A DNA stretch of 30,851 nucleotides from the NCBI RefSeq assembly GCF_004010195.1, contig NC_057754.1, positions 708,169 through 739,019 of the forward strand, written 5' to 3'. Made by a program: the position numbers and the translations under genes. Source of the stretch: Chiloscyllium plagiosum. Lineage: Eukaryota. Position 1 is the stretch's first letter, and each line of letters opens with the position of its first letter. Below are positions 1 to 30,851 of this stretch, one piece after another. The notes beneath the pieces are model-generated. The model was not told the origin of the DNA. It worked only from the letters and a program-made list of their open reading frames with translations, and searched no databases.

Positions 1-149
1 CTGAGTAAATTTCCAAATTGTTTCCATTACATCATTCAATGACATTCAAGGCAACTGGAAGTAGGATTGGAAAGTAGGGTTAGTGTAGATAGGTCAGCAT
101 GGATTGGATGACCCAAAGCTCTATTACTCTGCTGTTGGGTACAAGGCAG

Positions 150-838
150 ATACTGTCCAGACTATGGTAACAGCAGAGGAACCTCAATCATTAGAAAGGT
201 TTAAAACTGATAAGGAGGAGGTATTGGATAAGCTGGTGCTGCTTAAAGTTATGAGGAACTAGGACCACATGAGATGCGGCAAAGGACATTGAAAGAAGTG
301 AGAATGGAAATTGCAGGAGCACTGGCAATGATCAGCATTTACTTACCATTCACTTAAACTTTGGTCATGGACAAACCTCTAGAAATTAATTTTCGATAGT
401 CACCTGTAAAAATGTGAGTTGATTCAGATGAGTCAGCATGGATTTGTATCTAAGATGGTGTCTAACTAATTTCCTGCGGATGTTTGAAGAGGTAACATAG
501 AGAATTATGACACACATACACACACACCAGACCTGTGTCATGGAATAAAAGGGTCAGTAGGAAGATGGATGCAACATTGGCTAAAGGATCACTAACAGAG
601 AGTAATGGTCAATGGCTATTTTTCAGGCTGAAGGAAGGTTTGTAGTGGTGTTACCTAGGGGTCAGTATTGTGACCTTTGGTTTTCCTGATAAATAGAAAT
701 CATCTAGATCTTGCTGTGCAGAGGACAATTTCAGCGTTTGTGGATGAAGCATTGACAGACATAAGAAGAGCAATGTAAACATACAAAGGGACATAGAAAA
801 GTTGTTGAGTAGGCAGAGAGATAGCAGATGAAGTTCAG
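150..838 (+). mobile_element. CR1-type LINE ORF2 (RT) remnant, 5' part; interrupted at 838 by a solo LTR
   Basis: Decayed translations LERFKTDKEEVLDKL, TLKEVRMEIAGALAMI, SQHGF and QRVMVNGYFSG*RKVCSGVT*GSVL match CR1 ORF2 motifs, with stops, frameshifts and deletions. It ends at cagatgaagttc (QMKF) and resumes at 2352 with aatgtggagaagtgtgaggtg (NVEKCEV). Confidence 0.9.
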
Positions 839-1006
839 TGTTATAGTGACCAGCCGAATCTTGTTGACTATGAGATCCTTGATTGGGGTTGTTAAACTGA
901 GCCAATCAGGAAAGCCTTCGCTGACTGTTATAACAGGGAATTTACAAAGAAAAAAAATATATAATCAGGAAAAGAAAGAAAAGAAAAAAATATATAACCC
1001 GAGGAA

Positions 1007-1358
1007 TGTCCCTGGAAAAGGAGCGTGCAGTGTCGACCAACACCCTCGAAGCTTTTAGGAAGAATGGGCATCGCAGGGTGTGGAGTGTTTTATCTCCCCC
1101 TCCAACTCTATTTTGATTTAATCCCTGTCCTTCCCTTCACTTTTTTTGATCACGTAGCATTGCCCTTTGTCGAGACGGGCACTGCTTGTCATTGGCCACT
1201 CGGGTGTTTCCTTTCCTTCTGGTGGTGGAATATAAATAAAGATTTGCGCACTTGTTCCTCACTGTGTCCTACATCGGTACACATACGGCGTGGGTACTGG
1301 GGGAAAATAACCACTACTGCTGTTAGGCAGAAGTAAAGAGAAAAAAAGAAAAAATAAA
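1007..1358 (+). mobile_element. 5'-truncated Tx1/L1-clade non-LTR retrotransposon 3' end (ORF2 C-terminus, 3'UTR, hairpin tail, A tail), copy 1
   Basis: Reads SLEKERAVSTNTLEAFR then, after a frameshift, QGVECFISPSNSILI*. It is homologous to 1665-1956, 13950-14445 and 22337-22544, has AATAAA in the UTR and an A-rich tail at 1336-1358. The clade assignment is from recall. Confidence 0.7.
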
Positions 1359-1474
1359 ATAAACAGGAGTGTCAGACATGCTGTTCATTCAGAGAGCTGG
1401 CTTTGAGGAACCTGGACCACTGTCAACTACTCTGAATGTGAAAATAAAGGGTGATTTGGCGACAGGAAAAAAAA
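1359..1474 (+). mobile_element. Polyadenylated TATA-to-polyA-site fragment of a different, related LTR subfamily
   Basis: ataaacaggagtgtcagac...aataaagggtgatttggcgacagg followed by A8. The 3' part matches the host LTR (aataaaaggtgacttggtgatgg, about 2302-2324) but the middle differs. It stops 18 nt after AATAAA and lacks the U5 end. Confidence 0.7.
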
Positions 1475-1664
1475 CCTATAACCATGGGATTTACAAAGAA
1501 AAAAATGTAACTAGGAAAATAAAAAAAAATGTAAAAATATAACCGGGGATTTACAAAGAAAATAACATATAAACAGGAGAAGAAAGAAAAGAGAAAAAAA
1601 ACATATATATATATATAGATATATACATACATACAGGGGATTTAGAATGTCCTCAGTTCTGGGA

Positions 1665-1975
1665 CACCCTCGATGTTTTCAGGGAGAAGTGGGCACCGCG
1701 GGGAGTGGAGTGTTTTATTTCTCCCTCCAGCTGTATTTTGATTTAGTCCCTGCCCTCCCCTTCACCTTTAATCATGCAACATTGCCCTTTGTTGAGAAGG
1801 GCTCTGCCTGTCACTGGCCACTCTGGTGTTTCCATTCTTCCTGGTGGTGGAATATGAATACAGATTTCCTTACTCGTTTTTTCACTGTGTCCTACACTTA
1901 CACGACATAGGTGCTGGGAAAAATAAACACTGCCACTGTTTGGTGGTAGTGTGGGGATATATACATATATAAATA
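1665..1975 (+). mobile_element. 5'-truncated Tx1/L1-clade 3' end, copy 2
   Basis: Reads TLDVFREKWAPRGVECFISPSSCILI*, with a UTR collinear with copy 1 and a terminal hairpin acactgccac-tgtttg-gtggtagtgt (1927-1952). It is preceded by a ~34 nt copy of the LTR target (1631-1664). Confidence 0.75.
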
Positions 1976-2045
1976 AAACCAGGAGATTTAGAATCTCAGT
2001 TTAAAAAAAAACAAAAAATAAATAACCGGGGGAAAAAAGAAAGTT

Positions 2046-2144
2046 TAATCAGGAGTTTAGGTTCTCCTCAGTTCAGGCAACTGACTCTGAGCTGACTGGC
2101 CACAAGAAAATAAAGGGTGACTTGGTGACAGAGGGGAAAAAAAA
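2046..2144 (+). mobile_element. Second polyadenylated LTR R-region fragment (host-like subfamily, internally deleted)
   Basis: taatcaggagtttaggttctcctcagttcaggcaactgactctgagctgactggccacaa...aataaagggtgacttggtgacagagggg plus an A run; it parallels 2220-2324 and ends about 20 nt after AATAAA. Confidence 0.7.
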
Positions 2145-2827
2145 CAAAATAACATATAACCGGGGGAGCTGTATGGCAATAGTGTAGGGGAAGCATAGGA
2201 ATTTGAAAAAGGAAAGAAATATAAACAGGGGATTTAGAATCTCCTCAGTTGAGGACTGACTCCAAGCTGGCCGGTCACAGTTCGTGTACTGTGCACAAGT
2301 AAATAAAAGGTGACTTGGTGATGGAATACTGGCCTCTATGCAGTTATTTCAAATGTGGAGAAGTGTGAGGTGATGCCGTTTGTTCGCAGGAACATTGGGC
2401 GACAGTATAAAATAAAGGGTATTATTCTGAAGGGTGTGCAAGAACAGCAAGACCTGGGTGTATTTGTACAAAGGTGAAAGATAGAGAGAGCTGTTAATGG
2501 ACTATACAGTATTCTAATCTTTATCAATAGGAGTATGGAGCAGGATGATGTCAGTGAACCTATATGAGACACTGGTTAGACCTCAGCTGGAGTATTATGT
2601 GTGGTTCTGTGTGCTGCATTATAAGAAAGAACACATTGGAGAGAGAGCAGGAAAGGTTTACAAGAGTGTTTTCAGCCTCAATCATAAGGAAACATTTGAG
2701 ACATTCGTACTGCTTTCTTTGCAGGGGGGATGGCTAAGGTGGCATTTGATGGGAGTTTTCAAAACCTCAGGGGTCGGTGCAGAAGTTGTTCCTGGATGTG
2801 CAATGATTGAGAATGAGTTTTGACATG

Positions 2828-3051
2828 AGCTGGAAATGTGTTGCTGGAAAAGCGCAGCAGGTCAGGCAGCATCCAGGGAACAGGAGAATCGACGTTTCGG
2901 GCATAAGCCCTTCTTCAGGATTTCCTGAAGAAGGGCTTATGCCCGAAACGTCGATTCTCCTGTTCCCTGGATGCTGCCTGACCTGCTGCGCTTTTCCAGC
3001 AACACATTTCCAGCTCTGATCTCCAGCATCTGCAGACCTCACTTTCTCCTC
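2828..3051. mobile_element. Penelope-like element (PLE) inverted pseudo-LTR insertion with 16-bp TSD
   Basis: Perfect 93-bp inverted repeat (2828-2920 / 2923-3015, 2-nt spacer) plus a 36-nt tail, flanked by the exact direct repeat aatgagttttgacatg (2812-2827, 3052-3067). It contains the hammerhead-type core typical of PLE pseudo-LTRs. Confidence 0.85.
2923..2958 (+). ncRNA. Minimal hammerhead ribozyme motif (mirror copy on the - strand at about 2885-2920)
   Basis: CUGAAGA (2925-2931), A, stem II GGGC-UUAU-GCCC (2933-2944), GAAAC (2945-2949), GUC (2950-2952), with a self-complementary ACGU in short stem III. Stem I is unclear because the inversion junction lies immediately upstream. Confidence 0.6.
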
Positions 3052-3415
3052 AATGAGTTTTGACATGTTTTGTAAAAGAAGCGAGTATGAGGTGAGACTA
3101 TCTCAGATAGCAAGTAGCTAGGGTTTGGAACAGACTGCCTCGAAGGGTGACTGAGGCAGGTTCAGCTGAAACAGTCAAGGCAACATTGGATGATTAAATA
3201 GAAATGAATGAGCAGGGTTATGTGAGAAAGGCAAGTGCTTAGCACCAAGTGAAAATGCTTAGAGAGCAAGTGCAAAATGCATCGTTCTGTACCATATCAT
3301 TTTTGTGAAACGGTCAGCTAGGAGAGCATGTTCCTGATTTCCAGTAGTAACAGGAATACTGAAATACTCATCTTTCTAAATACAGCAGTCCCTAGACAAA
3401 ACCAGAGACCATTCA

Positions 3416-3446
<31 letters not shown>
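3416..3446 (+). repeat. (CT)n microsatellite
   Basis: Directly visible run of ct dinucleotides. Confidence 0.95.
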
Positions 3447-3649
3447 CTGAGTTTGATTTAAATATTGTCTACATGAGAGGAGTTAATGGATACATCTGCT
3501 GTAAATGTCAAACAATCCCAAAGGACTGTTCTCATCACAAAAATAATTAGCCAGCTTTGCAATTAAAGCAACACTAATTCATAAATACAGTAAATCTGCA
3601 TAAAAATGGATAAACTAAAGCACTGATAAATAAGTTAGTTGCGAAGCTG

Positions 3650-4032
3650 CCATTGCTTCCCTTTGGGCAGAGAAGGTTTGGAGGGAGATTGAATCGAGGC
3701 GTTCAGAATCAAAAAGGGGGCTGTAGGATCGAGTCAATGAGGGAGAAACTGCTCCCAGCGATAGGAAAGTCGGTCACCAGAGTGACGCGGGATGAAGAGA
3801 ATTGGGAATAGACCTTGAACGAGGGAGGGGAAGAGGAGGAGAATGTTGTGATCTGGGAGGGTGCTGCTCAAATTCAACAGAAACTTTGAGAAAAGAATTG
3901 GGTAAACACTTAAAAGGTTTGCAAAGCTAGAGGGAAGGGTTGGGGGGGTGTGGAACTAACTTGACAACTCTTTCAGAGAGCAGGTACAGACTCGATGGGC
4001 TCCTTTAGTGGTATATAATTTCTCTGATTCTC
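3650..4032 (+). mobile_element. Old CR1-type LINE 3' end
   Basis: cagagaaggtttggagggagattgaatcgaggcgttcagaatc ... caggtacagactcgatgggc...gattct has the CR1 ORF2 C-terminus and 3'UTR layout; it is homologous to - strand copies near 5.1-5.5 and 13.0-13.7 kb. Confidence 0.65.
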
Positions 4033-4284
4033 ACCACTGCCTCCTTTCCCACCACATTATAATAAACTACCAGCACACAAGCTCGGGATCAGATCTGTAG
4101 TGAGTTTGAGTTTTGTTTTTAACAATTCCCTTTGTTATTAAGAACTTGAATCTGATTGATGCTGTTCAATATGTCAGCAATTTTCACTGCAAAGCCATTT
4201 CTGTCCTAAAAAAACTGAAGGCTTGCAGGTTTATATTTGTCAAGTGAGAAACTGATGGATCTGACTGTAATTAACACAAATGTT

Positions 4285-4672
4285 ATTCAGGAAAAGGGCA
4301 TACAGCCTTGCAATCTCGTTCTGCCATTCACAGCAATCTGTATACCAACTGTTTACCCAGCTTTGCTCAATATAGTCGAATACCCATATCCAACAAAAAC
4401 TTCAGAAAGTCTCAGCCTTGAAAACTCTCTCCAGTTGACTCTCAGCCTCCACAGGTCATTTATTGTGGGGGTGGGGGGGGGGGGGGGGGGTGATCCATAT
4501 TCTCCCTTCCCTTTGAGTGAGAAATTGCTCCCTGAACAGCCTGACTAGAATTTAAAAATTTCTTCCCGTTTGCTCTAGATTCCTCCCCCCTCCACACCAC
4601 ATCTACCCTCCACCCACCAAGGGAAATAGTTTCTGTCTATTTATCTGACAGATTTGTTTGAATGTTTCAAAC
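4285..4672 (-). mobile_element. Decayed CR1-type 3' end containing a poly-G run
   Basis: catacagccttgcaatctcgttctgccattca...ctcagccttgaaa...gagaaattgctccctga resembles the - strand CR1 tail at 12297-12760. Confidence 0.5.
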
Positions 4673-5071
4673 TGTTCTCCTTTTAAAAGCAATATTTGTA
4701 TTTATCTGGGGTGTGTCATATCTCAGCACAGCTTGGTTTCCTACCTTCCTGTTGTCTCATTGGAACAACAGTCAGCCAGACTGTGAACGCCTCGTCATCC
4801 TTAATACTGAGCACCAGAAACACAGTTAGTCACTAACAATCTCAAATGGCAATTAATTCCAACCATGTTCCAGCCCAGAAAGCAAAGTATTATTCATAAA
4901 TATTACGATGTATTTGTTAAATAATGTTTTACATTTTTAATTAACCTTTTTCCAATTTTATGTTTTCATAATTTTCATATAAATCCTTAAGCTTTTTGCT
5001 CCCCATTCCATTCCCAGCTCAGTTGAAATGTGAAGTACATAGAGCCTGAAATAGCTTTTTAGCCTTGGCAT

Positions 5072-5500
5072 TCATAGAATGACACGACATAAGAGGAGGC
5101 CGTTCATTCCCTCAGGCCTGTATTTACTCTTGAAAGATCTATTTAATTATTACCTGCTCTCCTCACACCTAGTCTCTCCCACACAGACCTGCAAGTTTCT
5201 GCTTTCCCAGTATTCCCCCCACCCAGACACCTTTTGAATGTTCCTGTTGAATCTGCTTCCCCTGCCTTTTCAGAAGCATGTTTCAGGTTACAACAACTCA
5301 TTGCCTCAAATAAAATATTCTCCTCATCTCCCCCTCAGGTTCTTTTCCCAGATCGCTTCCCTCTGATGACTGACCCTCCTGCCTCTGGGAACAGTTTCTC
5401 CCCCATTGACTCAATCCAGGACCTACCCGATAAACCATTGAATCGCCTTTGCTCTAAGGGGAACAATCCTGTCAACTCCACTCTCTCCACCAAACTAAAT
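5072..5500 (-). mobile_element. Old CR1-type LINE 3' end
   Basis: catagaatgacac...aggaggccgttcattccc start; collinear with 8030-8250 and 13040-13406 (cttttgaatgttcctgttgaatctgcttcc, ctcctcatctccccc). Confidence 0.65.
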
Positions 5501-5754
5501 GCTAATTATATTTTAAAAAACGATCATGCTCTCCCTAATGACAAATTGATGCTGTACTCACGTGGCACATTTGAGAGATAGGAGAAGGAAATGGAGGAGA
5601 AAGGAACCCAATCCATTCCACTAGTTTGTTTTTCTCAGTAAGTGTTGGTCCGCTCCTCCTCCGGCATCAGTCACGAGGGCTGGTTTCAGAATCACCGGGC
5701 CTGAGCTCACAGCAACAATTCGACACCCTCTACTCGGTGAGACAGCGGATGCAA

Positions 5755-6068
5755 CTTCCCCTCCCCACCTCTCTACTCCTCAGGTTGCCCCCTCCTTGAC
5801 ACCCCTTCATCTGTTGCCCTCCCCTTCCTTGCTTCTGCTTCTCTCCACTTATTTCCCCATTTTCACTCACTTTTTCTTCACCTCACCTCTGCGGTTCTCC
5901 CCTCCTTGCCTCTCTTCTCATCATCTCCCCTTCCCTCTCTTTCCTTCCTTCTCTCCCTCTTTCTCATCTCCCCATTTTCCTCCACCCTTCCTCTGATCTC
6001 CCTTTGTCTGATCTCTTGCCCTTTCTCTTGTTTTCTCCCTCATCTTCCACTTTCTCCTCTCCCTCCAT
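5755..6068 (+). repeat. Polypyrimidine (C/T-rich) low-complexity tract
   Basis: About 310 nt composed almost entirely of C and T. Confidence 0.85.
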
Positions 6069-6278
6069 GCATTTGGATCTTGAATCTTATCTCGTGTTCA
6101 AACCATTTCTCGAACAAAGTTGGTACAATGCTGAGGAATAATAAATGCAGTAAAATAAAATGAGACAACTCTGGGAGTTGTTATTTCATTTTTTCACTGC
6201 AACCTCCAGGCCCTAACCTGTTCCTCAACTCCTTTTGATGAGACTGAAACATGTATTAAATGCTCTTCACTCTCATAG

Positions 6279-6349
6279 AAGTCAGCAAGACGTCTGCTAA
6301 GAAATATATGAGAAAAAAATACCAAGAAGCAGCCTACATTTTCCTGCAG
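6279..6349 (+). other. Candidate internal coding exon, (E)VSKTSAKKYMRKKYQEAAYIFLQ, gene unidentified
   Basis: Acceptor tgctcttcactctcatAG, donor cag|GTAATT, open 71-nt frame (phase 1 to 0) in apparently unique sequence. No homologue recognised. Confidence 0.4.
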
Positions 6350-6559
6350 GTAATTTTGTTGGAAACCACAGTGAATTTTTTCTTTTTGTTGCAAATGAGA
6401 TTAAAAACTTTTGCCGCCTCTGTAAATGTGGCGTGGGTCTCATGGGGCCTACCAAACTCATAGAAAAGTCTCAGGATGCCCGTCACTCAAAGGCCACAGT
6501 GGAAGCTGCTTTGTTTTTAGTTTCTGTTATTAGATTTTCTGGCCATACATGCAGTGTCC

Positions 6560-7080
6560 TATCAGAATATACTGTACAGAAACAGGCCACTTGGCCCATC
6601 TTCTGTTTTTTTTCTGCTCTGTATGAGCTTCCTCCCAACCCTTCTTCATCTCACTCCATAGCCCTATCCCCATTCCCCTGTATCTAACTTCTCCCTTTAA
6701 TTGTATCAAAAAGATTCACCTCAACCACTCCCTGTGTGAGTGGGTTCCACATTCTCCCCACAGTCTGGGTGAAGAGGTTTCTCATGAATTCCCGATTGGA
6801 TTGGTTAGTCACTGATTAATATTGATGGCGCGCTGGTCCTTGACAATTGGAAACATCTTCTCAACATCCACACTTTGCAAACTCCTTCATTCTTTTGAAA
6901 ACTCTTTTAGGTTACCCTATAGCCTTTTCTGTTCAGTCTTTCCGAAATGATGCAGCTTCTCAAATAAAGAACCTATCCTTGTCAACCTCTTAGACTTTTT
7001 GTCCAAAACGTCTATTTTTTTTACCATCTGGAGACCGGAGCTGTTCACATGAACTTCGAGTCAGGTCTAAACAAGATTAG
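6560..7080 (-). mobile_element. CR1-type LINE 3' end
   Basis: tacagaaacaggccacttggcccatc...caaccactccctgtg...ttccacattctc...ggaaacatcttctc...ggagaccggagctgttcaca is the reverse of the CR1 ORF2 C-terminus and 3'UTR. Confidence 0.75.
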
Positions 7081-7723
7081 ATGCAGGTGTTTCTGTTTTT
7101 CTATATTAAATTGGGACACCAAAATGTAAGGTGGAAATGCTTGTTCAAACCAGTCACAAATCATTAATATTTCAAACATCAGGGATTAATATAACTTTCA
7201 CACGGTAATACTTTGATTTCAGTTGCTAGTTTTGATCGAAGGCAAACCATCTATATGAAAATAAATTCACATTACAGAATTATAAGGGTACATTTGGTTG
7301 TGTTCTCTGCGTAACAAAAACAACCTTGAAAATATTTTTCATACCAGGAAGTTTAGATGTGCAATATGACATTGTTAATTGCCACTCATTATACAAGGTG
7401 TTAATGTTTGGAGAAGATATGTGAAACCTACAATAGTTATTCTTTGACCTGACAATATTCTGATCTCTGGCTTCATTTCCTGTGATGCCGCAGCTTCTGT
7501 TATGCAGCAATTCAGAGACCATAATCTCGGTATTAATCTGTTATTACATCCTTGTGATTTTCCATTATTTGGTTTTAATAATCACTTTGTAAAATCATTA
7601 GATTGACGTTACTCAGCCAGCAACAGAAACTTAGTGAAGAGAAAATCTCATATGCAATGTGGGTATAATTTATCACACATTCCTAATGAACCTTGAACTT
7701 ACTGAGCTACTTCGGCTTTTTAG

Positions 7724-8010
7724 GGGGCAATTAAGAGAATACCATATTGCTGTGGGTCAGGTGATAGATGTAGGCCAGACGGAGTAAGGATGGCAGATTT
7801 CTCTCTGAAGGACATGAGTGACGTGGATGGGTTTTTACAACAATTGATCATTGTTATCATGGCCACCATCACTGAGACCAGCTTCCAATTCCAGAGCTAG
7901 TTGAATGTCAATTCCAGCAGTAGCTGTGATTGGATTGGAACCCATATCCCCAGAACGTTAGTTTGAGCCTAGTAGCTGGTGACAATACAACAATTATCTC
8001 TTCCACCATC
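7724..8010 (-). mobile_element. tRNA-derived SINE (same family as 15407-15733 and 16301-16632)
   Basis: gggcaattaagag...attgctgtgggtc...gtaaggatggcagattt...gaaggacatgagtga is collinear with 16351-16600; the reverse B-box lies at ggattggaaccc. Confidence 0.75.
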
Positions 8011-8688
8011 ATCTCCAAACTCCGCAAATTTCTCCTTTTCAAGTATTTATTCAGCCTCCCCTTTAGAATGTTCCTATTGAATCACCAACTGCCCTTTCAG
8101 GCAGCATCTCCCTGATCACAGCAATTCACTTCATCAAGAAAACCATTCTCCTCATCTCCCCCTTGGGTTCCTGACTCAATTCCCCTCATTGGTTACTGAC
8201 CCTCCTGTCTCTGCAAATGCCACTTCATTCAAACCCCTTCCTGATAAACCATAGAATTTCAAATGTGAATAGCATCAAGATGCCTTCATCAAGACATACA
8301 GTCGGGACTGTGGCAACTTTCAAATCAAATGCATTTGGTATAAATCTCAGCTTTTGCTGATATTTCTGTGAGTTCAGTTTGTATCACTAAATGAATGATT
8401 CAATGCCTGTGGGACAAAGATATGCAAATATCTATGATTTATGAAAACCTTTGCCCTAGTGTTTTATTCCTTTGGTGAACTGCTTATGTATTGGTCAGAG
8501 TGATTGCAGACACCTACACATGACTACACCCCTCACAGCTTGCTTTCAGAGTGGCTGACTTGAACTGCCCCCCCCCCCCCCCACACTGCCCCCTTACCAC
8601 ACTGATGTCTCTCTTTCCCAGTGCCTGCTTACTATACTCCCTTCAATGTTCCACAATCCTCTCTCTCTCTGTCCTACTGTCCTCTTAC

Positions 8689-9802
8689 TGTTAGGATCCC
8701 AGCTGATGTAACTACTGGATAGGTCAGATCCCAGACTGAAAACTGCCTCAATAGATCAAATTATTTTTAACGTGGTTGTCTTTTACTGAAACATAAGTGC
8801 ACAATGCTGCAGATTTGTTTTTAACAATAAAACAGAAGTTTATTGTACTAAGGAAATGAAGATAGAATGGAACAAATCAAGCTATTTATACATAACACAA
8901 TTTGAAAGATTTCAAACCCAAAACAAAATAAAATTTATATCTATTTCCACCACCGTCACATTATTGTACTTAAATATCAGGGAAAGTTCCCCTTTCTTTC
9001 ACATGTATACATTTCTTTCAATTCCCAGTCTTGAGAACTTGATGGCCTTTTTCTTAGTTATTCACTCAAATGACCTTAAATTTTCCCAGGTTCAATAATT
9101 CCATCAGAGTTCTAACCAATAAACGCTTCTGGCGTAGAATTTTCAAATTAAGATTCTTACATCGAAGTAACTTATTTCTTAAAACTGTACTAAACTAACT
9201 TCTTTCTCCAGGTCAAACTGAAACTGACCCCAGCCAGGTATTCTGCAAACTGCCCAAAAGCTTTCTTAGGTCTTTCCTAAGCAAGAATAATTTCTTGATT
9301 TTTCTAAACCAAAAAATGAGCTAGTGCCTTTCAATGTTCGCCACCTCTGATTGTAAAACTCTGACATATATAAACAAATTCACATTACCACTCCAGGAGG
9401 GCCTCAGTTACCTGCTCTCTGACACATATTGATTTAATTTGATTTATTATTGTCACATGTACCTAGGTACAGTGAAAAGTTCTATTTTGTGTGCAGATCA
9501 TACTATACAAAGTGCATTAAGGGAATAGAACAGAGCGAGGAATACAATGTTACGGCCGCAAGGAAGGTGCACAGAGAGTGAGATCAATGTTAGGTACAAA
9601 TTTAAGAGTCTAATAACAACAGGGAAGAAGCTGTTCTTGAATCTGTTTGCATTTATTTAAAATCATGATTCATGAAAGATGAAAGAGTTAATTATTAAAT
9701 GTCTTCATGCACATAGACCAAAACCCGCATTCACTTGTTCAAAATCCAAACTCTAAATTAAATGATATTATATATCCAGGTAAATAAATCACAAACCTTA
9801 CA
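8689..9802 (-). mobile_element. Solo LTR (~1.1 kb including a nested insertion) with 4-bp TSD
   Basis: Termini tgttagg...ccttaca (TG...CA, imperfect 7-bp inverted ends) with TSD ttac at 8685-8688 and 9803-9806. It interrupts a C/T-rich tract. Orientation is inferred from tttatt (- strand AATAAA) near 8839. Confidence 0.7.
9428..9650 (-). mobile_element. Short non-LTR 3' end (possibly Rex1/Babar-like) nested in the solo LTR
   Basis: (ttgat)n-type tail followed by ttattgtcacatgtacc...acagtgaaaagt...gaggaatacaatgtt...gggaagaagctgttcttgaatctg; a second copy lies at 10511-10675. The family call is tentative. Confidence 0.55.
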
Positions 9803-10134
9803 TTACAATTTGTCTGCCTCGTTATTCTTTACAAAATTCCTCTTTCAGAACACTGCCCTCATTCTACACCCTTCCCTCTGGTTCACTACTCCTTACCATT
9901 GCACTCTCAGTCCAACTGCCTTCTAAAAACACATTTATCCTCCTACTGCTCTATCACCTCCCTCCAGCTCACTAGTCCCTTACCGGATCATGTCTCTATG
10001 CCACTGCCCCTCTCTGCCCCATTATCGCTTACACATAGCCCTTTCCCCATTGCTCCTTACTACAACCATCCCTCTGCCTCATCTTACTACACTGACCTCT
10101 TCCTGTTCCACCCACTGCATTGCTCTCTTCCTGC

Positions 10135-10420
10135 TCTGGGTCTGGGTCAGTTTACGGGCATCTGGACTAGGGATCTAGGCCAGAAATCTGAAGCAGCAAT
10201 ATAGGAGTCTGTGCCAGTAATTGAGAAATCTGGGACAATTATCCAGGGATCTGGGTCAGTAATACAAGGATCTGGATTGGTAATCCATGAATTTGTATCG
10301 GTAAACCAGGTATCTGGATCGGTAATTCAGAGATCTGGATTAGCAACCCAGGAATCTGGATGAGTTATCCATGAATCTGGGTCGGTGATCCAGGGATCTG
10401 AACCAGTAATCAGAGAAGCT
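10135..10420 (+). repeat. Degenerate 21-bp minisatellite (~13 units, consensus ~GATCTGGGTCAGTAATCCAGG)
   Basis: tctgg-type motif recurs at 10229, 10250, 10271, 10292 and 10313 (period 21). Confidence 0.85.
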
Positions 10421-10510
10421 GAAGTCTATACTACCGCAGTTTGTCATTTGATTGCAGTTTTAAGAAGATCACGGGATTCAAATAAGTAAAATGGTCAACA
10501 GACCAGCACA

Positions 10511-10675
10511 TTTAATTTGATTTGATTCAAACAGATTTATTTTTGTCAAATGTACCTGATACAGTGAAAAGTTTTGTTTTGTGAGCAGTACAGGCAGATT
10601 ATACCATGCAAAGACCATAGAGTGATAGAACAGAGTGAGGAATACACTGTTGCGACTGCAGAGAGGAAGGAGAGG
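10511..10675 (-). mobile_element. Second copy of the short non-LTR 3' end seen at 9428-9650
   Basis: Shared blocks tgtacc...acagtgaaaagt and atagaacagag.gaggaataca. Confidence 0.65.
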
Positions 10676-12296
10676 CTACCTTTTCTGTCTGCTCTGTGTT
10701 GATATGGAAAGCCAGCCTCACAACCAATGTGGTTTAACGTCCTCTGAGGTATGTAAGCAAGTACTTTGACAGAAGTGATTGGCATGGCTGGTAAGATGTT
10801 CAGTGCTTTGGAGGGAGGGCGAGAAGCTGGAAGTACAGTCAAACTGTGAAGGTGGCTGCTCTGGGTATTCCAGCCGAACTAACCAACATACAAGAGTCTC
10901 TGTACAGTCTCTGAACAAGCTGAAGGCAAAAGAATGGAGGGGCCAGGGGTTAGCCACAATCTCAGAAGTGAGCTAAGGTGCACGCTTTATTTAAGTTTGT
11001 TCTTGGGGTGCGAATGTCAATCCTGAATCTGTTTCCATTTCTGAGAAGATAGCACCAGAGGCCTATTTACAGCTGGCCTGTACATCTGGGGCAATAAAGA
11101 ATAAACAAGATGCTGTGGCTAAAACCGCTTGTGTACAGTCTTACACATTGCTCTGGTTGACACCATAGAAACTTACAGCATAGAAAGATGCCATTTGGTC
11201 CAACATACTAGCACTTCAGTCCTAGTTTCCTCCGCTTTCCTCCTTGCTCTTGTCTCAGGCCTTGCTGAACTATGTCTATTGGTGTTTCTTGAATATAGCT
11301 TGAGTTTCACCAAGAGAACCTAACAGTGAGTATTGTCTGCACGCAGGATTAGATTACAAGGTACAAGTGGGCCAGGTTCTCTGTCAAGACAGCTCAGAAT
11401 TGCGGGTTAATTATGATAACCCTCCTCCTGCACAACCCCTGTAGCTCCACAAATGTTTCCTTTGCAAGCATTTCTCCCGCTCCAGCTCTACGGTTGTGTC
11501 CACCTGTCCTGCCCTTTCAGGCAGTCTATTCCAATCTGTGAACCAGTACCACGAAAAGAAATGGCTATCTAAATGCTGAGCCAGTTACCACGCTGGTGCC
11601 ATTTGGGGGAAGGGAGCCTGTCGCCCCCAAATGCTGCGGTCTGTAGATGTAACTCTTGTCCACACAATGCGGTTAACTCCATGCATTGACTTGTGCAAAT
11701 TATTGTACAGAGCCCCACCGCTACCTCCGCAGCAACAAACACGACCTAGCGAGTTTCACCCACATCCCGAGAGCAAATCGAGAGAAAGAATGACTGAGAT
11801 AAGGCGAGTACTACGAAAACAATCCTCCTCTGCCTTTACTCTCACATTCACACTATTGTTTCTTTTCCGGCCTTTTTCACCTTCTCATCTCACAGCCAAC
11901 CCACTGCCTGGAGATTCCTAACTTCCTGCCAACTGGGGCAGAGTGAGGGGCAAATGTTGTTTGTGCCTCAGGATCGGATGGAGACTTCTTGTCCATGACC
12001 AAATCTCAGCCCAAATCCCCAAAAGGAAGACGGCAAGATTTTAAACCCCTGCACCCACGGTTGTTCCTAGTTTGAGGCAACATTGTGCAAAATTGTTTTT
12101 GGACATTAATGTAACAAAGATGAGATGCAATGTCCCAGGCCAACATTTATTCCTCAACAGTTGAAACTATTTTGTAGTGACAGCTTTCGTTTCTGAGGGC
12201 CTTTAACCCAGTGAAATGTTGCAACATGCTTAATCCTTCATATCCTTAACTATCGCCCTTAGGTCGTTTCAGGTGCTGTATAGATGCAAGGTCCTC

Positions 12297-12765
12297 TTAT
12301 AAGACCATAAGATGTAGGAGCAGAAGCAGGCCATCTGACCCATCAGGTCTGCTTTGCCATTTCGTGAGATCATAGCTGATCTGATAATCCTCACCTCCAT
12401 TTCCTGCCTTTTCCCCATACACTTGATTTCCTTACTGATTAAAAATCTGTTGATCTCAGCCTTGAATATCGTTAATGGCCCAGCCTTGACCACCATCTGC
12501 AGTGTATAATTCCACAGATTCACTACCTTCTAGGAGAAGGAGTTTCTCCTTAGGTCTGAGTTAAATGTACAATTACAACATTTCAAGGGCATTTGGACAG
12601 TTCCGTGCTGCATGAATCTTTGACTCTATTACCCTTTGTTCTGAGACTATTTTCTGGTCTAGACTGTCCTACAAGGAGAAGCAAGTTCTTTGTATCTACC
12701 CTGTCAAGTCCTCTAAGAATCTTCTATGTTTCAGTACTGTCACTTCTCATTCTTTTATATTCCAT
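12297..12765 (-). mobile_element. CR1-type LINE 3' end
   Basis: ataagaccataagatgtaggagcagaagcaggccat...; ORF 12269-12523 (MNLWNYTLQMVVKAGPLTIFKAEINRFLISKEIK) is the CR1 ORF2 C-terminus. Confidence 0.85.
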
Positions 12766-13039
12766 TTCCTCATGGCCTGATATACTTAAATTCCCATTGT
12801 TCTTAATCTCTCTATACCCCCTCAGAACCACTCCTTAAAACCTACATCGATCATCACCTCCTTGTGAAAGTTTCAGGAGAATGCTGTCCCAAACACTCTT
12901 TACTCATGTACTAAAATTAGAGTTTATTTCATACAGTCTTGAGAGAGCATTTGGCAGTCATAGAAAATTCCTTATTTCCATAAACAAGTCTGTTATCTCA
13001 TTCAAGCACATGTTAAAATGGCGTTGACCGCTGATCTAG

Positions 13040-13740
13040 TCTCTTTGAAAGATCTAATTAGTCCAGTCTTGCCCCTCACTCTCTTCCCCTACAGCTCTCG
13101 ACAATTTCTTCCTTTCCTGGTATTTCTCTGATTCCTCCCTTTTGAACATTCCTGTTGAAACTGCTCCCACTGCTCTTTCAGGCAATGCACCCAGATCACA
13201 ATAACTCTCTGCTTCAAATAAAACATTCTCCTTATCTCCCCCTCGGGTCCATTCCTGATTCTCCTCAATCTATGTCCCTCTGGTGACCTACCTTCCTGCC
13301 TCTGGGACAGTTTGTCCCTCATTGACTCAATCCAGCAGCCCCCCACAACCCCCCCCCCCCCCCCCCCGATTCCAAACACTTCGATTCAATCTCTCCCCGA
13401 ACCTTCAAATAAAATACTGTGGAATCTGGAAATCTGAAACAAACAGAGATAATGCAGGAGAAGCTCAGCAGGTCTGGCAACATTTTTGGAGAGAGAAACA
13501 GGGTGAATATTTCAAGTCTAGAATGGCTCCTCTTAATAAGTCATTCTGATCTCAAAATATTTACTGTCCACAGATGCTGCCAGACTTGCTGAGTTTCTCC
13601 AACATTCTCTGTACTTGTCCCATCTCACTGCAACCACCCTCACCCTTCTGTGTTCTGAGGACCATTCCAGTGTCACCAGTCTCTCTCCACATTCACTGAA
13701 GACCCTGGTCCCATTCCAGTAAATCACTTGAAGGGTTCCT
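13040..13740 (-). mobile_element. Old CR1-type 3' end split by a PLE-type insertion
   Basis: Collinear with 5125-5500. The ORF 13089-13379 tail FYLKQRVIVIWVHCLK resembles the CR1 FxQRVVxxWNxLP motif. It resumes near 13645 (cttctgtgttctgagg). Confidence 0.6.
13407..13612. mobile_element. Older, diverged Penelope-like inverted pseudo-LTR insertion
   Basis: Imperfect inverted repeat: ggagaagctcagcaggtctggcaacat...gaatggctcctctt / aataagtcattc...atgctgccagacttgctgagtttctcc. It resembles the element at 2828-3051. Confidence 0.65.
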
Positions 13741-13947
13741 GTCATTGATTTCATTCAATTTCTTAGTAAACGTCTTGAGGCTGAGCCACACTGCTGTTGT
13801 GACTTTAATATTGTATTTGATCTTGTATTGAGCTTTCAAAATATCCACACTGTCACTGAGGATCAGGTCTGTAGCACTTTCCATCTCAAAGGGCTAATTT
13901 AAAACATGTGATTTGTTGATAGTTACTCTGGTAATAATGTTCATGCA

Positions 13948-14445
13948 GCCATGCTGGCTATGAACAGATCCAGGTAGTGGGCTGTCAAGAGGGACGTACC
14001 TGCTGACTGCCTGCCCCTCTTGCACAGTTATATTTGCGCCCAGATATCCTTGGAGAGGGAGCACGCGGTGTTGATACCTTTAGAGAGATGTGGGCACCAT
14101 GGGGATACAGTGCTTTACTTCGCCCTCCAATTCCATTTTGATTTAGCCCCTTCCCTCTCTCCCTACCCTTTCCCTCACTTTTGATGGTTTGTATTACCCA
14201 TAATAGGCTTTGCTAGTAAATATTTGATTGGCTACATGGGTGATTTACTGGTGGTATTTCAAAGAAAAAAATAGTGGTGGGAAAGTCACTCAGTTGTGTG
14301 TGATAGCACTTCTGTGTAGAGAAAAATATTACCTATGTGCATCATTTGTCGCTAGAACTTGACTTTCCTTGTGTGTGTGCTGAATATGAGTGAGTACTTC
14401 TGTTGTGAGTACTTTCTGTGTATTTGCGAATAAACATTTTTACAA
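13948..14445 (+). mobile_element. Tx1/L1-clade 3' end with a different, longer 3'UTR
   Basis: LAMNRSR*WAVKRDVPADCLPLLHSYICAQISLEREHAV..DTFREMWAPWGIQCFTSPSNSILI* is homologous to the copies at 1007 and 1665; AATAAA at about 14429. Confidence 0.7.
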
Positions 14446-14612
14446 AGGTGTTTTTAAGAGAGATACATGTTCTTGATTAATAAGGGGATCAAGGGTTATG
14501 GGGAGAAGTCAGGAAAATGGAATTGGGAAACACAGTAGCTACAATCAAATGGCAACACAGACTTGATGGGCCAAAATGGCCTAATTCTCCTCCTATATTG
14601 TATGGTCTTATG
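14446..14612 (+). mobile_element. CR1-type 3' terminal fragment
   Basis: aaggggatcaagggttatggggagaag...gacttgatgggccaaaatggcctaattctcctcctatattgtatggtcttatgg is the reverse-complement homologue of 12297-12460. Confidence 0.8.
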
Positions 14613-14619
14613 GAAGGGT

Positions 14620-14800
14620 CTTAACATTCTCCCTACAGTGTGGGGCCAAGAGCTGGATATAAACCTCTGGCTGGGGCCTAACCAGTGTGTATAAAGGTTC
14701 AGTGCTAACATCCTTTCTCTTGTACTCCATGCCTTTGTTTCTAACTTTCAGAATCCCGTATGCTTTCTTATCTTGCTCTGACACCTTCAAACATCTCCGG
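14620..14800 (-). mobile_element. CR1 ORF2 fragment
   Basis: ORF 14608-14856 reads KKAYGILKVRNKGMEYKRKDVSTEPLYTLVRPQPEVYIQLLAPH. Confidence 0.7.
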
Positions 14801-14944
14801 GAGTCAGAAACTGAGGATGCAGTCTCCTTGAGCTTTTGATAGATACGTTTCCCCAAGAAGTCTCGTTTACAACAATGCCAGCAACTGACTGGTCAAAACT
14901 AGCAGTTCCCCGTATCCCACACTGCAAACCCCTCAGAGTTAATG

Positions 14945-15260
14945 TACAGGTCTGGCCACCAAATTAACTTTTAAAATATAGGCACACTGGAAAAGGCGTA
15001 AGAAAGGATTCATAACGACATTAACAGAACAAAGAACTATCAGCAAAAGCTGAACAAATTGAAGCTCAGTTCCTTAAAAAAAGTAGAAACTGAGAGATGA
15101 CCCAATTGAGATCTTTAAAATTGTGAAAGGGTGCAATAGGTTAGATGTGAAGTCCATGTTTCCTATAGTGCGGAACTCAAAACCAGCAGCAGCAATATAA
15201 GACAATCACTAGTTAATCCATGCAGTAATTCAAGATCAACTTTTTTACCCAAACAGTAAT
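14945..15260 (+). mobile_element. Decayed CR1 ORF2 C-terminal fragment
   Basis: gtacaggtctggccacc...cactggaaaaggcgtaagaaaggattca...ctgagagatgacccaattgagatctttaaaattgtgaaaggg (LRDDPIEIFKIVKG). Confidence 0.6.
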
Positions 15261-15406
15261 CTTTGTTCCCCCAACCCCCAGATACACCTCAATATATCTC
15301 CCATTAACCTTGCTGCACTCAGGAAAACAGCCCCAGTTTCTCCACTCTCTCCACATTCACTGAACGCTGTGATCCCTGGTAGCTGCCTTTCTGGGGAAGG
15401 TAGTTT

Positions 15407-15733
15407 GGGGGAGGCTGTGGCTTGGTGATCATGTTATTGGGCTAATAATCTAGAGTCCTGGGGACTTGGGTTCAAATCAATAAAATTCAGGAGTAAAAAC
15501 GTAGCTTACTGGCGACCATTAACCACTGCCGATATGTTGTTAAAAACCTGCGTGGCTCATTAATATCCCATGAGGGAGTGAAATATGCTGTTCTTAACTG
15601 GTCTGGTCGACATGTTACTTTAGACCCACGGCAATGTCTCTTCATTGTGTTCTGGATAATTAAGGATGGGCAATAATTCCTGACAGTGCAGCCAATGATG
15701 CTCACATGCAATGTGTGAATTTGAATAAAGAAA
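15407..15733 (+). mobile_element. tRNA-derived SINE
   Basis: A-box-like gtggcttggtg, B-box gggttcaaatc, body matching the reverse of 16301-16632, and tail gatgggcaataa...gaataaagaaa. Confidence 0.8.
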
Positions 15734-15736
15734 CAT

Positions 15737-17640
15737 AGCTGAGGGTATGGAATTCAGGAAAAGTGACTGTGAGGAACTTGCACAATTTGACAAAGGAAGT
15801 GGAGAGGTATTGGAGGCTTTGTCGGGGTTAAAAACAGAAAAATCTCCTGGCCTGGATGAATTGCATCCCAGGAAGGTGAGGCAGAAAATTGCAGGGGTTC
15901 TGACATAAATTTTTAATTCTCCTCTGGCCACGGGAGAAGTACCAGGGGATGGAGGACAGCTAATGCGGTTCTATTTTTTAAGAGGGGTGGTCGAGATGAA
16001 CCAGGAAATTACAGATTGGTGAGTCTTATTTCTGCGTTAGGAAAACTATCGGAGAAAATTCTGAAGGAGTGAATTAATATCCACTTGGAAAGACATGGGT
16101 CAATTAGGGATAGTCAGCATGGCTTTGTCAGAGGGAAGTCATGCCTAACAAATTTGTTCGAACGTTTAGAAAATGTGATCAAGTGTGTGGATGAGGGAAG
16201 TTAAGTTAATGTAGTTTATTTGGATTTTAGCAAAGCCTTTGAAAAGGTTCAATGTGTAAGACTGATTGAGGAGGTTAAAGCATATTGAATTGAGGGAAAC
16301 TTCTTTATTCATTCACGGGATGAATAGCCAAGCCAGCAGTTATTGCCCATAGGGCAGTTGAGAGTCAACCACATTGCTGTGGGTCTGGAGTCATGTGTAG
16401 GCCCTACCAGGTAAGGGTGGCAGTTTCCTTCCCTAAAGGACATGAGTGAACCAGACGGTTTTTCTGACAATCGGCAATGGTTCTCTCATCATTGTTAGAC
16501 TCTAATTCCAGATTTTTATTGGATTCAAATTCCACTATCTGCAATGGCAGGATTTGAACCCAGGTCCCAGAACATTACCTGGGTCTCAGGATTAACAATC
16601 CAGTGATAATATCACTTGGCCATTGCCTCCCCATGGTGAGATGGTGATATAACTTGGTAAGATAGATCAGAAACTGACTTAGTAAAATGACATAAAAGGT
16701 AGTGGTAGAAGGCTGTTTGAGTATTGGAGGCTGGTATCCAGCAGCGTACCACAGAGATTAGTACTAAGACCCTTATTTTTTGTTCTATACATAAATGATA
16801 TTGATGAAAATGTGGAGGGAATGTTAAGCAAATGTACAGATGACACCAAGATTGGTAGGGCAGTTAAGTGAAGAAGATGGTTGTAGGTTACAGTAAGATA
16901 TAGATGAGTTGGTCATTGGACAGAGCAATAGCAAATGGTATTTAATCCTGATAAGTGTGAGATGTTGTACTTTGGAAGAAGAATCAAGATGAGGGAGTAT
17001 TTAATGAATGCCAGGACACGGGGTAGTTCAGAGGAACAAAGATCTTGGGGTAATTATTCACAAATCCCTGAGGTCAACAGAGCATGGGAGTAGGATAGTT
17101 AAGGCAACGCATGGGTCACTTTCATCCATCGTGGCGTAGAGTAGAAGAGCAAGGAGGTAATGTTGGAGTTGTACAGAGCATTGGTTAGGCCCCAGCTGGA
17201 CTACTATGCGCAGTTCTGGTTACCTCGCCACAGGAATGATGTGATAGCATGAGAGGGGGTATAGAGGAGGTTCACCAGGATGTTGCCTGGGATGGAGAGA
17301 GTTATAAGGAGAGACTAGGTAGGCTTGGATTGTTTAAAGTACAGGTCAGTCATGAGACGGCATAGTTTTAGAGTAAGGGACTGGAGATTCAGAGGGGATT
17401 TGAGAAATAGCATTTCCACACAGAAGGTTGTGGAATCTGAAATGTATTGCCTGGGAAGGTAATGCAAGCTGGGAGCCTTACAACCTTTAAAAAAATACTT
17501 GCATGAGCACTTCAAGTATCATAACATTCAAGGATTTGGACAAGTGCAGGAAATTGGGATTAGAGCATCTTCAGTGGTAATTATATCAGTGCAGAGACGA
17601 TGGGCTGAAAGGCCTTTTCTGCACTGTATGAATGTATGAG
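15737..17640 (+). mobile_element. 5'-truncated CR1 LINE (~1.55 kb of RT domain plus 3'UTR), defective; nested SINE at 16301-16632
   Basis: EVLEALSGLKTEKSPGLDELHPR, WRTANAV, PGNYRLVSL, SQHGFVRGKSCLTNL, VVYLDFSKAFEKV, KCTDDTK (decayed FADD), LYRALVRPQLDYYAQFWLP; ends gggctgaaaggcctt...tgtatgaatgtatga. Confidence 0.95.
16301..16632 (-). mobile_element. tRNA-derived SINE nested in CR1
   Basis: ctttattcattcacgggatg tail ... ggatttgaaccc (reverse B-box) ... ggccattgcctcccc head. It interrupts the CR1 frame between gggaaactt and aacttggtaag. Confidence 0.85.
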
Positions 17641-18647
17641 GGCGAGTGGAAAGAAAGGGTATGGTGGGTAGTGAGCACTTTGAGTCTGGAGAGGAGAATC
17701 GCTGTCAGTCATTAAGCTGAAAGCTGCTTTGGATTCTCCTTTGTTTAGCTGATTGTAGGTGTGTGTGTGAGGCTTGAAATGGATGCTTTGTACAGCCAAT
17801 CCAGCTCCTTCTCACCTAGTCTGGGGACAGTAGCAAAGTAATCTGGCCCAGATTGTGGATTCAGATAATGAAATCCTTTCTCCTACAGCTCTTTAATCCT
17901 AATCGAATGCCCTGGTGACTGCGCTACGGTCTGTGGAATATACTGGGACACAGGAGATGCAGGAGGCCACTGAGTCTCTGCTCCACACTATCAATCAGAT
18001 CATGGCCACTCTGTGCCTGAACATCATTCTACCTTCCTTGCTTCCTTAGTCCTTCCAACCCATACCCAACAACAACTTACAGAGAACAGGAAACATTTAG
18101 CCAGCTCAATTTAAAAGCAAATTCAGTAAAGCTGCAGTCTGAATGACTGGAACACAGCAGCTTCACTCCATTTCCCAGTTTTAAGCAAAACATTATTTAT
18201 TAACAATCTGTACCTTAAACAGAAGGCAGGCTTGATGTCACTCATCACCAATTTAAAAATTCAAAGTCCCTTTTAAGATATCCTTTGTGCATTTTACCTT
18301 ACAAGTGCTTGTAACACAATTGTTCTCAGTTCATAGAATCTGCTTCAGTAGTGGTAAAATGTAGGCCAGTCGGCCCATCAAGCCTGCTGAATCCTTCCTT
18401 TACTATACCAATGCCATATTTCTGCTGATCCCCTCCCCACCCCATTACTACCAATCAACACCTTTAATTTGAGAGTCTCGATGCCTTTTGACTGACAGTT
18501 CTATTCACAGACCTCTCTGTATGCAAGAGATTTCATTCCTTTGCATTCTTTACCCATCAAAATAAAGCAACACCTCATACCTTCCACTGCTCTCACTGCT
18601 ATTAGGAGATGATTTTCTGACTATTTCACTGTGAGGATTTTAATCAG

Positions 18648-18720
18648 ACTAAAGAGAGAGAAGTAATTTCTAGAGCAGCTTTCACCATTGCAGAAAGTCC
18701 AGAAATTTATGCAGAGCAAT
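18648..18720 (+). other. Candidate exon TKEREVISRAAFTIAESPEIYAEQ (unidentified)
   Basis: ttttaatcAG acceptor, t|GTGAGA donor, one open frame; unique-looking sequence. Confidence 0.25.
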
Positions 18721-18744
18721 GTGAGAATGACCACTTCATATATT

Positions 18745-19660
18745 TTTAGTGATATTGGTTTGGCGAAAAATAGTGGCCGCTAGACACCAGGGCCTGTATC
18801 CACAGTGGGATCTTTTATGCCACCTTCCTGCATCCTCCCCTCACACAAGGGATCTCAGTTTAATGTTGCATCTGAAAATGGCACCTCCGACAGCGCAGCA
18901 TTCCCTCAGCACTGACCCTCCGACAGCATGGCACTCCCTCAATACTGACCCTCTGACAGTGCAATGCTTCCTCAGCACTGACCCTCCGACAGTGCGGTGC
19001 TCCCTCAGCACTGACCCTCCGACAGTGCGATGCTTCCTCAGCACTGACCCTCCGATAGTGCCCACTCCCTTAGTACTGATATTTTGACAATGTGGGGCTC
19101 CCTCAGCACTGACCCTCTGACAACACAGTGCTCCCTCTGTACTGACTCTCTGACAATACCACACTCCCTCAGTAGTGACCCTCAAACAGTGCAGCAATCC
19201 CTCAGCACTGACCCTCTGACAGTTTGGCACTTTCTCAGCACTAACCCTCTGACAGCGCAGCTCTATCTCAGCACTGACCCTCCAACAGTTTGGCATTCCC
19301 TCAGCGCTGACCCTCCAACAGTTTGGCATTCCCTCAGCACTGACTCTCCAACAGTTCATTGCTCCCTCAGTAATGACCCTCTGGCAGTGAAGTGCTCCCT
19401 CAGCACTGACCCTCCAATAGTGTGGTGCTCCCTCAGCACTGACCCTCCGACAGTGTGACACTCCCTGAGCACTGATCCTCCGACAGTGCAGCTCTCCCTC
19501 AGCACTGACCCTCCAACAGAGCAGCACTCCCTCACACTACCAGTGTTGCACTCGCTCAGTACAGGCCCTGTGATAATGCGGAGCTCCCTCAATGCTGGCA
19601 CTCGATAGTGGCCTAGATTACGCACTCCTGTCTCTGAAAAAGGAGTTGTGCCCCTACTAT
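18745..19660 (-). mobile_element. Deu-domain SINE (SacSINE1/AmnSINE1-like) with an internally expanded minisatellite
   Basis: tgggatcttttatgccacc...tcagtttaatgttgcatctgaaaatggcacctccgacagcgcagca...ccctcagcactg on the left and cctagatta...ctctg on the right match the recalled reverse Deu-domain consensus. Confidence 0.65.
18884..19605. repeat. 33-bp minisatellite (~21-22 units, CTCCCTCAGCACTGACCCTCCGACAGTGCAGCA)
   Basis: ctgaccctc recurs every 33 nt (18912, 18945, ...); this explains the periodic 11-aa ORFs on both strands. Confidence 0.95.
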
Positions 19661-20322
19661 GGTATTTGTTCAATATTACTGAATTAGTTAGAAGCTGCTC
19701 TGGGATGCTGAAGATCATGAAAACTATCACATGGAGACACTTTCCTATCTTCTGAATAAGCTATTACTTCTTTGTTCACCTAAAACTACCGATCAGTGTG
19801 CAGTCCCAAGGCCTTCCAACCTCTGACTAGTGCCTGCCTAGCCGTACCACTATCCTTTCTCAAACACTTCAAGACAAGAATTAAACCCTACAGGCCTGGA
19901 GTGTTAGAGATTTGCCGCACTTGCCTTGTAGAGGAACATCTTCAGTATTTCCACTTATTGACTGCACGAGGCCATTCACAATTAACTTTAACTAAGGTGT
20001 ATGTTAATCCTTCACTGTAGGGCACTCTGAGAGCTGTGATATACCCACTAATCAGGCTCTGTGCCAATTGCACTGACGTACCTTTGCCTGCACTTTCTGA
20101 GCCTTCTGCTTGGCCTCTGCTGCTCCGGCCCCGAAACTCTCCCCTCTAAATTCCACAGCATCACTCTCCTTTGCTGTTTTCTCAAACATCTCTGGTAAAC
20201 TCACGAGGATGGTGGATAACTCGCGGTACTCTCACTGAAACTGTTACTCGATTCCTACCCCACCCCCTCTCAAAACGTTATTACAAACTCACTGTTGTAC
20301 CTCTTTGAACTGTCATTGCCAG

Positions 20323-20529
20323 AGAGCGTTGGTGTAATATGTGCCTTCGAGCAGTACTGTGAGGACAGGAATGAGTGTACAGTAACTATCTGCATGTTCT
20401 CGAGAAACTGAGGCAGGGACAGCCAATCACCTGTCCCAAACAGCAGAAAACAAAATTTATACACCAAGCCCTCAATGAACTTCAGTTCAACAGCAAACAT
20501 TCACTGTCACAGTACACTGACATGCTGAT
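20323..20529 (+). pseudogene. Candidate disabled exon ERWCNMCLRAVL*GQE*VYSNYLHVLEKLRQGQPITCPKQQKTKFIHQALNELQFNSKHSLSQYTDML
   Basis: Acceptor ctctttgaactgtcattgccAG and a single frame with only two stops, both TGA (20360, 20372), compatible with CGA to TGA decay. The donor is uncertain and no homologue is recognised. Confidence 0.3.
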
Positions 20530-20624
20530 GTGTACAAGCAAACATATATGTATACATGTATGTATGTATGTCTGTGTGTGGGTATACAGGTGTACACACT
20601 GGGTGAGCAGACTTCTCATTAAGC

Positions 20625-20880
20625 AATAACCCAATCACAGTATCCCTCACTCAATAATCCAATCACGGTGTCCCTGAGATAAAAACCCAATCACAGTGTC
20701 CCTCAGACAATAACCCAATCATTGTTCATCAAACAATCACAGTGTCCCTGAAATAAACCCAATCAAGTGTCTCTCAGACAATAACCCAATCACAATGTCC
20801 ATCACACAATCAGCCAATCATGGTGTCCTTGAGGTAATCATCCAATCACAATGTTCCTGAGGTAATCACCCAATCACAGT
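20625..20880. repeat. 28-bp CCAAT-containing minisatellite, left half (~9 units)
   Basis: ccaatcac at 20631, 20659, 20687...; unit ~CCAATCACAGTGTCCCTGAGATAATCAC. Confidence 0.9.
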
Positions 20881-22897
20881 TTCACAGCATGGAAACTCAT
20901 CTGCACCAAACCAGACATCCCAATCTGACCAAGTCCCATTTGCCATCACTTGGCCCATATCCCTCTAAACTCTTCCTTTTCATGTAGATACATCCCGTCT
21001 AGATACATTTTAAATGTTATAATTATACCAGCCTCCACCACTTCCTCTGGCAGCTCATTTCCAAACACGAACCACTGTCTGCATGAAGGTTTTACCCCTC
21101 AGATCCTTTTTAAATCTCTCCCCTCTCACCTTAAACCTCTGCCCTCTAGTTTTGAAATTCCCTACCCTGGAAGAAAAAAAACCTTGTCTGTTCACCCTAT
21201 CCATGCCCTTCATGATTTTTTAAACCTCAATATGGTCACCCCTCACTCTCTGACACTCCAGGGAAAATTTCCCAGTATATTCAGCCTCACCCTATAGTCC
21301 AAACCTTCCAGTCCCTTCAACATCCTTGTAAATCTTTTCTGAACCCTCTCAACTCTAACAGCGTCCTTCCCATAGAAGTCTGAGCAGAATTGAATACAGT
21401 ATTCCAAAGGTGGCATCACGTACAGTCACAACATGTTGTACTCAATGTTATAACAAATGAAGGCAAACGTGCCAAATACTTTCTTCACCACCCTGTCTGC
21501 CTGTGATTCCATTTTCAAGGAACTGTGCACCTGAAACTTTGGGTCTGTTTGTTCGACAACACTCCCCAGGACCCTACCATTAACTATATAAGTCCTGCCC
21601 TGATTTGCCTTTCCAAAATGCAACACCTCACACTTAACTAAATTAAACTCCATCTGCCATTCAGCCCATTGGCCCATCTGATCAAGGTCCCGTTGTACTC
21701 TGAGATAATCTTCACTGTCCACTACACCATGTGTCATCTGCAAACTTACTAACCGTACCTCCGATATTCACATTAAAATTATTTATCTAAATGACGAAAG
21801 CAGTGGACCCAGCATTGATCCTTATGGCATACCAGTGGTAGAGGCCTCCAGACCAAAACACAACACTCCACCATCACTCCCTGTCTCCTGCCTTCAAGTT
21901 AATGTTGTATCCAATTGATTAGCTCCCCCAATTTCCATGTGATCTAAAATTGCTAACCAACCTACCTTGTGAAATCTTGTCACTTTACTGAAATCCATAT
22001 AGACAATGTCTACCTCTCTGCTTTCATCAATCTTCTTTGCCACTTCTTCAAAAATCTCAATCAATTTAGTGAGACATGACTTCCGACACACCAAGCCATG
22101 TTGACTTTCCCTAATTAGTCCTTGCCTTTCCAAATATATATAAATCCTGTATGTCAGAATCCCGTCATCAACTTTGCCACCACTGATGTGAGGCTCACCG
22201 GTCTGTAGTTACCTGGCTTTTCCTTCCCACCTATCTTAAGTAATGCACCACGTTAGCCAACCTCAAGTCTTCCGGCACCTCGCCTGTGGCTATAGATTAT
22301 ACAGGTCCGGGGGAGTTATCTACCTTTATGCATTTTTTTTGTGTAGGACACAGTGACGAAACGAGTGCAGAAAACTTTATTCACTTTCCAGCACCAGGAA
22401 GAAAAAGCACCCAAGTAACCAGTGACAAGAAGTGTGTTTGTCTTTAGGAGAAATGCCTACATGATCGAAAAAGTGAAGGGAAGGATAGGGATTAAATCAA
22501 AATAGAATCGGAGGGAGAAATAAAACACTCCACACCCCGCGTCATTATGCATTTTAAGACCTCTAGCACCTCCCCTTCTGTAATGTGGAAACTTTTCAAA
22601 ATATTATTTATTTTCCCAAGTTCTCTAGCTTCCATGTCCTGCTCTACAATAAATGCTGACATGAAATACTCATTTAGTATCTCCCCCATCTCATGTGGTT
22701 CCATACATGGACAATCTTGCTAATCTCTAAGGGGCCCTGTTGTTTCCCTAGTTACTCTTTTGTCCTTAATGTATTTATTTTTGTCCTTAACTCTATTTGC
22801 TAAAGCTATTCCATGCCCTCTTTTTGCCCTCCTGATTTCCCTTTTTAGTACTGTATACTCCTACTGCCCTTATACTCATCTCAGGATTCACTCTCCC
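20881..22897 (-). mobile_element. 5'-truncated CR1 LINE (~1.8 kb) inserted into the 28-bp minisatellite; nested Tx1-like copy
   Basis: - strand ORFs read MGEILNEYFMSAF, LIRESQHGLVCRKSCLTKLIEIFEEV...VYMDFSK and QRDLDQMGQWAEWQMEFNLVKCEVLHFGK; the FADD motif is at tcatctgcaaa (about 21734). Confidence 0.95.
22337..22544 (-). mobile_element. Short Tx1/L1-clade 3' end with poly-A and 11-bp TSD, nested in CR1
   Basis: TSD ttatgcatttt at 22326-22336 and 22545-22555; encodes RGVECFISPSDSILI*. The UTR is homologous to 1120-1275 but ends at cactgtgtcctacac-A(n). Confidence 0.85.
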
Positions 22898-23131
22898 CCT
22901 GAGGTATTCAGCCAATCACACAGTCCCTGAGACACTTGCCCAATCACAGTGTTCCTGAGGCAATCGCATAATCAACGTGTTTATCACACAATAATCCAAC
23001 CATAGTGTCCCTTTGATAAACCCTCTAATAATCACCCATTCACAGTGTCCCTGAGATAATCACCCAATCACAATGTCCCTGAGATGATCACCAAATCACA
23101 GAGTCTCTGAGATGATGACCCATCAAATCAC
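22898..23131. repeat. 28-bp CCAAT-containing minisatellite, right half (~8 units)
   Basis: Same unit (ccaatcacagtgtccctgagataatcac) as 20625-20880. Confidence 0.9.
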
Positions 23132-23134
23132 GGA

Positions 23135-23585
23135 AGAGTTACAATGTCAAAGGAGGCCATTTGGCCCATTGTCCCACCTTCAGTGAATATACAGCCAGGT
23201 CTCTCTGCTCTTGCAATCCCTTTAGAATTGTGCCCTCTATTTTCTATTGTCTTTCAATGTTCGTCCAACCAAAGTGCATCACCTCACACGTCCCTGTACT
23301 GAACCTCATCTGTCACCAATCAGCCCACTCCACCAACCTGTCAATGTCCTATTGGGAGCTCCACACTGACCTCCTCACTGTTTACAGCAATTCCAAGTTT
23401 CACATCATCTGCAAACTTTGGGAAATTGTCCCCAGCACACAAAAATCATTAATATATATCAGGAAAAGCAAGGATTCATATACCGATCCCTAGGGAATTC
23501 CACTGCAACCCTACCTCTGGCCAGAAAAATATCCATTGACCATTACCCTCTCTTTCCAATTACCCATTTTGTATCCATGTTGCTG
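23135..23585 (-). mobile_element. Internally deleted CR1 fragment (RT FADD region joined to the 3' tail)
   Basis: aaaggaggccatttggcccatt tail; catcatctgcaaact (reverse K-FADD); ccaaagtgcatcacctcaca (reverse CEVMHFG); gatccctagggaattccact (reverse SGIP*GS). Confidence 0.8.
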
Positions 23586-23611
23586 CTGACCATTTTACTT
23601 GTCTCCCAGTT

Positions 23612-23768
23612 ACTTGGATCAACCATTATGTGGTCCCACAATCACTCGGACTTTGCTCCATCGCTTGGACCCACCTTTACTCAGAACCACCATCATTCAG
23701 ACCTTGCCCCATTATTTGGACCCACCATCACTCAGACCCACCATCACTCAGACCCACCATCACTCATG
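23612..23768. repeat. Small tandem repeat: 16-bp unit GACCCACCATCACTCA within a 51-bp higher-order unit
   Basis: ttgga recurs at 23614, 23665 and 23716; the 16-mer is repeated perfectly at 23719-23766. Confidence 0.85.
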
Positions 23769-25799
23769 CCTCAAACATGTCTTAAGGCACATGTTTGGAC
23801 CATCAAAGAGTTCACTGCTCTGAGCTGTTTCCTTACCAACTATTGGCTGTGTTGGTACCCACTGTCTTAATGTGAAACATCTTATCACCACAACACAATG
23901 AAGACAAGAGTTAAGAAGAGATTGAAGAGAAGAATGTAATATTGATGAAGATCCAACATACCAATGGTCCTCAAACAGCAGATCACAGTGGTATTGTGAA
24001 ATCATCATAGGATAAGAATCCCTGCTACGCCGTTCTAACTTTGATAGGAGGAGAGCATTGGAAACGAAGCCCCGCAAGCCATACCCGAATGTTCTCATTT
24101 ATCAGCAAAATAGTCAATTTGTTTCTCTTTATGGAGCACAAAAGATTGATTTTCACCAAGTCTCTTTCATAAACTCCAAAATATCACATGTATTAGAATC
24201 AAGCTTCAGATTTAAGTACGTGGCCAAACTAGTTATCAGCCAAGCTGATCCCAAAAATGCACGCACACACTGATAAGATGAGGTGCTACCTTCTCAGCAG
24301 AGTATTATAGGATTGAGGAAACGCAAACACAATGGTAGCTCAAGAATCCAAACAAAAAAGGTGGATTGAGGTGACTTACTCAGAGTTTTTTCATTTTTTT
24401 TTGTCCGTGAGATGATGTTGCTTGGATTGTAGAACAATGAAATTCCCTCAGTTCAAGTAGCAGGTCAGTTAGACCTAGGTCCATGGATCAAGTTAATGGT
24501 TCGACTTTGAAAGTATACAATCCAAGATATTAATTTCTCAAGTACTGCACTGAGATATTTCTTCAGCGAAGTTTCTCTATGCATTATCTTCTACTTGTTG
24601 AGAGATAGCATTGCTTCCTTGTGAGCTTGTCCAACAATTGACCAATTCTGAAGTCTGTGGCAAAACAGAAAGCAAAGGTTCAGAGGCTGTTGGTGTGCAA
24701 TGTAAGAAATCACATCTTCTTAATTTTTTGGATAATAATTCAAAATGAGGAAATAGACACTTCTACAAAAGCGAACATGGAAGGCATTATTTGCGGCTTT
24801 GTTAAAGCAAGTAATACGAACAGATGAATTTGTAATATTTTCAGTAACACTATGCCACCTGGGTGTGTTCAACATAATCCTCCCCAGAGACAGTCTTTTT
24901 GATTGGCACCAATTGTGGTTTCAGTTGAGCTCAGCACAGCAATAATGCTCTGATTGGTCAAGTTCAGATTAACCCAGACTGTGCGAGCAGGATGGATCAG
25001 AGAGAAGCAAAGAGCCCTCTAGAAGTTTAGCTGCTTCAATTGCATTTTTTATCCCCGTTCCCTTGCTGTAAACGATTGCCTTCACCAACTTCGAAAGAAC
25101 AGTGGAAAAGCTATATTCAGAGATGCTGAAATAAATAATTCTCCAGTTTGGGCAAGATTTTCTCAGGGTGGTTTGGCCAACTTCTCTGAAGTGTTTTCTC
25201 TGCCCTCGTGGCTCCCGCTTGCTGTGACAGAGCTCAGAGCAGAGAGCTCATTTTGAGAGTCTCCTGATAGTGTGGGCCACCCAACTGTCTGTGTGTGTGT
25301 CTGTGTGTCTCTGTCTGTGTATACATTACCTATCCCAGACAATACCCACTCAACATTCTCTTTATTCCTCCACTTCATGAGGCCATTTTGCAATTCCATC
25401 TTGCTAAATGAAGGAAATGGGTGTATGTATCTCTTGTTATATCCTTATCAGCTCACAAATCTTCCACAGCCAGCAAGGAAATGTCTAAATGTCTAAATTC
25501 CCCTGGACACACTGCAAAGGTGCAGCAACACTGGTGGGGTTCAGATCAAACCTGAGCTCATCAACATTTGCTCTGTTTCTCCTGAATTCCACAGACACTG
25601 CCTCACCAACCTAGCATTTCTAGCCTGTGCATTTTCAATTCAGAAAGTGAATCTATTTCCAGACAGTTGTTTGAGGGATATTGGTCCTTAGAGGGATTAT
25701 GGGAAAACACCTTCCATGTCTTGACATGACCCACATTGTTCCAGCCTGAATAGATTCTGTTTAAAATCATCCCCCACATCCACTAGGGGGCACAAATCT

Positions 25800-26017
25800 A
25801 CTTCAAGAGACAACTTCTCTGACAGTGCAGCACTACCTTGGCACTGACCCTCTGACAGTCCCCATTTCCTCAGCACTGACCCTCTGACAGTGCCTGCTCC
25901 TTCAGCACTGACCCTCCAACACTGAGCTTCCTCAGCACTGATTTTCTGACAGTGCAACACTGTGCCAGTGCAGACCCTCTGATAGTGCAGCACTCTTTCA
26001 GCGCTGATCTCTGATAG
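25800..26017. repeat. Second, shorter array of the 33-bp Deu-SINE-derived minisatellite (~6 units)
   Basis: ctcagcactgaccctctgacagtg units like those at 18884-19605. Confidence 0.85.
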
Positions 26018-26214
26018 TTTGGTAGTAAGAGTGAGAGAGATTCCTGGTCTGTGTGATAGAAAGAACATAGGGGTCTGTGACTTGACTGTCCATAGCTCCA
26101 GTTGAAAAGTGTAAGCTGCGACAGAGTCTGGACTGCGGGGTGAGTGTCCAGACACTGTTTCTGGAACAGACCGGGGCTATCAGTGGTTGCACTTTAATGC
26201 CTTGCATTAACAGA

Positions 26215-26394
26215 ATTTAAAATCATACAACACCAGGTTTTAGTCCAACAGGTTTATTTGGAAGCACTAGCGTTTGGAGCACTGCTCCTTCATCAGGTTG
26301 CAGCGTGCTTCCAATTAAACCTGTTGGACTATAACCTGGTGTTGTGTGATTTTTAACTTTGTCCACACCAGTCCAACACTGGCAGCTCCACATC
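26215..26394. mobile_element. Penelope-like inverted pseudo-LTR insertion, second family, 8-bp TSD
   Basis: Inverted arms aaaatcatacaacaccagg...ggaagcac / gtgcttcc...cctggtgttgtgtgatttt; TSD ttaacaga (26207-26214, 26395-26402); - strand ctgatga-a-ggagc-agt-gctcc hammerhead remnant at about 26270-26296. Confidence 0.8.
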
Positions 26395-26398
26395 TTAA

Positions 26399-27527
26399 CA
26401 GATGCACCAACAGCTTAATACTGATGAGATACCGTTTCCCTGACCAGTCTGTGGGAAGTGCTGTCATAGTGATATCCCACCAGTGTGTTCACACCATTCA
26501 GAGGCCATTCAGGTGGTTTCACTGTGAGACTGGGTTCAAGGAATCTTAGAGTCATACAACACGGTAATAAACCCTTCAGTCCAACTCATCTGCACCAAGT
26601 GCCCTCTAGTTTTGGACTCGCCCACCCTGGGAAAAAGTCCATGTCTCTTCACCCTTTCCATGCCCCTCATTATTTTATAAACCCTTCAGTCTCCGATATT
26701 CCAGGAAAATAGTTCCAAACTATTCAGCCTTTTCCTATAGCTCAAATCCTCCAACCACAGTAAAATCCTTGTCAATCTTTTCTGAGCCCATTCAAGTTTA
26801 ACAACATCCTTCCTATGGCAGGGAGACCAGAATTGAACGCAGCATTCTAAAAATGGCCTAACCAATGTCCTGTACAGCCTCCCAACTCCTGTTCTCAATG
26901 GATTGACCAATGCAAGCAAGTATATCAAATGCCTTCTTCACTATCCTGTCTATCTGGGACTCCACTTTCAAGGAACTATCAATCTGTACCTCTAGGTCTC
27001 TTTGTTCGGCAACACTCCCCAAAAGCCCTACCATTAACTGTATAAGTCATTCCCTGATTTGCATTACCAAATGGCAGTACCTCGCATTTATCTAAATGAA
27101 ACTCCATCTGCCACTCCTCTCATCTGACTGAACACCAGTGAGTTCACTCTGGGGAGAGACCAGAGTGTAGGAAGGATTTCACTTTGTCATCCATGCTGGT
27201 GATACACCAGCACATTCACACTGGGTAGAGACCATTCATCAGCATTGAGTGTGGGAAGGCATTCACTGATTGCCTGTTGCAACAGCAGAGTGCTCAGCAA
27301 GAAACTATTCATGTGCACTGAGTGCAGTAACAGTTTCTGTTGGTCACCTCCTCTGGTGATTCACTGGCCAGTTCTCACTGGCCTTATTATACTTGCTGTG
27401 AGTGTGGCAAGACATTCACTCAGGTACATAGCCTGTTGAGACACTAGTGGGGTGAACCTGCTCAGATAGTGGGAAGGGATTCACTCAGTCATTTGCCCTG
27501 CTGAAACGTCGAAAAATTCATAAGTAA
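26399..27527 (+). pseudogene. Decayed C2H2 zinc-finger array (about 7 fingers) interrupted by a CR1
   Basis: QMHQQLNTDEIPFP*PVCGK, HQCVHTIQRPFRWFHCETGFKES |CR1| [92 protein letters not shown]. It has stops, frameshifts and lost Cys/His residues; AATAAA at about 27857. Confidence 0.9.
26546..27118 (-). mobile_element. CR1 LINE 3' fragment inserted in the zinc-finger pseudogene
   Basis: ORF 26686-26928 reads LYRTLVRPFLECCVQFWSPCHRKDVVKLEWAQKRLTRIL; tail ttagagtcatacaacacgg; homologous to 20881-21660. Confidence 0.92.
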
Positions 27528-27534
27528 CTTTAAT

Positions 27535-27743
27535 GTGGAGGTTCTGGTGTTGGACTGGGGTGGACAAAGTTAAAAATCACACAACATCAAGTTATAGTCC
27601 AACAGGTTTATTTGGAAGTACAAGCTGTTGGAGCACTGCTCCTTCATCAGGTAGCAGCCTGACCTTGAAGGAGCAACACTCTGAAAGCTAGTGCTTCCAA
27701 GTAAACCTGATGGACGTTAACCTGGTGCTGTGTGATTTTTAAC
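27535..27743. mobile_element. Penelope-like inverted pseudo-LTR insertion (same family as 26215-26394, opposite orientation)
   Basis: Arms agttaaaaatcacacaac...ccttcatcagg / cctgac..gaaggagc...gtgtgatttttaact; imperfect 14-bp TSD taagtaactttaat (27521-27534) / taattaattttaat (27744-27757). Confidence 0.8.
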
Positions 27744-28794
27744 TAATTAATTTTAATCATTGGATTTTGCCTGTGTCCTGTTCACTTGGGTCCATTTCTG
27801 TTAATATTTGTAAAACACAGTGCATTTAAAAGGGTTAATATTGTGGTTAAAGGTCAAATAAAGTCACTTAGTTTTAAGTTTTTTAAAAACTTTGCACAGA
27901 ACCGCAACACCTTGAAATGGAGAAAGGTGAGTTAAACCCAATTCCCTTGTCTTTAGATTTGTAAACTAGAAGTGCCAACTGCAGGAAAGAAGATAGAGGA
28001 CTGTGCGACAGATGTCCTACTTTCCTGGGAATTTCCTGGGGCAGTGTCGCTGGATTATTTGACTCAAAAGTCAGAGACTTCACACAGTCCCCACCCTCGG
28101 GGAAAGATTTTGAATCCTGTACCTGTTGTTTCACAATGACTGTCTATACCTCCTCCAGGGGTATATGTTGTACTTGGGGGAGGTGCTGTCGTCATTCTGA
28201 AACCCCAGGGGCTGTCACAATCTGTTAAAGGTCAGTGCCCACTCGACATTTCTCTCTCATTCTCACCTGTTCAGAATGTGGGTGAGTAGAGTTACATAGT
28301 TCTGTTCCCCACGCCACACCCAGGTAAAGCTCCAAGTCTAGATAATCTCTCCTGATGTCTTTGTATGATATGGGCTCACTGTGTCCTGTCCTCCTGATTT
28401 AGTGAGATTCAGTCCCATTTTCACTCAGCAGTCTGGGTTAATGTGCTCTCACTGGCATGTCTCATCTCTCCATTGATGTTTAAGATCATAAACTGAGGTG
28501 AGGTTAACTATCAGCTCATGATACCTGAGGATTCAGACGAGAAAGATCCCCTTTCCATTAATTTCACTGACTGCTTTCCTCCTGTTCATTCTCAGGACGT
28601 GGGGGTCACTGATAGAGGCTGCTGTTTATTGGCCAGTCCCAGTCATCCAGCCAGTGCACAAAGTATAATGGATTCAGAATGGACAGGGCTGAGTCAGCTG
28701 CATCAACTTGGGAATGGAGTCACCTTCACGCCCAGACTGAGAAAGGGAGGCAGGTTTCCATTGGAAACTACGTATCAACATTCAGACATGTGAA

Positions 28795-28945
28795 TATACC
28801 GCTAAGGAGCAGGAGTAGGTCCCTTGGCTTTTCAAGCTTGCTCACCATTCGATAAGATCATGGCTGATCTCATTATGGCCTCACTCTCCTGCCCTGTCTA
28901 CCCTGTGGCTCTGTTGTCAGTCAAGAAGCTGTCTGAACTGAATTA
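28795..28945 (-). mobile_element. CR1-type 3' terminal fragment
   Basis: aggagcaggagtagg...ctcaccattcgataagatcatggctgatct is similar to 12316-12385. Confidence 0.65.
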
Positions 28946-29219
28946 GCTTTGAGGTCATGTGCACTCAAATGAGTGCAGTGAAACGTTTGCAATGTTGCCA
29001 CTTACAGCACTATCAAAGGTATAAGATACCTAGGTACAGATACTTAAGAATTTGGTACAGAATTGAAACAATAATAAATAAATGTCTGACACAAAAATCA
29101 AAAGTTCTAAAAAGTACTCGGATTACAGCCCTTTTCACCCCAGCCCATGCCAGCACCTAGCCTCCAGATCGCCCTGGGCCAAGTCTTCAGACCACAATGG
29201 CCTTCAAAACCCGAGGCCA

Positions 29220-30155
29220 TACCTCCAGTCCGCAAGAGACTCACCTCCCCATGACATCCCCCAGTATGGGCCTAGCCTCCCCATGACATGCTCCAGTCTG
29301 GGCCTAGCCTGCCCATGACATCCCCCCCTCTGGGCCTAGCCTCCCCATGACATCCTCCAGTCTGGGCCTAACCTCCCCATGACGTCCCCCAGTTTGAGCC
29401 TAGCCTCCCCATGACATCCTCCAGTCCAGGCCTAGCCTCCCCATGACATCCTCCAGTCTGGGCCTAGCCTCCCCATGACATCCCCCAGTTTGGGCCTAGC
29501 CTCCCCATGACATCCCCCAGTCTGGGCGTAGCCTCCCCCATGACATCCTCCAGTCTGGGCCTAGCCTGCCCATGACATCCTCCAGTCCAGGCCTAGCCTG
29601 CCCATGACATCCCCCAGTCTGGGCCTAGCCTCCCCATGACATCCTCCAGTCTGGGCCTAGCCTCCCCATGACATCCTCCAGACCAGGCCTAGCCTCCCCA
29701 TGACATCCTCCAGTCTGGGCCTAGCCTCCCCATGACATCCTCCAGTCCGGGCCTAGCCTCCCCATGACATCCTCCAGTCTGGGCCTAGCCTGCCCATGAC
29801 ATCCTCCAGTCCAGGCCTAGCCTGCCCATGACATCCTCCAGTCCAGGCTTAGCCTCCCCATGACATCCTCCAGTCCAGGACTCCCCTCACCATGACATCC
29901 CCCAGTCTGGGCCTAGCCTGCCCATGACATCCTCCAGTCTGGGCCTAGCCTCCCCATGACGTCCTCCAGTCCAGGCCTTGCCTCCCCATGACATCCTCTA
30001 GTCTGGGCCTAGCCTGCCCAAGACATCCTCCAGTCTGGGCCTAGCCTCCTCATGACATCCTCCAGTCCAGGACTCCCCTCACCATGACATCCCCCAGTCT
30101 GGGCCTTGACTCCCCATGGCATCCTCCAGTCCAGGACTTGCTTCTCCATGACATC
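29220..30155. repeat. Homogeneous 32-bp minisatellite (~29 units, CTCCCCATGACATCCTCCAGTCTGGGCCTAGC)
   Basis: atgac at 29251, 29283, 29315... (period 32), with very few variant positions. Confidence 0.97.
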
Positions 30156-30549
30156 AGGCAGTTCCTGGTTTGCGAAGGTGTCCTGTTCTGGAGTCCGTTT
30201 GTAAGTTGATTTGTATGCAAGTCAACACACAATGCAGGACAATATTGAGCAGCTATTTCTCAGGAACATTTGAATGTCAAGTCCTTGAATCAGACCCCTG
30301 TGTAGGATCGCATTCGTAAGGACAAGCGCTTGTATGCTGGACATTGGTAAATTGGAGACCACCTATAATAATAAAAGTACTGAACCATTCCACTATCACC
30401 ACCACTCTATGGGGAAGAGAATTTCACAGAGTTTTTGTTTCTGTCTTAAACGGGATAGTGCTTATTTTTTAACCATCTCCCCAAGCTTCATCTCTCCCAC
30501 ATTGGGAAGCATCCTTGCCATGGCTCCTGGAAAATCACTCTGGATCTTA

Positions 30550-30851
30550 TATGTACCTGTCAGGCAGGGAGGAAAGGGTCGTGCGAGGGAGCCGTGGTTT
30601 AATAAGGAATTGGAATCCCTTGTTAAATGGAAGAGGGCGGCCTATCTCAAGATGAGACGTGAAGGTTCAATTGGGGCGATTGAGAGTTATAGGGTAGCCA
30701 GGAAGGACCTGAAGAGAGAGCTAAAAGCAGCAAGGAGGGGACATGAAAGGTCCTTAGTAGATAGGATTAGGGAAAACCCTAAGGCTTTCTATAGGTATGT
30801 TAGGAATAAAAGAATGACTAGGATAGGAATAGGTCCAGGCAAGGATAGTAG
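30550..30851 (+). mobile_element. Young 5'-truncated CR1 LINE ORF2 (linker between EN and RT), open to the window end
   Basis: 100 uninterrupted codons: YVPVRQGGKGRAREPWFNKELESLVKWKRAAYLKMRREGS...RSLVDRIRENPKAFYRYVRNKRMTRIGIGPGKDS (PW and NPKAFYRY motifs). Confidence 0.9.

What the first reader, a model, noticed from the sequence alone, without database searches (positions are those of the whole stretch)
929..2260. Array of repeated retro-insertions at the TATA box of a solo LTR: candidate LTR-promoter-targeting Tx1-like element
Seen: the LTR (839-928 plus 2220-2351, about 220 bp when joined) is split exactly at its TATA box. The gap holds about 14 variants of TATAAC(A/C)GG[GGATTTA..] at roughly 929, 960, 993, 1359, 1477, 1506, 1538, 1568, 1631, 1973, 2021, 2046, 2155 and 2220. 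All copies after the first follow an A-rich (or TA-rich) tail and start at about the same point, while their right ends vary from about 10 to 35 nt. Cargo between copies ranges from a bare A tail, to a ~25-nt tail fragment (2168-2190), to 300-350 nt Tx1-like 3' ends. Known: a fixed 3' junction with poly-A, variable-length TSDs and variable 5' truncation is the signature of target-primed reverse transcription, and the Tx1 clade includes sequence-specific families, including Xenopus Tx1 which targets another transposon. Inference: a Tx1-like subfamily targets this LTR's TATA region, and each insertion duplicates the target, so the site becomes a self-renewing landing pad. I do not recall this target being described, but cannot verify novelty.
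Basis: partly seen in the sequence, partly recalled or inferred. Interest (0 to 1): 0.85.

Follow-up and report, generated by a model that had tools for sequence, protein, structure and literature searches.

The report
Tx1 LINE homing to LTR TATA
A jumping gene closely related to the frog element Tx1 lands again and again at one spot, the TATA box of another retrotransposon's terminal repeat, and has piled up there; this is a clear new example of a known habit of Tx1 elements.

Summary
Window 839-928 plus 2220-2351 is one ~220-bp LTR, collinear with uninterrupted copies elsewhere. Everything between is inserted at its TATA box as 13 stacked units. Each unit starts with a copy of TATAAC(A/C)GG.. 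and ends in an A-rich tail.

The cargo is a LINE whose ORF2 (APE nuclease plus RT) is 51-58% identical to Xenopus Tx1L and groups with it (SH-aLRT 100).

The targeting holds genome-wide. Of 29 other LTR copies, 16 carry this LINE at the same site, with about 13 different 5' truncation points, and 7 are empty. Of 28 other LINE 3' ends, 16 run into the LTR's R region, against 1% of control windows.

Independent runs of the same organism confirm the array piecewise. Two related organisms hold it at about 96% identity, so it is old and not a misassembly. No second copy of the arrangement was found.

Tx1 families that prefer LTR retrotransposons are already mentioned for crocodilians (Kojima 2015). 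This scan also met the same stacking on another piece of this genome (e1-7789243) and left the enzyme and the target unnamed; both are named here.

Nuclease specificity and use of the LTR promoter remain inferred.

The parts
839..928 (+). U3 part of the host LTR, starting TGT, with CCAAT at 902-906
   Evidence: 2045 first-look candidates in the genome, 40 scored at 84-93% identity; other copies start TGTAGTGATTGG.. with unrelated upstream flanks. Three copies have a purine-rich tract just upstream, and one has an integrase-like ORF upstream.
929..949 (+). Target piece T1 (TATAACAGGGAATTTACAAAG), followed by tail 950-959
   Evidence: (family D7).
960..969 (+). Target piece T2 (10 nt), followed by A/G-rich tail 970-992
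   Evidence: The block 929-992 resembles 1538-1602 (D3 at 88% and D7 at 89%).
993..1007 (+). Target piece T3 (about 15 nt). Its junction with the LINE has a possible GTCC microhomology.
1008..1334 (+). Tx1-like LINE copy 1: 5'-truncated 3' end of about 330 nt, followed by tail 1335-1357
   Evidence: 79% identical to copy 2; other copies continue further upstream.
1358..1466 (+). Long unit T4: TATA to poly(A) site of a second LTR subfamily ('b'), then A-run 1467-1474. It is probably carried in with LINE copy 1 (3' transduction).
   Evidence: 39 of the 41 other matches cover only query positions within 1-128 and stop at 112-128, and the remaining two are shorter or reach only 152. The unit differs from the host LTR's R (2226-2325).
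1477..1498 (+). Target piece T5 (22 nt, same ..ATTTACAAAG end as T1 and T7), followed by a tail
   Evidence: (D7).
1508..1515 (+). Short target piece T6 (TAACTAGG), followed by tail 1516-1537
   Evidence: by eye. This is the weakest of the units.
1538..1558 (+). Target piece T7, followed by a tail
1568..1579 (+). Target piece T8 (TATAAACAGGAG), followed by A-rich then (AT)n tail 1580-1627
1628..1663 (+). Target piece T9 (about 33 nt of the LTR R start)
   Evidence: (D5). In one search every one of the genome matches that reaches the query's 5' part starts at query positions 24-39, the commonest being 25 (window 1664). So 1640-1663 is not LINE.
1664..1956 (+). Tx1-like LINE copy 2: 5'-truncated 3' end of 293 nt, ending in a 9-bp hairpin and GTGTGGGG, followed by tail 1957-1973
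   Evidence: 3784 candidates, 40 scored, 80-84% identity. for the hairpin.
1974..2002 (+). Target piece T10 (about 29 nt), followed by tail 2003-2020
   Evidence: (D5).
2021..2032 (+). Target piece T11, followed by a short tail fragment 2033-2043
   Evidence: (D1).
2044..2136 (+). Long unit T12: TATA to poly(A) site of an 'a'-type LTR that lacks 16 nt present in the host LTR, then tail 2137-2154. It is probably transduced.
   Evidence: D6, D9, D13.
2155..2166 (+). Target piece T13
2167..2190 (+). Last 24 nt of the LINE (an extreme 5' truncation), followed by degraded tail 2191-2219
   Evidence: One search compared with the LINE ends listed, by eye.
2220..2351 (+). Rest of the host LTR: TATA 2220-2225, R, AATAAA 2302-2307, inferred poly(A) site near 2324, U5, end ..TTATTTCA
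   Evidence: 3490 candidates, 40 scored at 86-89%; other copies end at the same ..TTATTTCA.

Best explanation
A Tx1-clade non-LTR retrotransposon close to Xenopus Tx1L integrates site-specifically, by target-primed reverse transcription, at the TATA box of a short (~220 bp) LTR family. That family has two subfamilies which share ..GCTGAC(C/A)(A/G)ATATAA(A/C)CAGGAG.

The bottom strand is nicked inside or just 5' of the TATA box. The top strand is usually nicked about 12-19 nt downstream, after CAGGAG plus 0-3 nt. Each insertion is therefore flanked by a duplicated TATAAC..GGAG piece, and an intact target stands again behind its poly(A) tail. Further insertions hit one of these copies. Most are 5'-truncated, some down to the tail alone, and a stack builds up.

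In this window at most 13 events, fewer if some are duplications, have split one solo LTR by 1.29 kb. Some inserts carry a whole TATA-to-poly(A)-site piece of another LTR. This fits transcripts that read through from a donor LINE into its own landing pad and ended at the LTR's poly(A) site.

Shown here: the clade, the common site, independent insertions at it, the genome-wide preference, and the age and reality of the array. Inferred: that the APE nuclease sets the specificity, the exact nick positions, and the read-through origin of the long units.
For: Clade; 58% identity over 100% of the 501-aa RT query to YTX2_XENLA, E 2e-180; 52% over 622 aa from residue 1 of Tx1L ORF2. Exo_endo_phos 42 bits (cutoff 24.5) and RVT_1; clade with Tx1L, a sea-turtle element and one unnamed element at SH-aLRT 100, with 51% identity over 941 columns.

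LTR side; of 29 U3 copies other than the window's, chosen by U3 similarity only, 16 have this LINE's 3' end downstream with no R/U5 in between. In 12 of these the hit starts within 120 nt of U3. Seven have R/U5 directly adjoining (empty) and 6 are other cases. By eye, three of those 6 are also interrupted at the site by LINE-like sequence or a bare tail. The first LINE copies start at LINE positions 1, 17, 18, 83, 90, 105, 131, 132, 154, 167, 184, 215 and 217 of the 293-nt query, so they are separate events. Nine of the 16 hold 2-5 stacked copies.

LINE side; 16 of 28 central LINE copies, chosen by LINE similarity only, have the LTR's R start (TATA excluded from scoring) within 130 nt of their 3' end, above the 99th percentile of 2000 control windows. 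The same holds for 6 of 13 further copies in the same loci; in 9 of those 16 the LTR continues through its AATAAA, and in 8 it reaches the U5 end motif, so these are true targets and not carried pieces; the left flanks of many copies are U3 plus TATA..CAGGAG of either subfamily.

Window; 12 target-like 12-mers on one strand within 1.27 kb; the arrangement 1340-1670 has no second full-length match; contigs of two independent studies of the same organism cover 1302-1763 (2 differences), 1369-1568 (0), 1826-2046 (0) and 2034-2244 (3). Contigs of two other organisms cover the flank-to-LTR junctions and inner junctions at about 96%.
Against: By the objective test, 12 of 28 LINE copies are not followed by the LTR. 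By eye about 7 of 28 lie at other sites, some of which resemble the target (for example GATAAAAGGCCAGGGAA in L014). The specificity is a strong preference and not absolute.

The samples are small: 28 and 29 copies out of thousands of first-look candidates. They are the copies most like the window's own, so they may represent one subfamily.

Part of the array is an internal duplication (929-992 against 1538-1602). The number of independent insertions in this window is therefore below 13 and was not resolved.

The tail and the TATA box are both A/T-rich, so the bottom-strand nick cannot be placed to the base.

No nuclease assay was done. No full-length element was seen with both junctions. No RNA evidence was obtained.
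Confidence: 0.85

Rival explanations
1. After one or two real insertions, the array grew mainly by local duplication (unequal crossing-over, replication slippage or conversion between the repeated pieces). Repeated retrotransposition played little part.
For: 929-992 and 1538-1602 are the same two-unit block (D3 88%, D7 89%). T1, T5 and T7 share the odd ending ATTTACAAAG (D7).
Against: The two LINE copies differ in truncation point (about 1008 against 1664) and are only 79% identical, no closer than to copies elsewhere (80-84%). The units carry different cargo: family 'b' R, a deleted 'a' R, and a 24-nt LINE terminus. Stacks with different truncation points occur at 9 of 16 occupied LTRs elsewhere. 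Long target duplications that include an earlier insert would give the same duplicated blocks.
Confidence: 0.12
2. The LINE has only the generic L1-type taste for T-rich/A sites. The TATA box of an abundant repeat is simply a frequent A/T-rich site.
For: The site is A/T-rich. Some copies lie outside LTRs.
Against: 16 of 28 junctions fall in one repeat family, with the R sequence scored without the TATA, against a 1% control rate. The left junction is also fixed, mostly 16-19 nt after GCTGAC (by eye). The off-target sites seen resemble the motif. The nearest relative, Tx1L, has a sequence-specific nuclease (PMC1950540, passages read).
Confidence: 0.04
3. LTR-plus-LINE composites were made once and then multiplied. 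This happened either as part of the LTR element's own replication, by segmental duplication, or through an assembly error.
For: A few truncation points are nearly the same in two loci (17/18, 131/132, 215/217).
Against: About 13 different start points occur among the 16 occupied copies, with different tails and stack sizes. There is no second copy of the window's arrangement. Independent runs and two related organisms confirm the array. The near-identical start points coincide with stretches of the LINE that resemble the target end (by eye), as microhomology-guided joining would give.
Confidence: 0.03

Closest known systems
Tx1L of Xenopus laevis, inserted in the piggyBac-type DNA transposon Tx1D
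   Same: Nearest named relative by sequence: 51-58% identity in ORF2, the same clade in the tree, and APE plus RT. It is likewise a stringent element that lives inside another transposon, and its nuclease nicks almost only at the expected target (PMC1950540, passages read).
   Different: The target is an LTR at its TATA box and not a DNA transposon. In the nuclease stretch that aligns with Tx1L's RDGH hairpin tip, the element here is 3 residues shorter and reads FVGPGVGVS where Tx1L reads YVRVRDGHVSQS. That would fit a different target but proves nothing. The original Tx1 papers could not be read here.
Tx1-8_Crp and Tx1-4_AMi of crocodilians (Kojima 2015, PMC4494074)
   Same: [quoted passage not shown]
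   Different: Those families cluster with Keno/Tx1-Mar according to the paper. The element here clusters with Tx1L itself. The tree holds no labelled Keno or Tx1-Mar row, so the contrast rests on the paper. The paper's main text gives no site within the LTR and no stacking. Its supplementary figures could not be read and may show more.
Tx1-Mar with SINEU-3 in Mariner-N4_AMi (same paper)
   Same: Repeated independent insertions of a Tx1 group and its passengers into one spot of another transposon family.
   Different: The target is a DNA transposon. A short non-autonomous passenger was not identified here, although a second 3' end using the same site was seen (L036, L042).
R2 and R1 in 28S rDNA; Keno in U2 snRNA genes
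   Same: Site-specific LINEs that sit in a multicopy transcribed unit. R2 depends on transcription from its target (as cited in PMC4494074, section 20).
   Different: They belong to different clades or have different targets. Transcription from the LTR promoter is only a hypothesis here.

Membership tests
Tx1 clade of non-LTR retrotransposons | ORF2 with an N-terminal APE-type endonuclease | tested here: met
   Exo_endo_phos at 42 and 45 bits (cutoff 24.5) at residues 17-222 of two copies (L076, L077); the region aligns from residue 1 of Tx1L ORF2.
Tx1 clade of non-LTR retrotransposons | Reverse transcriptase that groups with Tx1 and not with L1 in an RT/ORF2 tree | tested here: met
   13 rows, quick IQ-TREE, rooted on an L1-like ORF2 of the same genome. 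The query falls in a 4-row clade with Xenopus Tx1L at SH-aLRT 100. Limits: few rows, one very long outgroup branch, and no curated reference set (Repbase was not available).
Tx1 clade of non-LTR retrotransposons | C-terminal Cys/His motif after the RT | tested here: inconclusive
   C-X2-C-X7-H-X4-C (CLFCGAVKSVDHVYKGC) is seen by eye in a frameshifted copy. The best ORF (L079) is cut there by a withheld stretch, and Pfam gave no zinc-finger hit.
Tx1 clade of non-LTR retrotransposons | ORF1 upstream of ORF2, and a full-length element with its 5' end | not tested
   A 313-aa open frame upstream in L079 has no Pfam hit.
Target-specific LINE | Independent insertions at one sequence position, with target-site duplication and a 3' tail | tested here: met
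   with the counts given under Best explanation.
Target-specific LINE | The element's nuclease cleaves the target at the insertion site | not testable with these tools
   This needs a nicking assay.
LTR of an LTR retrotransposon (the target) | Discrete unit with TG..CA ends and short target duplications | tested here: met
   Copies start TGTAGTGATTGG.. and end ..GTGCAGTTATTTCA, with unrelated flanks. By eye, 5-bp duplications flank L043 (GAAAC), L059 (CTCTC) and L048 (GTTAT/GTTAC) but not L033 or L056. The window's own copy is ambiguous (TTCAG on the left; TTCAA on the right only if the LTR's last bases are counted).
LTR of an LTR retrotransposon (the target) | Internal region with a polypurine tract and pol genes next to some copies | tested here: inconclusive
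   Three of 29 copies share a purine-rich tract (..GGGAGAGGGA..) directly upstream. One has an upstream ORF with an integrase core match, rve E 4.6e-6 at 27.3 bits, below the 32.6 cutoff. The superfamily (Gypsy-like or retrovirus-like) was not determined.
LTR of an LTR retrotransposon (the target) | Promoter (TATA) in U3 and a poly(A) signal and site defining R | tested here: inconclusive
   CCAAT, TATAA and AATAAA stand in the expected order and spacing. Two retro-copied units end 17-23 nt after AATAAA in an A-run (1466, 2136), which fits use of that poly(A) site. The transcription start was not mapped.

The most novel reading that the evidence does not exclude
The LINE may be doing more than sheltering in a harmless site. 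It lands between the LTR's TATA box and its poly(A) signal, and the duplication leaves the TATA box in front of it. It could therefore borrow the LTR's promoter and terminator, so that even 5'-truncated, promoter-less copies are transcribed. Transcripts that read through to the LTR's poly(A) site would carry a TATA-to-R piece along. Each such insertion would then plant a fresh landing pad, even outside LTRs, and the stacks would seed themselves.
Probability: 0.35. Interest if true: 0.7.

Novelty: new member of a known kind. Interest (0 to 1): 0.5.

Why it matters
Target-specific LINEs show how a nuclease of the APE fold reads a long DNA address. They are also being developed as tools for safe-harbour gene insertion (for example PMC11371274, seen in a search listing only).

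This family is a close relative of Tx1L, the one Tx1 element whose nuclease has been studied, yet it has a quite different address. Many natural on-target and near-target sites are available for it. The pair would suit work on which residues set the address.

The site lies between a promoter's TATA box and its poly(A) signal. That also makes it possible to test directly whether a LINE can live off another retrotransposon's promoter.

For genome annotation, the result explains a common and confusing pattern in this genome: short LTR pieces alternating with A-rich tails and LINE ends.

Tried and rejected
A plain motif count in the window (TATAACMGG, 1 mismatch) was not above shuffles: 12 found, 8.4 expected, and 13 of 100 shuffles as high. 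A longer 12-mer showed the local clustering, although its total was also not above shuffles (33 found, 30 expected).

blastn-short of R against the LINE flanks was too insensitive (8 of 28), so a local-alignment score with controls replaced it. The 11-mer ATAAACAGGAG with up to 2 changes gave 13 of 28, against 241 of 5000 and 85 of 5000 control windows. The 7-mer ACAGGAG with up to 1 change was too common in controls to be useful (14 of 28 against 394 of 3000).

RNAalifold did not predict the terminal hairpin. Counting the named 9-bp stem gave 86% paired cells, against 23-64% when slid, but no covariation above shuffles. The hairpin is therefore a family feature without evidence of selection.

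No RNA holder was listed for the stretch.

Six long loci fetched to find a full-length element held only copies of 3.4 kb or less. One 7-kb locus gave the long ORF but is cut by a withheld stretch and lacks the 5' end.

The two original Tx1 papers are not held, and the supplements of Kojima 2015 are not readable. Five searches listed no title or abstract describing this family or a TATA-box target. Only PMC4494074 and PMC1950540 were opened.

Earlier-findings look-ups by place and by sequence returned nothing.
Full report
WHAT IS IN THE WINDOW.

Reading 600-2700 shows a short LTR-like unit. It starts TGT at 839, has CCAAT at 902-906 and TATAAC at 929-934, and then breaks off. Its continuation is at 2220-2351: TATAAACAGGGGATTTAGAATCTCC.., AATAAA at 2302-2307, and the end ..TTATTTCA.

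In uninterrupted copies elsewhere in the genome, the matches to 839-925 and to 2229-2351 lie 12-14 nt apart (L059, L056, L043). So 929-2219 is inserted material.

That material consists of 13 units. Each begins with a copy of the LTR from its TATA box onward and ends in an A-rich tail (one tail is AT-rich). The starts are at 929, 960, 993, 1358, 1477, 1508, 1538, 1568, 1628, 1974, 2021, 2044 and 2155.

The 12-mer at 2220 matches 12 times, with up to 3 mismatches, on the + strand of 960-2231. It matches 21 times in the remaining roughly 59 kb of both strands.

Cargo between the pieces is as follows:
- two 5'-truncated LINE 3' ends, about 1008-1334 and 1664-1956, 79% identical to each other;
- the last 24 nt of the same LINE (2167-2190);
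- bare tails;
- two long pieces (1358-1466 and 2044-2136) that run from the TATA box to 17-23 nt past an AATAAA and are then followed by A-runs.

The first long piece belongs to a second LTR subfamily ('b'), not to the host LTR. The second is an 'a'-type R that lacks 16 nt present in the host copy.

THE CARGO IS A TX1-CLADE LINE.

The 317-nt query 1640-1956 has 3784 first-look candidates in the 3.56-Gb assembly. Of the 44 matches listed from the 40 scored candidates, one is the query's own place. Every other match that reaches the query's 5' part starts at query positions 24-39, most often at 25, so window 1640-1663 is LTR and not LINE.

Other copies continue upstream into coding sequence. One locus (L079) has a 952-residue open frame with RVT_1 (E 4.5e-33). 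Two others (L076, L077) have an open ORF2 N-terminus with Exo_endo_phos above the Pfam cutoff, plus RVT_1.

The RT region is 58% identical over the whole 501-aa query to the Xenopus laevis 'Transposon TX1 uncharacterized 149 kDa protein'. The N-terminal 622 aa are 52% identical, starting at its residue 1.

In a 13-row tree rooted on an L1-like ORF2 of the same genome, the element falls in a 4-row clade with Tx1L at SH-aLRT 100. The tree has few rows, was a quick search and has a long outgroup branch.

The LINE ends with AATAAG, a 9-bp hairpin (CACTACCGC..GCGGTAGTG) and GTGTGGGG before the tail. The hairpin is present in most copies, but there is no covariation evidence for it.

THE TARGET IS A REAL LTR.

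Other copies begin TGTAGTGATTGG.. and end ..GTGCAGTTATTTCA, with unrelated flanks. Three of five solo copies inspected by eye have 5-bp duplications.

Three of 29 copies have a purine-rich tract directly upstream. One of them is preceded by an ORF with an integrase-core match that falls below Pfam's cutoff.

I did not determine the superfamily, and I built no consensus.

A second subfamily ('b') shares the end of U3 and the ..ATAA(A/G)AACAGGAG stretch but differs afterwards.

GENOME-WIDE TEST FROM THE LTR SIDE.

A search with U3 alone (2045 candidates, 40 scored, 30 loci kept) gives 29 copies besides the window's. They divide as follows:
- In 16, the LINE's 3' end follows with no R/U5 in between. 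In 12 of these it starts within 120 nt of U3.
- In 7, R/U5 adjoins directly, so the site is empty.
- The remaining 6 are other cases. By eye, L038 and L058 carry LINE-like sequence at the site and L050 a bare tail. L045 and L047 carry unknown inserts, with R/U5 displaced. L041 is a long R variant.

The first LINE copy starts at 13 different or nearly different positions of the 293-nt query. By eye, the LTR mostly stops 16-19 nt after GCTGAC. Nine of the 16 occupied copies hold 2-5 stacked LINE ends. These are independent hits at one site, and stacks like the window's are common.

GENOME-WIDE TEST FROM THE LINE SIDE.

Of the 28 central LINE copies in loci chosen by LINE similarity only, 16 have the start of R ('a' or 'b', with the TATA left out of the score) within 130 nt of their 3' end. 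That score lies above the 99th percentile of 2000 control windows. So do 6 of 13 further copies in the same loci.

By eye, about 21 of 28 lie in LTR context, counting short pieces.

In 9 of the 16 the LTR goes on through its poly(A) signal, and in 8 it reaches the U5 end. These are real targets and not carried pieces.

The copies outside LTRs include sites that resemble the motif.

REALITY AND AGE OF THE ARRAY.

The stretch 1340-1670 has no second full-length match among the 40 scored of 1033 candidates. Of the other matches, 39 of 41 cover only the 'b' R unit and stop at its poly(A) site.

Contigs from two other studies of the same organism cover 1302-1763 (2 differences), 1369-1568 (0), 1826-2046 (0) and 2034-2244 (3).

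Contigs of a second organism cover 705-877, 881-1113, 1219-1430, 1404-1718 and 2310-2600. Those of a third cover 600-884, 1219-1528 and 2065-2255. All of these have a few percent differences.

These are short-read contigs. None spans the whole array, and paralogy cannot be strictly excluded. Still, the junctions with the unique flanks are among the pieces covered. The array is therefore not an assembly artefact, and it most likely predates the split of these organisms.

MECHANISM.

A fixed left edge of the duplicated piece behind every tail, a mostly fixed right edge, variable 5' truncation and poly(A) tails together make up the pattern of target-primed reverse transcription by a site-specific element. 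The bottom-strand nick would lie at the TATA box and the top-strand nick about 12-19 nt downstream.

Because the duplication restores the site behind each insert, the site can be hit again. This accounts for the stacks.

The shared odd ending of T1, T5 and T7, and the similarity of 929-992 to 1538-1602, have two possible sources: local duplication, or long duplications that took in an earlier insert. I could not decide between them.

The two long units are most simply pieces of a donor's landing pad carried in read-through transcripts that ended at the LTR's poly(A) site. This is inference.

In the stretch that aligns with the RDGH tip of Tx1L's hairpin loop (PMC1950540, passages read), the nuclease differs from Tx1L and is 3 residues shorter. 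That paper also shows that grafting the loop does not transfer specificity, so this is only a lead.

COMPARISON AND NOVELTY.

Many Tx1 families are target-specific:
- Tx1 targets Tx1D.
- Keno targets U2 snRNA genes.
- Kibi and Koshi target microsatellites.
- Tx1-Mar targets a Mariner family.
- Tx1-9_AMi targets Harbinger families.

The kind is therefore known, and even the target class has been mentioned. What I did not find in print is this family, the site at the TATA box between promoter and poly(A) signal, or the stacking.

This scan had already met the stacking on another piece of the same genome (e1-7789243), with the enzyme family and the target left untested. Both are settled here. A plant case of a LINE next to an LTR's TATA box is also on file (e1-7226017, not checked by me).

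I file this as a new member of a known kind, of moderate interest.

WHAT STAYS OPEN.

- The exact nick positions and the specificity of the nuclease.
- The 5' end of a full-length element and its junction.
- Whether the LTR promoter drives the inserts.
- How many of the window's 13 units are separate insertions.

Noticed in passing
L036 about 1700-1800 and L042 about 1585-1800 (loci): A second poly(A)-tailed 3' end (..TTGTCTAATGTA(C/T)AAATGTCATTGTCACTGTCTTGT..) sits at the same LTR site. In L036 it continues from the LINE's 3' UTR, so it may belong to a sister subfamily or a passenger using the same target.
   Followed up: no
L079 4933-6249 and L065 6627-8210: In two LINE copies a withheld (N) stretch of 1.3-1.6 kb begins at the same LINE position, just inside the Cys/His motif, while L061 runs straight through there. 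This may be a recurrent insertion at one spot of the LINE. Its content cannot be seen.
   Followed up: no
window 600-838 and 2352-2700: The LTR sits inside another, unrelated LINE-like repeat whose reading frame seems to continue across the LTR (..gatgaagttcag | aatgtggagaagtgtgaggtgatg..). This was seen by eye only, and the family name is recalled and not tested.
   Followed up: no
L061 2865-5798: An open 977-aa L1-like ORF2 of a different LINE family lies 0.8 kb upstream of the Tx1-like copy. Its 5' part is withheld. It served as the outgroup.
   Followed up: partly
window 18884-19538 and 29244-30155: Two long tandem arrays: a 33-nt unit in 19.9 copies and a 32-nt unit in 28.5 copies. They are unrelated to the finding.
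   Followed up: no
L004, L005, L007, L026: Stacks of 3-4 LINE 3' ends at 400-600 bp spacing occur also where no U3 is in view. In L005 both copies are flanked by AAACCTCC(C/T)TGGAA, a site outside the LTR.
   Followed up: partly
L037/L051 and L036/L052: Pairs of unrelated loci share nearly the same LINE truncation point, where the LINE sequence resembles the target's CAGGAGA end (..CAGGGAGAGG....GAGAAGGG..). This suggests microhomology-guided joining of the 5' end.
   Followed up: no

What the first reader, a model, noticed from the sequence alone, without database searches (positions are those of the whole stretch)
1359..1474. Polyadenylated R-region of a different LTR subfamily captured inside the array (3' transduction footprint)
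Seen: right after Tx1-like copy 1 and its A tail comes a TATA...AATAAA segment that shares the host LTR's polyA-signal region but has a different middle (gtgtcagacatgctgttcattcagagagctggctttgagg). It ends 18 nt after AATAAA in an A8 run and has no U5. Inference: the donor element sat in the TATA box of another LTR elsewhere, read through, used that LTR's polyA signal, and carried the piece here. This would be independent evidence that the same site is hit at other loci and that the parasite borrows the LTR's 3'-processing signal.
Basis: partly seen in the sequence, partly recalled or inferred. Interest (0 to 1): 0.7.

Follow-up and report, generated by a model that had tools for sequence, protein, structure and literature searches.

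The report
LTR fragment carried by a LINE
A short A-tailed piece of a related jumping gene's end-repeat sits behind a LINE copy inside a stack of insertions, most likely dragged there when the LINE's transcript ran past its own end, a well-known kind of accident that here hints at which repeats the LINE lands in.

Summary
Bases 1359-1466 run from a TATA-like target copy to 18 nt past AATAAA, then A8, with no U5. The piece is a diverged copy of a multi-copy sister LTR subfamily that carries a U5 elsewhere, so it is not a local duplication. The LINE-to-segment junction also occurs in a second species. It is therefore an RNA-derived LTR R region (about 0.85). Whether it came as a 3' transduction with LINE copy 1 (0.55) or as a separately retroposed LTR RNA (0.27) is open: no donor locus could be sought (no genome held), the flank test did not discriminate, and RNA reads did not fix the cleavage site. 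Routine borrowing of the LTR signal is not supported: 2 of 13 inserted units end there, and 222 RNA reads end in A's at the LINE's own end. A second R piece at 2044-2152 repeats the pattern. The Tx1 label was not confirmed here. It is a new case of known 3' transduction.

The parts
839..928 (+). Host solo LTR, U3 half (TG start, CCAAT-like box near 901-905)
   Evidence: Sequence. Contigs join 910-925 to 2218-2234, skipping the array, in both DNA runs (table 5).
929..990 (+). Block A: two target copies, each with an A-rich tail; repeated at 1477-1537 and 1538-1601
   Evidence: A vs C 60 of 69, A vs B 54 of 66, B vs C 48 of 60 aligned columns; all three scores above the maximum of 500 shuffles.
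991..1358 (+).
   Evidence: 237 of 298 columns identical to copy 2; high-copy in DNA runs. Clade not confirmed.
1359..1369 (+). Target copy heading the segment (TAAACAGGAG)
   Evidence: same form as the TATA context that 158 and 94 contigs show behind U3 (loose ends at 910).
1370..1442 (+). R-region middle of a sister LTR subfamily
   Evidence: Multi-copy: 63 and 42 contigs share another letter at 1420. Matches 23 of 30 (hand count) the loose-end consensus of 110 contigs placed at the host AATAAA-U5; the host matches 13 of 30.
1443..1466 (+). AATAAA and 18 nt to the inferred cleavage site
1467..1474 (+). A8, remnant poly(A) tail, in place of U5
   Evidence: Depth falls from 534.5/939.3 at 1460 to 8.68/10.3 at 1485, so the junction is locus-specific.
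1477..1601 (+). Blocks B and C: four target copies with A-rich tails; the copy at 1477 is the outer 3' flank of LINE copy 1 plus segment
1602..1956 (+). TA-expanded target copy and 5'-truncated LINE copy 2, not followed by a full R region
   Evidence: 222 RNA reads of the family end in A's at 1956.
2044..2152 (+). Second A-tailed R piece, host-like subfamily, ending in the same register (A8 starts 22 nt after AATAAA), no U5
   Evidence: 72 of 86 columns identical to the host R with an 18-nt gap. Outer flanks match 12 of 13; its own head matches the left flank 7 of 13.
2153..2219 (+). Target copy, short LINE-like 3' tip and A-rich tail
   Evidence: Aligns with the ends of LINE copies 1 and 2; no significance test run.
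2220..2350 (+). Host LTR from TATA through R, AATAAA (2302-2307) and U5 to the CA end
   Evidence: 602 and 462 contigs diverge behind 2351.

Best explanation
A single 3' transduction. A donor LINE sat, in sense orientation, at the TATA site of a sister-subfamily LTR elsewhere in the genome. One transcript ran through the donor's A tail and the duplicated target and was cleaved at that LTR's AATAAA about 110 nt further on. The LINE's enzyme nicked the same kind of target here, copied from the new poly(A) tail through the R region and the old tail into the LINE, and stopped about 360 nt in, leaving 991-1474 as one insert. Shown: the anatomy, the parent subfamily, the locus-specific junction, presence in two species. 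Inferred: the cleavage site, the single-RNA origin, the donor, the enzyme. It is an occasional by-product of where the LINE sits, not its normal way of ending.
For: Order LINE - A tail - target - foreign R - A tail, with no U3 and no U5. Foreign middle with a multi-copy parent that has U5. The segment leaves the host sequence about 10 nt after the TATA start, upstream of where a TATA-driven transcript would begin (established knowledge: about 25-30 nt downstream), so the RNA began further upstream. End 18 nt past AATAAA, and a second R piece ends in the same register. The second piece has an A tract and a different target form inside matching outer flanks (12 of 13 vs 7 of 13), as a 5'-truncated transduction would. 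A tails join this target at other loci (34 contigs). LINE copy 1's last signal-like word reads AATAAC, and 255 of 269 RNA reads on the main strand have G at the matching place of copy 2, so the LINE's distal signal looks non-canonical (inference).
Against: No donor locus seen. The flank test for this segment does not discriminate (11, 10 and 10 matches of 15). The array stacks independent insertions at one site, so adjacency to a LINE copy can be chance (2-3 of 13 units have a LINE body). RNA gave no end peak (table 6), and the estimated mean end of the 29 reads at 1460 lies anywhere from 1466 to 1477, against 1470-1471 for DNA contigs. The second R piece may be a long local duplication. The LINE 3'UTR has a canonical AATAAA of its own near 1234 and 1857.
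Confidence: 0.55

Rival explanations
1. Two separate events. An RNA ending at a sister LTR's poly(A) site (the U3-R end of an LTR-retrotransposon RNA, or any read-through) was retroposed in trans by the LINE's enzymes into the target. Its cDNA joined at the shared TATA motif by homology, giving a seamless start, and LINE copy 1 inserted in front of it later. This is the HERV-W processed-pseudogene route.
For: The same anatomy is predicted. RNA of the segment's family is present in sense orientation (29 reads, 15 starts at 1460). Independent stacking at the site is the rule here (13 units). LINEs retropose LTR-element RNAs ending in U3-R plus poly(A) (PMC5016936 passages), and Tx1-Mar probably mobilises SINEU in trans into its own target (PMC4494074).
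Against: Needs truncation exactly at the TATA and a LINE body landing directly in front. It fits the second R piece poorly, whose left flank matches the outer right flank and not its own head.
Confidence: 0.27
2. DNA-level transfer: ectopic recombination or gene conversion between arrays in two LTR subfamilies, using the shared A tracts and target motifs, with the A8 being a later tail-only insertion or a slippage tract.
For: The array shows DNA-level repetition (three copies of a 60-nt block), and A runs are common (9 runs of A7+ in 1292 nt).
Against: Does not explain why U5 is lost 18 nt past AATAAA (chance about 7.5% per piece, and both pieces do it). No target motif lies at the 1466 break.
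Confidence: 0.1
3. The A-tailed R piece is a small non-autonomous retroposon of its own (a composite LINE-tail/LTR-R family or SINE-like unit) that the LINE mobilises into the same target.
For: Two R pieces in one array; SVA and SINEU give precedents.
Against: The two pieces come from different subfamilies (69 of 87 columns with several gaps). Contigs with the segment-type middle were placed at the host's AATAAA-U5. How many contigs carry A's instead of U5 at 1467 was not shown.
Confidence: 0.08

Closest known systems
3' transduction by L1 and SVA (PMC12593883 and PMC3287187, passages; PMC7265360, passages citing Moran 1999 and Pickeral 2000)
   Same: Element, first A tail, downstream flank, second A tail just past a downstream AATAAA. 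Short transductions that keep the parent's target duplication and orphan forms are described.
   Different: Here the flank is the element's own target, so the cargo rebuilds a target site plus an LTR poly(A) signal inside a tandem array; non-mammalian vertebrate; no donor mapped.
Tx1-8_Crp and Tx1-4_AMi; Tx1-Mar with SINEU (Kojima 2015, PMC4494074; passages and section 14 read, supplement not available)
   Same: Tx1-clade LINEs preferring specific LTR retrotransposons; tandem insertions sandwiching a target duplication; trans-mobilised passengers at the same target.
   Different: The passages read give no position within the LTR and no 3' transduction of LTR sequence. The clade of the LINE here was not confirmed.
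R1Bm and R7Ag read-through (as cited in PMC7265360, passages; the R1Bm paper itself was not held)
   Same: Target-specific LINEs whose RNA reads into the downstream target; 3' transduction seen; R1Bm needs downstream target sequence for accurate priming.
   Different: Insect elements, shown in assays; R1Bm's target is 28S rDNA, not an LTR.
HERV-W processed pseudogenes (PMC5016936, passages)
   Same: LINE-made copies of LTR-element RNA that end in R, lack U5 and carry poly(A).
   Different: Those keep U3 and internal sequence and insert at TT/AAAA sites; this piece starts at the TATA and lies in a specific target.

Membership tests
LINE-mediated 3' transduction | LINE 3' end with its own A tail, followed by foreign flank and a second A tail | tested here: met
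LINE-mediated 3' transduction | Poly(A) signal 10-30 nt before the second tail | tested here: met
   AATAAA at 1443-1448, A8 18 nt later.
LINE-mediated 3' transduction | One target-site duplication enclosing LINE and cargo together | tested here: inconclusive
   Outer flanks share TATAACC exactly, but over 15 nt the matches are 11 (outer pair) vs 10 and 10.
LINE-mediated 3' transduction | Source locus with the LINE directly upstream of the same flank | not testable with these tools
   No genome held; no such joint among the 15 joints shown of 727.
LTR R region of a sister subfamily | Multi-copy, and continuing into U5 in other copies | tested here: met
   63 and 42 contigs share a variant at 1420; 110 contigs placed at the host AATAAA-U5 carry a segment-like middle, 23 of 30 by hand. 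That they run through U5 is inferred from where they were placed.
LTR R region of a sister subfamily | Colinear with a U3 upstream of the TATA | tested here: inconclusive
   U3 runs into the same TATA form in 158 and 94 contigs, but no U3-to-segment joint was among the rows shown.
LTR R region of a sister subfamily | Break equals the poly(A) site used in RNA | tested here: inconclusive
   29 reads at 1460, none at 1485, no end peak; mean end 1466-1477.
Tx1 clade (the carrier LINE) | APE endonuclease and RT phylogeny within Tx1 | not testable with these tools
Only about 30-50 C-terminal codons are in the window; searches with 28-41 aa pieces gave no informative hit.
Tx1 clade (the carrier LINE) | Sequence-specific insertion with target duplication and A-rich tail | tested here: met
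   14 hand-placed target copies in 929-2230; no match to the 10-mer with at most 1 mismatch elsewhere in the window; A tail joined to the target in 34 contigs.
   Absent behind copy 2 and the copy at 22341-22541; 222 RNA reads end in A's at 1956.

The most novel reading that the evidence does not exclude
The LINE is a parasite of the LTR's whole expression cassette. Inserting in sense at the TATA box leaves a TATA copy in front as promoter and the LTR's R region with AATAAA behind as terminator. Read-through RNA would be common, but its internal A tract plus target copy would pair with the nicked target and prime copying there, so the R part is usually dropped and survives only in rare pieces such as 1359-1474 and 2044-2152. 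These pieces would then record hops between LTR subfamilies.
Probability: 0.17. Interest if true: 0.62.

Novelty: new member of a known kind. Interest (0 to 1): 0.3.

Why it matters
If it is a transduction, the piece is a tag: it shows that the LINE was active from inside a second LTR subfamily, which defines its target range by the shared TATA motif and lets donor-offspring links be traced. It also gives a direct test of whether LTR-homing LINEs use the host LTR's promoter and terminator. As a mechanism it is known; as one old locus without a mapped donor it is a supporting detail to the LTR-targeting story that this scan has already reported several times.

Tried and rejected
Whole-genome search: no genome held. 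Clade of the LINE: 1 candidate, none scoring; 1 hit, a repetitive 356-aa protein with no LINE domain; no Pfam family for the two window pieces; no Atlas hit. Rfam on 700-2500: 1 match, a TA-repeat hit to mir-297 far below its cut-off. No RNA holder was listed by index; run X22 laid 0 reads; neither is evidence. RNA test of the cleavage site: inconclusive. Rejected: assembly artefact (contigs of two organisms span the junctions); local target duplication for the segment (middle differs from the host); fixed LINE 3'UTR; a short transcript started at the parent LTR's own TATA (foreign sequence begins upstream of the expected start). An idea that AGGAG versus AGGGG marks foreign versus local target copies was dropped, because the two flanks of LINE copy 2 differ in just this way. 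Literature: searches listed no title or abstract on 3' transduction of an LTR R region by a Tx1 element; the library lacks most subscription papers, and the supplement of PMC4494074, which shows the LTR insertion sites, could not be read.

Full report
Setting. The window is repeat-rich animal DNA with no whole genome held. 'Shark or ray' comes from an earlier scan note and my recall of its repeats, not from a test. A short solo LTR (839-2350 without its inserts) interrupts a decayed LINE whose frame runs on across the break (the CR1-type label is recalled). Contigs from two DNA runs join 910-925 to 2218-2234, which is the uninterrupted LTR, and 602 and 462 contigs diverge behind 2351, which fixes its end. 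Between the halves I placed by hand 14 copies of a TATAAACAGG-like target, 13 of them heading an inserted unit. A search for the 10-mer with at most one mismatch found 4 matches, all in the array. Two units hold about 300-360 nt of a LINE 3' end (237 of 298 columns alike) and one holds a short tip of it.

The observation. Unit 4 (1359-1476) follows LINE copy 1's A-rich tail. It has a target copy, a 73-nt middle, AATAAA at 1443-1448, 18 nt, and A8. It aligns with the host's TATA-to-signal stretch at 71 of 100 columns, above all 500 shuffles. The middles alone score 5.5 against -10.1 +/- 6.4 with a shuffle maximum of 13.5, so they are barely alike. There is no U5.

Where the piece comes from. 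I laid one RNA run pair and two DNA contig sets on 830-2360 at 80% likeness (tables show only the best rows: 15 of 727 joints, 18 of 1840 loose ends, 16 of 23523 pieces). The segment is multi-copy: 63 and 42 contigs share another letter at 1420, and summed depth at 1460 is 534.5 and 939.3, against 8.68 and 10.3 at 1485. In organism B, 110 contigs placed at the host's AATAAA-U5 carry upstream letters that match 1410-1439 at 23 of 30 places in register and the host at 13 of 30 (hand counts). Three of the seven differences (1420, 1427, 1435) are majority variants in table 3. So a sister LTR subfamily with this middle and, by inference from placement, a U5 exists. U3-bearing contigs (158 and 94) run into the same TATA form that heads the segment, but a direct U3-to-segment joint was not among the rows shown. 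The A8 junction is locus-specific and real: single contigs span 1369-1576 in organism A and 1219-1430 and 1404-1718 in organism B with few differences, so the structure predates the split of the two.

How it got here. An LTR piece that lacks U5 and ends in A's 18 nt past AATAAA is what an RNA ending at the LTR poly(A) site gives. Chance is not negligible in so A-rich an array (95 of 1267 positions have an A7+ run 15-25 nt downstream), but a second R piece at 2044-2152 ends in the same register. The segment leaves the host sequence about 10 nt after the TATA start, upstream of a TATA-driven start site (established knowledge), so the RNA began further upstream: in a LINE sitting at that TATA (transduction) or in U3 (an LTR RNA retroposed in trans and joined by homology at the shared motif). 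I tried to separate these by asking whether one duplication encloses LINE and segment. The outer flanks share TATAACC exactly, but over 15 nt the matches are 11 against 10 and 10, which decides nothing. For the second R piece the outer flanks match at 12 of 13 and the inner target at 7 of 13, with an A tract inside, as a transduction cut off in the donor's tail would look. That piece is 72 of 86 like the host, however, and could be a long local duplication; a 60-nt block occurs three times in the array. I put a single transduction at 0.55, trans-retroposition at 0.27, DNA-level transfer at 0.10 and a small retroposon family at 0.08.

Does the LINE borrow the LTR signal? Occasionally at most, on this evidence. 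Two of 13 units end at an LTR signal. Copy 1 has its own tail, the copy at 22341-22541 ends in A8 after its own AATAAA, and 222 reads of run X21 (1459 laid, about 2% of the run read, nearly all under 95% alike, so from other copies) end in A's at 1956, in sense orientation. These may be primed on genomic A tails, so they do not prove where the LINE's RNA is cleaved. In favour of leakiness, the last signal-like word is non-canonical in copy 1 and in 255 of 269 reads at 1927. For the segment's family, 29 reads from 15 starts cover 1460 and none covers 1485, but no end peak was listed and the mean end works out at 1466-1477 against 1470-1471 for DNA. The cleavage site is therefore unconfirmed. 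Run X22 laid nothing. That other loci are hit at this site is shown directly by 34 contigs in which an A tail joins the target.

Carrier. The window holds only the last 30-50 codons of ORF2, broken in copy 1. Searches with these pieces were uninformative, so 'Tx1' is untested here; site-specific stacking with A tails is shown.

Known systems. 3' transduction by bypass of the element's own signal is standard for L1 and SVA, including short forms that keep the parent's target duplication (PMC12593883 and PMC3287187, passages). It is reported for the target-specific R1Bm and R7Ag (PMC7265360, passages; the R1Bm paper itself not seen). Crocodilian Tx1-8_Crp and Tx1-4_AMi prefer certain LTR retrotransposons, and tandem insertions around a duplication are described (PMC4494074, passages and section 14; its supplement may give positions and could not be read). 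HERV-W processed pseudogenes are the precedent for the main rival (PMC5016936, passages). The searches listed nothing on transduction of an LTR R region by a Tx1 element; these are listings from an incomplete library. Earlier notes of this scan report the TATA-site targeting at many loci of this genome; look-ups for the transduced piece found none. The notes are unchecked leads.

Verdict. A real, old, RNA-derived LTR R fragment from a sister subfamily, probably a 3' transduction. The mechanism is known, the donor is unmapped, and routine borrowing of the LTR signal is not supported. New member of a known kind; interest 0.3. The boldest open reading, a LINE that uses the LTR as both promoter and terminator, has probability about 0.17.

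Noticed in passing
window 2044-2152: Second A-tailed, U5-less R piece, host-like subfamily, same end register, matching outer flanks; orphan transduction or long local duplication.
   Followed up: partly
window 929-990, 1477-1537, 1538-1601: A 60-nt block of two target-plus-tail units occurs three times, so part of the array grew by long duplications and the count of 13 units overstates independent insertions.
   Followed up: partly
window 22341-22541 (minus) and about 13978-14171 (plus): Two further pieces of related LINEs lie outside any TATA target; the minus-strand one ends in A8 after the proximal AATAAA, about 80 nt short of the array copies, so the family has two 3' end forms and not all relatives are site-specific.
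   Followed up: partly
window 1499-1557: 16 RNA reads from 4 starts align here with A in place of T at 1538 and 1540, as if reading from an A tail into a target copy; too few and too ambiguous to use.
   Followed up: no
window 2827-3016: Perfect inverted repeat with 94-nt arms 2 nt apart; looks like a young palindromic mobile element.
   Followed up: no
window 26210-26393 and 27533-27744: Related inverted-repeat elements with 58-89 nt arms, MITE-like.
   Followed up: no
window 29119-30283, 18833-19553, 20596-20909 and 22877-23131: Tandem arrays with periods of 32, 33 and 28 nt; the 33-nt unit recurs near 25817-26007.
   Followed up: no
window 832-845 and 2345-2356: The LTR's own target duplication is unclear: a 4-nt repeat with one mismatch fits only if two bases were lost at the left end.
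   Followed up: partly
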